In this document: positions 1-64,000 of the stretch, piece after piece | Numbering within the stretch: position 1 is the stretch's first letter | Layout of the letters: every line of letters begins with the position of its first letter | Source: Candidatus Bathyarchaeota archaeon | GTDB taxonomy: Archaea > Thermoproteota > Bathyarchaeia > 40CM-2-53-6 > RBG-13-38-9 | Length of the DNA stretch: 64,000 bases | NCBI GenBank assembly: GCA_963807605.1 | Contig: CAWECG010000004.1 | Coordinates: 320,001 to 384,000 of the forward strand | Direction: 5' to 3' | Program-made: the position numbers and the translations under genes | Notes under the pieces: model-generated | The model's input: only the letters and a program-made list of their open reading frames with translations | What the model was told of the DNA's origin: nothing | Database searches by the model: none

Positions 1-47
1 GAGGGTTAAGAAGCTTCTAGTGGGCTACGGCTTTTCAGGCCCTAGCA

Positions 48-311
48 TTGAGGTTCACTAGGTGGTCGGCTTCGAACAAGCGACTGGTTGACCTGACAAA
101 GACCCTAAAGGCTCTAAAACTACAAAGAGATGGCACATCTGTTTGTCCGCGATGTGGTAGCTCCTCGGTCTCTAGAACCAGCTCCCTTGATGGCTGGCTA
201 ATTCCTGACCGCTTCGTATGTGAAAAATGTCGTTATGTGGGATACCTCGTCGTGAAGTTCAAGAAGTCTGAGGACGTGGATGATAGCTCAGGATCAGGCG
301 TTCAGACCTAG
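48..311 (+). CDS. Small Zn-ribbon protein
   Basis: CPRCGS...CEKC paired CxxC motifs in an 87-aa ORF; start uncertain. Confidence 0.6.
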
Positions 312-1219
312 AGCTTCCTTAAGGCCCTTGTATCGATTTCGGACTGTAACTTCAGTGACATTGGCGACCTCGGCTATGTCCTTCTGTGTCTTCTTCTCGC
401 CTTCCAAAACACAAGCCACGTAGAGCGCTGCTGCGGCCAGACCCATCGGGTCCTTCCCGGCGGCAATTCCTCTCCTCTGTGCTTCCTTAAGGATCTGATC
501 GCGCTTCTCTGAGTCTTCATGGATATGGCCACTTTTGAGGCGATCTTAGACACACATCTGACAGGATCCTCGACAGGCATTCTGATGTCAAGTTCGCGAA
601 GGAGAAGTCTATAGCAACGAGCGACATCTTTCTTCTTTATTCGACTGGCGGCAGCGACCTCCTTTAGAGTTCGAGGAGTCTCAGTTGCCCTACAGGCTGC
701 GTAGAGTGAGGCAGCTGCTATCGCCACTATGGAACGGCCCCTAACTAGACCGCTATCGAGGGCCTTACGATAAATTATGGCCGCTCTCTCCTTTACAGAA
801 GCGGGAATGTGCAATCGATCAGTTAGTCTGTCAAGCTCAGCCATGGCTTGAGCTAGGTTCCTATCAACTGAAGAGTGAATTCGCGTTCTAATCTGCCATT
901 TTCTGAGTCGCAGCATTTCCAAGCGTGTGCTGAGTGGTAGCTGTCTACCATAGGCGTCTCTATTTACACGGTCAATCACAGTTGACAGGCCTTTATCATG
1001 GACCGAGAAGGATATGGGTACACCGACTCTTCCACGTGATTCTCTTTCCTCCTGTGTGAAAGCTCTCCACTCAGGCCCCTGGCTCATGGCATGTTCACTC
1101 AAGACCAAACCACATTCTTGACAAACAATCTCGCCTAGATCGAAATCTTCGATAAGGTTCGTACTATTGCACTCTGGACAATTGGTGAGTCTGATCGGTC
1201 TTCTTCCTGGAGTTGACAT
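294..1219 (-). CDS. tfb: Transcription initiation factor IIB, with a 1-nt frameshift near 497
   Basis: N-terminal CPEC..CQEC Zn ribbon, GPEWRAF B-reader and cyclin repeats. After ...AI the alternate frame continues [28 protein letters not shown]...[11 protein letters not shown] to TGA at 296-294. Confidence 0.95.
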
Positions 1220-1440
1220 TATCTACACCTTTGAATATTTGAGCACCGGATGTCAGGGATGCAACTGGCTAGTCAGAAGAACTCCAGCTAGCCTGACTAT
1301 CAGGCAAACCGCCTCTTGGTGCGAGGCATATATATAAGCATTACTTTTATTTAAATCTATTCCGAAGACTTCTCCTGTACACGATATACGGATGTCAAGG
1401 CCAGTCTCGGGCTCTGCGGCGTGGGACACAATGGTCAAGT

Positions 1441-1456
1441 GGAAAGCTTAAAGACT
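1441..1456 (+). promoter_or_regulatory. Putative BRE/TATA box for tRNA-Gln
   Basis: GGAAAG-CTTAAAG about 50 nt upstream of the mature 5' end. Confidence 0.45.
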
Positions 1457-1501
1457 TCTTCTCTGATTCCATCATTGGCCCCGGAAGCTCGGGTGTCGGT
1501 T

Positions 1502-1632
1502 AGCCCGGTCGTCTAGCGGTCAACGTGGGTTCAGACACGATCAAGGATAGCGGGCTCTGGATCCTCCGTCAAGGAGAAGATACCCGTCGACGGGAGTTCG
1601 AAAAGAAATCGAAAATCTCCCCCGGGCTACCA
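1502..1632 (+). tRNA. tRNA-Gln(CUG) with three introns (1524-1544, ~1561-1582, 1603-1615) and encoded CCA
   Basis: Removing the three inserts gives AGCCCGGTCGTCTAGCGGTCAAGGATAGCGGGCTCTGGACCCGTCGACGGGAGTTCGAATCTCCCCCGGGCTACCA, a full cloverleaf. BHB-type motifs lie at the junctions and a T-run follows. Confidence 0.92.
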
Positions 1633-1677
1633 CTTTTTGTGGCATGCCTTTTAGTATTCCTCTAGTGCTGATGCATG

Positions 1678-2112
1678 TTATCCGACTGATTTGCAGTAAC
1701 GTTTGATGGTCACTAATCCTTCGGTAGCATTCATGGTTACCATGTCGCCGTTTAAAATGGTCTCTACAGGATCTTGTTGAAGCGTATCCATCAAGGGGAT
1801 TTGTGCAATAACGCAACCTGTCGCAATGATGGCCTCGGATCGTGTATTGATTATTCCACACGGCTTGGTGCCTCTTCTTGCCATCGCGTAGAGTGTGTAT
1901 GATCCTACAGTGCTTCCTTTTCCGTACGGGAATACTAAAATCTTGTTCGTCACCTGCGCCCCCTCAAGCTCATGATTCTTCTCGATAACTATGCCTGTTC
2001 GTGGATCAACTCCGCCCAGAAAAGAGAGCGGCTGATTGGTGACGAGCGCTTCCCCTTCTGCGAGACCCTTAACAAGGCTCCTCCCTTTGAGCTTAATCTC
2101 CATGGGCAGCAT
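1678..2112 (-). CDS. Aconitase X swivel subunit (DUF126), putative phosphomevalonate dehydratase small subunit
   Basis: SFLGGVDPRTG and GKGSTVGSY motifs; adjacent to AcnX large subunit. Confidence 0.9.
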   Translation of the reverse strand: MLPMEIKLKGRSLVKGLAEGEALVTNQPLSFLGGVDPRTGIVIEKNHELEGAQVTNKILVFPYGKGSTVGSYTLYAMARRGTKPCGIINTRSEAIIATGCVIAQIPLMDTLQQDPVETILNGDMVTMNATEGLVTIKRYCKSVG

Positions 2113-3292
2113 ACTCCAAGCATTCCTCTAGAGATTGAAGGCCAACACTCGCGTCGCAAAGTGATGGCAAGTAATGAGCTGCCTTTGTGGAATTAGTAAG
2201 TACTCGTGTTACACCCAAGTCTGCAAAGGGTGCCACTACCATGCACGTGTCTCTTATGACCTTCCCACCGGCTTCAGTTATGCTTTCGAGATAAGCCCTT
2301 GCCTTTGCGAGATTCCATACATATCTGGAAGTGAAGACCAACAAACGTTTAGCAAATCGTCTGTCTTTGCTCAGCTGGGAGATTCTCTCTATTTCCTCGA
2401 TGCTGCAGTGTGGGCAGCCTATACAGATGTGTTCTGGATGAGATTCCTTGGAAAGGGACTCCTTCGTACGGTCAAGGTCGTAACGGTCAACGGAAACTCT
2501 ATCTTGAAGTGTGTCTTTGCCTAGAATGTTCCACTCGGGGGTCAGCCCCCCAATATGGTAGAGTGCCTGGCCGCCTGAAGTTGCCATGCCGGCTCCTAGA
2601 GCCTTTAGAGAGGTGTTGTCGACTGGGCCCCTGGGAAGCTTTATCAGAGGTACATCATGGGGTATTCTCCTTCCTATGAAGAATCCTAGGAGACTGAAGT
2701 CCAACTCACTCGTAAGTTCTGAAGAAACAGTGACCTCAGCTGTCGGGACCCTGTTTTCGTTCATGTGGAATCCGTACAGAGGCGTCTTTCCGATGATGGC
2801 ACTAGCTAGTGCCATCGGACCTCCTTCTCGGTTAGTTCTCGCACCGAGGATCGAGTTTGCATAGATCACGGCAGAAGACTCAGCCCAGGCAAGATGATCC
2901 CCACACACCGGCCTTCTAGTCAAAAGATACGGAGTACAGGTACAGGTTGGACTTACACCGATCTCTTTGAGGGCAGATACTATCCTTGACTGCTTTACGG
3001 CAAACTCCTCTGGAATGCCCATCTCCCTCCAGTTCTCCAGATCCATGCCTGCCGGGTTCATTGTAGCGTATATCGAGGCCTTCGCTTCTAACTTAGCGAA
3101 GCTCTCGACGAATTCGAGTCCCGCGTCACCAATAGTCTTGTAAGATATTCCAGATATCTGGGCGCTTTCAACGCGGATGAGTTTTATTGCACCAAAAACC
3201 TCCCCCACGGTGACTAGCAGTTTCATGGCAGTGGCTGGGGCTTCACCCTGCTCACCATCAAGAATTTTTTCTTCTTCTTTTGTGAGATACAA
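2093..3292 (-). CDS. Aconitase X catalytic subunit (DUF521), putative phosphomevalonate dehydratase large subunit
   Basis: ISGISYKTIGDAG, TCTCTPY, AWAESSA, GCPH and DTCMVV motifs; start placed at TTG 3292. Confidence 0.9.
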   Translation of the reverse strand: MYLTKEEEKILDGEQGEAPATAMKLLVTVGEVFGAIKLIRVESAQISGISYKTIGDAGLEFVESFAKLEAKASIYATMNPAGMDLENWREMGIPEEFAVKQSRIVSALKEIGVSPTCTCTPYLLTRRPVCGDHLAWAESSAVIYANSILGARTNREGGPMALASAIIGKTPLYGFHMNENRVPTAEVTVSSELTSELDFSLLGFFIGRRIPHDVPLIKLPRGPVDNTSLKALGAGMATSGGQALYHIGGLTPEWNILGKDTLQDRVSVDRYDLDRTKESLSKESHPEHICIGCPHCSIEEIERISQLSKDRRFAKRLLVFTSRYVWNLAKARAYLESITEAGGKVIRDTCMVVAPFADLGVTRVLTNSTKAAHYLPSLCDASVGLQSLEECLEYAAHGD

Positions 3293-3305
3293 AATGCGAG
3301 AAGCC

Positions 3306-4625
3306 TCAAGCGCTGGGTTCAGCTGGGATCTTTGCCCTTTCAAACTTCTCCTTGGGCTTCAGGAGGGATCGAGTGGCATCAAGGCCAACCTTCGTGGTGA
3401 GACTCAATTCTTGGTTTCCTGAAGCATCCAAGCTTGAACCGCGAGCATCATTTATGATGACCAAGTCTCTGTTCGCTTGGAATCTGGTCGCTATCGCCCA
3501 CTCAACGTCTTTGGAGCTATTCACGTCGATGTCTGCGTCAACCACTACAACGTGTTTGAGTGATGGGTGTCCAGACAGGGCCGCTAGGATGGCGTTCTTG
3601 GCGTCACCCTCGCTTTGCTTCTCGATTGAGACGACGGCATGCAACCAGTGACAACCTCCGGGGGTCAAGTTTACGTCCCTGACCCTCGGGACTACCCCAG
3701 CCACGTTTTCAACAATCTTGGCTTCTTGCGGCAGGCCCATCAGAAGACCGTGTTCGCTTCCGGATGGGAGGAGGGCATGGTAAACCAAGTTTTCCCTGCA
3801 GAATATTCTTTCCACCTCGATCAAGGGTTGTTTTCGGATGATGTCGTATGTGCCCGTTATGTCCACGAAAGGTCCTTCGTCAACCTGCCTATCCAATAAA
3901 ATCTTCCCCTCGATCACAAGCTCAGATTCCGCGGGGACGCGCGCGTCGACTGATCCGCACTGGGCGATTTTGAGATCGTTGTTCAAGAGTTGATTAGCCA
4001 CTGCATATTCGCTAACGCCGAATGGTGCCGGTGATGAGGCGGCTAAAAGGATGGCTGGATGAAGACCTAATGCGATGCCTATGTCGAGAGTGGATTTTCC
4101 TGCTTCCCTGACCATGGTACAGATTTGATGGAGGTGACGTGGGACGATTCTAATAGCCATGTGTCTGTCATCGATGATCATGAGTCGATGGATAGACACA
4201 TTCTCACCCGCTCCGTTGGGTAGTCTTGCGGAAACTATCGCTGAAGTTATGTAAGGCGCAGCGTCTCTTTCAAAGTGGGTAAGGATAGGTAATTCCCGAA
4301 GACCTGTGAGTTCTTCTTTAGCTTGCAGAGTATCAGTTGAACTTGGTTCTCTAGGGTTTCGAATAGCGTCCATCAGACGGGGGCGCATCTTCTCAAGAGC
4401 CACGCCCAGAGCTTTGGTCAATCTGTTCTTGGTTCCGCAGACGCCAGCCACGACCTTGCCGTAGCCTTTGACCTTTTCAAAAAGGAGTGCTTCCTTCCCA
4501 TCGTACTTCTTCATTATCGCTGATACTTCAAATCTAGGTGACACTTCTCCATCTATCTTGAGGAGGTCTCCTTCTTCCTCCAGGGACCTGACAAAGGATC
4601 TTAAGTCATGCATCGACTTTTCCAC
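3306..4625 (-). CDS. UbiD-family prFMN decarboxylase (putative anhydromevalonate phosphate decarboxylase)
   Basis: EGPFVDITGTYD, VVVVDADID and VEWAIATRFQ motifs; clustered with AcnX and UbiX. Confidence 0.9.
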   Translation of the reverse strand: MEKSMHDLRSFVRSLEEEGDLLKIDGEVSPRFEVSAIMKKYDGKEALLFEKVKGYGKVVAGVCGTKNRLTKALGVALEKMRPRLMDAIRNPREPSSTDTLQAKEELTGLRELPILTHFERDAAPYITSAIVSARLPNGAGENVSIHRLMIIDDRHMAIRIVPRHLHQICTMVREAGKSTLDIGIALGLHPAILLAASSPAPFGVSEYAVANQLLNNDLKIAQCGSVDARVPAESELVIEGKILLDRQVDEGPFVDITGTYDIIRKQPLIEVERIFCRENLVYHALLPSGSEHGLLMGLPQEAKIVENVAGVVPRVRDVNLTPGGCHWLHAVVSIEKQSEGDAKNAILAALSGHPSLKHVVVVDADIDVNSSKDVEWAIATRFQANRDLVIINDARGSSLDASGNQELSLTTKVGLDATRSLLKPKEKFERAKIPAEPSA

Positions 4626-4656
4626 TATTGCGGTCTGATAGCAGTGGCTTTCGATA

Positions 4657-5220
4657 TTAAGGTACAGTTCCCTTCCACGGTTTCAATAAGTCTTGTTCAA
4701 GACCGAGTTGCATAAGTATTCGACCAACAATAAAGTCCACTAGGTCGTCTATCTTACTTGGCTTATGATAGAAACCTGGGCTCGCAGGTATTATTACAGC
4801 CCCCGAGCGTGCTAATCTAAGTAGGTTGCTCAAGTGGATCGTGCTGAGCGGGGCCTCTCGAGGAACGAGTATTAGTTGCCGTCCTTCCTTAATGCATATG
4901 TCCGCTACCCTTAGGAGGAGATTCTTGGAGATACCGCTTGCGATGGCTGCGGCTGAAGCCATAGAGCAAGGTACAACCACCATCGCATCGAAGACCACAG
5001 AGCCGCTGGCAATTGGTGAGGCAAGGTTTTCTATGTCATAGTGTCTGGTAACTAGGTTATAGACCTCATCTGGCTCTTTCGCCAGCTCATGTCTTAAGAT
5101 CTCTTCGGCGGGATGAGTCATGATCGCCGAGACTTCGACTCCTCGCTTCTTGAGAGCTTCGAGTAGCCTCCACGAGTACACCATCCCGCTGGCTCCAGTT
5201 ATTCCAACTACAACTTGCAG
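4657..5220 (-). CDS. ubiX: Flavin prenyltransferase UbiX
   Basis: VVGITGASG lies upstream of the track's start; IASGS, VPCSM, LVPREAP and PGFYHKP motifs. Start inferred at CTG 5220. Confidence 0.9.
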   Translation of the reverse strand: MQVVVGITGASGMVYSWRLLEALKKRGVEVSAIMTHPAEEILRHELAKEPDEVYNLVTRHYDIENLASPIASGSVVFDAMVVVPCSMASAAAIASGISKNLLLRVADICIKEGRQLILVPREAPLSTIHLSNLLRLARSGAVIIPASPGFYHKPSKIDDLVDFIVGRILMQLGLEQDLLKPWKGTVP

Positions 5221-5359
5221 ATCTCTCTACCTCGGACTTGCTATGAAACGAGCGGACCCAAAGGATGATGATGCCTTGACCCAGCCTCTTATTAAGGCTT
5301 AGAATAAGACATACACTCTGATTCGGTTTCAAGCCTTCTTTGGAGCGAGATCCATCTCA

Positions 5360-5845
5360 ATGTTACAGATTGGTCAACGCACTGTTGCTCTGGGCGGAAC
5401 GTTTGAGCAACTCCACAGCGGACACCGAAAACTCATCCTAAGTGCTCTGCAAGTCGGCGACAGGGTTATCATCGGTTTGAGTAGCGACGGTTTCACAATC
5501 AACCTGAGGAAGAACCACTACATCAGTAGCTACGAATCCAGGCTTGCGAAGCTGAAGACCCTCCTTTCGGAGATCAACGCATTGCATAGGGTAACGATAG
5601 TGCCTCTGAACGACTGCTACGGCCCAGCGGTGACCGATGAAACTATCTCAAGAATAGTAGTTAGCCCTGAGACTCTGGAAACCGCTTTTGAGATTAACCG
5701 GATCCGCGTTCAGAAAGAAATGGGCCCTCTTGAAATATACGTCGTTAGTTTCATTCTCGGTGACGACGGAAAGCCTATCTCCACCTCTAGAATTAGTTTG
5801 GGTCTAATAAGCAAGAATGGGAGACTCCTACAAGAGACCTCATAG
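5360..5845 (+). CDS. coaD: Phosphopantetheine adenylyltransferase (archaeal type)
   Basis: GGTFxxLHxGH, IVVSPET and KPISTSRI motifs. Confidence 0.85.
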   Translation: MLQIGQRTVALGGTFEQLHSGHRKLILSALQVGDRVIIGLSSDGFTINLRKNHYISSYESRLAKLKTLLSEINALHRVTIVPLNDCYGPAVTDETISRIVVSPETLETAFEINRIRVQKEMGPLEIYVVSFILGDDGKPISTSRISLGLISKNGRLLQETS

Positions 5846-6222
5846 CGCTTGCCTTGGCACCATCATTTTGACGTGCTATGATCTTCAACGGATTATTCAC
5901 GGGTCTTTCATAAACTGGAGAGGGTTCCGAAAAATTGGAACAATCCGCCTCGTTTTCTCTAAAAAAATTGTTATTCCTTTAATCCTGTTTTCTTGGTACA
6001 CTAATAACTTACGTAAATGTCATAGGAAAGATCGACAAAGGCAAATGCAACTATTTGAGGAAAAGACTCCTTCATGCTCGCGTTAGCAGTCCAATATTTC
6101 GAAAGGACTTCAACGTTACGAAAAATCGAACGCTGAGGCAAGGATTGACCGATAGGGATTGGCCGAGGGAATCGGAGCATTTTATGATCTGCTGTCACGT
6201 GCGTGTGTCGGTAAAGAGATCT

Positions 6223-6654
6223 TCAGGAGAATTCCCTCTCCCACCTGTCGGAGATCTTATCGAGACTTTTTCGGAATTCTTCGAACTCTACGAAAAAGCC
6301 CTCCTTGAGAGAGTCACCGACGTACCTCTTGCTCCAAGACACCATACCCATGCGGAGTAGGTCGCGCCAAACATAATAGACTAGCCGCCTTGATGCTTTG
6401 AAGGGTTTGTTCCTCCAAGCGAAAGTGCCACTTTTGACGTTAGTGGCAAAGGCATTGAGAGCGTGTTTTGAAAAGTGTCCTTTTTTCTCCCTCAGTTCAT
6501 TGATCAGAAAATGGAGTACGAGACGTTGTTTTGTGTTAGCAGGATAGATGATGCTTGCAAAGTCAGGGTAAAGATTCAATGATAGATTTTCCTTGTCAAA
6601 ATGGATTCCCCTAAGCCGCGGTTGTGCATTTCCAATTGCACTTTTCAAGTTCAT
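6223..6654 (-). CDS. Conserved hypothetical protein, winged-helix-like
   Basis: 143-aa basic helical ORF, the only plausible gene in the gap; SRRLVYYVWRDLLRMGMVSW resembles a recognition helix plus wing. Confidence 0.55.
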   Translation of the reverse strand: MNLKSAIGNAQPRLRGIHFDKENLSLNLYPDFASIIYPANTKQRLVLHFLINELREKKGHFSKHALNAFATNVKSGTFAWRNKPFKASRRLVYYVWRDLLRMGMVSWSKRYVGDSLKEGFFVEFEEFRKSLDKISDRWEREFS

Positions 6655-6764
6655 AAAAGCTCACACTTGGCCATCTTGAAGTTTTGCCTATAGAAGCTTA
6701 TTTTGCAACGGTGATTGCATATACGCTTTTTCAAGATTCAATAAGCCGTGCAACTATTGTTGCA
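6625..6764. promoter_or_regulatory. Three TGCA-N8-TGCA palindromes (putative operators)
   Basis: TGCATTTCCAATTGCA (6625), TGCAACGGTGATTGCA (6704), TGCAACTATTGTTGCA (6749); partial copy TGCAACTATT at 6046. Confidence 0.6.
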
Positions 6765-6963
6765 TGAGCGTAATGCCACTTAGTAATGATACTAGGTCAC
6801 CATTAGAACCGGACTTTCGTATCTAAAACCTGGCCCTTTTCTGAAGAAATGCCGCGTCCAAAAGATTGGGCAGTGTCTCGTTCGGGGGGCGTCGGTTCCT
6901 AACGTCAAAGCAGCCTGTGTCCAATTTATTGGAGGTTCTGAGTCATTTCGAAAAATTGGAGGC

Positions 6964-7386
6964 CTAGGTTGTGTATCTGGTTTCCGACTTTTGTTTGGGT
7001 TGTTCTTGGGTAGCTGGAAATGGTGGAATGGGTGGCGGGACGCCTATGGTTTTGGCCAATACGATCGCTTCGGCGATCGCAACGCTTGAGACTTGCTGAA
7101 CGACCATATTAGGAGGGGGCTTCTGATTATTGAAGTCAGCCATTATCTGGTCAAGTTCGGTCTTTTCTCCCAGGGTTTGAGCTTTTCCCCTTATGTTGAT
7201 CTGAGCCACGGAGGGCGTGAAAGATACAGTAAAGACGAAGGGTGCCTCAACCATTCCAGGGGTCTTTCGTTCAAATCCTAGCAGATTGACATTTACAGCT
7301 ATCTGCAGCTGGGATGGAAGTGAAGTATCTATCCCCCAAAGTCTCTCTCCTGAGAGTTGAGTAACGAATACCCTAACGTTGGCCAT
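6964..7386 (-). CDS. Conserved archaeal hypothetical protein (possible SecB-like beta-sheet plus helix fold)
   Basis: Start at ATG 7386 (MANVRVF); four beta-strand-like segments, a long helix and a GVPPPIPP tail. Confidence 0.65.
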   Translation of the reverse strand: MANVRVFVTQLSGERLWGIDTSLPSQLQIAVNVNLLGFERKTPGMVEAPFVFTVSFTPSVAQINIRGKAQTLGEKTELDQIMADFNNQKPPPNMVVQQVSSVAIAEAIVLAKTIGVPPPIPPFPATQEQPKQKSETRYTT

Positions 7387-7414
7387 CTTCAACACGCCAA
7401 TAATGATCCGTTGG

Positions 7415-7672
7415 CTATTGGCTATAAGCGTTCGTAAAGGGCGTCTTAACGTGCCGCTTGCGTTTTGGCCTTGGAATCTTTTCAACAACCAGCTTATCTC
7501 CAAGAACCCTTGCGAGAAGAGACTGCCCTTCTCTGAATGGGAAACTCGAGTCATCGGTCAACTTTGTAGGCAGATATATCCTCGGGGAACGGTATGACAG
7601 TTTACCCTCTTTATTCTTCTTTCTCACAATCGTAAGTCTTACAGTCGTTTTGTTAACCATTTCCTTCACCAA
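7415..7672 (-). CDS. AbrB/MazE-like swapped-hairpin DNA-binding protein
   Basis: RIYLPTKL..DSSFPFREGQSLLARV..DKLVVEK pattern; basic. Confidence 0.7.
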   Translation of the reverse strand: MVKEMVNKTTVRLTIVRKKNKEGKLSYRSPRIYLPTKLTDDSSFPFREGQSLLARVLGDKLVVEKIPRPKRKRHVKTPFTNAYSQ

Positions 7673-7828
7673 TTGGTAAGCTAATTTATAATTGAGCTGG
7701 ACTATAAGACTTTAGTGTTGAAAGAGGGCGCCAACGAAGGATTTTGTGTTTGAGGACTCGTTTGAGCCGCGTAACCTTTTCATAGTGGAGATCATTCCAA
7801 TATTTGCAAATCGACCAGTGAATGGGTC

Positions 7829-8383
7829 ATGTTGAACGAGATACGTTGGCACGGAAGAGGCGGACAAGGAGTAGTTACGGCTAGCAGAATGCTTGCACAG
7901 GCCGCGCTTCTGGAAGGGAAGTTTGTACAGGCATTCCCAGAATTCGGCCCAGAGAGGACTGGTGCGCCCATCTTGGGGTTTACGCGAATCAGCGATGAGA
8001 GAATAAGGATTCACAGCCATGTCTACACCCCTAATCTAGTCGTTGTTTTGGATCCTACACTTCTTGAATCTGTTGACGTGACAGCAGGCTTGGTGAAGAG
8101 TGGACAATTGGTAGTCAATTCTGGCAAGACGCCAGACCAAATCAAGTCAGAATTAGAGGCTACCACGGCAAGGGCTTTTACAGTAGATGCGACTAGAATA
8201 TCGCTTGAGATCCTAGGTAGGGCAATAACGAATACTGCAATGCTTGGAGCAGCCATAAGAGCAGTGCCGATGGCTAATTTGGAATCCGTGAGGAAAGCTG
8301 TCAGGGAAAGGTTCACCGGCGAACTCGGAGACAGGAACGTGAAGGCAATTGAACGTGCGTATAATGAGGTGGTCTCTGGTTGA
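7829..8383 (+). CDS. porC: Pyruvate/2-oxoacid:ferredoxin oxidoreductase gamma subunit
   Basis: EIRWHGRGGQG, FPEFGPERTGAP and NTAMLGA motifs. Confidence 0.95.
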   Translation: MLNEIRWHGRGGQGVVTASRMLAQAALLEGKFVQAFPEFGPERTGAPILGFTRISDERIRIHSHVYTPNLVVVLDPTLLESVDVTAGLVKSGQLVVNSGKTPDQIKSELEATTARAFTVDATRISLEILGRAITNTAMLGAAIRAVPMANLESVRKAVRERFTGELGDRNVKAIERAYNEVVSG

Positions 8384-8655
8384 GTCGAAATTCTAGCTGG
8401 AGAGAGCTGCCGATAGGAGGACATCTCTATGAACCTGGTTCTTCTTTGAAGTATAAGACAGGATCTTGGAGAACCTTCAAACCCATCATCGATGAGAGCA
8501 AATGCACCAAATGCCTGCTTTGCTGGATATACTGCCCTGAGCCCTCTATCGATAGGGCTGGAGAGTGCGTCAAGATAAACTATGACTTCTGTAAAGGATG
8601 CGGGCTCTGCGCGTCAGAGTGCCCCACAAAGGCCATAAAGATGGTGGAGGAGTGA
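8380..8655 (+). CDS. porD: Pyruvate/2-oxoacid:ferredoxin oxidoreductase delta subunit
   Basis: KTGSWR and two 4Fe-4S motifs (CTKCLLCWIYCP, CKGCGLCASECP). Confidence 0.95.
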   Translation: MSRNSSWRELPIGGHLYEPGSSLKYKTGSWRTFKPIIDESKCTKCLLCWIYCPEPSIDRAGECVKINYDFCKGCGLCASECPTKAIKMVEE

Positions 8656-9835
8656 AAAAACGCAACGACTTGTCGGAGTCACTGGAGATGAAGCGGTAGC
8701 CTACGCCGCAAAACAGAGTTCCGTGGATGTGGTAGCAGCTTATCCCATAACTCCTCAGACTGTGATAGTTGAACAATTTGCCCAGTACGTAGCCAACGGT
8801 GAAGTCAATACAGAGTTCGTCTGCGTTGAATCAGAACACTCAGCCATGTCCGCGTGTATCGGCGCAAGCTTAACTGGAGCTAGAGTCTTCACCGCAACAG
8901 CGAGCCAGGGCTTGGCTCTGATGCATGAAATGCTCTACATAGCCTCTAGCATGAGATGCCCAATAGTCATGGCCGTCGCAAACAGGGCGCTCTCCGCTCC
9001 TATCAATATATACGCTGATCATTCAGATATGATGGGTTCAAGAGACTCAGGTTGGATCCAAGTCTACGCAGAAGACGCTCAAGAAGCCTACGATTGGACA
9101 CTCCAAGCATTCAAGATCGCTGAAAAACAGAACGTGATGCTTCCGATATCGGTTAACCTCGATGGGTTCACAATAACGCATTCCATGGAAGGCATCAAAG
9201 TCCACGAAGATGATAAAGTCAAGAAGTTCCTTCCCCCGAAGGATCTCAATTATCTAATAGATCCTGATAGGCCGATAACGATCGGAGCTGGGAATAATCC
9301 GGAGTACTACTTCGAGTTCAAACGCCAACAAGTAGACGCCTTGGAGAAGGCATTCGACGCAGTTAATGAGACAAATCGTGAGTATAAGAAATTCTCTGAG
9401 AGAAATTATGGCCTCCTTGACACGTACGAGATCACAAATGCGGACACAGCCATACTAGGCATGGGAAGCTGTACAGGAACAGCTGTCGAAGCAGCGAGAA
9501 GCATGAGAAGAAAGGGAAAGAAGGTTGGCGTCATCAAGCTCTGGTTATATCGGCCCTTTCCCGAAAGAGCTGTTCTCAAAGCTATAGAAGGACTAGAATC
9601 CCTCATCATCATAGATAGAGCTTGCAGCTTCGGTGCACCCAACGGGGCATTGTGCAGCGATGTTCTATCAGTAATGCATGATTCTGAACTGAAGCTTAAC
9701 ATATCGAATGTCATATGCGGGCTGGGAGGTCGCGACATAACCCTCCCAATGCTGGAGTCAATATACGGTCACGCCTTAAAACAGCCAAAGAAGAAAACTC
9801 GAAGAGAGGTCCTGTACGCAGGAGTTAGAGAGTAA
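8652..9835 (+). CDS. porA: Pyruvate/2-oxoacid:ferredoxin oxidoreductase alpha subunit, with an apparent indel in the A6 run at 8655-8660
   Basis: GDEAVAYA...AYPITPQT and ESEHSAM motifs; the GTG at 8652 is out of frame by one base. Confidence 0.92.
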
Positions 9836-10791
9836 TGGTCCTTCTCAAAGAGCTTCCAGCTGAGGAGCTCTTCCTTCCTGGACACCGACATTGCCCCGGC
9901 TGTGGAGCCTCGATGGCCGCTCGCATGGCACTCAAGGCATCAGGCAAAGAGGTCGTTGTAACAAATGCCACAGGTTGCCTGGAGGTTGCCTCAACAATAT
10001 ATCCTTACACCTCTTGGGCAGTCCCATGGGTCCATACGGCCTTTGAGAACGTTGCAGCCACGGCTAGCGGTATTGAGGCTGCGTTCAAGGCGATGGGGCG
10101 CAGAGGAGGCAGAAGCAAGCTTCCTAATCACATTGCTTTCGCCGGCGATGGAGGGACCTTCGATATAGGCATTCAAGCCTTATCAGGGATGCTTGAAAGA
10201 GGTCATCACATTCTGTACATCTGTTATGACAATGAGGCCTACATGAACACTGGAATACAGCGGTCAGGTGCAACACCGCATTGTGCCGCGACGACTACAT
10301 CACAAGCAGGGACGAGGTTGCCTGGAAAACCAGAATGGAAGAAGGATCTGATTGGAATAAGCATTTCCCACGGTATCGATTATGCAGCGACGGCATCTGT
10401 TGCGTACTGGAATGACTACATTACAAAAGTCAAAAAGGCCCTTGAAACAAAGGGTCCCTCTGTCATACACATCTTGGCGCCTTGCCCCCGCGGTTGGCGG
10501 CATGAGACCGCCGATACTGTGAAGATAGCCAAGCTGGCCACACAGACTCGATACTTTCCAATATACGAGTTCGATAAAGGAGAATACAGACTAAACGTCA
10601 AAGTCCCCAATCCCCTTCCAGTCGAGGAATTCCTAAAGGTTCAAGGCAGATTTCGCCATCTATTCAAGCAAGAGTACTCTGATGAGATTCGATGTATTCA
10701 AGAGTGGGTCAATTCAAACTGGGCCAGAATCTCGGCTTTGTGCGGCGAGGACTACAAGAAGCAAACAAACCAACCGACTCTCGGAGGGTGA
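9835..10791 (+). CDS. porB: Pyruvate/2-oxoacid:ferredoxin oxidoreductase beta subunit
   Basis: CPGCG, TGCLEV and GDGG...YDNEAYMNTGIQRS ThDP motif. Confidence 0.95.
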   Translation: MVLLKELPAEELFLPGHRHCPGCGASMAARMALKASGKEVVVTNATGCLEVASTIYPYTSWAVPWVHTAFENVAATASGIEAAFKAMGRRGGRSKLPNHIAFAGDGGTFDIGIQALSGMLERGHHILYICYDNEAYMNTGIQRSGATPHCAATTTSQAGTRLPGKPEWKKDLIGISISHGIDYAATASVAYWNDYITKVKKALETKGPSVIHILAPCPRGWRHETADTVKIAKLATQTRYFPIYEFDKGEYRLNVKVPNPLPVEEFLKVQGRFRHLFKQEYSDEIRCIQEWVNSNWARISALCGEDYKKQTNQPTLGG

Positions 10792-10801
10792 AGACGTAAC
10801 G

Positions 10802-11344
10802 TTGAGTCCACGGCAGGTATTCTCCGCTTTTCTACTAATCGTGATAATCATCGTTATCCTGTATCCGACGACAGCCACCGGTACGGTTAGAGTTAACGCA
10901 TACTACCAACAGGCAGTTATACAGACAGAAAACCCAAAAGGTCTTCTGGTAATCAATGGCGTGACCAATCTCTATGTTTCATTCGCTGAGATACGCATTC
11001 ACAGCGCCAACGAAGGAAATGATACTGGTTGGCTCCCTATCACTTATCGGACTACCAGCTTGGACCTTGCAGGCTTCGCAGACAGATCTGGCACGATCTT
11101 TGTGTCTCCCACCATTCCTGTGGGGGAATATGACAATATAATGTTGACCTTCTCAAACACAACGGCGGTAGCTAATGGCACAACTATTACGGTAGAGACC
11201 GTTCCAAAAACCATAGTGTCAAAGTACCCCTTCACTGTAAAGGCGGGTTCTACAGTCGATCTAAAGCTAAAGTTCACAGCGGACTACAGAGCCCTCAACT
11301 CCACCCGGCGTGTGTTCTTCCAAGTCGATCCAATGATCGACTAG
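10802..11344 (+). CDS. Membrane-anchored DUF4382-like beta-sandwich protein
   Basis: N-terminal hydrophobic helix; LYVSFAEIRIH and IPVGEYDNI patterns; start at TTG 10802 inferred. Confidence 0.6.
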   Translation: MSPRQVFSAFLLIVIIIVILYPTTATGTVRVNAYYQQAVIQTENPKGLLVINGVTNLYVSFAEIRIHSANEGNDTGWLPITYRTTSLDLAGFADRSGTIFVSPTIPVGEYDNIMLTFSNTTAVANGTTITVETVPKTIVSKYPFTVKAGSTVDLKLKFTADYRALNSTRRVFFQVDPMID

Positions 11345-11399
11345 AAATACGCGTAGGTTGTCTAACAATCCCTAAGTGACAAATTAGGAGCAGAAACGG

Positions 11400-11927
11400 A
11401 TGTGTGTGCTTGGAAAAGATAGAGTCCTAGAGATGATTGAGAAGTTCCAGCTGATATACCCGTTTGACCATAATCTCCTTGACGGTGACGGCTACATTCT
11501 GACAGTCAAGGATGAGACCATCCTCCATTACCTAGAACACAAGAATCTAATTTCGCACGAAATTGTCTTCACACCCCCCGACATTGTCGCCCACTTAACG
11601 GCGAAAAGTCGCTATGGCAGGTTAGGTCTATCCTTCCTAAACGCAGCTAAAGTCCACAGTGGATTCATTGGAAGACTAGCGCTTGAACTTGTAAACCTGA
11701 GCAACGACAGACAGCCAATAACCATAAAGAGAGACGATCCTCTAATGCATATGGAATTCATTACACGCGAAGGAAAGCCATCCCCATACGTGGGACCCTA
11801 TCAATTTCAATACATGACTAGCGAAGAAGTCGACATCTACAGGACCATCATCACAAAAGAGTTTCCAAATCTCTTCGAACCAGAACTTCTCAACCGAATG
11901 ATACGTGTACGTGTCGGACTTGATTAG
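11400..11927 (+). CDS. dcd: dCTP deaminase / trimeric dUTPase family protein
   Basis: KSRYGRLGL...VHSGFIGRLALELVN. Confidence 0.75.
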   Translation: MCVLGKDRVLEMIEKFQLIYPFDHNLLDGDGYILTVKDETILHYLEHKNLISHEIVFTPPDIVAHLTAKSRYGRLGLSFLNAAKVHSGFIGRLALELVNLSNDRQPITIKRDDPLMHMEFITREGKPSPYVGPYQFQYMTSEEVDIYRTIITKEFPNLFEPELLNRMIRVRVGLD

Positions 11928-12091
11928 GGCAAGTGGGAAGCCTGAATCCCTGCTCACAATACCGTTGTCAGTAACAAGACGTGGGCGCGCGCGGTACGCA
12001 GTTGTTTCAAATTAATGCATGCACAGTTAACATTCAAGACTGCAAGTTCATGTCCAGTAGTGGATAATCGGCGGCCACTTTAGGGCGCTAC

Positions 12092-12988
12092 TCATTTTCT
12101 GAAAGATCTCATTATCCTTCGTTCATAGTAATACGCTACTACAGTAAGACCAAGGAACCCTGAGAATGCAACTAGCATCATCACCTCCCAGGTTCCAGTT
12201 GATCTCTCAACAACAATAGTATCGCCGAAGGCCGCACCGCGACCTTCGGTTGAGACTCTGGCATAGGTATTTGAGAAGGCGTATAACGACTTTGAAACGT
12301 TCCCAGTCTCGATCTGGATTCTTAGGTCGAGTGTTTTCTCGCTTGGTCTTTCCCATAATGTCCTCTTAGAATTAATATCAAAGGACTTCGCCCACGAACT
12401 GACATTCTCGACAATAGAATGAAAATCAAACGTGGAGAAGTTCCCGGCTGTGCTCACGGCAATTTGGGGGATTATCGGTGTGAAAACTGGCGAGAAGAAT
12501 TGAACTCCAGTCTTATTATATAAACTCTGAACGACGGGCTGAAGATACTTTGACCCAACAAGATTGAAGGTAAGATTGCCTGCCTTTAGATCTGAACTAA
12601 CTCTGTACGGCAACCAGCTCAGATCAGTCCACATTGCGTCCCTTTCGACCTTGGAGGCTCCATCGACGGTGAATTGTGCACTGACATTAAGCCAGCCAGC
12701 ATCAGACGATACTGCTATAGAGAGGGAGGAGATGTCTAACGTGGGATTTTTCAATCTTAAGGCTTCTTGAAACGCGAGTTTAGCTTCATTGAGATCTGAA
12801 CCAGACAGGATAATTTTTCCCTCCGGCAACTTCGTCATATTCTGGAAGAGACTCGAATCAATAGTAACGGCGAGACCGTGTTCTCTCACCTCTACCTCGA
12901 TACCGGCCGCTCTGACTTGCCCTAGAGCGTGTGAAGAGACAAACGCTAGAAGCAGGCACAAAAGAAAAGTCGTTTTCGACGTTTTCAA
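12092..12988 (-). CDS. Secreted, C-terminally anchored surface protein
   Basis: Signal peptide, several N-x-S/T sequons, C-terminal TM helix with basic tail. Confidence 0.7.
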   Translation of the reverse strand: MKTSKTTFLLCLLLAFVSSHALGQVRAAGIEVEVREHGLAVTIDSSLFQNMTKLPEGKIILSGSDLNEAKLAFQEALRLKNPTLDISSLSIAVSSDAGWLNVSAQFTVDGASKVERDAMWTDLSWLPYRVSSDLKAGNLTFNLVGSKYLQPVVQSLYNKTGVQFFSPVFTPIIPQIAVSTAGNFSTFDFHSIVENVSSWAKSFDINSKRTLWERPSEKTLDLRIQIETGNVSKSLYAFSNTYARVSTEGRGAAFGDTIVVERSTGTWEVMMLVAFSGFLGLTVVAYYYERRIMRSFRK

Positions 12989-13029
12989 TCTGGAGCTCCC
13001 CTAACAAACAGTCATCTCTTTGAGGTCTG

Positions 13030-13353
13030 TCAGCGGACCCTCGTTCCCGGCGGGACGTCTTCCGGAACAGTTAACCACACCGGTTTGCTTTTGTCGTCAG
13101 CTGCCAAAAGCATACCTCGAGACTCAATCCCCGAGATAACCTTTGGGACAAGATTAACAAGGATCGCGAAATTCTTGCCAACAAAGTAGTCTGCCTCATA
13201 GTATGTTCCTCCACCGGCCACCACTTGAGTCTCTGAAGAACCCAAGTTAACCTTCAATTTGAAGAGGTTGACTTTACCTTGAATTCTCTCAACGTCAAGT
13301 ACTTTACATATTCTGATGTCCAGCTTTTCGAACTCGCTAAGAGTCACTGACAT
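13030..13353 (-). CDS. tRNA-binding OB-fold protein (Trbp111/CsaA family)
   Basis: FEKLDIR, VNLVPKVISGIESRGMLLAA and PPGTRVR motifs. Confidence 0.88.
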   Translation of the reverse strand: MSVTLSEFEKLDIRICKVLDVERIQGKVNLFKLKVNLGSSETQVVAGGGTYYEADYFVGKNFAILVNLVPKVISGIESRGMLLAADDKSKPVWLTVPEDVPPGTRVR

Positions 13354-13399
13354 TCGTGGTCCCCTGTTCTCCCAACCTCTGAGACAATCAGAAATAAAG

Positions 13400-14482
13400 C
13401 TATTTTGAAAGGTAGGAAAAGACGCGAATGATCCCATACGAGGCCAGAAGCAGTATTGCAGGAACGGCCGGGGTTAGGTAGAAGATGAACTGAGTCTTCC
13501 TTGGAAGGATGAAAAAGAGGCCGTAGACGAAGGTGAACCAAAAGAATGGAAGACATTGCGATTGGCAAGTCCTCTTCCTAAACGCATCGAATGCAAGGTA
13601 AACCGCAGCAGGCAAGGACATCGGATAGATGAACGGATTTGCGGAAGCTGAGATATTCCGTCCAGCACTTGAATAGATGAGGAAAGGAACAACGTTGAAG
13701 AGCCAGCCCAAAGGTGAAGATGCAAATGGATGCGGCGATTGCAAAGTCAAGTGCCAATTCAATGAAAACAGAAAACTTGTGATGAACGAGCTCCCTTCGG
13801 GGATCACGACCGGTAACAGAGATAGAATAAACGTCATTGCAATTATTGGCATCATCCTCAAGATCTTTACCGCCTTCCCACTGCAAACGAGATATGCCAC
13901 CACTCCAGCCACCGCAAAAGCACCTGGCAACTTCACCCCGCAAGCAAGGCCGAGACATATGCCTGTGAGATCATAATGGCGGTAGCTGAGTGCGAGAAAG
14001 GCCAGTGTCACAAAGAGCGCAAGGAAAATGTCAAGCATAGCTATTCTCGACATAACCTGTTGTAATGGATCAAAAAGTAGCAGAGTAGCCGTGAGTAGGC
14101 CCGTTAGATCGTTGAACACCTTCCGCCCAATCAAGTAGGAGACGGGGACAATTATGCTGCCCGATAGAACGCTATCAATTCTCCACCCGAATGAATTGTA
14201 GCCGAAAAGAGCTATTCCTATTGCTATCAAAACCTTTCCGAGCGGCGGATGAACAAAGTTAGGATCACCGTGAAGATGTAGCAGAGAGTTGGCGGCAGGC
14301 GCGTAGTAGACCTCATCGACCATCAGGATTGTTGGAGAGGAGAAACCCATCGAACGGACTATTAGGGCACAGATGAAAAAAGCGATGCAGATTAGGATCT
14401 GACCGTGCTGGTTGATAATATGCCTACTTGGACGTGGTAACCTAATGCCCAGGCGATCCATGTGAACGCCAGCACTGAACAT
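13400..14482 (-). CDS. Protein O-mannosyltransferase-like GT-C glycosyltransferase (PMT/GT39)
   Basis: DEVYY, HPPLGK, FGWR and SRIAMLD motifs; many TM helices. Confidence 0.85.
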   Translation of the reverse strand: MFSAGVHMDRLGIRLPRPSRHIINQHGQILICIAFFICALIVRSMGFSSPTILMVDEVYYAPAANSLLHLHGDPNFVHPPLGKVLIAIGIALFGYNSFGWRIDSVLSGSIIVPVSYLIGRKVFNDLTGLLTATLLLFDPLQQVMSRIAMLDIFLALFVTLAFLALSYRHYDLTGICLGLACGVKLPGAFAVAGVVAYLVCSGKAVKILRMMPIIAMTFILSLLPVVIPEGSSFITSFLFSLNWHLTLQSPHPFASSPLGWLFNVVPFLIYSSAGRNISASANPFIYPMSLPAAVYLAFDAFRKRTCQSQCLPFFWFTFVYGLFFILPRKTQFIFYLTPAVPAILLLASYGIIRVFSYLSK

Positions 14483-14774
14483 AGGCTCCTCCTCCGACAG
14501 GATCCATCATAACGATTTCCTCACCATCAACGATCATCTTCTCAAGAGCTCCTGCGGTCGAAGGAATTACCTTTCCATCGACGGTGAGCAGGAACGGTAG
14601 TACCTCGCTAGATCTTACATCCCATACAAGCGCTCGAAACTCACTCCCTAACTCTTGAGAGGCTGACTGAAGCGCATCACGGACTGTGCTTCCGGGGCCA
14701 AGTTCTAGCGCTAACTGAGGCCTCCCCGCAGCCTGCCGAAAGAGCGTGTAAAATTTCAAGATGACTTTTGGCAT
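14442..14774 (-). CDS. MoaD/SAMP ubiquitin-like protein with a C-terminal extension after GGG
   Basis: Beta-grasp pattern, DPVGGG followed by 14 more residues. Confidence 0.8.
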   Translation of the reverse strand: MPKVILKFYTLFRQAAGRPQLALELGPGSTVRDALQSASQELGSEFRALVWDVRSSEVLPFLLTVDGKVIPSTAGALEKMIVDGEEIVMMDPVGGGAYVQCWRSHGSPGH

Positions 14775-14826
14775 ATCATCAGCGAAGCTCAAAGTAAATA
14801 AGATGAGGGGAAACCCTCAGCCTTCA

Positions 14827-16692
14827 TCAGTAAAGATCTTTGGCCTGCTGGGTGAGGGACAATCTTTGAAGCGTCTGCTGTGTCGGAATTCCTGTCTTCT
14901 TATCCCATCCTCTCAGGTCGTAGTACTTGTCCTTCAACATCTCCAGCTCTTCTGAGGGCATATACATTCCTTTGGATGGGCCATCCGGTATTGGTTCAGT
15001 CATGTATCTTATTGCTTGGACGTCGTGCTCTCTGCGGTGACCTTCGCGGCAGTTGAATGCCCTCTCGAGGTTCCATATTCTGTCTGGGATATCTATCAGT
15101 TCAGGCAACTTCAGGTTCATGCCGGTGACGACGTTGATTATGTTGAGGTGTTCATTGGTAACTTCCATCAAGCCGTAGATGCCCTCGGTCATCCGGCAGA
15201 CACACATCGAGTCTTGGAGGGTGGTAATTCTCTGCGTCCCTACCGCATATTCGGGCTTTCCCTCAAGTACTTTCCTGTCTGATTTCCCTATACGTTCACC
15301 TGTAGGCCGTGAATCTTGATGAGTGCCTCCTCTGGTGGAAGTTGCCATTCCTAGGCAGAAGCCTTTCATGCCTCTCGGCGAGTGGCCCGCATTCTCAAGG
15401 TCCTTTATCGTTATTGCATATTTTTCAGAACCTTTGCCAATCTTTCTGGCAGCTCTTGAGGCTCCTTCCGCGAGCAGATCTCCCACTCCCTCGCGTTTGC
15501 CTATCTTCTCAAGGAGCTGGAGGAGCGCTGCCTCGTTGCCGAAATGGAGATCCAGACCGTCAACCTCCTCCTTTGAGAGTATTCCTTTCTCGTAACACTC
15601 CATAGCAAAAGAGATTACAACGCCTGCGGATATCGTGTCCACTCCTAATTCATCGGACATTCTATCGGCTTTGGCAATCATTTCCAATGAGGCTACTCCG
15701 CAGTTTGAGCCGAACGCGTAGATAGTCTCATATTCGGGTCCCTCGTCGAGCGTCCCGGCATAGGGACCTGTCTTAACGTACGTAAGCTTTGTACAGTTTA
15801 TCGGGCAGCACATGCAGCCCTTGTCCTTTACCACTAACCGTGACCGCATAACCTCTCCGCTTATCTTCTCAGTGTCTTCGAATACTTCAGTTTGCCAATT
15901 TCTTGTTCCAAGTATCCCTAGCTGGTTGTTTGTAGTAGTGACTCCCGGCGTCCCAATTGTGGGAAGCGCCTTTCCTGTTCCGGGGTTTGCTTTTATCCGG
16001 GTGTACTGATCACTGATGACCTTTCGAAACTCCTCAATGTTTGGAACTTCTATGTCCTTTGTGCCGCGAATGGCTACAGCCTTAAGCTTCTTGGAGCCAA
16101 GGACAGCCCCATTGCCCCCTCTTCCTGCTGCACGGGCACCCCATATTGTGCACGCAAAACGAACCAACTTCTCCCCCGCAGGGCCGATACACGCAATTTG
16201 GACTTTCGGTTCTGCCAAATCCTTCTTGAGTATTTCTTGAGTTTCGAAGGTCCACTTCCCCCAAATATGGGATGCGTCCTTGAACTCGACAGTGTCATCG
16301 AAAACTGTGACGTAGGTGGGTGTTCTGGCCTGTCCCTCAACTATTATTGCGTCCCAACCTGCATACTTCATCTCGGGCCCGAAGGATCCGCCGCCATAAG
16401 AATCGAAGAAATAGCCTGTGGCCGGCGACTTTGTGAACACGCCGGACCTGCCAGCGGTTGGAACCATTGCACCCTGAATGGGTCCCGCAGCGAAGATGAA
16501 TTTGTTCTCTGGACCCAGAGGGTCTATTCCTGGTTTGACCTCGTCGTATAGAATCTTTGCCCCGAATCCATTGCCACCGAGAAACAGTCTCGCCATTTCT
16601 TTGGTAAGTGGAACGCTCGAATACTTCCTATTCGTCATATCCAGACGCAAAAATTTTCCCGCATATCCACCGTAGGTCCACATAATATTCAA
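14827..16692 (-). CDS. aor: Aldehyde:ferredoxin oxidoreductase (W/Mo-pterin)
   Basis: KSPATG, GPAGEK, GRGGNGAVLGSKKLKA, CxxCxxxC, EYET, DELGVDTIS and DSMCVC motifs. Confidence 0.93.
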   Translation of the reverse strand: MNIMWTYGGYAGKFLRLDMTNRKYSSVPLTKEMARLFLGGNGFGAKILYDEVKPGIDPLGPENKFIFAAGPIQGAMVPTAGRSGVFTKSPATGYFFDSYGGGSFGPEMKYAGWDAIIVEGQARTPTYVTVFDDTVEFKDASHIWGKWTFETQEILKKDLAEPKVQIACIGPAGEKLVRFACTIWGARAAGRGGNGAVLGSKKLKAVAIRGTKDIEVPNIEEFRKVISDQYTRIKANPGTGKALPTIGTPGVTTTNNQLGILGTRNWQTEVFEDTEKISGEVMRSRLVVKDKGCMCCPINCTKLTYVKTGPYAGTLDEGPEYETIYAFGSNCGVASLEMIAKADRMSDELGVDTISAGVVISFAMECYEKGILSKEEVDGLDLHFGNEAALLQLLEKIGKREGVGDLLAEGASRAARKIGKGSEKYAITIKDLENAGHSPRGMKGFCLGMATSTRGGTHQDSRPTGERIGKSDRKVLEGKPEYAVGTQRITTLQDSMCVCRMTEGIYGLMEVTNEHLNIINVVTGMNLKLPELIDIPDRIWNLERAFNCREGHRREHDVQAIRYMTEPIPDGPSKGMYMPSEELEMLKDKYYDLRGWDKKTGIPTQQTLQRLSLTQQAKDLY

Positions 16693-16979
16693 CCTCCTCC
16701 AACAGGTTCTAATAGCGATATTACGTCTCCATCACTCAACTTGTGTTTCAAATCTCCTCTAACTGTACTTATCTCCTCTCGACCCACCATTATTAGGAAA
16801 GGCGCTAACATCCCTGTTGTTGGATCTCTAATTCGGTCTTCAAAGTCGGGACCAAATCTCTCTCCGAGTTCTCTAAGCAAGTCTTCCACCGTGTCTCCCT
16901 CTTTGATCTCCATATCCATTTCATTAGTTCCAGCTGCTTGTCGAAGATGAGCGAAGAATTTCACTTTGACCTTTCCCAA
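16689..16979 (-). CDS. MoaD/SAMP ubiquitin-like sulfur carrier
   Basis: VKFFAHLR...EPVGGG followed by stop. Confidence 0.9.
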   Translation of the reverse strand: MGKVKVKFFAHLRQAAGTNEMDMEIKEGDTVEDLLRELGERFGPDFEDRIRDPTTGMLAPFLIMVGREEISTVRGDLKHKLSDGDVISLLEPVGGG

Positions 16980-16996
16980 AGCTTGAGCCTCGGATA

Positions 16997-17488
16997 CTAC
17001 TTCACGAACTTCTCCTTTGTCTTCGCGATCTGAGCTGCCCCGAAGTCGCTTCTTCTCTCAGAAGCCAGATTTGTTTTTCCGCCAGCGAGCAGTGCGTGTG
17101 GCGAACAGTACTTTACGCATTCGGGGTCGCCATTACAAGTGTCACATACTAGAGGAAGCTTTTTGACTGGATGCCAGTCTATGGCTGCGAACGGGCAGGC
17201 CTCGATGCATCTGCCGCACCTTATGCATACATCTTCGAGTATTTTCATACCTCCGCCCACGTTCTCATCTCTGTAGATGGACTTGGGCGTTGTAGGACAC
17301 GCCTCAGCACAAGGGGGCTTGCCACATGATCGGCAGGAGTTGGGATAGTAGAGTTCAGGCATTCCTTGGAACTGAATCCAGATCCTCGATTTGTCTGGAT
17401 TGAAAGCTCCATCATGTACCATTGGGCATGCTAATTCACACATTCTACATCCAGTGCACCTTTCTGATAAGAGCAGTAGCATAGTCAC
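16997..17488 (-). CDS. 4x[4Fe-4S] electron-transfer subunit (DmsB/HydN-like)
   Basis: Four Cys cluster motifs. Confidence 0.9.
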   Translation of the reverse strand: MTMLLLLSERCTGCRMCELACPMVHDGAFNPDKSRIWIQFQGMPELYYPNSCRSCGKPPCAEACPTTPKSIYRDENVGGGMKILEDVCIRCGRCIEACPFAAIDWHPVKKLPLVCDTCNGDPECVKYCSPHALLAGGKTNLASERRSDFGAAQIAKTKEKFVK

Positions 17489-17516
17489 TTTGGTGCACCA
17501 CTTGGAATCTTCAGGT

Positions 17517-18149
17517 CTAAGGCTTTTCCAGAAAACCTTCTAGGAGTTTCTCCGCCCTCAGAGTGTTGAAGACACCGCATACACACGGCTTTGCCAGCTC
17601 ACGTGCAGCATCTTCGATACATGTTTTGTCTCGCTTTATGTCGCTGACGAGCTTTCTTACTAGCAAAGGTGAGACGCAGTGGTGGCCGCACATCGTTGTT
17701 ATGTCGAGAATGCGCTGTTCCGGAAGAAGTTCCTTTTTGCCATAGATGCCAAGTGAGATGTTCAGTGAATGGGGTTTCAATCCAATCTTCTTGAGTGAGT
17801 CCCAAACTTCTGTGAATACACCTGATACTACGACGGACATACCAAGGTCCGCGTCGCGTAGCTCTTTCAAGCACTCCTCGAGATCCTTCCTGTTGGTAAA
17901 CACGCCATGGGCTATCGAGTTTTCTCTTGTGCTATTTAGCACAGACTTCAAGCCTTTTCTGAAGTAGTTCCCTGTCTTCATGTCTCCGAAGTTCACGGGG
18001 TTGTGTTTTAGAATTATTTCGAGGGCTTTCTTAAACTTGGGTGCCGTACCTTTTGCGTTTACGCTTTGAGCTGCTATAACAAGAATCGGATAGTCCATTG
18101 AAAGTGAGTCAACTGTTCCTGATCTGTGTAACATATGAGTCATTTTCAT
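17517..18149 (-). CDS. Conserved hypothetical Cys/His-containing protein
   Basis: MTHMLHR N-terminus; TMCGH and CVCGVFN motifs; lies within the operon. Confidence 0.75.
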   Translation of the reverse strand: MKMTHMLHRSGTVDSLSMDYPILVIAAQSVNAKGTAPKFKKALEIILKHNPVNFGDMKTGNYFRKGLKSVLNSTRENSIAHGVFTNRKDLEECLKELRDADLGMSVVVSGVFTEVWDSLKKIGLKPHSLNISLGIYGKKELLPEQRILDITTMCGHHCVSPLLVRKLVSDIKRDKTCIEDAARELAKPCVCGVFNTLRAEKLLEGFLEKP

Positions 18150-18154
18150 TCACC

Positions 18155-18883
18155 TCAGAATTTTGCAGCCGGCTTACCGATGCCGATGTTGGTCTTCCCG
18201 TTCGGTCGGTAGTAGATTTTGTGGTCGTCAAGGTATCTCATGATTGGAACTGAGCCGTCTAGGTTGACCTTCACACATAATCCAAGGCTGAAGACGGTGT
18301 TTATTTCTTTCGATACCTTCTGAAGGGCTTCAAACACGACTGGAAACTTCTCTTCCTTGATCTTGAATTCAGGAATGCAGGAGTGAACTCTTTCAGTAAG
18401 GACGTCTTCGCGCAGTTTGCCCGTCTTCTTGTCTGACATAAGGAAGGTCAGAGGATTGAGGGGTTCGAACTCCACTCCTGTCTTTGCTAGGACCATGCAG
18501 AGTTTCTCAGCATCCTTCAAGTCCACCCCGACACCGGGGCGCCCCATATCGACTGAAAATCCGACCTCTCCCGGCTTGAATCGTCCTGTTACGTCGTTGG
18601 TCTTCATTTCCTCAGTTCCTCTCCCCGGGACATTTGTCTGCTTGTGTTCTTTGTAGACTGTTGCGAAGACCTCTCTAACAGATCGAGGCCACTCTAGCTC
18701 CTCCAGTTGTATAGCATTGACCGGACAGTTGGCATTATTGAAGCATACGCCACATTCTATGCATTTCTGGCGATCGATGTGTGCCTTCTTGTCTTTGCCA
18801 ATAGCTATCGCTCCGGGAGGACAGAACGGTACGCACTTTGTGCATCCAACACAAATGTCGGTAATCAACAATCTTTCATACAC
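18155..18883 (-). CDS. 2x[4Fe-4S] ferredoxin fused to an uncharacterised domain
   Basis: CVGCTKCVPFCP, CIECGVC..CP and GRGTEEMKTNDVTGR motifs. Confidence 0.8.
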   Translation of the reverse strand: MYERLLITDICVGCTKCVPFCPPGAIAIGKDKKAHIDRQKCIECGVCFNNANCPVNAIQLEELEWPRSVREVFATVYKEHKQTNVPGRGTEEMKTNDVTGRFKPGEVGFSVDMGRPGVGVDLKDAEKLCMVLAKTGVEFEPLNPLTFLMSDKKTGKLREDVLTERVHSCIPEFKIKEEKFPVVFEALQKVSKEINTVFSLGLCVKVNLDGSVPIMRYLDDHKIYYRPNGKTNIGIGKPAAKF

Positions 18884-19063
18884 CGCATTAAATCTAGTTA
18901 GTTCGATTGATTTTAGTGAGCTAATATAAACCTAACTAATGCAAATCACTTGAAGTCTTCGAGAGCTTCCACTCTAGCGGTAGACGAGATGAGGATTATA
19001 GATTAGTCTTAATAATCATTTGTGAGCTTAGTAGGCTCAGATTCTCAAAGGTGCAAGCGTAAG

Positions 19064-20077
19064 TTGGCGAAGCCAAAAGTCTACGTAACCCGAGAGATAC
19101 CGCAAGTAGGGATAGACGTCTTAGAGTCTTACTGTGACATCGAAGTAAACCCTGAGGAGGCTCCGCCTACAAAAGAAGAATTGAAGAAGAGAGTCCAGGA
19201 TAAAGATGCGCTGTTATGTTTGGTAACTGATCGCATCGATAAGGAGATAATCACTGTAGGGTCACGACTCAAAGTCATCAGTTCAATGAGCGTCGGTTAC
19301 GAACACATAGACGTCGCAGAGGCCACTAAACGCGGAATCTATGTCACTTTTACACCCGGTGTCCTAACGGATGCCACGGCGGATTTCGCCTGGGCGCTAA
19401 TAATGGCCACAGCTAGACGAGTTGCCGAGGCTGACAAGTACGTTCGTGATGGGAAGTGGAAGATAGCTTGGGCACCCATGATGTTCTTGGGTTCAGAGAT
19501 CTATGGCAAAACCCTCGGAATATTGGGGCTCGGAAGAATCGGTTCGGGTGTAGCTGAGAGATCTAAAGGATTTCACATGAAACTGATATATTATGACACT
19601 ATTAGGGCGCCGACTCAAAGAGAGAAAGAGCTCGGAATTCAGTACATGACACTTGAGGAAGTTCTCAGACAGGCTGATTTCGTGAGTGTTCACGTGTCCT
19701 ACTTGCCAACTACTCATCACCTTATTGGCAAAGAACAAATTAGAATGATGAAGCCAACCGCCCACTTGATAAACACTTCAAGAGGTCCTGTTGTTGATGA
19801 TGAGGCTTTAGCTGTCGCCCTGCGAGAAGGGTGGATCGCGGGAGCTGGGTTAGATGTTTTTGAGGAGGAACCTGTATCTTCAAAAAGTCCACTCTTGGAG
19901 CTTGAGAGTATCGTGCTTGCGCCTCACATCGCAAGCGCCACTCGAGAATCCAGATACGGCATGGCTAGAATCGCAGCAGAAAACCTAATCTCGGTGCTAA
20001 AGGGAGATGCCCCCGGCCACCTTGTCAACCCTGAAGTTATGGCTGTGAAACCACTCTCGCATACGAAGATCCTTTGA
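19064..20077 (+). CDS. gyaR: Glyoxylate/hydroxypyruvate reductase (D-2-hydroxyacid dehydrogenase)
   Basis: GLGRIG, INTSRGPVVD, GLDVFEEEP and PHIASAT motifs. Confidence 0.9.
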   Translation: MAKPKVYVTREIPQVGIDVLESYCDIEVNPEEAPPTKEELKKRVQDKDALLCLVTDRIDKEIITVGSRLKVISSMSVGYEHIDVAEATKRGIYVTFTPGVLTDATADFAWALIMATARRVAEADKYVRDGKWKIAWAPMMFLGSEIYGKTLGILGLGRIGSGVAERSKGFHMKLIYYDTIRAPTQREKELGIQYMTLEEVLRQADFVSVHVSYLPTTHHLIGKEQIRMMKPTAHLINTSRGPVVDDEALAVALREGWIAGAGLDVFEEEPVSSKSPLLELESIVLAPHIASATRESRYGMARIAAENLISVLKGDAPGHLVNPEVMAVKPLSHTKIL

Positions 20078-20097
20078 AGGCAGACATTGGATGAACT

Positions 20098-21480
20098 ATG
20101 TCTCCCATTACTAACAAGGAGGTGCTCCTGCAAAACGCAAGGACACCTGCAGACCGAACAGCGAGAGAGGCTGTTCTGGAAGCGCTCGAAGCAGCTTTAC
20201 TCTCGATCTCTCCTTACCAGTTGATTATTGATCATGTCAAGGTAAAAGACTCTAGAATTGTCATAGACTCCGAGCAATTTGTTTTAGGTCATTTTAAGCG
20301 CGTAATTGTCCTTGGCGGAGGCAAAGCCAGTGGTTCTATGGCGGAGGCTCTTCAGCATCTGCTTAGTAATCACATAACTACAGGATTGATCAACATATTC
20401 TCAGGAACCTCGGCCAGGTATAGAACGAACAAGATAGCCCTGAATGAAGCCGGGCACCCGATCCCTGATGCTCATGGACTGGAAGGGACAAAACGAATGT
20501 TAGAGCTTGCAGAGAGCGCCGATGAAGACGACTTGGTGATTTGCCTGATCTCGGGCGGAGGCTCGGCCATGATGACACTGCCCAGAGAAGGATTGACTCT
20601 GGAAGACAAGCAGATGGTCACGAGATTGTTGCTGCGAAGCGGCGCCGATATCGCCGAGATGAATACTGTCCGAAAACATCTGTCAGAGTTCAAAGGGGGT
20701 TGGCTTGCCAAGAAGGCTCAACCCGCTACTGTTCTCAGCCTCATACTCTCTGATGTTGTTGGCGATCCACTGGATTCGATAGCTTCAGGGCCAACCGCTC
20801 CTGATCCAACAACTTTCCGCGATGCAATAGATATCCTTGAGAAATACAAGCTTTGGAACGAAGTCCCGAGCAAAGTTCGAGATATTCTCAAGATGGGTGA
20901 TGGTGGACTTCTTCCAGAAACACCCAAACCCAACGATCCAGCATTCAATACGGTCCATAACGTTATCATAGGAAGCAATAAAATGGCGTGCCTTGCAGCC
21001 AAAACTAAACTAAGCGAGATGGGATTCAACACGAATCTATTGACCTCGCATCTGCAGGGGGAAGCAAGAGAGGCCGGAATCTTCCTAGCCTCTATTGCAA
21101 GTGAGATTTTGAGTTCGGGAAATCCACTTCCACGCCCAGCAGCAATCGTTGTTGGAGGAGAGACAACGGTTACGGTGAAAGGGAATGGCATAGGCGGACG
21201 CAACCAAGAGCTGGTACTCAGTGCGGCGACCAAGATCAATGGCAAGAAAGGATTGAGCATCGGGGCGATAGGGACTGACGGTATAGACGGACCAACCGAG
21301 GCTGCAGGAGCCATAGTCGACGGTAAGACGTTGATAAGAGGCACAGAAATGGGACTCGACTACAAGAAGGCCCTCAGCAATAACGATTCGCACACCTATC
21401 TTTCAAAACTTCATGATCTTGTAATAACCGGTCCTACAGGCTCAAACGTTAATGACCTTACAATATTATGTGTAACATGA
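20098..21480 (+). CDS. Glycerate 2-kinase (MOFRL family)
   Basis: GKA, HPIP, LISGGGSA, SDVVGD..IASGP, GGETTV, GGRNQE, TDGIDG and TGSNVND motifs. Confidence 0.93.
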   Translation: MSPITNKEVLLQNARTPADRTAREAVLEALEAALLSISPYQLIIDHVKVKDSRIVIDSEQFVLGHFKRVIVLGGGKASGSMAEALQHLLSNHITTGLINIFSGTSARYRTNKIALNEAGHPIPDAHGLEGTKRMLELAESADEDDLVICLISGGGSAMMTLPREGLTLEDKQMVTRLLLRSGADIAEMNTVRKHLSEFKGGWLAKKAQPATVLSLILSDVVGDPLDSIASGPTAPDPTTFRDAIDILEKYKLWNEVPSKVRDILKMGDGGLLPETPKPNDPAFNTVHNVIIGSNKMACLAAKTKLSEMGFNTNLLTSHLQGEAREAGIFLASIASEILSSGNPLPRPAAIVVGGETTVTVKGNGIGGRNQELVLSAATKINGKKGLSIGAIGTDGIDGPTEAAGAIVDGKTLIRGTEMGLDYKKALSNNDSHTYLSKLHDLVITGPTGSNVNDLTILCVT

Positions 21481-21489
21481 TGTGAGGTC

Positions 21490-22566
21490 ATGCGCAGTTC
21501 ACGACAAGAGAATGACATATCAGAGCCTGACATTGTCGTTCTGCACGATTTCGTCCTTGACCATTATGTCACATTCAGGCATTCACTGGATGACGTATTC
21601 TCACAATTCGCCCAGGTGGCGAGCCGTGGCGGAGGAAATATTGTCATAAACCAATACCTTTCCAGAGGTGGCAAAGCGTCTAACCTAGCGGCGGCCCTTG
21701 CGCGGCTTGGAGCTCATTCACATCTAATAGCAAGAACCAGCAAATTCGGCCACTCACTCGCTAAGATGTACCTGGAATCTGTTGGTGTGGACATATCCTC
21801 TGTTAGGGAAGACGGAAGATTAGCTCTTACCGTCTCACTAGAGATGAAACAGAAGGAAAGATCCACCAACATAATGCTCAGCGATCCCGGTTCAAATGGA
21901 GATTTTGGATTTTCCAATATTGGGAAGAACGAGCTACGAATATTGAGCAAAGCTGACGCGGTCGTCCTTGCGGATTGGGCGCTGAACTCAAAAGGAACGG
22001 ACTTGGCTAAGGGGATCTTCGACTACGTGGGCAGATCGAAGCCGTTGTACATCGATCCTGGCGATGTGTCGAGAAGAGCCAAAGATGTCAAAGGGCTTCT
22101 CAATGACGTTCTCAGAAAAGGTTATGGAATCCTGAGCCTTAACGAAAGTGAAGCTCTTTACCTAGCAAAATACGGTTTGAAGAGGAGTCCGACAAGGACA
22201 ACAGCCCCACCGGAAATCCTAGGGGTGAAAGCTGCAAAGACCATTTCTTCAGAATTCGGTATCAGAGTTGATCTGCATACTCAATTGTTCTCTGCGACGA
22301 TTAAAGACGATCATTTCGTCGCGGCCCCCACATATCGTGTCAACGTGAGAAGAGTGACTGGAGCGGGAGACGCATGGAATGCTGGAAATGTCTATGCAGA
22401 GCATATGCGCCTCTCCGACAAGAGACGTCTTGAATTCGCGAACGCCCTAGCCGCTTACTACATATCAAGCTCAACGGCGGAGCATCCAACTAGACAAGAT
22501 GTGAAGAGAATAATCAGTGCCTGGAGAGGCCGGAAAAGAAGCCTGGCACAACTGACCCTGAACTAG
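21490..22566 (+). CDS. PfkB-family carbohydrate kinase
   Basis: GGKASN, LNESEA and TGAGDAWNAG motifs. Confidence 0.88.
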   Translation: MRSSRQENDISEPDIVVLHDFVLDHYVTFRHSLDDVFSQFAQVASRGGGNIVINQYLSRGGKASNLAAALARLGAHSHLIARTSKFGHSLAKMYLESVGVDISSVREDGRLALTVSLEMKQKERSTNIMLSDPGSNGDFGFSNIGKNELRILSKADAVVLADWALNSKGTDLAKGIFDYVGRSKPLYIDPGDVSRRAKDVKGLLNDVLRKGYGILSLNESEALYLAKYGLKRSPTRTTAPPEILGVKAAKTISSEFGIRVDLHTQLFSATIKDDHFVAAPTYRVNVRRVTGAGDAWNAGNVYAEHMRLSDKRRLEFANALAAYYISSSTAEHPTRQDVKRIISAWRGRKRSLAQLTLN

Positions 22567-22617
22567 ACCTTAGAGGCTTGACTTCAAAGCTACTACGAGT
22601 TATTGATTCACGTTGTC

Positions 22618-23656
<1,039 letters not shown>

Positions 23657-23684
23657 TCAGACCAGTATGCTTAGTCGTAATGGT

Positions 23685-24800
23685 CTATTCTGCCTTTTGG
23701 AACCTATCCTTCAGTTTATCCAAGACCCCCGTGAGAGTGGTGTATTCCATCTCCTCGGGGCCGAGCCTATGTGGGACGAAAGGCCCGTGTAGTCTCAAGA
23801 AATCAGCCAAATCGTTAGCTTTAGCTCGAGCGTTGTCAAACGCGGGGTCATTGAAAAGATCTGCAGGACCGATCAGGGTAGCGTTGGATACTTGAAAGCC
23901 TAGGGCAACGACTCTTGGTGGCCCATCGAACCTCGTGCATTTGTTCTGCGTTTCTGCGACGCTCACTGGCATCAGGGGACCGTTATGTGACCCGCGCATC
24001 CAACCTGAAACTAGGTGCGGGGTTGCGAACGGTTCTATGACTTCTCCAACCGCTGGAAGCCCATTTTGAGCTCTCACTATGCAGACAGGGTCGTCCTTTC
24101 CAACGTATCTTCCAGCGATCAATGACAGCTTTGTCGTACTCGCAGCGGCTGCAGGGAGTCCATCATGACGTAGGATCTTGGAAATTACGTACCTGTTGGT
24201 ATCGCCGATCAGGGCCAAGAGGTCGTAAATCTCTTCAGGACACTTCAACTTTACAGACAAACCTTCGTGAACATCCAAGATTTCGAAAACAAATCCTTTG
24301 TGAAGCGCGGGATCAATTATCAGTCCGGCTGTGTTGAAAGGGTCTGCAAATATCTTATAGAGTGGTAAATTCCAAGCGCCGGGTGCAGTCTTGTCAGCGA
24401 GGAAGATCACTACCGGGTCGCTGATCCTTTCTTCAAACTCCAATTCGGCAACCCCTGGCCCCATGCCCTTTACGTTGCCGGAAAACGCATCCGAAAGGAG
24501 GTCCTGTCCTGCAGCATAGAGTTTGAGTGGCTTGGAGACTTTCTCAGTAACTTCCTTGAACGTGTTCCAGGCCAATTCGTGTATTTTCTTATTGTTTTCG
24601 CCATTGCGGTGGGTCATTATGAGCTCCAAATCGTCTCCACAATGAGTAACATGAAAATCCACTATCAAGGCCTCTTTGCGTGCTCGTTCAAGATTCTGCC
24701 TGGCGAAATCCAACTGTTTAGGATGGACTATGTGATGTCCAACCAGCGAGCCAACATCGGCCTTGATTACGGATACCGTTGTCGTATTCTTCGAAGCCAC
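23685..24800 (-). CDS. fbp: Fructose-1,6-bisphosphate aldolase/phosphatase (class V)
   Basis: IKADVG, YAAGQDLL, GRYVGKDDP, GWMRGSH and MEYTT motifs. Confidence 0.95.
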   Translation of the reverse strand: MASKNTTTVSVIKADVGSLVGHHIVHPKQLDFARQNLERARKEALIVDFHVTHCGDDLELIMTHRNGENNKKIHELAWNTFKEVTEKVSKPLKLYAAGQDLLSDAFSGNVKGMGPGVAELEFEERISDPVVIFLADKTAPGAWNLPLYKIFADPFNTAGLIIDPALHKGFVFEILDVHEGLSVKLKCPEEIYDLLALIGDTNRYVISKILRHDGLPAAAASTTKLSLIAGRYVGKDDPVCIVRAQNGLPAVGEVIEPFATPHLVSGWMRGSHNGPLMPVSVAETQNKCTRFDGPPRVVALGFQVSNATLIGPADLFNDPAFDNARAKANDLADFLRLHGPFVPHRLGPEEMEYTTLTGVLDKLKDRFQKAE

Positions 24801-25013
24801 TGCTTAAACCCTCAATTGTTTCAGATTCTATGCTTTAAGAGTCTGATGTAGATTATTTCCGAGCTTCTTAACCTTTTGACGTAATATCCTCAGTCAATCT
24901 TATTTGGCAGTATGTAATATTATGTCAAACCCTGTAGTACCGTCGATATTCGTTCTTATCGAGGTTAGGAATCTGGACAGATACAACCAGTTATCGTTGA
25001 ACAGTGATAATTA

Positions 25014-25706
25014 ATGTCGGCCAAGACGAAGGTAACCTTTCCCCTTATCTTAGTAAACCTCAAGTCATACTTGGAATCATCTGGACGCAAGGCAGTAGAG
25101 CTAGCCAAAGTCGCTGAAACGGTAACAGAAGATACTGGTGTATGTATCGGATTAGCCCCGCAGTTTGTAGACATCCGTTTGATTTCCAAGTTCAAGATAC
25201 CCGTCTTCTCTCAACATATTGATCCGATCCTTCCAGGACCCTTTACCGGGCATGTCCTTCCAGAATCGGTTGCAGATGCTGGTGCCGTTGGTGCCATCGT
25301 GAACCATTCCGAACGACGGCTTGAACTTTCAGATCTGGAGGCTGTCCTCGAAAGGGCGAAGTCGGTCAGATTGATCTCTGTCGTCTGTGCAAATTCTCGT
25401 AAGGTCGGGATGGCTGCAGCCTTACTAGCCCCTGAGATCATTGCCATCGAGCCGCCTGAACTGATAGGGACGGGAATAGCCGTGTCCAAGGCGAAGCCTG
25501 AGATTGTTAGCGATTCTGTTGAATCGATAAGAAAAGTAAACCAGCATGCGGTGGTGCTCTGTGGCGCTGGCATATCCTCCGGAGAGGATGTTTCTGCTGC
25601 AATAAGACTAGGCAGCAGAGGGGTTCTTGTGGCAAGCGGGGTCGTCAGGGCATCTAAATGGGAGAAAGTCCTTCTCGAACTTGCCGAAGCCTCCGTCAGA
25701 GTCTAA
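25014..25706 (+). CDS. tpiA: Triosephosphate isomerase (archaeal type)
   Basis: NLK, NHSERR, EPPELIGTG, CGAGI and GVLVASG motifs. Confidence 0.95.
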   Translation: MSAKTKVTFPLILVNLKSYLESSGRKAVELAKVAETVTEDTGVCIGLAPQFVDIRLISKFKIPVFSQHIDPILPGPFTGHVLPESVADAGAVGAIVNHSERRLELSDLEAVLERAKSVRLISVVCANSRKVGMAAALLAPEIIAIEPPELIGTGIAVSKAKPEIVSDSVESIRKVNQHAVVLCGAGISSGEDVSAAIRLGSRGVLVASGVVRASKWEKVLLELAEASVRV

Positions 25707-25723
25707 GGAAGTGTACTGGGTTT

Positions 25724-26632
25724 TTGAAGATACGGTTTGAATGCGCAAGCTGTCTGATAAACAGGGCATCTGTTGAAGCGGCGAAGGCTTCTACAGATCC
25801 CGCTATACGGCTCAAAACGCTTCTGGAAACTCTTAGCGCAATCGGTTGCAACGTCAGCTCTAACGTCTCCCCGGCATACCTCGGCACTATCCGAGACAGA
25901 ACAATAAAGAGGGTCTCGCAGAATCCTGACCCCTTCAGGACCGACAAGATTGCAAGTAATGAGAAGGGGCTCAAGTTCATCCCCCAGGCCAAGAACTATG
26001 TTTTCGAAGCGTCGGATGAATCGGCCAAATTCAGAAGGGCTTGTCTAGTCTCGATAGTCGGAAATGCGTTCGAATTCGGCATCAAAGGATATGACTTCAA
26101 GTATGATGATCTTCCACACTGGATCGAAACAGCCGAAAATGATGTCGCGATAGATCACATAGATCGGATTGAGTCAATAGCCAAGACTGCAAAAAAAGTC
26201 CTCCTGCTAACGGATAATGCTGGAGAGATAGCCTTTGACAAGCTGCTCGTGGAACAGCTCCGACAAATGGGTTCCTTTGTGACAGTTGCCGTGAAAGCTT
26301 CACCGATAAGCAATGACGCCACGATGGATGACGCCGTCATGGTCGGCATGACGGAATTAGCTGACGAGGTGATCACAACGGGTACCGATACTGTAGGTTT
26401 ACTCTTGGAAGAATGCGATAGCCAATTCCTTGCGAAATACGCCGAGTCTGAATTGATAATTGCCAAAGGCATGGCGCACTATGAGACGCTCTTCGAACAC
26501 AAGTTGGCTCAACCTCATGCTTTGCTGTTCAGAGTAAAATGCCCATCGATAGCCGAAGATCTAGGTGTGAAGCTGGGTAAGAACGTTGCCTATTTAGTTG
26601 AACCAACAAACCCTCGAAACTCAAAACTGTGA
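25724..26632 (+). CDS. DUF89/ARMT1 damage-control phosphatase
   Basis: ECASC, DNAGEIAFD, NDAT and AKGMAHYE motifs. Confidence 0.88.
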   Translation: MKIRFECASCLINRASVEAAKASTDPAIRLKTLLETLSAIGCNVSSNVSPAYLGTIRDRTIKRVSQNPDPFRTDKIASNEKGLKFIPQAKNYVFEASDESAKFRRACLVSIVGNAFEFGIKGYDFKYDDLPHWIETAENDVAIDHIDRIESIAKTAKKVLLLTDNAGEIAFDKLLVEQLRQMGSFVTVAVKASPISNDATMDDAVMVGMTELADEVITTGTDTVGLLLEECDSQFLAKYAESELIIAKGMAHYETLFEHKLAQPHALLFRVKCPSIAEDLGVKLGKNVAYLVEPTNPRNSKL

Positions 26633-26688
26633 AATGCGAACTCAGGGTAGAAGATTAATAAGAAACTGAGCAAACATCAGATAAGAGA

Positions 26689-27012
26689 GTGTACAAGATG
26701 GCGCTTGTCGGCCCGTGGGAGGTCGCTCTGGTCCTGGCGATAGTTCTCATACTATTCGGTCCAAAGAAGTTGCCGGAACTCGCAAAATCCCTCGGCGATG
26801 CTATAAAGCAGTACCGTCAAGCCTCCGAAGGTGTGCTCCCAAGTGCTGTTCCTCAGCCAACTCAATCGGTGCCACCGGTCCAGTATAAAGCAAGAGAGAC
26901 AGACTTGTTGATCGAGACAGCAAAGAAGCTTGGTATACAGACCGAAGGCAAGACGATGGATCAGATATCCAAAGAAATTACGGAACTTGCATCGTCTAAG
27001 AAGGCAAGCTGA
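26689..27012 (+). CDS. tatA: Twin-arginine translocase TatA
   Basis: TM helix followed by FGPKKLPELAKSLG. Confidence 0.92.
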   Translation: MYKMALVGPWEVALVLAIVLILFGPKKLPELAKSLGDAIKQYRQASEGVLPSAVPQPTQSVPPVQYKARETDLLIETAKKLGIQTEGKTMDQISKEITELASSKKAS

Positions 27013-27055
27013 GACTCCTAAAGCCATTAGTGATATTCTCTGGAATCAAGGATCT

Positions 27056-27685
27056 ATGGTAGGAGCAATTGTTCTAGCCGGTGGCTTAAGCTCCAGATAT
27101 GGTAAGAACAAAGCGCTAATTGAGCTGAAGGGAAAGCCACTAGTCAGATACGTCGTTGATGCTTGCCAGACTGTAGCTAGAAGAATAATCATTGTCATTG
27201 GCAAAGATAATGACCCACAATCCTACATGTGCGTCCTACCTCCAAATGTTGAGTTAATTAGCGAACGAGAGCGACGTAATAATCCGCTCAATGGGATAGC
27301 AGCCGGCATCGAAGAACTGGATACAACTTACACTCTTGTTCTAGCGTGCGATATGCCGTTTATCAAGAGCAAGATACTGGAGTTGCTTTTGGCGAGAGCA
27401 ACTGGCTTTGACGCGACAGTGCCGATATGGCCAAATGGATACCTAGAGCCTCTTCACTCAGTTTACAGTGTAGAAGCCATTAGGCGCGTGTTGCCATCAA
27501 TCCTTCAAAACAAGAACTCAAGAGTATCAGATTTGATACACTCATTTGACACTAGATACGTTGAAACAGAAGAGATTAGAAAGTATGATCCTCATTTGAC
27601 GTGCTTCTTCAACGTAAACGACTTCGAAGGCCTCAAGATCGCTCAGAGCATGCTGGAATTCCTGACAACATCAATAAGAATATAG
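27056..27685 (+). CDS. mobA: Molybdenum cofactor guanylyltransferase
   Basis: LAGGLSSRYGKNKA, ACDMPF, EPLHSVY and FFNVN motifs. Confidence 0.88.
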   Translation: MVGAIVLAGGLSSRYGKNKALIELKGKPLVRYVVDACQTVARRIIIVIGKDNDPQSYMCVLPPNVELISERERRNNPLNGIAAGIEELDTTYTLVLACDMPFIKSKILELLLARATGFDATVPIWPNGYLEPLHSVYSVEAIRRVLPSILQNKNSRVSDLIHSFDTRYVETEEIRKYDPHLTCFFNVNDFEGLKIAQSMLEFLTTSIRI

Positions 27686-27988
27686 GAGATTCTCACCTCC
27701 AAAAGAAATACAAAAAATCTGGGGGCCTATCCATCGCTACTGATAGAGAAAAGGATGGGTTCTGGGAACATTTGGATGAGTCGCTTAGTCAACAGAGTGA
27801 TTATTAACACCGTTTTGGATAGTGCACGCTTGATGGTTTCTGGCCCGTAGTTAGCGCGACCTGTACACCAATAACCGCTATAATACAGTGATACCATTCA
27901 TAGTGATTGTTGAGGGTGCTGTGTTGGCCGCAAAGGAAATTGAAAGAACCAGGGCGGAAGCGCCAAGGTAAGCCAAGTCTTTCTAAAG

Positions 27989-29518
27989 GTGCACACCGAC
28001 TTGACCGATTCTGCAGTAAGGATGGTTCGCGGTGCATCCTTTCTAGTCTTCGACACCTCCTTCAGCGCCATGATTGGCATAGTAGCTTTTGCTCTAATTA
28101 GCCGACTAATTACCAAGATCGATATGGGCGTAATGACTGTCCTTCTCATGTTGACGAGCACATGCCAGCTGGTTTCTACCCTTGGTTTACCGAGTGCATC
28201 AACAAAGTTCATCGCTGAATCCTTGGGACGAGAGGATACGAATACCGCCTCCGCTGTTACATCTCAGATCTTGAAGGTCAACTTTGCGACAGCTGCTTTC
28301 ATGTCCGTGTTATGCTTTGGCCTCTCAGAAGCCCTATCAAAATTACTCCTCGGCACTACTCAATACAGACTCATCTTCCAAGTCTTAGCTGTGAATATTT
28401 TTTTCACAAGTCTTCTTCTTGGGCTCACTGGAATGCTGCTAGGCCTAAAGCGTCTAAGAGCTCTTGCGGTCTTCGATTGCACCAGTTTTTTACTCCAGCA
28501 AGCCTTGGTGGTGGCGCTTCTGCTCTCACGCATGGGCCTGCTCGGAGTGGTCATTGGATGGACAATTGCGAACATGTTTAACTGTGCAGTCTACCTCTGG
28601 GTCATAGCGCAGTCTGTGCACCTTTCAATTGCGGGTCGATTCGACCTGAAGGCGCTTTTGAAATACTCCTGGCCCCTTTACCCGGTGGCCTTTGTGAGTC
28701 TGATCGATAACTGGTTTGATAGAGTGCTCCTATTAGGTTACCCTCTAAGCGACCTAGGCGCATACAACGTAGCGTTCAAGGCCTTCGGCTACGCATATGC
28801 TGTACCAATCGCGATAGCCGACGGTTTCTTTCCACACTTTTCGGAGCTGACCAGTCGAGAAGGTCTTGACAGACTATCCACAACGTTGACCTCAACATCG
28901 AGGTACCTCGTGTTAGTGGCTACTCCCATTGCGCTCGAACTGGCGACGATGGCAACTCCCCTGATATCTCTATTTGCAGGGAAGATCTACGCTTCTGCCG
29001 GTCAGTATTTGACAGTCCTGTGCATCGCCGCCGCGATATCAGTCTTCGGGCTTATGCTTGGAAAGGTCTTGCTCGTTCTTAATGAAACAAGACTCTACGC
29101 AATAATAGTTCTAAGCACAGTCCTCATTGGCTTGGGACTTGGCAAGGCACTTGTCCCCTTTTTCGGTCCATTGGGAGCTTCCTTTGCAAGAGCTACCGCA
29201 ATGATTCTGACTCTGATATTCATGGTGGGTGCTACAAGGAGAAAACTGCGTTTAAGAATAGACACTCAAGCACTATGGAAAAGCTGGCTAGCTGGACTAA
29301 TTATGGCGGGTGTCTTGATCGTAGTTCAGTTGATTGCAAAGAGCGCCGTGTTGATCCCCATTTATGTCGTATTGGGAATGCTGGTTTACATGCTTTCGCT
29401 CAGGATGCTGCGTGCTGTCGTTGACAGAGACCTTGAGTTCTTGAAGCGTTTTCTCGGAAACAGAATTGGCAGTCCGGTTAGCAGGTTATTGAAGGCAGTG
29501 TTAATACCGCGGAACTGA
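27989..29518 (+). CDS. Oligosaccharide flippase (Wzx/MOP family)
   Basis: About 14 TM helices; DRVLL..LGAYNVA pattern. Confidence 0.85.
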   Translation: MHTDLTDSAVRMVRGASFLVFDTSFSAMIGIVAFALISRLITKIDMGVMTVLLMLTSTCQLVSTLGLPSASTKFIAESLGREDTNTASAVTSQILKVNFATAAFMSVLCFGLSEALSKLLLGTTQYRLIFQVLAVNIFFTSLLLGLTGMLLGLKRLRALAVFDCTSFLLQQALVVALLLSRMGLLGVVIGWTIANMFNCAVYLWVIAQSVHLSIAGRFDLKALLKYSWPLYPVAFVSLIDNWFDRVLLLGYPLSDLGAYNVAFKAFGYAYAVPIAIADGFFPHFSELTSREGLDRLSTTLTSTSRYLVLVATPIALELATMATPLISLFAGKIYASAGQYLTVLCIAAAISVFGLMLGKVLLVLNETRLYAIIVLSTVLIGLGLGKALVPFFGPLGASFARATAMILTLIFMVGATRRKLRLRIDTQALWKSWLAGLIMAGVLIVVQLIAKSAVLIPIYVVLGMLVYMLSLRMLRAVVDRDLEFLKRFLGNRIGSPVSRLLKAVLIPRN

Positions 29519-29561
29519 GCCTGTTATCCGTTGAACTGGCGCTGAGAGGCTTAGTGAACTC

Positions 29562-30512
29562 TTGAGAATAAAAAAGGCAGTAGTAGGCAGTTTTCCAATA
29601 CTACCTCTTGCGGCTGAGGAGGCCATCAGGAGCATTATTGATGCTCAACTTAAGATTGGAATGGACATCGTCTCCGACGGCGAACAACGTGCTGACATGA
29701 TCAACTACTTTGAACAGATCCCGGGACTTGCTCGAGGCCCTAAAGGATTGATGGTTAACTCCAAGATCATCCCACCTGAAAATCCGCCAGACTTCATCAA
29801 GGTAAGAGATTTTCTATTCGCCAAGAGCCACTTGAGGGAAAAGAGTAGAGATAACGTCACTCTCAAGACAGCTATCACCGGCCCAATCACGCTGGGCGTA
29901 ACCTGTGCAACGGCAGGTTTGAGGCACTACTCAGGGCTTAATGACACCCGGCTGTATAGTGACCTATCCGGCGCCCTCGAACAAATCATAGTGGAACTTC
30001 TCAATCTTGGTTCTTTCGTTCAGCTGGATGAACCAGGCCTCTCTGCAGGGTACATGGCACCATCGAAGGCATTACCAATCCTTGAGGACCTATTCCGCCG
30101 TCTAAGAAACGCAAGAAAGATGCCGGGAACGCTAGGCATTCATATATGCGGCAGCTTGGAAAGGGTGCCTAAACTTCTGGAAGGACTGCTTGAACTTGAA
30201 CTCGATGTTATAAGTTTGGCGTTTAGTGGAACCAGCGAAAAACAAAACATCAATCTGCTCTCTGAATCTCTTTTCGAAAAAAGCGAAAAGCGTCTCGGGA
30301 TAGGCTGCATCGCAGTTTCAACATTGCAGAAGGAACAAGTTGAGAATGCTGAAAAAGTCTATCAAAGGATTAGAATGGTCGTCGATAGAGTAGGTAAGGA
30401 GAATGTTGCATATGCTCATCCAGACTGCGGATTGAAAGGTACACCCTTCGAGGTTTCAGAGCTCATACTACGCAACTTGTCTGGAGCCGTGGATCGATAC
30501 AATTCAACCTAG
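29562..30512 (+). CDS. Single-domain MetE-like methionine synthase
   Basis: VVGSFP, SDGEQR, ITGPITL, QLDEP, HIC and PDCGL motifs. Confidence 0.85.
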   Translation: MRIKKAVVGSFPILPLAAEEAIRSIIDAQLKIGMDIVSDGEQRADMINYFEQIPGLARGPKGLMVNSKIIPPENPPDFIKVRDFLFAKSHLREKSRDNVTLKTAITGPITLGVTCATAGLRHYSGLNDTRLYSDLSGALEQIIVELLNLGSFVQLDEPGLSAGYMAPSKALPILEDLFRRLRNARKMPGTLGIHICGSLERVPKLLEGLLELELDVISLAFSGTSEKQNINLLSESLFEKSEKRLGIGCIAVSTLQKEQVENAEKVYQRIRMVVDRVGKENVAYAHPDCGLKGTPFEVSELILRNLSGAVDRYNST

Positions 30513-30537
30513 TCAGTTTGGTCTGTTTCGTCAGACT

Positions 30538-31785
30538 TCATGTGTGCACTTGGGGTTTCTCTTCTCGGGCATACGTCTTCGTAAGGTCTTCTCGCTTCCA
30601 AAGGGGTGAGATTTCTCTAAGTCGAGCGATTGCCTCATTTAAGGAATTGCAGACGTATTCGACATCCTCGCTTGTGTTGGTTCTGCCCAAGCTGACCCTA
30701 AGAGAACCGTGAGCTTGTACCTCGTTCAAACCAATTGCCATCAAGACGTGAGACGGCATGAGTTTCTTTGAGGAACATGCTGAGCCTGTTGACGCTGCGA
30801 TGCCCTTCTCATCAAGGCTAAGGAGCAGCGATTCGCCCTCGATTCCGGAGAATCTGAAATGGGCATTGTTAGGCAGCCTCCTAGTTGGATGCCCATTTAG
30901 ATAAGACTCTTCGATTTCGTCTAACACTCTTTTGATAATTCTGTCGCGTAATATGACGAGGCGATCTGAATCTTCTTTCATCCTGGACTTTGCTAGTTCT
31001 GCTGCTTTTCCCATGCCAACTATACCGGCAACGTTCTCAGTTCCGGATCTCAACCCTCTTTCGTGTCCTCCGCCGTGGATGAGAGGTTCAACTGAGACAC
31101 CTTCCCTCTTGAAGAGCACGCCTACGCCTTTTGGACCATAAATCTTGTGCGCTGAGATCGAAAGTAGGTCAGCGTCAAGTTTGTTGAGATCTATGGGTAT
31201 CTTACCGGTTGTTTGAACTGCATCGGTGTGAAAGACAATCCCATTCTTATGTGCTATTCGGACTATCTCTTCTATCGGCTCAATTGTTCCGATCTCATTG
31301 TTGGCGTGCATCATGGTTATCAGAATGGTTTCCTTAGTTATGCTCCTCTCAAGCGCTTCGAGATTGATCATCCCCGTTTTGTCGACGGGGACGTAGGTTA
31401 ATCTGAAGCCGTTGGCCTCAAGAGATTGACATGTTTCCAGGACAGCTGGGTGCTCTATGCTGCTTGTTATGATGTGTTTGCCTTTGTCTCTGTGCTTGTA
31501 GGCTATTCCCTTTATTGCGGCGTTGTCTGATTCGGTGCCCCCGCTGGTGAAAAGTATCTCTTTTGGAGAACAATTTATCAGTTCTGCCACTTGCTTTCGA
31601 GCATTCTCCATACCTTCGTATGCTTCTCGACCGAATGAGTGTATGCTGGAAGCATTTCCATATTTTTCATCGAGATACGGAGCGATAGCTTCGATGACTT
31701 CTCGGTCTACTTGTGTGGTCGCTGCATTATCGACGTATACTCTTCTCATCATGGGGTGCCTCTCTGCTGCAGTTCTAGAAGACAA
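30538..31785 (-). CDS. iscS: Cysteine desulfurase
   Basis: DNAATT, TSGGTESDN, HTDAVQ, SAHKIYGPKG and STGSACSS motifs. Confidence 0.95.
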   Translation of the reverse strand: MSSRTAAERHPMMRRVYVDNAATTQVDREVIEAIAPYLDEKYGNASSIHSFGREAYEGMENARKQVAELINCSPKEILFTSGGTESDNAAIKGIAYKHRDKGKHIITSSIEHPAVLETCQSLEANGFRLTYVPVDKTGMINLEALERSITKETILITMMHANNEIGTIEPIEEIVRIAHKNGIVFHTDAVQTTGKIPIDLNKLDADLLSISAHKIYGPKGVGVLFKREGVSVEPLIHGGGHERGLRSGTENVAGIVGMGKAAELAKSRMKEDSDRLVILRDRIIKRVLDEIEESYLNGHPTRRLPNNAHFRFSGIEGESLLLSLDEKGIAASTGSACSSKKLMPSHVLMAIGLNEVQAHGSLRVSLGRTNTSEDVEYVCNSLNEAIARLREISPLWKREDLTKTYAREEKPQVHT

Positions 31786-31948
31786 ATCCTAATTATAACA
31801 TCGTTATATTTGAAGATTTTCCGCCGTTGCCTGTTAAATATTTATGGAGGACCCAAAGAGTTCATAACGTCGAATCGTAATGTGACGCCGGGGTATACAG
31901 TTTATAGCGGACCTAGCGTAAATCTGGCTGAACCTTGGAGTGTAGAAA

Positions 31949-32068
31949 TTGAAGCGCATGTTGGCATCGTTATTCTTGACCCTAGGGTTGCTGATGCTCA
32001 CCCTCAGCGCGTATACAGGGCAGCTCAGTTACCTAACCTTCCTAATGAAGTCTCATGGGGTTCCGTAG
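31949..32068 (+). CDS. Small 39-aa hydrophobic peptide, not in the ORF track
   Basis: GGAG upstream; TTG start gives MKRMLASLFLTLGLLMLTLSAYTGQLSYLTFLMKSHGVP; stops 10 nt before the next ATG. Confidence 0.5.
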   Translation: MKRMLASLFLTLGLLMLTLSAYTGQLSYLTFLMKSHGVP

Positions 32069-32078
32069 GTGGCTTGAA

Positions 32079-33017
32079 ATGGAAGGTCAAGAAAGTAGAT
32101 TGCAGCGTAAAGAGCTCAGATTCCCATACTCTGTCTTCCGCAATTTCTGCGAGCTTCTCAGCTTTCTTTTTTTAAATGCTCTTGCGTTCAAGTACGTCTA
32201 TCCTTTCTTGAGTGTTGATTCCATACCAGTGCCTGTCCCGATTCTCATCAGTCTGAAGTCCGCTTACAGTCTAATGGGCGGAGCACTCGACTTTGTCCAA
32301 GTCATGTTCTCTAAACCTTTGTTCCCTCTCATTCCGCTTGCGTTGGTCTTTGTTGTGGGTTCTATAGTTGGCAGGCTGCTCTGCGGATGGCTTTGCCCAA
32401 TCGGTTTTATTCAAGATCTCATACTGAAGATCAAAGGCAGTCGTTCGAAGGTCAGTCTTAGAAAACATGTTCCTTTAACGAAACTGAAGCTCTTCATTCT
32501 CCTGATCGTTCTATTCTTTTCGATAACCCTTGCCTACTCTCTCTACTTGGACCCCGAGACAAGATACAAGGATGCCTTGGGACCCTTTACAAGAGGCGTG
32601 TTCTTTCCCATCGAACCTGAGACAACGCTCTTCGCAACGATTCCGAGGTTGGTTCAATCCGGTGTTGAGTCGGGTTTGCTGGACTTCTCAAGCCTATCCT
32701 CGCCGGGCTATTTAATGGTCACCGGGGTCGCTATCTTGGGAATCTTCTTTGTTGGTGCGTACGTTGTGCCCTGGTTTTGGTGCAGATACGTTTGTCCCAC
32801 AGGAGCACTCATGGGGATCTTTATGAGATTCAGCTTTCTCGGCTTGCGAAGAGATCCTTCCAAATGCACGAAGTGTGGTGATTGCGTTGAAGCATGCCCC
32901 ATGCAGATAAGGATACTTGACCTGCCTTGGGAGAAGTTCAATGATCCTGAATGCACACTCTGCTTGGAATGCGTTGGCGCCTGCGCGAGGGGCGCCCTAG
33001 CTCCAAAATTCCCATGA
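32079..33017 (+). CDS. Membrane polyferredoxin (NapH/MauN/YccM-like)
   Basis: GRLLCGWLCP, WCRYVCP, two C-terminal 4Fe-4S motifs and TM helices. Confidence 0.88.
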   Translation: MEGQESRLQRKELRFPYSVFRNFCELLSFLFLNALAFKYVYPFLSVDSIPVPVPILISLKSAYSLMGGALDFVQVMFSKPLFPLIPLALVFVVGSIVGRLLCGWLCPIGFIQDLILKIKGSRSKVSLRKHVPLTKLKLFILLIVLFFSITLAYSLYLDPETRYKDALGPFTRGVFFPIEPETTLFATIPRLVQSGVESGLLDFSSLSSPGYLMVTGVAILGIFFVGAYVVPWFWCRYVCPTGALMGIFMRFSFLGLRRDPSKCTKCGDCVEACPMQIRILDLPWEKFNDPECTLCLECVGACARGALAPKFP

Positions 33018-33146
33018 ATACTCACAGCAAACTTCCACCTTCACCCGGACGATGTCGGAGGTCGCGGCTACCAAAGTTCGTGTTCCCGCAAATAAGATAA
33101 GAGGAACTCTAGCCAGATAGTGGTCTTGATCTCGACAGTCTAACTT

Positions 33147-33248
33147 GCCGGGATGGCCGAACGGTTCAGGCGGCGGGCTGCAGACAATCTTCCCAAGAGA
33201 AGCTGACTGAAACCCGCAGTATGTGGGTTCGACTCCCACGCCCGGCTT
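33147..33248 (+). tRNA. tRNA-Cys(GCA) with a 28-nt anticodon-loop intron
   Basis: GCCGGGA..GCGGG-CTGCAGA-[intron ~33184-33212]-CCCGC..GTGGGTTCGACTCCCAC-GCCCGGC-U73. Confidence 0.88.
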
Positions 33249-33607
33249 CCAACTCCATGAACCAATCTACAATCCAGAAAGATCGTCATTGTCGGCTCGC
33301 ATACGCAGGACTGATACTAGAAATCCATTCATGAAAACTAAAGAAAAGACAAATCTAGACTTGAAGCTCCAATCACCTAGACAAAGTCAGCTATATGCAA
33401 TCAGAATCGACGACTGAAACCCATGAAAGTAAAATGCTCTAAGTGCGGTGTCTGCATAGACTTCGCCGACATGAATCGCCATTTGACAAGATGCGGTACC
33501 GGCGCCCAGAAAGATCAGTAGGTCTAACTCAAGGTCCTCGTCAAGTCTTCAAATCAACAAAATTTATATCTGTTACCACAAGTAACAATCTGACAGAGGT
33601 GAGATTA

Positions 33608-34207
33608 TTGTCGTGGGAAAATGAATCTCCATCATGGTTTAGAAGACGGAGACGCCAGCCTTTTTTCGGCGACTGGTTTTTTGACGATATGAACAGAATG
33701 TTCGAAGAGATGTTCAAAGACGTTGCAGGGACACTGCCTAAAGAACTCGTTCGGGAACGCCGTCTCCCAGACGGCAGCACCGTCAGAGAAGTTGGGCCGA
33801 TCGTCTACGGATACTCGATGACCATGGGGCCAGATGGGAAACCGGTCATCAGAGAGTTCGGCAACGCAAAACCATCCATGGAGCAGACGAAGTTTGGTCC
33901 ACCAAAACCAGGCCTGACCGTCAAAGAAGAGCGTGAACCGCTTGTGGACCTGATTACCGAAGGCGACCAAGTCAGGGTAGTAGCGGAACTACCTGGGGTT
34001 GAAAAAACGGACATAAACCTTCAATGCGCTGAGAATGCGTTGACCATCTCAGTAGACACACCACAGAGGAAGTATTACAAAGTCCTAGAACTCCCGACAC
34101 CAGTGGATCCTGAAACTCCCAAGGCGTCTTACAAGAATGGAGTACTTGAGATACTTCTCAAGAGGCAGAGACCAGTTCCAAAAGGCAGAGAGATAAAGAT
34201 ACAGTGA
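33608..34207 (+). CDS. hsp20: Archaeal small heat-shock protein Hsp20
   Basis: GPIVYGYSMTMGPDGKP, REPLVD, AELPGV and ASYKNGVLE motifs. Confidence 0.92.
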   Translation: MSWENESPSWFRRRRRQPFFGDWFFDDMNRMFEEMFKDVAGTLPKELVRERRLPDGSTVREVGPIVYGYSMTMGPDGKPVIREFGNAKPSMEQTKFGPPKPGLTVKEEREPLVDLITEGDQVRVVAELPGVEKTDINLQCAENALTISVDTPQRKYYKVLELPTPVDPETPKASYKNGVLEILLKRQRPVPKGREIKIQ

Positions 34208-34446
34208 CTATCCGCTGTTCTTTGAGCTGTATCAGAGCCATCACGGCCTTCAGGACCTTTCCCAGGCCCCGAAGGAACCCCCAAGATTGTTTCTAGCCCT
34301 GGTGAACCGGCATTTTTTGGAAATGTTTAAGCAGATCGGCAGAATATTCTTTTCCGGTCCAAATGCTCAAGGAATCTGAGCGGATTCCGTTTTTTGGTCC
34401 AAACTGTAGACTATTCTCCACTGTAGAATCTGAGGCATAGAGCGAG

Positions 34447-35511
34447 ATGTCCGAGTACATCAAAGAAATCGAGCTGAAGAAGATACAGCCAAACCGACTG
34501 AACCCTAGAGAGGAATTCAGAAAGGAATCACTAGACGAATTAGCCGATAGCATCTCTGAGGTGGGTTTACTCCAGCCACTCATTGTGCGTCCAGTGGACA
34601 GAGGATTCGAAGTAGTCGTAGGTGAGAGACGATATAGAGCTTCGCACCAAGCTGGCCTGGAGAAGGTGCCGGCAATCGTCAGAAAGTATGCCGACGATGA
34701 AGTGATAGAGCTCAACTTGATAGAAAACATACACCGCGAAGACTTGAGTGCAGTTGAGAAGGGAAGGACCTGCCTCAAATTGATGGAAACGTTTCCTGAG
34801 AAATATCCAACAGAAGAGTCAGTCGCAAAACACGTGGGGGTAAGCCAACTCACAATCAAAGACTGGCTGAAACTTGTCACAGCAATGCCCCGTAAAATCC
34901 AGCGAATGGTAGCTCCAGAGACCATCTCGCGGAGGGTTCCAGCAGGAAAGATTGAGTACACAACAGCTGTCAGAATCGCACGAAAGATAAAGGAACCTGG
35001 GAAACAGTTGAAGGTGGCAGAAACACTCGTTCAAAGGGGCATAAGAGGTGCCGTAGCAAGGCAGATAGTCAGCGAAGTCGCAAGGAAACCCGAAAGGCCT
35101 CTGGAGGAGATAGTCCAAGAAGTTGTCGAGGCTCAGGCCAGAATACCATTTAGGTTAGCCAACATTGAACCCGTTGTGAATGAGAGTAAGACCCAATTAT
35201 CCCTGAAAGGACTGGACCCGAAAATCCGAAAAGGCTCCATAGTCCAAGCCGACCTCTACGAGCCCCACTTTGCAGACCTTAGAGTGAGGGACGTCTTGAA
35301 AAAGAGACTGGGCGATTTTACAGATGAAGATACAAAGAGAGAAGGAGGATACAGCCTCAGTGAATTCAAGAAGTACTGGGAGGAGACCTACGGAGAAGGA
35401 AGCTGGGATCCCGATGAGAGAGTTGACATTGTACACTTCGAGGTTGTGAAGATGAATCCCAAGTTTGAAGAGTTGAGAAGAAGAATAAGCACGAAGTTCC
35501 TCCTTAAGTGA
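34447..35511 (+). CDS. ParB/Spo0J-like protein with a C-terminal ASCH (PUA-like) domain
   Basis: PR..F..L.ELADSI..VGLLQP, GERRYRA, ENIHREDL and an HTH; the C-terminus LGDFTDEDTKREG..SLSEFKKYWEETY..VDIVHFEVV is typical of ASCH. Confidence 0.85.
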   Translation: MSEYIKEIELKKIQPNRLNPREEFRKESLDELADSISEVGLLQPLIVRPVDRGFEVVVGERRYRASHQAGLEKVPAIVRKYADDEVIELNLIENIHREDLSAVEKGRTCLKLMETFPEKYPTEESVAKHVGVSQLTIKDWLKLVTAMPRKIQRMVAPETISRRVPAGKIEYTTAVRIARKIKEPGKQLKVAETLVQRGIRGAVARQIVSEVARKPERPLEEIVQEVVEAQARIPFRLANIEPVVNESKTQLSLKGLDPKIRKGSIVQADLYEPHFADLRVRDVLKKRLGDFTDEDTKREGGYSLSEFKKYWEETYGEGSWDPDERVDIVHFEVVKMNPKFEELRRRISTKFLLK

Positions 35512-35608
35512 GTTCAACAACTCGGCCGCCGCACACCCGTCAATTGCAGGCCCAAGAGATCGCCAGTTATCGATTAAGTCTATTAGCAACCCACCGTTAG
35601 TCAGGATA

Positions 35609-35684
35609 GGGCCCGTGGTCTAGTCAGGATTATGATGCTGGCCTCCGGAGCCGGTGATCGTGGGTTCAAATCCCACCGGGCCCG
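35609..35684 (+). tRNA. tRNA-Arg(CCG), no intron
   Basis: GGGCCCG...CTGGC-CTCCGGA-GCCGG...GTGGGTTCAAATCCCAC-CGGGCCC-G. Confidence 0.93.
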
Positions 35685-35722
35685 CACAGAAAATTTGACG
35701 ACACCCAAGGCTTGGCATAGAG

Positions 35723-37699
35723 ATGTCTGACGACAAATCCCGATCTCACACTAGTGAGAACCCTTATGAAGACATTCTATCAGGATGCCGGAATCTTTTG
35801 CGTGAGGCCCTCTCGTCCCAATTCCCCGATTTCCAAGACGCAGAGATCAAACTTGAAGAACCCCCCTCTCCACAATTCGGCGATTTGTCCACAATATTGA
35901 GCTTTCAAATCTCTAAGGCTCTGGGCGTTCGTGCCATAGAGATCGCGCAACGAATCGCCAGCTGCCCGAAACCTAGTAGTGACGGTTTGGTCAAGCAATT
36001 GGAGGCGTCTGGAGCAGGGTATCTCAACCTCCGCCTCAACCACGAGAAGATAAACGAGCTGACATTGCATTCTGTCAGGTCGCTTAATGACAGATATGGT
36101 TTCCCGCATACAGATAGGCCTGAAAAGATCGCGGTGGAACATAGCAGCATAAACCCCGTACATTCAATCCATATTGGACAGGCACGAAACTCGATCTTAG
36201 GAGATGCCATATCGAGAATCTTGAAAGCTAGAGGACACGAAGTTGAAGTTCACTTCTACATAAATGACGCAGGGCGACAGAGCGCCATAGTGTCCTACGG
36301 GTACGAAAAAATCCGCCGTCCAACTCCCAGCATCAAATCTGACCATTACTTGGGCCAAGTCTATAGCATAACCTCATGCCTAGTGGAGATTCAAAACCTG
36401 AAGAAGGCAATGAGTAACGTGGCAAGCGACGAATCTCTCACAGAAGAGAGAAGTCAGATCCAAAATAGACTGGACGAGTGGACATCAGTTGCATTTGAAC
36501 TACAGAATCGATATCCGGAATTATTTGAGCGACTTAGAAAAGAGATCAGCATTAGCTCCGAGGCTGACACTCAAATCAACAATCTTCTAAGAGAATATGA
36601 GCAGCACACACCGAGCGCGACGGACCTAATCAGACAAGTGAGCGAGCTTTGTATCAATGGCTTTAAACAGACCTTTTCAAGGCTTAACATATGTTTCGAC
36701 GTCTGGGACTGGGAGAGCGATCTACTCTGGTCACACAAGGTTGCTGATGTGCTTCAGAGGTTGCTCAAGACAAAATATGTTTCAAAGGAAGACGGAACTC
36801 TCAGACTTGAATCGGAATTGGCTGTCGAGGAACTCGGAATCCGCCAACTCCTCAATTTGGGCGATGATTACGTACTTCCATCGGTCTCTTTAACGAGATC
36901 AGATGGGACGACGTTGTACATAGCTCGGGACATCGCCTACAGCCTCCTTAAGTTCGGGAAGTGTAGCAGCGTCGTAAACGTCGTTGGAATGGAACAAGTG
37001 CATGAACAATTGCATGTGCGCGTTGCTCTTTCTATTTTGAGCCTCAAGGAACTCGCAAGAAAACAGCAACACTTCACATTTGGCTTAGTACGCTTTCCCG
37101 GAGAGAAAATGTCAAGTCGAAGAGGGCGAATCGTGCCCTTAGACGAGGTTATAGACGAGGCAATAAGAAGAGCCTACGTTGAGATCGAAAAACGCACAAC
37201 AGATCTTGACGATACTGAGAAGCGTAGGAGAGCAGAGACCATAGGAATCGGGGCATTAAAGTACGCGTTGCTTTCGGTCGAGCCATCACGTGAAGTCGAT
37301 TTCTCTTGGGATCGAGTCCTGAACTTGGAAATGAACAGTGCACCCTTCATCAATTATGGATACACAAGGGCTAACGGCATACTGAGAAAAATCGGCTCAA
37401 TACGTGACGACGTAAACTATGGAAGGTTAGATAGTACCGCAGAACGACGTCTTATCCTAACCCTGGCCAAATTCCCCAGCATCTTTGCTGAAGCGGCAGA
37501 CAGACTTCGTCCAGACGACTTGGCTAATTACGTAAACCAATTGACCAAGCAGTTCCACGAGTACTATGAGCATTTCGACGTATCACATCTTGAGGATGAT
37601 GAACTGCGATATGCCAGAGGCTCGCTCATTGAGGCAATACAAATAGTGATTCGTAACTGTATGCGTATACTTGGCATAGAACTTCAAGAGAGAATGTAA
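35723..37699 (+). CDS. argS: Arginyl-tRNA synthetase
   Basis: FGD, HIGQARN (HIGH-like), RSDGTTLY and KMSSRRG motifs; DALR domain. Confidence 0.95.
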   Translation: MSDDKSRSHTSENPYEDILSGCRNLLREALSSQFPDFQDAEIKLEEPPSPQFGDLSTILSFQISKALGVRAIEIAQRIASCPKPSSDGLVKQLEASGAGYLNLRLNHEKINELTLHSVRSLNDRYGFPHTDRPEKIAVEHSSINPVHSIHIGQARNSILGDAISRILKARGHEVEVHFYINDAGRQSAIVSYGYEKIRRPTPSIKSDHYLGQVYSITSCLVEIQNLKKAMSNVASDESLTEERSQIQNRLDEWTSVAFELQNRYPELFERLRKEISISSEADTQINNLLREYEQHTPSATDLIRQVSELCINGFKQTFSRLNICFDVWDWESDLLWSHKVADVLQRLLKTKYVSKEDGTLRLESELAVEELGIRQLLNLGDDYVLPSVSLTRSDGTTLYIARDIAYSLLKFGKCSSVVNVVGMEQVHEQLHVRVALSILSLKELARKQQHFTFGLVRFPGEKMSSRRGRIVPLDEVIDEAIRRAYVEIEKRTTDLDDTEKRRRAETIGIGALKYALLSVEPSREVDFSWDRVLNLEMNSAPFINYGYTRANGILRKIGSIRDDVNYGRLDSTAERRLILTLAKFPSIFAEAADRLRPDDLANYVNQLTKQFHEYYEHFDVSHLEDDELRYARGSLIEAIQIVIRNCMRILGIELQERM

Positions 37700-38038
37700 G
37701 CCTCACGCGCCCGCGTAATTAGCAGCGAGCGCGATACGATGTTGACAGCGTGGGGCGAGTTCAAGAAGAAATATGAAAACGTCATTTCAGCGCGCGGCCA
37801 TAACTAGGCAAGTAATCGCAGCTTGCCGGTGCAAACTCAAATGACTGACGACGACCAACCGTTTAAGATCAGTCGAATCCGGCAGACTGGACCATGGACA
37901 TTCTCCGAAGCCGATGGATTTTGTGAGTAGACTAGCCATAAAGGAATGTGGCCGCCAACAACCTAGAAAATAGCAACCCCAACAAACGCTTAATGATAAA
38001 TATTAGAAAGGTGACCAATATTCGGTGGTTGATGGTAT

Positions 38039-38275
38039 ATGCCAACAGCTTTTGTCCTAATTAACGCGGAGCTTGGCAAGGAAGAGGGCATCCTCAAGGA
38101 GTTGAGAAGCATAAGCAGTTGCAAGGAAGCGCATTTCGTCTACGGCGTCTACGACATCATAGCCAAGGTAGAGGCTGAGAGCATGGAGAAGCTTAAGGAG
38201 ATCGTAACCTTCAAGATCAGAAGGCTCCCCGATGTCAGAAGCACGCTCACTATGACTGTAGCTGAGGGGATTTAA
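38039..38275 (+). CDS. Lrp/AsnC ligand-binding (RAM) domain protein
   Basis: AFVLIN...VYGVYDIIAKV...VRSTLTM. Confidence 0.9.
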   Translation: MPTAFVLINAELGKEEGILKELRSISSCKEAHFVYGVYDIIAKVEAESMEKLKEIVTFKIRRLPDVRSTLTMTVAEGI

Positions 38276-38348
38276 GGCCAGTTCAGGGAACCGTCTTACC
38301 AATTTATTCCTAAGCAAACCTACGCCTGGGACACTGAAGAGCCGACGA

Positions 38349-39176
38349 CTATAGGCTACTTAGTTTACTCTCTAGTTTCATTATCACAGCTATTGCTGAC
38401 GAACCCACGAGAGAACTGCCACGGCTATTCCTTTCACCCATAGTCATCTGTCGGACGTGCTCGTCGTAGGGTATCACGAGGTCCAAATGATGCCCTTGTC
38501 CAACTAAGGTTCTTTCGATAAATTCCTCCTCGGCCTTGTCCTTTACCTTATTTGCGATGAACATGTGTTTCGATACACCAAGTTCCACAACAAGTCGCCA
38601 AATCTTCAAAGAGGTCTCGATTGATTGCAGTGAAGGTTCAATAACATTTATGATAGTATCAACGGATCGAATTGTTCCACGTCCAAGATGTTCCAGACCG
38701 GCTTCCATATCAAGAATAACCGTTGCGCTCATCTTGCTGAACACATAACGTAGGAGAGCTCGGAGCAGAGCATTTGCCGGGCACATGCATCCTTGGCCTG
38801 CGCTTCTGACTGTTCCCATTATGAGGAGTCTCACGCCATCTGGGCTGTCTAGCGCATATTTCTCAACAACGTCATCCACCGTAGGATTCAGATTGAAGAC
38901 AGAACTCCCAGAGTCATCGCCGCCGACACTTGTCAGCTCCTTTATGAGATTGGCATCCTCGCAAAGAGGTGTGATCGCGTTAGCTGTCTCCTGCGGTATG
39001 CCCAGCTCAAGATAGAGGTTTGTGGACGGGTCAGCGTCTATCGCTATGACCATCTTACTAGGATCCAGCTTCTTGAACTGTTTTGCGAGTGTGCCGGCGA
39101 TGAAGGTTTTACCAACTCCACCTTTCCCGACAACTGCAATCTTCAATCCAGACAACCTCATACAAACTGTTGCCAC
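38349..39176 (-). CDS. cooC: CODH/ACS nickel-insertion ATPase CooC
   Basis: GKGGVGKT, DADP, GCMCP and DMEAGLEHLGRGT motifs. Confidence 0.9.
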   Translation of the reverse strand: MATVCMRLSGLKIAVVGKGGVGKTFIAGTLAKQFKKLDPSKMVIAIDADPSTNLYLELGIPQETANAITPLCEDANLIKELTSVGGDDSGSSVFNLNPTVDDVVEKYALDSPDGVRLLIMGTVRSAGQGCMCPANALLRALLRYVFSKMSATVILDMEAGLEHLGRGTIRSVDTIINVIEPSLQSIETSLKIWRLVVELGVSKHMFIANKVKDKAEEEFIERTLVGQGHHLDLVIPYDEHVRQMTMGERNSRGSSLVGSSAIAVIMKLESKLSSL

Positions 39177-39269
39177 AGAAAGGCTCTACAAAACACAGCA
39201 TTCATAGCGCGCGAAGTATTGGGGTAATCTACTGCAACGCTATGAACATTCGTCACATTACTGATTGTT

Positions 39270-40187
39270 CTACAGTATTTGTTTCGATCTCTCAATTATC
39301 TTGGGCACGATCCACTCAAAACCTATAGTCATTATGTGTATTCCTTGAACTGCGGTCGATTTTCTTATGTCACTCACGAGTTTGCCAAAGATCTCAAGAT
39401 TCTCATTGAGGAAGGCTTCCTTGCCACCCTTTTCTCTAGCTAAGCGCAGACGGTTCTGAATCTCGTCCGGTACCATTATTCCGGGCACATTCTTGACCAT
39501 CCAGTCCATCATGCCCATAGATTTGAAGGGCGCTATGCCGATCAGTACGGGCATCTTCAGGTGTGAAACTTCTTTAACGAATCTCTTCGCAAGTTCAGGA
39601 TCGTACACACACTGAGTCTGTATGAAGTCTGCTCCCAGTTCAGCCTTCCGTTCTATCTTCAGGATCTCCGGCTCAATTGGATCTGCATTAGGGTTTCCAG
39701 CCACGCCAATGTTGAACTTCGGCGGATTGTCAATCTTGTTGCCCTTGAGATCTGTTCCCTCATCGACCATCTTGCTCATTAGGTCTACCAAAGATGTTGA
39801 GTCCAGGTCGTACACCGGCTTGGTTCTAGGGTCGTCTCCAATTGTTGTGTGATCGCCGCTGAGGGCAAGCACATTCTTGATGCCTAGTGCGCTCGCAGCA
39901 AGGAGATCAGCAGTTATTGCAAGTCTGTTCCTATCTCTGACAGTTACTTGGTAAACTGCCTCCAAACCAACCTCTCTTTGAATAATGTATGAGGGTATAA
40001 GCGCGTTCATGTATGCAAAGGCTGTTGGGTTGTCAGTGACATTTGCTGCGATGACATGGCCCTTCAGTATCTTGGCTGTTGCTAGGGTTTCCTCAAGACT
40101 TGTAGTCTTTACTGGTTCTATCTCGCCAGTAAAGACAAAGGTGCCTGCAAGCAGAGCCTTCGCTAGTTCGCTATACGCTTCTCTCAT
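39270..40187 (-). CDS. metF: Methylenetetrahydrofolate reductase-like protein
   Basis: NVTDNP, RDRNRLA, LSGDH and GADFIQTQ motifs. Confidence 0.9.
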   Translation of the reverse strand: MREAYSELAKALLAGTFVFTGEIEPVKTTSLEETLATAKILKGHVIAANVTDNPTAFAYMNALIPSYIIQREVGLEAVYQVTVRDRNRLAITADLLAASALGIKNVLALSGDHTTIGDDPRTKPVYDLDSTSLVDLMSKMVDEGTDLKGNKIDNPPKFNIGVAGNPNADPIEPEILKIERKAELGADFIQTQCVYDPELAKRFVKEVSHLKMPVLIGIAPFKSMGMMDWMVKNVPGIMVPDEIQNRLRLAREKGGKEAFLNENLEIFGKLVSDIRKSTAVQGIHIMTIGFEWIVPKIIERSKQIL

Positions 40188-40831
40188 CTGAAGATAACTT
40201 CCCTAGCGCTGGCCATCAGAGAGTAGTCTTTGGGCGGCCTATACTTCTTGAATAAGTCGAGTCTTCCAGCGTCGTGTAGTCTGTTGTAGATCAGGATCCA
40301 GGCGCAATCGTTCTTCCAGCCGCCGACTTCGCATTTACCTTTGGCCTGACCGCCGCACGGTCCATTAAGTAAGCTCTTGCCACATCTTGCGATTGGACAT
40401 ATCCCGCCTGTATCGAAGAGGATGCAGTCTCCGCAAGCTCTACATCTCTCATAGTACCTTCCGATCCTCTCTACGGTACCGATGAACTGCGTATTACATC
40501 CGGGGATTGTATTTTTCTTTGATAACTCCGCTACAGTTTGTGTGGCCGTTCCACAGGACAGGACTAGAATAGCGTCCGAAGCTTCTACAGCGGGGCTATT
40601 TCTTTTAAGGTCTAGTCTTGTCAGCCTTTGGTCGCATACGGACTCGACTATAATCTGACCGGTTACTGACTTGCCCATCTTCTCGAGCTTTGAAGCATAA
40701 GACTTGACTTCTTCCTCTCCACCGGTCTTGCATTCTGTTGCACATGTGCCACAACCAACCAAGAACAGTTTGTTCAGGTTGCCGATCATCCGCTGGATCT
40801 CTTCATCGGGCTTTTGTGTGGTGATTATCAA
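40184..40831 (-). CDS. metV: MetV (MTHFR Fe-S/Zn partner subunit)
   Basis: GCGTCATEC, CRACGDC and CPIARCGKSLLNGPCGG motifs. Confidence 0.9.
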   Translation of the reverse strand: MIITTQKPDEEIQRMIGNLNKLFLVGCGTCATECKTGGEEEVKSYASKLEKMGKSVTGQIIVESVCDQRLTRLDLKRNSPAVEASDAILVLSCGTATQTVAELSKKNTIPGCNTQFIGTVERIGRYYERCRACGDCILFDTGGICPIARCGKSLLNGPCGGQAKGKCEVGGWKNDCAWILIYNRLHDAGRLDLFKKYRPPKDYSLMASAREVIFR

Positions 40832-41041
40832 GATCTTTTCACTTACCTAGAACTTTCATTTGAAAAAAATGAGGATGTGTAGATATAGTGGGAAGACTAT
40901 TCCTCAGACTAAGTGCCAACATTCTTTGGTTTCAGACCTATTGTCAGGTTTCTGATGACATACGTCATAGTTATTTAAAAACATTAAACGTCTCCGCTAG
41001 GAGTTTTCTGAGAAAAAGCCAGCGATATCGTATCGTGCTCT

Positions 41042-42382
41042 CTAGATCTTCCGCGCAGCCATCTCCGCTGCCGTGATAACGGGTTCCCAGTAATCGGCCA
41101 CCGGTGGGGAGTAACACGTGTCAGATGAACTAGCCTCTTGTACAGTCATTCCTTTCTGGATCGCAATTGATGCCATGTTTATTCTTTGAGTGACCTCTTC
41201 GCCTCCAACGATCTGGACCCCAATTATTCTTCCTTGTTTTGATTCGGCGATGACTTTGACTCTTATGTCCAATCCGCCAGGGTAGTAGTGCGCTCTAGTC
41301 TTGGCTGTTATGTTGCCAGTGACTGTCTCGATACCGGCATCTTTTGCTCTACTCTCTGTAAGTCCGGTCTGTCCGACCTCTATGTTCAGGAAACGTGTTA
41401 TCGCTGATCCTAGAAATCCAGGTAGTGCAGAGTGACCGCCCGCAGCGTTGATACCCGCAGTTCTTCCTTGTCTGACCGCGGAGGTCCCAAGCTGAGGAGA
41501 GCAAGGTCTGCCAGTTATCAGGTGTGTTGTTTCTGCACAATCTCCAACGGCATATATTCCTTCCAGATTTGTGCGCATCTGACCGTCCACTCTCACGCAG
41601 CCTGTTTTGCCTATTTCCACGCCTATTTTCTTTAGCAGTTCGACCTCTGGTCTTATTCCGGCGGCCAGTATTACGATGTCGGCCTCGATCTTGGATCCGG
41701 CCACGGAAACTCCTGAGACTGATCTATTGCCAACTATTTCCTCCACGCCTTTTCCAACTATGACTTCTATGCCATTCTTAGTCAAATGGTCGTGAACTAG
41801 CTTGGCCATATCCGAATCTAACATCATAGGAAGAACTTGTGGGAGTAACTCCACCACAGTTACTGTGAGATCTCTTTCCTCGAGTGCTGCTGCAACTTCA
41901 AGACCTATTAGACCGGCACCGATTACGACGGCTGATTTTGATTTCGGGATTTGAGCGTCTATTGCTTCACAATCAGGGATAGTCCTTACGACGTACACAC
42001 CAGTCTTGTCAGAACCTTTTATGCGGGGTTTTGCAGCTCTGGCTCCCGTCGCTATAATGAGACTATCATAGCTCAAGCGCGTGACATTGCCATTCTTGCT
42101 CCTAACACCAACCGTTTTGTTTGAAGCATCAACATCTAATGCTCTTGTCTCTAGGAGGAGATTCAGCTTCATCATGCGGTAAAATTCTGAAGGATAAAGG
42201 ACTAGGTTGTTGAATGCAGGTATCTCTCGGCCTAGAACAAATGGCAAGCCGCATCTTGAATAAGCGGCGTAAGCTTCTTCTGTTACGAGAGTAATCTCCG
42301 CTGTTCTGTCAGTCTTCCTGGCTGCTGCTCCGGCGCTTACCCCTGCAGCCCCAGCTCCGACGATGAGGATCTTTCGGGCCAA
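41042..42382 (-). CDS. FAD-dependent pyridine nucleotide-disulfide oxidoreductase (Nox/CoADR family)
   Basis: GAGAAG, YSRCGLP, GAGLIGLE, YAVGDC and YSPP motifs. Confidence 0.9.
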   Translation of the reverse strand: MARKILIVGAGAAGVSAGAAARKTDRTAEITLVTEEAYAAYSRCGLPFVLGREIPAFNNLVLYPSEFYRMMKLNLLLETRALDVDASNKTVGVRSKNGNVTRLSYDSLIIATGARAAKPRIKGSDKTGVYVVRTIPDCEAIDAQIPKSKSAVVIGAGLIGLEVAAALEERDLTVTVVELLPQVLPMMLDSDMAKLVHDHLTKNGIEVIVGKGVEEIVGNRSVSGVSVAGSKIEADIVILAAGIRPEVELLKKIGVEIGKTGCVRVDGQMRTNLEGIYAVGDCAETTHLITGRPCSPQLGTSAVRQGRTAGINAAGGHSALPGFLGSAITRFLNIEVGQTGLTESRAKDAGIETVTGNITAKTRAHYYPGGLDIRVKVIAESKQGRIIGVQIVGGEEVTQRINMASIAIQKGMTVQEASSSDTCYSPPVADYWEPVITAAEMAARKI

Positions 42383-42531
42383 GATATCTTCATTCCCTGT
42401 GACGAGATGGCGTTGCGTAATGAACATGTTGCCTAAAAGCTTTGGTCAGGCAAGTGCCTATCGCTTCGCTTCTGAAAATGAACTTTCATAATCTGAAATG
42501 GAAGTGAGAAAACAGCGTGCGCTAGCAGGAC

Positions 42532-43494
42532 CTATACTTTACGTAACCCGAGCGCGTCCCTGAGTACCGCCTCATTGATTTTTCCTGAACTGTATGTGAG
42601 TCCTGTCTTGACATTGCTTATTGTAACCACAGCCGGGGCGAAGAGATTTGGATCTATCTTGTAAAAGTCGAACTCGGCTTCCTTGAGTATGTCATAGAAG
42701 GGTTTGCCATAGTCCCTTGAGCTTGATGAAGGGGCTTTGGCAACAGTCTTCTGAAGCGACTCGTCATCATCACATACGACCGTATAATGAGTAACACCAC
42801 CATAGAGTATTGCATCATTGGTCCTGCCCATTGCCTTCGCTGAGTTTGGATGCACCGGCGGGAGCGGCGCGTATCCACAGCCGAAGGTTATGGTTTTGGG
42901 ATCGAGTCCTAGTTCAGTTAATTTGTGAATGCCGGTTTCCACAACTCTCCCAGCTATTTGAATCGAACCTACTAAGCAAGAGGTAGGCGCGATTATCACA
43001 TAGAGGTTCTCAGGTGACACTCTGCACTCCTCACTCATGTAATCTATCGCTTTCTGTGTCGGAGGCTTGTCCGATTCGAGCAGTATTACAGCCTCTTCAG
43101 ATCGATCTTGATAGTTTATCTTCTCGTATAGTGCCTTGGGTTTGAGTGCTAGAGCTCGTGCTGGTCCGGATCCCATTGCGAAGTAATCGTTCGTCTTGAT
43201 CTGCCAACCTGCGTACTGTGAACCTAGAGTCGCTACCGCGGGTGCCCAAGTTTCGACGAAGATCGATGGCAAGTATTCTCCGCCGTAATTCTGGTAATCT
43301 ATTCTGGCTTTTCCAAGTCCGCCTAAGCAGATGTCTGTGATCAGAATTCCTGCTAGCGACCCGCCGGGAGCCTTGATTCCAGCGTCCACCATGACACAGT
43401 TTCTGTCCGACTGAACGGCTATTCCATAGGATTCTGGATCCCGAATGACATTCTTAATCAGTCTGGCTGCCTCGGCATTCACACTCTTAGTCAT
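42532..43494 (-). CDS. mch: Methenyl-H4MPT cyclohydrolase
   Basis: GSQYAGW, GSGPARAL, RVVETG, MGRTND and FYKID..LFAPA motifs. Confidence 0.95.
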   Translation of the reverse strand: MTKSVNAEAARLIKNVIRDPESYGIAVQSDRNCVMVDAGIKAPGGSLAGILITDICLGGLGKARIDYQNYGGEYLPSIFVETWAPAVATLGSQYAGWQIKTNDYFAMGSGPARALALKPKALYEKINYQDRSEEAVILLESDKPPTQKAIDYMSEECRVSPENLYVIIAPTSCLVGSIQIAGRVVETGIHKLTELGLDPKTITFGCGYAPLPPVHPNSAKAMGRTNDAILYGGVTHYTVVCDDDESLQKTVAKAPSSSSRDYGKPFYDILKEAEFDFYKIDPNLFAPAVVTISNVKTGLTYSSGKINEAVLRDALGLRKV

Positions 43495-43504
43495 GAGAAT
43501 CAGC

Positions 43505-44335
43505 CTATGCCTCTATGAATTTCTCATACCACTTCAGTTGAGGATTACGTTCAACACCCACAAACAATCTACCGTTTCCGTCTTCATTGTTATCGCCTGA
43601 GAAGGCATAGAAGGGCCCTTGGACGCTCTCTTTCTCAATCTTCGTCTGTCCTCTAACGTCATCGAATGAGAAGCTGGGGAGTATTGTCGGCAGATTTCCG
43701 GAGATTATGATCCTTCCCCCGGTCATGTGTGCTCCGGCTCTTCCGTAGCAGTCTCCAGCGATATGGATCGTTCCTCCTCGCATGTGCACTCCAGGAAACA
43801 TCTCTGAGTTTCCAGAGATCCTTATGGCTCCCGAGTGCATCCAAGCGCCAGTCTCGCTACCCGCATTGCCCTTTATCGTAATGCTTCCTCCCACCATACC
43901 CTTGGTCGTTCCACGACTAGCAGCGCCCACAAAGTCACCCGTGTTCCCTGAGACTTTTATGGCACCACCTTTCATGTTTGAGCCGAGCCAAGAACCAGCG
44001 TCACCCTCGACGAGTAGGGTTCCACCTTTCATCGATTCACCAATGTAAATGCCACCCGTACCTTTGACGTGTACCGTGCCTGCGGTCATTCCGAATCCTA
44101 TACGTCGGGTCTTCGACAGGTCGCCAACAATTTCGAGTGTGACCTCATTGGGATTGCCGCTGGTGTTGCCCTCAACTTTGAAGAGGGTCCTCAGTCTAAC
44201 TTGTCTATTGCCCTCCCATACTTCAGCGTTAGATATCTCTGTCGTTTTCTTGCCCGCAAGGGTGTCTGGTGAGAGAAGATCTAGATGAACGGGGTTTCGT
44301 ATCACACGTTTCAATGTCAGGACAAGTTTAGACAT
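43505..44335 (-). CDS. fwdC: Formylmethanofuran dehydrogenase subunit C
   Basis: Repeated G..M.GG.I.I.G beta-helix motif. Confidence 0.93.
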   Translation of the reverse strand: MSKLVLTLKRVIRNPVHLDLLSPDTLAGKKTTEISNAEVWEGNRQVRLRTLFKVEGNTSGNPNEVTLEIVGDLSKTRRIGFGMTAGTVHVKGTGGIYIGESMKGGTLLVEGDAGSWLGSNMKGGAIKVSGNTGDFVGAASRGTTKGMVGGSITIKGNAGSETGAWMHSGAIRISGNSEMFPGVHMRGGTIHIAGDCYGRAGAHMTGGRIIISGNLPTILPSFSFDDVRGQTKIEKESVQGPFYAFSGDNNEDGNGRLFVGVERNPQLKWYEKFIEA

Positions 44336-44338
44336 TCT

Positions 44339-46036
44339 TCAGATATCCGCCTCACACGTGATCTTGGAGGGGTTTCTGAGAAAGTTCTCAGATATTGGGT
44401 AATTGTCAAGTTCTATTGTGTAGTAGTCCCTGAACTTTGATTCGATCTCCTTCAATAGATCGGTCTCGAGACTAGGCGAGACATCACTTTCAACATAGAA
44501 GGTCTTTCCAAACGACGTTCCTGCTATCCTTCCATCTTTGGAGACGACATTACCACCTTTGATGGTGAAGGATGCCTCCTTGAACGCCCTCCTCAAGATA
44601 ATGGGTTTCTTTTCGAGGTCTGTCTTTGACGGATCTAAGTCGTAGATTGCAACGTCGGCATCGGCGCCTACAGCGAGGTGACCTTTATTCGCTAGGCCAA
44701 GAGATCTTGCAGGCGCAGCCCTCGTTACCGCTGAGATCTCTCCCAGCGTGTACTCTCTGTCAATGGTCGGAAGATCCAGCCTTCTCCTTGCGGTTCGGTT
44801 GATCTTTGACATCGTCTTCTCACGGGCTTTGCGACTCATCAGCCATGCGATAACTTTGGGGTATGATGTGAACGGGCCGCCGTTTGGGTGATCTGTTGTC
44901 ATGAAGACCCTCCAAGGATCGTCTACTAAGAGAGCGAGCTCAAGCCCTATTCCCCATTGGACAGCGTTTACGTAGTTGCTTCTCTTGTAGTGGAATGGAA
45001 CAACTCCTGAGCCTGTCTCAGCCTCGACGTCTACGTTGACCCATTTGTTTCCTGACAGTTTGTGAAGGAAGTATTGGAATGGGCCGTCAGCAGTCATGGT
45101 TGTTGTGTCGCCGAATATTACCTGACCCATATCCACAGATACGTGGTGGTTCTTGTTGACGTAGTCGGCTATCTCTGGAGCTCCCGAGCCTAGGTTCAGC
45201 CATGATGAGCCTGAGAATCCTGTGAATTGCACGTGGGTGATGTGAATTATCGGTCTCTTCCCGTCCCAGAGATCCTTGACTGCCTCCATAGTCTCGATCG
45301 TTGTTCGATAGTTCCCTGGATTACCAAGATTGTTAGTATGGACGTGAATTATGTGTGGCAGGTTCAGGATCTTGTTGACCTTGCATAGACCTCTAACTAT
45401 TTCTCTCGGGGTTATGTCGAAGTTTGCCACTGGATCGTCCAAACCTCGTAGGAATCTTCCCCAGCCCCATGCCTCAACGCCTCCAGGGTCGACAATCTTG
45501 ATAGCATATCCCTTGGTTGCCTTTAGCATCCAAGAGACGTAGGCAGCGCACTCGTTGATCTTGCCATCTCTTAGATACTCCATCACCAACCAGTTGTTTC
45601 CGAGGAGCGGGAAACATGCCTTGTCAATCAGTGGAATCGAGTCGAGTTCTTCGTGTGTATGTCTTGTCTTGAGGGGCGGAGTTGCAGGTTCAAAGACGGT
45701 GGTGTATCCCATCTTTGCGTAACGGTAACCTGTTGTCCTGGTTGATGGGACAGAATAGCCGACCCCTGAGAAGGTACGTTCCGTCTTTAACTCAACATCT
45801 TTTCTGTGATCCTCGGGGCGGAGAAGCCTTCCAGCATTGACCTTCGATCCGGCTATGTGAGAATGAATGTCAACGCCACCTGGCATGACGGTCTTTCCCG
45901 ATGCGTTGATGGTACGTGCCTTCTTCCCAACAGAGGTGACTATCTTGCCGTCTCGAATGAATATGTCCAGTTTCTCTCCGTCGATCCCATTTAGTGGGTC
46001 GTAGACTTTTCCGTTAACAACCGCCAATTCCCTCAT
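44339..46036 (-). CDS. fwdA: Formylmethanofuran dehydrogenase subunit A
   Basis: DIHSHIAG, RPEDH, NLGNPGN and TTDHPNGGPF motifs. Confidence 0.95.
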   Translation of the reverse strand: MRELAVVNGKVYDPLNGIDGEKLDIFIRDGKIVTSVGKKARTINASGKTVMPGGVDIHSHIAGSKVNAGRLLRPEDHRKDVELKTERTFSGVGYSVPSTRTTGYRYAKMGYTTVFEPATPPLKTRHTHEELDSIPLIDKACFPLLGNNWLVMEYLRDGKINECAAYVSWMLKATKGYAIKIVDPGGVEAWGWGRFLRGLDDPVANFDITPREIVRGLCKVNKILNLPHIIHVHTNNLGNPGNYRTTIETMEAVKDLWDGKRPIIHITHVQFTGFSGSSWLNLGSGAPEIADYVNKNHHVSVDMGQVIFGDTTTMTADGPFQYFLHKLSGNKWVNVDVEAETGSGVVPFHYKRSNYVNAVQWGIGLELALLVDDPWRVFMTTDHPNGGPFTSYPKVIAWLMSRKAREKTMSKINRTARRRLDLPTIDREYTLGEISAVTRAAPARSLGLANKGHLAVGADADVAIYDLDPSKTDLEKKPIILRRAFKEASFTIKGGNVVSKDGRIAGTSFGKTFYVESDVSPSLETDLLKEIESKFRDYYTIELDNYPISENFLRNPSKITCEADI

Positions 46037-47343
46037 TACCTGTTCCTCCGGATGGCCTTCAAACGTTTAAGGAGGGCATGCAAGATCTCGACATCAGTCT
46101 TGACTCCTTTCGGTGGATCAACTAGCTTTCTTGTCTCAAGCACAACTCCGTCCATGCGGTATACTGTTCCGGTCGTCTCTATTCCGACATGGGCAGAAGG
46201 AATTACTACGTCAGAGCACATTGTGGTGGGGGTTACGTGTGGATCGATTGATATCAGTGGAACCGAGGTGAGATTGCGGGCTGCCTGGTAGGGAAGGTTT
46301 GATACTGGATCTGAAGCAACGATCAAAGCTGAGTCACACTCTCCTCTTGACAACAGATCGACTGCTGAGGTCTCTCCTGGACTGTATCTGGGGAATCCTT
46401 GTGTGAAGTCTATGGCGTAGGGATAGCCGGTAAGCCAAGTGGCAACGTTGTTGGCGCCGTTTACATTAAAGTGCCCGCGCATAGGCATTATTACGAACTT
46501 CGTCTTGGAATTCAATTCACGAACCAGTGATAGTGCAGCATCGAGATTCTTGCTCTTGCCTGCGCTCATTGTTAGACCAAGACCAAAGAAGAGGGCCCCA
46601 AATTCGCAGTTGATCATTTTCTCTGCGATTTCTTCAATCTTATCTACTGGCACGCCAGCAATTTGGTCCTGTTCAATTTCATCGCCACGTACTGCAGCTC
46701 TTAGAGCCGACAGCAATTCGTAATCTTTGTTCGGCTCTGCCTGAACGAATATATCTGCCAGTTTTGCCGTGTCTGTCTTTCTGACGTCAACTACGATTAG
46801 TGTTCTTTCGGATCTGGATCTTCGAAATCTGCCTTTGCTCAGTACAGTATACCGAAGCATGTGGAGGGGATGGGCGTGAACTGGATTGCATCCCCAATAG
46901 ACTACTAAGTCTGCGCGATGTCGGATCTCACCCAATGTGCATGACGATTCCCCAATTTCATGAATGCCCAGAATGGCAGGTCCATGACAGGTTGATGTGG
47001 TGTTGTCGATGAAACCTCCAGCCTCCTCGGCCAGCTCAACCCCTACCTCAGTGGCTTCACAGCTTGTAAGACTCCAGCCGTAGAATAGCGGCGATCTAGA
47101 CTTCGCAAGCGTCTTCGCCGTGAAATCAATCGCCCTCGCATAGGTGCAACTTGACAGCTTGTTTTTCCGGCGGATCATTGGTTGCGTCAATCGCTCGTTC
47201 ATGTAGCCGAGAAACTTGCTTGTGGACATGGCGCACGCGTTCTTGACACCAGCAATAGCATTGCCCTTCACCGTTGCCTCTATATTGTCACAACAGCAAC
47301 CGCACACTGTACAGACAGCACTCTTGATGACTTGTTCTTTCAA
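46036..47343 (-). CDS. fwdB: Formylmethanofuran dehydrogenase subunit B (Cys form)
   Basis: CTVCGCCCD, CHGP, WGCNP and PMRGHFNV motifs. Confidence 0.93.
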   Translation of the reverse strand: MKEQVIKSAVCTVCGCCCDNIEATVKGNAIAGVKNACAMSTSKFLGYMNERLTQPMIRRKNKLSSCTYARAIDFTAKTLAKSRSPLFYGWSLTSCEATEVGVELAEEAGGFIDNTTSTCHGPAILGIHEIGESSCTLGEIRHRADLVVYWGCNPVHAHPLHMLRYTVLSKGRFRRSRSERTLIVVDVRKTDTAKLADIFVQAEPNKDYELLSALRAAVRGDEIEQDQIAGVPVDKIEEIAEKMINCEFGALFFGLGLTMSAGKSKNLDAALSLVRELNSKTKFVIMPMRGHFNVNGANNVATWLTGYPYAIDFTQGFPRYSPGETSAVDLLSRGECDSALIVASDPVSNLPYQAARNLTSVPLISIDPHVTPTTMCSDVVIPSAHVGIETTGTVYRMDGVVLETRKLVDPPKGVKTDVEILHALLKRLKAIRRNR

Positions 47344-47371
47344 GTGTCCCTCACCGATGTCTTTCAATAGG

Positions 47372-47773
47372 TTAGTGACTCTTCCCAAATGATCTTGTGA
47401 CCAGCTCATCCACGCTGAGGACTTTTTCGCCTGTCGCTGACTCTAACGTTGCGGGGACTCCCTTGTAGGAGGGCATACCTGTCCCATCTGTATCGCAACC
47501 TGAAAGCTGCGTAGCCCAGAGGCTGTAAGGCATGAAAATGATTCCTTGCGGGAGGAGTTGAGTGGGAGCGATTGCCTTCACAACAACAGAGCCGTGTTCA
47601 GTAATGACTCGAATGTTCTGACCAGGGGTTACACTGATCTTTTCAAGATCAGTACTGCTGACCTCGCAACAGGCTACAGCCTGAAGGTACGCTTCAGAGA
47701 GTTTTCCATGCTCCTTTGTTCTTCCCTGGCTCAGACTTCTCCCGGTCAGCAAAGTGACTTGTACTCTTGTCAT
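47372..47773 (-). CDS. fwdD: Formylmethanofuran dehydrogenase subunit D
   Basis: LLTGRSLSQG, IFMPY and TGMPSYKG motifs. Confidence 0.9.
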   Translation of the reverse strand: MTRVQVTLLTGRSLSQGRTKEHGKLSEAYLQAVACCEVSSTDLEKISVTPGQNIRVITEHGSVVVKAIAPTQLLPQGIIFMPYSLWATQLSGCDTDGTGMPSYKGVPATLESATGEKVLSVDELVTRSFGKSH

Positions 47774-47958
47774 GATGAATGCTTCCAAGCATGGGAGTTT
47801 TAGCACTGACTTCAGTGAAGCCTTATCTAAGAGTTTCCCACGCGGAGAACTCTCAACATTGTCACGGGGCTACGCACCCGCATAGCAGGAAAGTAAGGAA
47901 ACTAAGATCCGATGTTATCGAGGGTGTGCGCGACGGCAGCGCTCCAAGCTATGGCCAC

Positions 47959-48078
47959 GCCGGCACGACAAGCACAAAATAGCATAATCTAACGGTTCAA
48001 ATTACGATGCTCTCACCAAAGGTCACACACACAAGAAAATTACAAAGCCTAGCAGTTCAAATCATGGTGCTCTCACCA
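47959..48078. repeat. Degenerate 60-bp tandem duplication
   Basis: CTAACGGTTCAAATTACGATGCTCTCACCA (47989) versus CTAGCAGTTCAAATCATGGTGCTCTCACCA (48049), 25/30 identical. Confidence 0.65.
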
Positions 48079-48149
48079 GCTAAGGCGACGACGACGGACG
48101 CTAGGCCCGCTTCGCTCGCCATTCATGTCCATGGGAAGAAAACCCCTCT

Positions 48150-48695
48150 CTAAGTTGCTACCTGTCCGTTTTCTGCCCCAGTTGAAGATGCCAGTATATC
48201 CATAATATCCTTGAACTTGTCGGTTGTTTCAAGAAAGGCGTCGAGGATAGTTGTCCACAATCGTTTGTAGTTGACTGAGGTAGGTTTCTCGTTGAAGAAC
48301 TGCATCGCGTTGAAAGCCTTTGCATCCGCATCATGGATGGGATAGCTTGTTCTTAGTTTTCTAATGTTGGTCCAAACGTCAAGAATTCTGTCAAGGCCTG
48401 CGATACTTCTCTCCTTGGCCCAACGCTTCATAATGATTATCGTTCCAGAATCGTCCTTTTCAAGAGCCTTCTTGGTTTCTGGGTTTCTTATGAGCTGCAG
48501 TAACGGAGTTCTCGGAGCGTCGAAAACCTGCGCAAGTGCTGCTATCTTGTGTGTGAAGTTCTCCGCTATCATACATGGGCTTGCTATGTTCTCGTTCAAT
48601 CTAATATCGAGCGCAAATATTTTGGCTTTGAATTTCCACTGAAATGTTTTGTTGCGCGCGCGCCCAGACAGAAGATTCTTACCCTTAGAAACCAC
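48150..48695 (-). CDS. Hypothetical protein, possible HEPN-like fragment
   Basis: Helical protein with IRKLRTSYPIH (R-x5-H). Confidence 0.5.
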   Translation of the reverse strand: MVSKGKNLLSGRARNKTFQWKFKAKIFALDIRLNENIASPCMIAENFTHKIAALAQVFDAPRTPLLQLIRNPETKKALEKDDSGTIIIMKRWAKERSIAGLDRILDVWTNIRKLRTSYPIHDADAKAFNAMQFFNEKPTSVNYKRLWTTILDAFLETTDKFKDIMDILASSTGAENGQVAT

Positions 48696-48837
48696 CCGTA
48701 ACTCCTCTTATTCTCGCTACTTGTCTTAGCAAACGAGCCCTAGCAGAAGTTGGAGTCACATTTTCCAATACTGAACAGGATAGGTGATGAATAATCTGCT
48801 GGTGATCAGAGCTTCTTGGAGTTCCAATTCATTTTCT

Positions 48838-49692
48838 TCAAATTCTTGCGAGTTTCAGAAGTCTTTCGTGCTCAATCTTCTCCATGTGAATGGAATGTAC
48901 GTCCTCTGGGAATTTACCTTCCTGAACCTCCGTTCTGTAGTTATTGAGGGCATCTAGCATCGAATCGTGCAGGCTGGCATACTGTTTCGCGAACTTCGGC
49001 GTCAAACCTAGTGATAGGCCAAAAATATCTGATATGTTAAGCCCCATTCCGTCGCAATAGGGACCTGAGCCCCATCCCAGGGTTGGAATGGCCAGTCTCT
49101 TTGAGATTATATCAGCCAATTCTGCGGTTGCAAATTCTATGACGACTGCTGAAGCCCCGTTCTGTTCAACGGCGACAGCATCGCCCAGTATCTTTTGAGC
49201 ACTCTCAGCTGTTTTACCCTGAACTCTGTATCCGCCTGAAAGTATCGCGGTCTGAGGAGTTAATCCGATGTGACCTATCACGGGGATGCCTGCACTACTT
49301 ATCGCCTTGACCTTATCACAGACTTCTATGCCACCTTCCAGCTTGACGGCATCAGCCCCCGCCTCCTTCATGAAACGTCCCGCGTTCCTCAAAGCGTCTT
49401 CAACACTGGCGTGATACGACATGAATGGCATATCGGCCAGTATCAGCGAGTGTGGTGCTCCTCTCACCACCGCTTTGCAGGCAATCACCATCTCATCCAT
49501 TGTAACTGGTACTGTGCTGCTATATCCCAGAGCAGTCATGCCTACGCTGCCATCACCGACCAAGATCACATCAACTCCAGCGCTATCAGCAAAAAAAGCG
49601 GTTGGGTAATCGTATAAGCTAACCGCAACTATCTTCTTCTTATTCTTCTTCATATCCAGCAAGTGACGGATAGTGACTTTTTTTCTCTCCAT
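48838..49692 (-). CDS. panB: 3-methyl-2-oxobutanoate hydroxymethyltransferase family protein
   Basis: YD, ILVGD, ADMPFMSY, VKLEGG and HIGLTPQ motifs. Confidence 0.9.
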   Translation of the reverse strand: MERKKVTIRHLLDMKKNKKKIVAVSLYDYPTAFFADSAGVDVILVGDGSVGMTALGYSSTVPVTMDEMVIACKAVVRGAPHSLILADMPFMSYHASVEDALRNAGRFMKEAGADAVKLEGGIEVCDKVKAISSAGIPVIGHIGLTPQTAILSGGYRVQGKTAESAQKILGDAVAVEQNGASAVVIEFATAELADIISKRLAIPTLGWGSGPYCDGMGLNISDIFGLSLGLTPKFAKQYASLHDSMLDALNNYRTEVQEGKFPEDVHSIHMEKIEHERLLKLARI

Positions 49693-49788
49693 GACCCCAC
49701 TTCCCCTACGGAAATACATGCTTACGATATAAGACTGTTAACGCTCGATATCCAAGCATCGACTCGTGAGACTTGTCATTAATGTCGC

Positions 49789-50757
49789 TCACATTGATTT
49801 CTTCTTGATGACTTCTTTCGCTGCTTTCACAATGTCGGCACTTGACATGTTGTACTCGGCAGCCAGTTCATCCATACTTCCCGTCTGACCGAATCTGTCT
49901 CTGACACCCACTCGACGTATTGGAACTGGATAGTTTTCTGATACCACCTCGGCCACAGCACCTCCCAATCCACCTAAGATGTTGCTGTCCTCCGCCGTTA
50001 CTATGGCTCCTGTCTCTTTGGCAGCGTTTTCGATGGCGCGTTCATCCAAAGGTTTGATTGTGCTGATATTGATGACTCTGCTATCAATGCCTTCGTTCTC
50101 TAGGATGGTGGCGGCCTCCAGAGAACTTCGTACCATGATGCCAGTGGAGATTATTGCTACGTCTTTTCCTTCTCTCAAAATTGTAGCTTTACCTATCTCA
50201 AACCGATAATCGTCTCTGAATAGAACTGGCACTCGAGGCTCGGCTAACCTGATGGCGACTGGTCCAACGTGTTTAGCAGCTGCAACGGCGGCTTTCTTTG
50301 CTTCAATTGAATCTGAGGGGGAGATCAAGACGAGATCCGGTACGGCACGCAAAGAGGCTATGTCTTCAATTATCTGGTGGGATCCGCCCATGAATGTCCA
50401 GAACATGCCTGTGTTGCAGAGAATCATTTTCACGTTCAATCGGTCAAAGGCGATTTGTCTTATTTGGTTGAATGCTCTTCCAACAGCAAAGATGCTGTGG
50501 CAATGCGTGAAAGGTATTTTACCTGCCTCTGCCAATCCTGCAGCCACAGTCATCATGTCGGCTTCCGCGATGCCGAGGTTATATATCCTATCGGGGTATT
50601 CTCTTTTGAAAACAGGACCGACCTCGTCTTGAGGAAAATCCGCATACAGAACCACAATGTCCGAGTTTGCTCTAGCAAGTTCAATCAGAGCCTCGTTGTA
50701 ACCCTTGTACATTGATTTCAGTTCGCCTGGCTGCTCTCTAAGATATTTCAAGTTCAT
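49789..50757 (-). CDS. Split transketolase, C-terminal (pyrimidine-binding) subunit
   Basis: GIAE, GRAFNQIR, GGSHQ and TIKPLD motifs. Confidence 0.9.
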   Translation of the reverse strand: MNLKYLREQPGELKSMYKGYNEALIELARANSDIVVLYADFPQDEVGPVFKREYPDRIYNLGIAEADMMTVAAGLAEAGKIPFTHCHSIFAVGRAFNQIRQIAFDRLNVKMILCNTGMFWTFMGGSHQIIEDIASLRAVPDLVLISPSDSIEAKKAAVAAAKHVGPVAIRLAEPRVPVLFRDDYRFEIGKATILREGKDVAIISTGIMVRSSLEAATILENEGIDSRVINISTIKPLDERAIENAAKETGAIVTAEDSNILGGLGGAVAEVVSENYPVPIRRVGVRDRFGQTGSMDELAAEYNMSSADIVKAAKEVIKKKSM

Positions 50758-50773
50758 CTTCCTTCCTTGAAGA

Positions 50774-51616
50774 TCATCTGAGAGCTTTCATGACCTCTGC
50801 GTACAATTCATCGGTGACCGAAGTGAAGTGTACTCGGCCTTCAAGTGACGGAACACCTTTGCCCTTAATTGTGTGCGCTATGATGATGCTAGGCTTGCTC
50901 GTGACTTCTTTAGCTCTGTCGAGAGCCTCCAGTATCTGACCCATATTGTGACCATTCGTCTCTGACACGTTCCAAGAGAAGCTTCTCCATTTTTCTGCGA
51001 GCGGTTCTATGTTCATCGTCTCAGCCACGGCACCAGTAGACTGGTATTCGTTTCTGTCAAGGATCGCGATTAAATTATCCAACTTGTAATGGGCGGCGGC
51101 CATCGCGGCCTCCCAAATCTGACCTTCATCACATTCACCGTCACCGATTATGCAGTAGACCCGGTATCTGTAAAGTTGCCTTCCAGAAGGATCCTTTGGA
51201 AAACCTATCCTAGCAGCGAGAGCGTTGCCCACAGCAAAGGAAAGCCCTGTGCCAAGTGACCCGCCTGAATAGTCCACGCCTGGTGTTGTCCTCTGACTGT
51301 GGGCTTGTAGGACTCCTCCGAACCTGCCATAAGACGTGAAATGTTTCTTGGGAAAGTAGCCAGCCTCTCCCAGAGCCGCATAATGCATCTCGCAGCAGTG
51401 AGCCTTCGACAGGATCAGTCTGTCTCTATTCGGCCATTTTGGGTTCTTAGGATCGTGTTTCATGTGGTGGAAGAATAGCGCCGTAATTATCTCAGCTTCT
51501 GAGAAGGATCCTCCTATCCACCCTTTGCCAGCGCTCTTCATCATTTCGATTGAGTGTCTTCGGAGGATCTTGGCCTTTGCTTCCAGTTCTTGTATTAACC
51601 TAGTATCATGCGACAT
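50774..51616 (-). CDS. Split transketolase, N-terminal (ThDP-binding) subunit
   Basis: RDRLILSKAH, GSLGTG, GDGECDEGQIWEA and TIKGKG motifs. Confidence 0.9.
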   Translation of the reverse strand: MSHDTRLIQELEAKAKILRRHSIEMMKSAGKGWIGGSFSEAEIITALFFHHMKHDPKNPKWPNRDRLILSKAHCCEMHYAALGEAGYFPKKHFTSYGRFGGVLQAHSQRTTPGVDYSGGSLGTGLSFAVGNALAARIGFPKDPSGRQLYRYRVYCIIGDGECDEGQIWEAAMAAAHYKLDNLIAILDRNEYQSTGAVAETMNIEPLAEKWRSFSWNVSETNGHNMGQILEALDRAKEVTSKPSIIIAHTIKGKGVPSLEGRVHFTSVTDELYAEVMKALR

Positions 51617-51685
51617 GGCCTATTCTTCTCTGAGAATTATTGCCAGAAACGATACTTCTCATGGATGGTAGATGAATCAAGCGTC

Positions 51686-52156
51686 TTACCTCCCAATCGG
51701 AAGTTTAATCTGTATTCCGCCAGCCACTTCATCCTTGTGCTTAGCGACATCGCATCCTTTGATTTCTGCTAGGAAGAGTTCAAGTGTTGTGTACACGATC
51801 GCTCTGTCCAAGTGGCCTCCGATAACGTTTCCATCATAGGTTCCCAAAGTGACGTGAAGATGAGGGATGAGCTGGTCACCCATGGGCAGGATATTCCCCT
51901 CCATTGTTAGAACCTCAAACGGACCTGTCTTCTTTATCACTGTGATCTTGTCTTGACCGAATGGAAGCTTTGAATCTGGTTTCACACCGAAGAAGCTTGC
52001 TTCGTAAACGCTCCCGATGGCTGAAAGAATAACCGCACGCTTGAAAGCATTCTCAGACATTACTTCTTCCAGTTTCTGACGAAGCTCCTCCTTTGGTCTC
52101 ATTCTCACGATCAGGACGTTGCTAAGATCGACCCTCTCAAAATACTTCATATTCAT
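51686..52156 (-). CDS. PPC/DUF296 domain protein
   Basis: SAIGS, FEVLTMEGN, PHLHVTL and GGHL motifs. Confidence 0.88.
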   Translation of the reverse strand: MNMKYFERVDLSNVLIVRMRPKEELRQKLEEVMSENAFKRAVILSAIGSVYEASFFGVKPDSKLPFGQDKITVIKKTGPFEVLTMEGNILPMGDQLIPHLHVTLGTYDGNVIGGHLDRAIVYTTLELFLAEIKGCDVAKHKDEVAGGIQIKLPIGR

Positions 52157-52359
52157 TTGTCGACTACCTGCGTCCCGGAGATTGACGGATGTGTTTGGCT
52201 AGATTGGCGGCTTAAGTGTTGCTAACTTGCTTGAAGAGTATTGCTCTTCTTTTTCAGGCTCAGAAATTCTCCAGGACAGAGAGCAAGCCGAGATTCCCAG
52301 CTGGAAGAGTATTCGGATCGTCGCCTAGCGACGAACCCAACTTAGACGTGGTCAGTTAC

Positions 52360-53202
52360 TCATTGAGGGCTGCGCGGTTTCTCCAAGAGCTTCCTCTTAA
52401 GAAGAGGCAAACCTTCGTCGTTGTGAGGTCTTCTTGCTAGTACGTCGAGGCTTTTCTCGATTTCACGGGCTTCATCAACAAGTCGTGCAGCGGCTCGGAT
52501 GATTTCGTGACCTGAGCAGACGAGCTGGACGTATCTTTCCCAATCTTTCTCGACGAAGCATCCTTCGTAATTCACATCTCCGGCACGCCGGGCCATTTCG
52601 TACGCTGAGGCAGCCTTCACCTTGGCGTAGGGATTTTGGAAACCAGCAGCCTCAGTAGCCCTGTCCTTTCCGACAGTGATTTTGGGCATTTCAGGTTTGA
52701 CTCCTTTCTTTATTGCTTCAATGAGCTTGTCGATCTCAGAGCGTAGCACGTCGAAGACGCCTGTAACCGCCAAGATCTTGATTATGTCGGAGTTGAAACA
52801 TGCCATCTCTACGGGGTCGAGGAATTCTCTTCTGGCCCCAATCATAACGTCGCCTTCCACGATTATGTATCCAAGTCCGGCCTCCTCAATGACCTTAGTC
52901 GCTTTCTTGGCAGGGTTATCTGACACTATGACAGTTGGAATTCCACTGACTTTGAATATCTCTCTAGCTTTCGCCGGCCCCGGTAGTGCGGCATTTGGCG
53001 AAGTGAAGATCAAAAGATCAGGCTTAGAACCCACCACCGCGTTTGCAATCGCTACGCAACTATCCGGATCCATCTTCGAACCTGAGCCAAATACTCTCAC
53101 TTCGATGTCGTTCCTCTCGGCTCTTTCGTCAAGTAGGAACTCTAGGACAGGACTGGAACCAATGTTTCCAACTTTTCCGAAGCCAATTTTGACTTTGCTC
53201 AA
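52360..53202 (-). CDS. mtd: F420-dependent methylene-H4MPT dehydrogenase
   Basis: GNIG, LLDERAER, SPNAALPGP and MIGARREFLDPVEM motifs. Confidence 0.95.
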   Translation of the reverse strand: MSKVKIGFGKVGNIGSSPVLEFLLDERAERNDIEVRVFGSGSKMDPDSCVAIANAVVGSKPDLLIFTSPNAALPGPAKAREIFKVSGIPTVIVSDNPAKKATKVIEEAGLGYIIVEGDVMIGARREFLDPVEMACFNSDIIKILAVTGVFDVLRSEIDKLIEAIKKGVKPEMPKITVGKDRATEAAGFQNPYAKVKAASAYEMARRAGDVNYEGCFVEKDWERYVQLVCSGHEIIRAAARLVDEAREIEKSLDVLARRPHNDEGLPLLKRKLLEKPRSPQ

Positions 53203-53321
53203 ACTGACATCTCCCGGAGAAGAAATGTGATCGATCTGATTTCCAATATAATTCTATCCATTACGCTCACGTGTGGGAGCAGTGATGGCAAGCTTTAAGG
53301 CAATAAGGTCCGATTCAGACC

Positions 53322-54230
53322 GTGAAGTGGGAAAATTTGGGGTCGGTCGAGATAGAAGACACCTTTGCCGAAGCATTCCCAATGATAGTCGGAAGAATCC
53401 TGATTACCGCAGAGAATGAGAAATGGGCTCACATCTCTGCAAATAGCGCAACGGGATTTGCTTCCTCGATAATAATGTCTCCAGCCGAAGCAGGTATTGA
53501 GGGCGTATCTGTACCGCCGAACAAGACCCCAGATGGAAGACCGGGTGTGAACATACAAATCTGGCATAGAACCGGCCACGAATTCAAGTCTCAAATGCTT
53601 TCACGAATAGGGCAATGCATCCTGACATGCCCGACAACCGCTGCATTTGACTCCATCTATGGCGCCAAGAAGAGGCTGAAGATAGGCAGGGCAATTCGAC
53701 TCTTCGGAGACGGATATCAGAAGAAGGACACTCTTGGAGACAAGATCATCTGGCGAATCCCTGTCATGGAAGGCGAATTCATCATAGAAGACAAATTCGG
53801 CGTCAGACGAGGAGTAGCCGGCGGCAACTTCCTCATAATGGCCGACACGCTCAAGCACTGTCTCAGCGCAGCGGAGAATGCTGTAGCCGCTATTAGATCA
53901 GTAGAAGGTGTCGTTGTACCCTTCCCTGGTGGAATCTGCCGCTCAGGTTCAAAAGTGGGCTCAAACAAGTACAAGCTACCGGCATCCACCAACCATCCCT
54001 TCTGCCCAACATTGCGTGGAATTGTGGCTGACTCCAAAGTCCCTGAGGGTGTTAACAGCGTCTACGAAGTGATTTTGAACGGAATAGATCTCGCCTCTGT
54101 CAGAAGGGGTATGGCTGAAGGCGTAAAAGCTGCGTCTACCGCTGAGGGCGTGGTCAAGATAACGGCCGTAAACTTTGGAGGAAAACTAGGCCCATATAAG
54201 ATATCACTGCGGGAAGTCTTGACCAGCTGA
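53322..54230 (+). CDS. ftr: Formylmethanofuran:H4MPT formyltransferase
   Basis: DTFAEAF, TPDGRPG, RIGQCILTCPT, GGNF and SGSKVG motifs. Confidence 0.95.
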   Translation: MKWENLGSVEIEDTFAEAFPMIVGRILITAENEKWAHISANSATGFASSIIMSPAEAGIEGVSVPPNKTPDGRPGVNIQIWHRTGHEFKSQMLSRIGQCILTCPTTAAFDSIYGAKKRLKIGRAIRLFGDGYQKKDTLGDKIIWRIPVMEGEFIIEDKFGVRRGVAGGNFLIMADTLKHCLSAAENAVAAIRSVEGVVVPFPGGICRSGSKVGSNKYKLPASTNHPFCPTLRGIVADSKVPEGVNSVYEVILNGIDLASVRRGMAEGVKAASTAEGVVKITAVNFGGKLGPYKISLREVLTS

Positions 54231-54261
54231 CTGCAACTTCCAAGCTCTTTTCTACGTCCGG

Positions 54262-55320
54262 CTAAGTGGCCACTTTGATGTACTCTTCTCCTCCACTTTC
54301 AAGTGAGCCTACAACTATTCTGTGATGGAAGGACCTATCGAGAGTATTCTCAACTCTCTCCAGTTTCCCGCGAACGAGTATCTTCTCCTCTTCAAAGGCT
54401 ACATCACCGTAATCCCTGTCGTAACTCACAATCTCATCAATATCTTTGACATCATTTCCACGTTTGACTTTCACATTAGAAACCAGGTACTTTGCGGGAA
54501 CGAAGATGCTTTCAGAAGCATCTGTAACAATTGCATGAGCCTCCACCATTCCAAGTGGGAAATATCGGTACTGTCCATACCTTTCACGGAGATCATCTGG
54601 CTCAAGGACAGGATTCACCGAGAAGGGAGTTCCCATAAAGGATCCACGATTCCACTTCCTCTCGTAGAAGAGTCTGGACTGCTCCTTATTCATGAAACGG
54701 AGTCTTGCCTGTCTGGCAGGTGTTGGCATCTCATCTCCCGAGATTCTCTTGATGTGAGGATCTTGACCATTGAAGAGTTCAGGCAAGGTTCTTCTAACTA
54801 TCAACCCATTCTTCTTGCCGTAAGTTGTTAGGTCTATGTCTGAAAACTTCAGTTGATGAACATCGACTAGCAAAGATCCCGTCACGCCAAACTTGCCCAG
54901 TTGAACTCCGCTTCTCTTTGAGAGAGTGATAGCCAAGTTCACTGCCTTTCTCTGAAGCTGATCCACATCAGTGCTCATGCTAAGGCATCTCAGCTTTTCC
55001 TCAGGAAGGTAGTGATTCTTGATGGATTTAGTGGCGACCGCAGTAAATGAGATGCCGAGCAACTCATCTTCGTAAAGGTAGTGTGGGTACCTTGACGTAA
55101 GTAACTCAATAGTCTCCTTCAGGTGGGGGATGTCATAGTATTTTATGGCTCTCTCGAACTTTACGCCAGTTCGTGCCCACTTTCCGTTAGGACTTGGATA
55201 ATACTTCAGATAAGCAATGACTCGATCTTCGGGGTGGATGTTTCCAACGACCGTGAATAATAGGCCCTCTGTTGTTTCTAGGCAATCTCGATCTCGAAAG
55301 TCGTTTCGTCGGTTTCTCAC
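54262..55320 (-). CDS. Archaeal Pol-beta-superfamily nucleotidyltransferase (COG1665-like)
   Basis: RDRD..F.V.G.HP N-terminus, GVTGSLL..SDIDL catalytic motif and C-terminal OB-like region. Confidence 0.8.
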   Translation of the reverse strand: MRNRRNDFRDRDCLETTEGLLFTVVGNIHPEDRVIAYLKYYPSPNGKWARTGVKFERAIKYYDIPHLKETIELLTSRYPHYLYEDELLGISFTAVATKSIKNHYLPEEKLRCLSMSTDVDQLQRKAVNLAITLSKRSGVQLGKFGVTGSLLVDVHQLKFSDIDLTTYGKKNGLIVRRTLPELFNGQDPHIKRISGDEMPTPARQARLRFMNKEQSRLFYERKWNRGSFMGTPFSVNPVLEPDDLRERYGQYRYFPLGMVEAHAIVTDASESIFVPAKYLVSNVKVKRGNDVKDIDEIVSYDRDYGDVAFEEEKILVRGKLERVENTLDRSFHHRIVVGSLESGGEEYIKVAT

Positions 55321-55416
55321 GTCGTTTGCTCCTCCGTTAGTGTGCTTGGGCTGAATTGTTGACTTCGGGAATGCAACTTTAGGTTTAGATATAGATGTGA
55401 CGGTCTAGGTTAACTC

Positions 55417-56370
55417 ATGGAGTCTACAGAGCCTAATGTTGTAGAGTACGTTTCCAGCTGCGTTCAGTTAGCGACGTTATTGGAGGTCAGCGCCTATCCG
55501 AAGCCGGGTAATGTGCATCGGACTGCTGATTTTGACGATACCAAGTATGAACATTTCTTGGCCTCTTCAATAGCTATAGGGGGTGCTGTGAGAGGTGCTA
55601 CACGCAGAGGAATCGAGGCATTATCCAGCAGAATCAGTTTCGAACAAGTTGGTGTTGGAAAATTCATAGCCGATGCCGTAGCCGCTATGATGGCATGGCA
55701 GCACGGAGGAAATACCAGCCTAGGAGCTATACTCCTGTTGATGCCGATCGCCGTCGCTGCAGGCTATGTGTGGTCGGGAAAATCACCTAACGCTGAGAAA
55801 CTGAGAAATGTAGTTTCTAAGGTGACTCGGTCGACTACCTCTGAAGATGCAAACAATGTGTATGACGCGATCAGGATGGCTGGAGCAGGTGGTTTAGGAA
55901 CCGTCAAAAGATTTGACGTAACCATCGAGAGTTCGCGTAGCGAGATAATCAATTCGGGCACCTCATTGCTGCAGATATTCCAGCTCTCTTCGACATATGA
56001 TTCAATCTCTTCAGAGTGGGTCCAAGACTTCAATATAACATTCGGAACAGGCTACCCCTATTTCATCAGCCAAATCAAGCAGACAAATGACTGCAATATC
56101 GCCACAGTACATACTTTTCTCAGGATCCTATCAACGACCCCTGACACCCTGATAGCAAGAAGAGCAGGCAGACAAAGGGCCGAAGAAGTATCGAAACTGG
56201 CAGAACAGGCACTATCAATGGGTGGTCTAACATCGGCTTCCGGAAGAAACAGGCTCGCACAATTGGATCAAACGCTCAGGTCCGGGAGTCATAAGCTCAA
56301 CCCCGGAACTACAGCAGACCTTACCGCTTCATCGTTGGCTGTAGCGATCCTTGAAGGATACAGACCCTAA
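55417..56370 (+). CDS. CitG-family triphosphoribosyl transferase
   Basis: LEVSAYPKPGNVHR, NTSLG, PDTLIAR and NPGTTADL motifs. Confidence 0.9.
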   Translation: MESTEPNVVEYVSSCVQLATLLEVSAYPKPGNVHRTADFDDTKYEHFLASSIAIGGAVRGATRRGIEALSSRISFEQVGVGKFIADAVAAMMAWQHGGNTSLGAILLLMPIAVAAGYVWSGKSPNAEKLRNVVSKVTRSTTSEDANNVYDAIRMAGAGGLGTVKRFDVTIESSRSEIINSGTSLLQIFQLSSTYDSISSEWVQDFNITFGTGYPYFISQIKQTNDCNIATVHTFLRILSTTPDTLIARRAGRQRAEEVSKLAEQALSMGGLTSASGRNRLAQLDQTLRSGSHKLNPGTTADLTASSLAVAILEGYRP

Positions 56371-56387
56371 TCTACGTGGCGATATGA

Positions 56388-57230
56388 CTACTGTCTACGC
56401 GCGCGTACAATTGTTATCGGGTAGTGTGGCACACTTTCCAGCATCTCCCAGCTAACTCCGGTAATGCTAACGCCAAAGCGTCTGGCCATCTCCCAGATTG
56501 TCTTTCCGGCTCCGTCGCCTCTAGCAATATTCGATGCGGCAGCTATTCGGAGGGCCCTATCGGGATTGTTCTTCGACAGTGTAAAAGCAATAGGAGTCGA
56601 TCGTGATCTCAGTTTAAGAAATCTTCCAGCGGTGAAGGCCACAGGACCGAGACACCTGATTCCCTTTATCGCACTCTGCCTTGGAGACATATGGAAGTTG
56701 TAGAAACTATAGGTCTTGTCTGAGTCGGATATCATGACATCAACATCTAGGCCTGACGCTTTTCTAATATGTGCCTTAATCGCTTCAGCGACCTCAGTCG
56801 GACTTGACAAGGGGATGCAGGCATAGGCGTGTGGAACATTGCTAACATCTATTCCGCCCTCAGAGCCGTGTCTAAGTGCTTGCCACGGACCGGCGTAGAC
56901 TAAGGCCAGCTGCTTGTGGGCAGCACCCTCGATGATGGGGTAGCTCCTCAAACTTTCAATATTCGTTTGGCTCATCCTAGAAACTGGCGCCAGAAAATAT
57001 CCCCAGACTTTGCGCATCCAGAAATTTGCGAGTAGCCTAGCAGAGAATGAAGGCGTAATTCTAGATTCGTCGCAAATCCTGCCAGAAGCCATGGCAATCG
57101 CCTTCTCAGAGACGACTATTACATCGCCGTCTTGCGCACGATCCCGAACGAGTCTTGTTATTGTCTCTCTGTAATCTGTTCCAGGCTTCCAGTATCTTGA
57201 GCGCACTGCTAAGGTCCGATACTTCGACAA
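56388..57230 (-). CDS. CofE-family gamma-glutamyl ligase-like protein
   Basis: VVSEKA, GGIDVSN, MISDSD and RGDGAG motifs. Confidence 0.8.
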   Translation of the reverse strand: MSKYRTLAVRSRYWKPGTDYRETITRLVRDRAQDGDVIVVSEKAIAMASGRICDESRITPSFSARLLANFWMRKVWGYFLAPVSRMSQTNIESLRSYPIIEGAAHKQLALVYAGPWQALRHGSEGGIDVSNVPHAYACIPLSSPTEVAEAIKAHIRKASGLDVDVMISDSDKTYSFYNFHMSPRQSAIKGIRCLGPVAFTAGRFLKLRSRSTPIAFTLSKNNPDRALRIAAASNIARGDGAGKTIWEMARRFGVSITGVSWEMLESVPHYPITIVRARRQ

Positions 57231-57350
57231 CCTGACACGTCCTTCCTCATTTCAAGCACGTAGTGTCTTCCAAGGTTTTTTCAACTATCAAGATGAAGCA
57301 AAAAACTAGACTTATAGGCATGTTGACGAAGGAACCTTCGGTTTACCTTC

Positions 57351-58226
57351 ATGAAAGTTGGACTGCTTACACGAAACAAAGACGCCTGGTGTTCTCAACA
57401 ACTTAGAAAATCATTTCAAAAGAGAAACGTCGATGCTGTATGCTTCAGCTTCAGCGATCTTGCAGCGAGAGTACGTCTGACACCGACGGTCGATTTTCGC
57501 GGATTAGATCTGGTGGCAGAGCTAAGCGCTTTGTTGGTCAGACCGATAGGCAGAGGTTCGCTTGAAGAGATAATCTTCAGGCTTGACATGCTGCAAAGAC
57601 TAGCCAGGACAGGGATGGCTGTAATTAACCATCCATCATCAATAGAGAAGGCTGCAGACAAATACAACACACTGGCAATCATGTCAAAGGAAGGCATATC
57701 CGTTCCGAAGACGGTCGTCACCGAGAACGTTTCAGAAGCCATGAACGCGTTCAGGAATTTCGGATGCGACGCAATAGTGAAACCTATCTTCGGGTCCAGG
57801 GGGATTGGTGCAGCAAGAATTTCTGATGCTGACGTTGCTGAGAGGGTATTTAGAACACTCCGGTTCAACAGACAGGTCCTCTATGTTCAGGAATATGTCG
57901 AGCATGGAACCTCCGATATAAGAGCCTTTGTAGTAGGTGACAAAGTGGTTGCCTCTATGCGTCGCGTAGCAAGATCTTGGAAAACAAATGTCAGTTTGGG
58001 TGCAAAGGCGGTAGCGATGGGACCCTCAAGAGACCTTGAGGAGCTCGCCGTGAAGACAGCCAAATCCATCGGATGTGATATTGCTGGTGTCGACTTGATC
58101 GATGAAGGTCCTCAGCCAATTGTATTGGAGATAAACTCCCAGCCGGGTTGGCGAGGTCTTCAAACGACTACGGATAAATCAATTTCAGACCTAATAGTTG
58201 ATCTGGTGATATCACGCGCAAGATGA
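57351..58226 (+). CDS. RimK/MptN-family ATP-grasp alpha-L-glutamate ligase
   Basis: GSLEEIIFR, KPIFGSRG, DIRAFV, WKTN, GVDL and EINSQPGW motifs. Confidence 0.9.
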   Translation: MKVGLLTRNKDAWCSQQLRKSFQKRNVDAVCFSFSDLAARVRLTPTVDFRGLDLVAELSALLVRPIGRGSLEEIIFRLDMLQRLARTGMAVINHPSSIEKAADKYNTLAIMSKEGISVPKTVVTENVSEAMNAFRNFGCDAIVKPIFGSRGIGAARISDADVAERVFRTLRFNRQVLYVQEYVEHGTSDIRAFVVGDKVVASMRRVARSWKTNVSLGAKAVAMGPSRDLEELAVKTAKSIGCDIAGVDLIDEGPQPIVLEINSQPGWRGLQTTTDKSISDLIVDLVISRAR

Positions 58227-58246
58227 GCTACTGGTCGGCCTTCGCA

Positions 58247-59035
58247 CTACTTGAGATCGAGCAGCCCTAACTTCTGAGTAATATCGCGCATCGCCTTGAA
58301 AGCTTCAGAATCTCTCGGTAGATCAAGAAGCGGTTTGCCAGTTGTGTTGAAAGATGCTATGTCAGCGTCATTTGGAATTAGACCTGCAAGTTCAAAACCC
58401 ATCTCCGCCGCCTTAGCCGTCAGTTCCTTCTCGGACTCCGCGGGAAACTGGTTTCCGACCAAACACATCTTCTTGAACCCTATGTGGACCTCCTTTGCGA
58501 GCTCTCTGATTCTGGATGCTGTCTGAAACCCCATCCTAGACGGGTCAGTTACCACCAACATAATGTCCACATCTCGATCGGTTCTTCTGCTGACGTGTTC
58601 TAGACCGGCTTCCATATCCATTATAGTAAGGTCATAGTTCCTAGAGATCGAGTCGATTATAGAAGCCAGAAGATAGTTTACGCTGCAGTAGCATCCCTCG
58701 CCCTCAGATCTCCCCATCGCAAGTAAGTCAAAACTTGAGCTTTCGACGAGGATACTGTGTATCTGCCCTTCTAAGACCTCCTTCTTTGTTACACTGACCG
58801 GGATCTCGCTCCGCTCAAGCTTCTTCTTCAGATCACTCTCGACCATGCCGACAGTCTTGTCAATCCTTACCCCCAACACATCCGGGAGGTTCGTAGCAGG
58901 ATCAGCGTCTATAACCAGGATACTCTTGTGGTCATTTTCAATCAGATTCTTCAGCATAAGTGCAGCGGCCGTAGTCTTTCCTGATCCTCCTTTACCAGAG
59001 ATCGATAATACGAGTTTCTGATTCAAATGCTGCAA
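58247..59035 (-). CDS. cooC: CooC/AcsF nickel-insertion ATPase
   Basis: GKGGSGKT, DADP, EGCYC and DMEAGLEHVSR motifs. Confidence 0.9.
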   Translation of the reverse strand: MQHLNQKLVLSISGKGGSGKTTAAALMLKNLIENDHKSILVIDADPATNLPDVLGVRIDKTVGMVESDLKKKLERSEIPVSVTKKEVLEGQIHSILVESSSFDLLAMGRSEGEGCYCSVNYLLASIIDSISRNYDLTIMDMEAGLEHVSRRTDRDVDIMLVVTDPSRMGFQTASRIRELAKEVHIGFKKMCLVGNQFPAESEKELTAKAAEMGFELAGLIPNDADIASFNTTGKPLLDLPRDSEAFKAMRDITQKLGLLDLK

Positions 59036-59128
59036 CTTCCTTGTTTGAGAATGATCAAGGTCTGAATTAATGTTTCCTTCGTAGGGCGAACGCTACGTAA
59101 TTGGTCTGGCTTGAAATAAGCTAGTGAG

Positions 59129-59169
59129 TGCATTCAAATTCTGGCGAGAGAACCTCAATTTGAACTGCA
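59129..59169. promoter_or_regulatory. Inverted repeat in the cooC/cdhC divergent intergenic region
   Basis: TGCATTCAAATT ... AATTTGAACTGCA. Confidence 0.4.
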
Positions 59170-59435
59170 TGTTGATTTAAAATCCTAACCGAAGCCTATT
59201 CTGGTTAAGTTTGTCCTTTCCTACAAATCAAAGATTGAGGCATAAAACGCCCGCGTCTTTTACCCAAACAATAAATATCACTCGTTTCGTTCTTGTAGCA
59301 ATGGCACCATCACAGTGGAAGCTTTTGAATTCTTTCTTCCGTTGCGATGCACATTCCATACGCTGTCCTCATTTCACGGATGATTTTGCTGGAAGAGTCA
59401 GCTCTTGTCCCAGGGTGAGGTTGGAGGGATAAATA

Positions 59436-60821
59436 GTGTCAATGTTCAAAGATATGCCGGTTGATGTTGGAGTCATCTACGAAGGGGAACGCGTCAGAAA
59501 GGCCGATATGCAAGTTGAATTCGGCGGAACTGAAATACAAGACAAGTTCGAGCTAGTCAAGGCCAGGCAGTCAAATGATGTTGAAGACGGAAAGATCGTC
59601 ATTCTTGGCCCTGACATAAAGGAGCTAAGCCAAGGTTCAGGCTCGCCCCTAGGGATTTTGATCGAGGTTGCTGGAGAACAGATTGAACAAGACTTGGAAG
59701 GGGTAATTGAAAGGCGCATCCATTACTACTGTAACTACATCGAAGGCGTAATGCATCTGAACCAGAGATACGATATCTGGATAAGACTGAACAAGAAGTC
59801 ATTCGACAAAGGCTTCAACAGCTTCACTTTTCTTGGACAGATACTTATGCGTCTGTTCAAGAGTGAACTTCCCATCATCAAGAAGATACAGATGACATTC
59901 ACAACGGATCCCGAAAAAGTAAAAGAATTCAAGAAAGAAGCCCTGAAGGTATATGACGAAAGAGACGCCAAGGCAAGGGGACTTAAGGACGAAGAGGTTG
60001 ATTACTTCTACGGCTGCACTCTGTGCCAGTCTTTCGCTCCGAGCCACATTTGCGTAATAACGCCTCAAAGATACGCGAATTGTGGAGCCATAAGCTGGTT
60101 TGACGGGAGGGCAGCGGCAAAGGTCGACCCCAAAGGGCCCGTCTTCGCAATTGAAAGAGGCGATGTTGTAGATTCACTGAAGGGAGAGTTCTCAGGGGTT
60201 AATCGAGTTGCTAAGGATAAATCCCTTGGCGACGTAGAACGCGTCTACCTGTACTCAGCCTTTGGTTATCCGCATACCTCATGTGGATGTTTTGAGGCCA
60301 TTGCATTCTACATACCAGAGGTCGATGGATTCGGCATCGTCCACAGGGACTTTAAAGGCCCAACCATCAACGGGTTGCCCTTCTCAACGATGGCGGACTC
60401 AACGGCAGGTGGCAGGCAGATCGAGGGCTTTCACGGTATCTCGATAGAGTATATGAGATCGCCCAAGTTTCTCCAAGCTGATGGTGGATGGGAGAGAATT
60501 GTATGGGTGCCTTCAACAGTCAAGGAAAGGGTGAAGGCATTTATTCCCCAGGAACTCGAACAGAAGATTTTGACAGAGAAGGACGTCCAGAAACTTGAGG
60601 AACTAAGAGATTCTCTCAAGTCAAAGAATCACCCTGTTGTACAGAGATGGGTGGAGCCCCCGAAAGAAAAGCCGCCAGAACCCTCAACGAAACAACCAAG
60701 GAAGGGGGTCATCACTGCCGTTCCGACTGGCGTGCCCGGCGCTGGAGTCAAGATAATACTCAAAGGGGCAAAGATCACAGCGAAGAAGATGATCTTGAGG
60801 GTGTCCCGAGAGGGCGAATAG
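59436..60821 (+). CDS. cdhC: Acetyl-CoA synthase (ACDS beta subunit)
   Basis: ERRIH, CTLCQSFAPSH and PHTSCGCFE motifs. Confidence 0.95.
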   Translation: MSMFKDMPVDVGVIYEGERVRKADMQVEFGGTEIQDKFELVKARQSNDVEDGKIVILGPDIKELSQGSGSPLGILIEVAGEQIEQDLEGVIERRIHYYCNYIEGVMHLNQRYDIWIRLNKKSFDKGFNSFTFLGQILMRLFKSELPIIKKIQMTFTTDPEKVKEFKKEALKVYDERDAKARGLKDEEVDYFYGCTLCQSFAPSHICVITPQRYANCGAISWFDGRAAAKVDPKGPVFAIERGDVVDSLKGEFSGVNRVAKDKSLGDVERVYLYSAFGYPHTSCGCFEAIAFYIPEVDGFGIVHRDFKGPTINGLPFSTMADSTAGGRQIEGFHGISIEYMRSPKFLQADGGWERIVWVPSTVKERVKAFIPQELEQKILTEKDVQKLEELRDSLKSKNHPVVQRWVEPPKEKPPEPSTKQPRKGVITAVPTGVPGAGVKIILKGAKITAKKMILRVSREGE

Positions 60822-60823
60822 AC

Positions 60824-62075
60824 ATGGACAATAATGAAAGCAACCTGAAGAAGGCACTGGCAAAGATACCGCCCAATCTGATTGACCTACTGGGGAAATT
60901 TCAAGAGATTGAACTTCATGACGTGGAACTCAATGTGGATGAGCTAGAGCTGGTTCTGCCTCAGTTTTCTGCGCCCCTAACAGGGGTCACAGAGGAGGTT
61001 TTGACTCAGAGGCCGACTGAGCTTATCCGTGAGATTTTCACTGTCCCTTCTGTGAACTATACTACCCAGATAGTCGAGGTCAAACTAGGGGCCACAAAGG
61101 CTGAAGGGGGGAAGCCGTGATCGGTCACTTACAATAGGAGGAGAAACCACACCACCATTCCAGCTTCTCAACCAAACGATGAAGAACCCGCCAGTCATAT
61201 CCCTAGATGTATTCGACGCAAAGATCCCCCTTGCAAAACCCGTCAAGATGCACTTCTCAGATGTTCTAGAGGATCCAGCAGCATGGGCGAGACTTGCCGT
61301 TGAGAAGTTTGGCGCTGAAATGATAAACATTCACCTTACAAGTATCGACCCTATGGTCAAGGACACGTCACCCGAGGAAGCATCCAAGACCGTCGAGAAT
61401 ATCCTCCAAGCTGTCAAAGTCCCTGTTGCAATCGGAGGCTGTGGAGACGCACAAAAGGATCTTGAAGTCTTCACGCGAGTTGCCGAGATGGCGAAGGGCG
61501 AAAGGCTACTTTTCAATTCGGTTACATTAGATATGGATATCAAGAAAATGGCTGAAGCCATGAAGAATAATGGGCATGTTGTGATCGCCTTTACACCAAT
61601 GGACATGAACAAGGCCAGAGAACTTAACCGCAAACTCTTCGAGTTTCTGCCGAAAGACCAGATAATCATCGATACAACCACGGCAGCCCTCGGCTACGGC
61701 CTTGACTATGCGTTCACGACTATGCAGCGGTCAAGACTCGCCGGTTTGATGGGAGATACCGAGCTCGCGCAGCCGATGGCCTCTGGGACCACGAATGCCT
61801 GGGCTGCGCGTGAAGCCTGGATGAAGCTGCCTCCAGAATGGGGGCCGACAGAACTTAGAGGCCCGATATGGGAAACGATCACTGCCCTCACTCTCCTTCT
61901 AGCCGGAGTGGATTATTTCATGATGATGCACCCTGCGGCTGTCAAGACTCTCAAAGACACTATCCAATACATGACTGCTAGCGAGAAGTGGACTCCGTGG
62001 CCGCTTCATCGACAACACGACGTCAACCTGTCAACTTCCCAGGACTGGATTGGACTGCGAATTCGCGGTGACTAG
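60824..62075 (+). CDS. cdhD: ACDS delta subunit (corrinoid Fe-S protein small subunit), frameshifted in the G6 run at 61106-61111
   Basis: EVKLGAT..EGG, then in another frame SRDRSLTIGGE, DPAAWA, ALGYGLDY, NAWAAREAW and MMHP. Confidence 0.92.
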
Positions 62076-62076
62076 A

Positions 62077-63498
62077 ATGGCAAGGAAGAGACTCAGCCCA
62101 ATAGACGTTCAGCGACTTCTACCGATGACCAACTGTAAGGAGTGCGGAGAAGAGAACTGCATGGCATTTGCGACTAGGTTAGTTAATCGAGAAGCGAGCC
62201 TCAACCAATGCCCTCCAATTCTACAAGAGAAATACAAGCCCGCCTTCGAGAAGCTGTGGGAGATGCTCAAACCCCCGGTAAGAGAAGTGACCATAGGGGG
62301 GACCGGCCGTCAACTGAAGATCGGCGGCAAATACGTCCTATACCGACATGAATTCGCTTACCACAATCCGACAGCCGTCGCGATCGATATATCAGATGAG
62401 ATGCCCGAAGACGAGCTCTTGACCCGCATAGAAAAGGTTGGATCCTTCACATACAGATACATTGGACAGGATCTCAAGCTTGACGCGTTAGCGGTAAGAG
62501 GTGTCTCGGGCGATCCGAAGACTTTCGCGAAGATTGTGAAGACGATAGTTGCACGGACGGACTTACCGATTATCCTCTGCTCTAGGAATCCGGAAGTTGC
62601 TGAGGCCGGCTTGGCTGCCGCATCTGGAAGAAGGCCCTTGATCTACGCCGCGGACACAACCAACTGGAAGAATATGGCAGAACTTGCCTTGATGTATGAG
62701 AGCCCCGTCGTGGCTTCCACCTCAAATGGACTCGACGAACTTCGATCACTCGTCAAGACCCTCAAGGAATATGGAGTCGAGGACATCGCTCTTGATCCTG
62801 GAACATTCTCCGGAGAAGGCCTAGCAAATACGATATCGAATTTTAGCACACTGAGACTGGCTGCCTGCAAGTATGAAGATGAACTATTTGGTTACCCCAT
62901 AATCGGTATCCCTATGGTTGTCTGGATGAGTGAGAGCGAACTCCCTGAAATCGTGAAATGGCGCGAGTCCTACTTGACCTCACTCTTGATCACAAGGTAC
63001 TCAGACCTAGTTATACTTCACAGCTTGGAAGGATGGGTTCTCCTTCCAAACCTGATACTCAGAGAAAACCTTTACACGGATCCGCGCAAGCCTGTCGCTG
63101 TCGAGGCTGGAATCAAAGCGCTCGGTAAACCAGATATAAATTCGCCTATCCTGGTTACTACAAACTTCGCATTAACGTACTATACTGTGGTAACTGACAT
63201 CGAATCGTTTGGGCTTGATTGTTATCTGATGGTAGTCGACACCGAAGGACTTTCAGTAGAGAGCGCCGTTGCCGGAAGGAAACTAACAGCTGAGAAGATC
63301 TCTCAAGCACTGGAGCAACAAAAGGCAAAAGAGAAGGTAAGCCGCCAGGAACTAATTATTCCTGGAAGAGCTGCGAGGTTGAGCGGTGAGTTGGAGGAAC
63401 TCTCAGGTTGGAAGGTCCTAGTTGGACCACTAGACTCATCTGGAATCCAAAAGTTCATCCGCGAGAAATGGACCCCCCAACCGCAGACGAATCAGTAA
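62077..63498 (+). CDS. cdhE: ACDS gamma subunit (corrinoid Fe-S protein large subunit)
   Basis: LPMTNCKECG..CMAFA..CP, YTDPRKP, TTNFALTY and VGPLDSS motifs. Confidence 0.95.
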   Translation: MARKRLSPIDVQRLLPMTNCKECGEENCMAFATRLVNREASLNQCPPILQEKYKPAFEKLWEMLKPPVREVTIGGTGRQLKIGGKYVLYRHEFAYHNPTAVAIDISDEMPEDELLTRIEKVGSFTYRYIGQDLKLDALAVRGVSGDPKTFAKIVKTIVARTDLPIILCSRNPEVAEAGLAAASGRRPLIYAADTTNWKNMAELALMYESPVVASTSNGLDELRSLVKTLKEYGVEDIALDPGTFSGEGLANTISNFSTLRLAACKYEDELFGYPIIGIPMVVWMSESELPEIVKWRESYLTSLLITRYSDLVILHSLEGWVLLPNLILRENLYTDPRKPVAVEAGIKALGKPDINSPILVTTNFALTYYTVVTDIESFGLDCYLMVVDTEGLSVESAVAGRKLTAEKISQALEQQKAKEKVSRQELIIPGRAARLSGELEELSGWKVLVGPLDSSGIQKFIREKWTPQPQTNQ

Positions 63499-63618
63499 CA
63501 TCTGATCATAAAGTAGCTCATTGTGAGTCAGGCAAGAAATTTAAATCTGAGCACTCTTGGATTGGAGCAACAAAACAGTCCAGGAACTCAATATTCAGAT
63601 TCTAACGAGAGGTCAGTA

Positions 63619-64000
63619 ATGCGGGAACTCATTCATAGCGGGATAATGACACCCAAATACGAGGCAAAAGTCCTAAGCATAATGGTAGAAGGAAAAAGGG
63701 TCCAGCTGACACCTGAACAGGAGGAGATGGCTGTTGCATTTGCCAAAAAATCGGGTACCGAATACGTCGAAGACAAGGTCTTCGTAAGGAACTTCTTAAA
63801 GGATTTCTCTAAAGCTCTGGGTCTAGAAGGCGATCTATCCCCAGAAGGAGTAGATTTCACCGATATTCTACGAATCATTGAACATGATAAAGAGGTCAAA
63901 CTCAATAAGAGCAAAGAGGAGAAAAAGAAAGAGGCGGAGGCTAGGAAAGCAATCCGAGAAGCAAACAAACAACAATTCGGCTTCGCGATCGTTGATGGAC
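63619..64000 (+). CDS. DNA topoisomerase IB (eukaryote-like), N-terminal part; runs off the window
   Basis: MRELIHSGI...LTPEQEEMAVAFAKKSGTEYVEDKVFVRNFLKDF...FGFAIVDG; absent from the ORF track because there is no stop. Confidence 0.85.
   Translation, partial: MRELIHSGIMTPKYEAKVLSIMVEGKRVQLTPEQEEMAVAFAKKSGTEYVEDKVFVRNFLKDFSKALGLEGDLSPEGVDFTDILRIIEHDKEVKLNKSKEEKKKEAEARKAIREANKQQFGFAIVDG

Follow-up and report, generated by a model that had tools for sequence, protein, structure and literature searches.

What is the role of the short palindromes that surround a small gene in a genome of the Bathyarchaeia, uncultured and abundant sediment archaea whose cis-acting chromosomal elements are almost wholly uncharacterized? 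The locus lies at 326 kb on contig C4, within the 64,000-nucleotide stretch of DNA that was analysed (the window, to which positions refer unless a contig is named). A first-pass annotation had proposed, as its lead hypothesis, that it is a non-canonical replication origin. We find that the locus does not look like an origin, and that it looks like a replaceable, invertible gene slot marked by candidate docking sites. Two properties make it accessible to experiment: the motif is short, sharp and unique in each genome throughout the order, and the candidate binders are small enough for in-vitro work. The features of the locus, in order of position, are as follows.

5360 to 5845, plus strand: gene for a PPAT-like cytidylyltransferase (Pfam CTP_transf_like, E 5.9e-12), convergent, the right-hand flank of the slot and syntenic in relatives.
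5925 to 5940, no strand: single family A site, TTCCGAAAAATTGGAA, with an equivalent near the PPAT gene in four of six aligned f1 loci.
5953 to 6012, no strand: AT-rich tract, not conserved in relatives except for the block given in the next line.
5993 to 6024, no strand: conserved non-coding block with two further short palindromes (TTGGTAYACCAA-like and TTACGTAA), alignable in all f1 loci.
6089 to 6131, no strand: pair of family A sites (6089 and 6116) downstream of ORF143, conserved in several genera.
6223 to 6654, minus strand: ORF143, a basic protein with a predicted winged helix and C-terminal helix (conservation; AF2 model).
6704 to 6764, no strand: family B palindromes, TGCAAY-N4-RTTGCA, with copies at 6704-6719 and 6749-6764, 45 bp apart.
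6718 to 6733, minus strand: BRE/TATA-like block GAAAAAGCGTATATGC, candidate promoter of ORF143, nearly invariant in six aligned f1 loci.
6856 to 6871, no strand: family A-like site D, GTCCAAAAGATTGGGC, present in the window and poorly conserved among relatives.
6919 to 6961, no strand: pair of family A sites (6919 and 6946) abutting the stop codon of ORF196.
6964 to 7389, minus strand: ORF196, with a predicted SecB-like fold (AF2 pLDDT 82), the left-hand flank of the slot and conserved across the order.
7415 to 7672, minus strand: ORF85, a small putative DNA-binding protein, AbrB-like by sequence pattern only.

The six family A 16-mers that had been reported at 5925, 6089, 6116, 6856, 6919 and 6946 are all present. 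Their description as 16-bp palindromes holds in part: they are imperfect, with self-complementarity at 6-12 of 16 positions, and the unit is better described as a dyad of 14 bp, TYSRA-N4-TYSRA, whose half-sites read TCCAA or TTCGA on either side of a W-rich 4-bp centre. Across loci the consensus is TCCAA/TTCGA-N4-TTGGA/TCGAA, in pairs spaced 27-28 bp apart, and both pairs in the window have the spacing of exactly 27 bp that was first noted. The symmetry seen by the first-pass annotation, with a single site and a pair on each side of the gene, exists in the window, but site D is not conserved in relatives and the symmetry is thus partly coincidental. The two pairs are related in sequence, in that the pair at 6089-6131 contains a 20-nt inverted repeat (90%) with 6941-6960. 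A stricter form of the motif, TTNCGAAAWATYGRA, has four matches in the window versus 0.01 expected, and a scan of the 2.65-Mb genome returned four matches, all at this locus. Likewise, the pair pattern TYSRAN4TYSRA-N12-14-TYSRAN4TYSRA occurs nowhere else in the genome. The family A array is not a product of chance. Its dyads have 5-6-bp arms, a 4-bp centre, half-site centres 9 bp apart and 11-13 bp from one dyad to the next, a geometry that fits a winged-helix or AbrB dimer and not a recombinase core.

About 690 nt of the 1.1 kb at the locus are non-coding. This had been taken for the largest low-coding stretch of the window, but a crude ORF mask places larger non-coding gaps elsewhere (e.g. 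37697-38351). Upstream of ORF143, 50-110 bp from its start, the family B palindromes abut or overlap the BRE/TATA-like block in each of the six aligned f1 loci. By its sequence and position, this block could be the ORF143 promoter. Family B is conserved in f1 loci, and a search of slot loci in the other families did not find it. The same is true of the block at 5993-6024, whose combined pattern has no second match in the genome.

Because the sites abut the stop codons of convergent genes and have T- or A-rich centres, the palindromes might be structured non-coding RNAs or intrinsic terminators and not protein sites. This is hardly credible given that the conserved parts are the arms (TCCAA/TTGGA) and not a T-run, and that the T- or A-rich centres have no consistent orientation. 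The region has no Rfam match (the best was sR20, E 0.66, far below its gathering score) and folding z-scores of -0.07 and -0.46. Moreover, in genomes that lack the slot, nothing of the kind follows the ORF196 stop codon ('empty' ends in G004, G007 and G030).

The arrangement of these features recurs across the order as ORF85, ORF196, a site pair, a small winged-helix gene, a second site pair and the convergent PPAT gene. The neighbours at every locus examined are ORF85, ORF196, PPAT, UbiX/UbiD and Por genes, and a site pair follows the ORF196 stop across the order. In families f1, f2, f6 and f9, the motif, the 27-28-bp spacing and the place right after the ORF196 and PPAT stops are all conserved. 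The earlier proposal of a cis-acting DNA system is borne out by this recurrence of motif and spacing next to homologues in further genera and families. There are variations on the layout. In family f10, site pairs lie beside ORF85 instead of at the ORF196 and PPAT stops; G024, a member of this family, has two pairs beside ORF85 and its winged-helix gene on another contig. Family f8 has ORF85 and a 152-aa gene without clear pairs, and in the f1 genera g4 and g7 (genomes sampled at 96-98% completeness) neither the sites nor ORF85 nor any of the three slot proteins described below is present. In genus g23, two convergent stop codons leave only ~50 bp, which the pair fills, and the pair cannot be a promoter operator there.

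The true length of ORF196 is probably 141 aa, and Foldseek ranks the Rv1957 SecB-like chaperone and E. coli SecB highest among its matches (E 7e-4 to 1e-3). ORF85 was found in 92 of the 105 genomes of the order and adjoins site pairs in most families. It has no Pfam match and could be the protein that binds family A.

ORF143 is real and strongly conserved. Its homologues fall into 15 clusters with 74-97% identity, all of them hypothetical proteins of Bathyarchaeia, and it is present in 9 of 15 genomes of the same family. Between genera it is 75-80% identical, versus 55-68% for PPAT. The protein is basic, as had been claimed (pI 10.1), and its suspected winged-helix character agrees with the AF2 model (pLDDT 74, core near 90), which predicts a winged helix of generic fold with helices at 42-56, 63-75 and 89-101, a hairpin at 105-122 and a helix at 125-142. 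Searches returned no Pfam family at E <= 1 and no NCBIfam family at E <= 0.1, and matches in the protein atlas were confined to archaeal clusters without a name. The five best Foldseek matches of the model are all B. subtilis RTP (E 7.5e-3 to 3.6e-2), and PadR, LmrR and MecI are among the structural matches. In VIA-align, RTP is tied with PadR, MecI, Orc winged-helix domains, F93 and TubR at Z 7-7.9, TubR having Z 7.0.

The modelled protein resembles PadR/MarR autoregulators, being a putative small dimer-type winged helix with a C-terminal helix, and the family B palindromes abut its own TATA-like candidate promoter. Unlike those regulators, ORF143 belongs to no Pfam or NCBIfam family, and the family A array is found at gene 3' ends on both sides and not at a promoter, and is kept when the slot protein family changes.

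An origin of replication is suggested by the inverted repeat boxes, the AT tract (75% AT, as first noted) and the non-coding DNA, all of which are reminiscent of archaeal oriC regions. The tied fold matches of ORF143 include Orc winged-helix domains, and there are no obvious ORB arrays beside the two orc1/cdc6 genes of the genome. The TCCA...TGGA dyad also has a superficial likeness to the mini-ORB. However, TCCAA-N4-TTGGA has no G-string and, as the first-pass annotation recognized, is not a canonical ORB. Cdc6_C matches occur only at C3:881 kb and C4:139-140 kb, confirming that the window has no cdc6; the nearer Orc1/Cdc6 gene is 186 kb away, and the locus lacks the adjacent initiator gene (orc1/cdc6 or whiP) that is associated with archaeal oriC. 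It is situated in a zone (C4, 290-360 kb) where cumulative skew has a broad maximum and genes are oriented convergently, such that skew and gene orientation converge here rather than diverge; it is orc1 at C3:881 kb that coincides with a local disparity minimum. The maximum in this genome is a plateau ~70 kb wide and is not reproduced in four relatives; skew is weak in these genomes. The GC-skew inflection that the first-pass annotation had suggested looking for is missing: there is no origin-type switch here or in G118, G016, G306 and G146, in which the locus has no consistent extremum. Further, the AT tract is not conserved, and the g23 pair has room only between two stop codons. The origin hypothesis is contradicted by initiator distance, motif type and skew, and we consider it extremely improbable, which removes a false lead.

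ORF143 could act as an RTP/Ter-like replication fork trap on opposed composite sites beside its own gene. The five best Foldseek matches and the broad skew maximum with convergent gene orientation in this genome are in line with this. In B. subtilis, TerI and TerII are opposed paired dimer sites next to rtp, an arrangement that the opposed, paired candidate dimer sites recall. The structural match is unspecific, however, given the ties of RTP with many winged-helix families. The position is not reproduced in relatives, since no skew extremum was found at the locus in G118, G016 and G306, which have family A sites, or in G146, which has no clear sites. In addition, the sites are kept with unrelated slot proteins, and dyads 27 bp apart are unlike the overlapping A/B sites of Ter. 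We consider a fork trap very improbable.

The genes found between the pairs are informative about the sites. The slot is filled by three mutually exclusive families of small proteins that are jointly near-universal. ORF143 is the occupant in f1 only. A 152-aa family occurs in 52 of 105 genomes, never in f1 or genera g9, g20 and g25, and is a near-universal, single-copy slot gene. The third family, wH133 (133 aa), occupies the slot of g9, g20 and g25 together with a tyrosine recombinase. Profile comparison with hhalign points to probable homology between ORF143 and the 152-aa family (probability 60%, E 8.6e-5, 101 columns) and gave no support for homology of wH133 to either (probabilities 0.3-6%). 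The slot proteins appear functionally equivalent. With respect to its flanks, the slot gene has been inverted in f1 genus g3, f2 genus g23 and f6.

The family A sites are not specific to ORF143, as they are kept where the slot holds other proteins. Indeed, the motif is unchanged although the putative recognition helices of the slot-protein families differ greatly, and thus family A may be bound by something other than the slot protein. On visual inspection, both half-site types accompany all three families, so covariation does not identify the binder. The order as a whole constitutes a natural experiment in which the candidate bound protein was apparently swapped three times and the DNA stayed the same.

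Repeated inversion and replacement of the slot gene between the pairs might indicate that the pairs delimit a cassette for site-specific recombination, with the slot gene as cargo or accessory and a recombinase that was lost here or acts in trans. The tyrosine recombinase genes of g9, g20 and g25 (Pfam Phage_integrase) lie beside a pair within the slot, and that of g9 is 87-92% conserved within the genus. A 47-49% identical recombinase is encoded in the present genome at C1:287794-289005, and distant homologues of ORF143 in family f17 are found within integrated elements, where they adjoin integrases as well as MCM or AAA genes. A short variable cassette between conserved, inversely oriented short sites, with inversions and with a recombinase inside the cassette in some lineages, is similar to the Hin/hix segment and to the dif modules of Acinetobacter, which are exchangeable recombination cassettes (PMC6449649, PMC13141974). 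Unlike in those systems, no recombinase gene is present at the locus in this genome, slot inversions are rare and fixed per genus, and the geometry misfits Xer and tyrosine-recombinase cores. Core sites of tyrosine recombinases consist of two 9-13-bp arms around a 6-8-bp spacer, and the arms, centres and inter-dyad distances of family A are wrong for this. Where the flanking copies are direct repeats they are only ~70% alike, and hence are not fresh att duplications. Within a genus the slot has one fixed orientation, which gives no indication of active switching; both orientations and three alternative contents occur between the same sites on an evolutionary scale only. Finally, the 356-aa recombinase family is sporadic (12 of 105 genomes), and the near-universal, single-copy 152-aa slot gene is not typical cargo. 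Such a cassette is possible but unlikely.

Related candidates were rejected or downgraded. A dif/Xer site does not agree with the 11-6-11 rule that such sites follow (PMC2958812), and the 356-aa recombinase family is sporadic. A dispersed repeat or MITE with terminal inverted repeats does not agree with a motif unique to the locus and a syntenic locus. A decayed integrated mobile element was downgraded in view of the 152-aa family as a near-universal, single-copy occupant of the same slot. Hints of mobile elements were seen in the integrase and MCM contexts of distant homologues, a cassette in G016 and the 'empty' ORF196 ends.

By analogy with plasmid centromeres (TubR/tubC, AspA of pNOB8, ParR/parC), in which a unique cluster of dyads also adjoins a gene for a small DNA-binding protein, the sites might form a centromere-like, SMC-loading or boundary landmark bound by the adjacent small winged-helix protein. 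There is one cluster per genome, conserved across the order and away from promoters, next to a near-universal, single-copy slot gene whose putative DNA-binding product matches centromere-binding proteins in size and fold class, as the TubR match illustrates. In contrast to the plasmid systems, the locus is chromosomal and syntenic across the order, and no ParA, ParM or TubZ-type partner NTPase is encoded in or beside it. The ParB at 34447, which the first-pass annotation had offered as a possible partner of the sites, is a true ParB_N and HTH_ParB protein, but no family A motif occurs near its gene, 27 kb away. The lack of sites, ORF85 and slot proteins in g4 and g7, and the lack of clear sites in f8, also count against a landmark of this kind, which we judge improbable. 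A version in which the pairs would be a genome-unique landmark of the order (a centromere-like or loading site, or a dedicated recombination slot) with a constant motif, three small winged-helix proteins that replaced one another and the conserved AbrB-like/SecB-like pair as the invariant partner, is rather unlikely. If the sites do prove to be a segregation, loading or recombination landmark, they would be a first handle on the chromosome biology of this lineage.

We tentatively favour docking sites that insulate or loop the slot gene and that occasionally serve as recombination points. We hypothesize that the family A palindromes are docked by a small dimeric DNA-binding protein, and we infer that this would be either the slot protein or ORF85. 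Each dyad would take one dimer and each pair two cooperating dimers. The pairs, at the 3' ends of the flanking genes, bracket a slot in which there is always one small winged-helix gene, here ORF143. When bound, they could insulate that gene from read-through by its convergent neighbours, and they may bridge each other, enclosing the slot gene in a loop. Separately, the family B palindromes at the TATA-like promoter might fine-tune ORF143, which could be autoregulated. The two pairs are inverted repeats of each other and for this reason might also serve as occasional recombination points, and this proposed role could account for the repeated inversions and replacements of the slot across the order. 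Sites that were regulatory or insulating would represent an unusual operator architecture, placed at gene 3' ends on both sides of a gene.

A family A site is also present in the Por/ORF85 promoter in some lineages only; the window has just a hybrid, TCCAATATTTGCAA, at 7796.

The source Bathyarchaeia genome (2.65 Mb in five contigs, with the window at positions 320001-384000 of contig C4) carries at this locus a genuine cis-element, found nowhere else in that genome and conserved across the order. The six 16-mers reported in the first-pass annotation are all present at the positions given, but as 16-bp palindromes they are imperfect, being self-complementary at only 6-12 of 16 positions. What recurs in family A is a 14-bp dyad whose half-sites, TCCAA or TTCGA, flank a W-rich centre of 4 bp. 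The 27-bp spacing is exact in both pairs, and their outer dyads make a 20-nt inverted repeat (90%) around the small gene ORF143. The motif TTNCGAAAWATYGRA has four matches in the window versus 0.01 expected, and four in the whole genome, all within the locus, which is also the single genomic occurrence of the pair pattern. Given these match counts and the genome-unique pair pattern, the array is not a chance arrangement.

Features discussed here (window coordinates)
6223-6654, minus strand: ORF143, pI 10.1
6704 and 6749: family B palindromes TGCAAY-N4-RTTGCA, from the six-locus alignment
6964-7672, minus strand: ORF85 and ORF196, the latter directly downstream of the AbrB-like 85-aa gene
33147-33247, plus strand: tRNA match (Rfam, 101 nt, 42 bits)
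34447-35511, plus strand: 354-aa ParB-type protein (domains ParB_N and HTH_ParB; C-terminus weakly ASCH-like)

The basic ORF embedded in the array is a real gene, conserved among Bathyarchaeia. Its 15 close clusters (74-97% identity) are all Bathyarchaeia hypothetical proteins, only 8 clusters were found at the 50% level among 1.8 billion proteins, and its between-genus identity (75-80%) exceeds that of the neighboring cytidylyltransferase-like gene, PPAT (55-68%). Searches of Pfam and NCBIfam returned no match. AlphaFold predicts a winged helix with a long helix at its C-terminal end; Foldseek placed RTP of B. subtilis at the top, followed by PadR/LmrR and Orc winged-helix domains. All three were tied in VIA-align (Z 7-7.9), which argues that the predicted fold is a generic dimer-type winged helix. 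Upstream of ORF143, an alignment of six same-family loci revealed a nearly invariant BRE/TATA-like block, GAAAAAGCGTATATGC, that adjoins one of the two family B palindromes, the region lying 50-110 bp before the start and being accompanied by an SD-like GGTGAG. Only ORF143-type loci carry family B, and the same holds for a conserved block at 5993-6024. A hybrid dyad (TCCAATATTTGCAA, 7796-7809), composed of a family A and a family B half-site, precedes the PorG start by ~20-35 bp and may be a chance occurrence.

The gene order is Por genes, ORF85, ORF196, pair, ORF143, pair, convergent PPAT, UbiX and UbiD. Dyads with 27-28-bp spacing recur around homologous genes in other genera; among 105 genomes sampled from the order, 49 matched the pair pattern, and a reversed control pattern was much rarer. 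Genomes usually have one pair, with the consensus (C)TCCAAWWWWTTGGAG, 11-12 bp, CTCCAAWWWWTTGGA; it directly follows the stop of the ORF196 homologue, except in a few degenerate matches that fall within coding sequence. A second pair, if present, is usually 3' of the PPAT stop. Two genera (g4 and g7) of family f1 have neither family A sites nor ORF85 nor any of the three slot proteins described below; in both, ORF196 adjoins a convergent flavodoxin-like gene.

The slot between the pairs holds one of three alternative small proteins. ORF143 is confined to f1 in this role. A 152-aa family is single-copy in 52/105 genomes (genera g21 and g23 of f2, and f3-f10), with no member in f1, g9, g20 or g25, and is probably homologous to ORF143 judging by hhalign (probability 60%, E 8.6e-5, 101 columns). 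The third, the 133-aa wH133, occurs in g9, g20 and g25, with two weak matches elsewhere, and has no demonstrable relation to either; at the loci examined it has a tyrosine recombinase alongside, and in some of these the recombinase is truncated or split. The slot gene has the same direction as ORF196 in most of f1, f9, f5 and f3, and is inverted in f1 g3 (seen by blastn, and also in 4/18 metagenome loci), f2 g23 and f6, so inversion between the pairs occurred more than once. Orientation is constant inside each genus.

Because the family A motif is constant across slot-protein families whose putative recognition helices differ, an invariant partner is the candidate binder to which the comparison tentatively points. 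The AbrB-like core of ORF85 is very conserved, and the gene adjoins pairs in most families. In G024, an f10 genome, two pairs lie at and beyond the 3' end of ORF85, with the winged-helix gene located on a different contig. The first of these pairs overlaps the 3' coding end of ORF85, its basic tail (L101:3440-3500, G024:C1); the second is 340 bp beyond, within ~700 bp of non-coding DNA. Against ORF85 as binder, f8 has this gene without clear pairs. The ORF196 model is a SecB-like chaperone, with its best match to M. tuberculosis Rv1957, the chaperone of a toxin-antitoxin-chaperone system; on this basis ORF85 and ORF196 may be a DNA-binder and chaperone pair. The two genes are kept together across the order. 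SecB-like proteins are uncommon among archaea. As listed, ORF196 starts at 7554 and overlaps ORF85; its true start is therefore probably 7389.

An origin at this locus, as first proposed, is contradicted by the positions of the two Orc1/Cdc6 genes (C3:881 kb and C4:139-140 kb) and by the skew. The locus lies within a 70-kb plateau at the C4 cumulative GC-skew maximum where gene orientation converges, a terminus-like rather than origin-like configuration, and no consistent extremum was found there in three relatives with family A sites (G118, G016, G306) or in one without clear sites (G146). Purine disparity and gene-strand bias both reach a local minimum at the Orc1/Cdc6 gene on C3, and the ~880 kb region is a likely replication origin; the short intergenic DNA flanking that gene has no obvious repeat boxes. 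Rfam and RNA folding were both negative for a structured RNA at the locus. The other first-pass proposal, a centromere-like element, is a candidate that lacks a motor protein, and no family A motif was found near the ParB-type gene. We tentatively favor, at somewhat less than even confidence, a mechanism in which a protein would dock on the paired dyads and so insulate or loop a small, putatively autoregulated winged-helix gene, with the inverted pairs doubling as occasional recombination points.

Recombinases occupy the g9 and g20 slots, and some g9 genomes have an extra insertion in the slot, encoding a second short tyrosine recombinase and a GIY-YIG protein (L063:1042-3093, G016:C37). The geometry of the family A dyads does not fit a tyrosine-recombinase core, and it breaks the 11-6-11 rule of dif sites (PMC2958812). 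The source genome encodes a 403-aa tyrosine recombinase (C1:287794-289005; L100:1069-2280) 47-49% identical to those of the g20 slots, from a family sporadic in only 12/105 genomes; it stands alone among AMP-pathway and RuBisCO-like genes. Distant ORF143 homologues in f17 are flanked by MCM or AAA genes on one side and integrases on the other. At three such loci (L048, L049, L051) the order is AAA or MCM helicase, small ORF, ORF143 homologue and tyrosine integrase, in integrated-element contexts with their own, different 16-bp palindromes nearby (e.g. GCTTAAAGCCCTAAGC). Elsewhere in the window, the tRNA match, not reported by ARAGORN, is probably an intron-containing tRNA.
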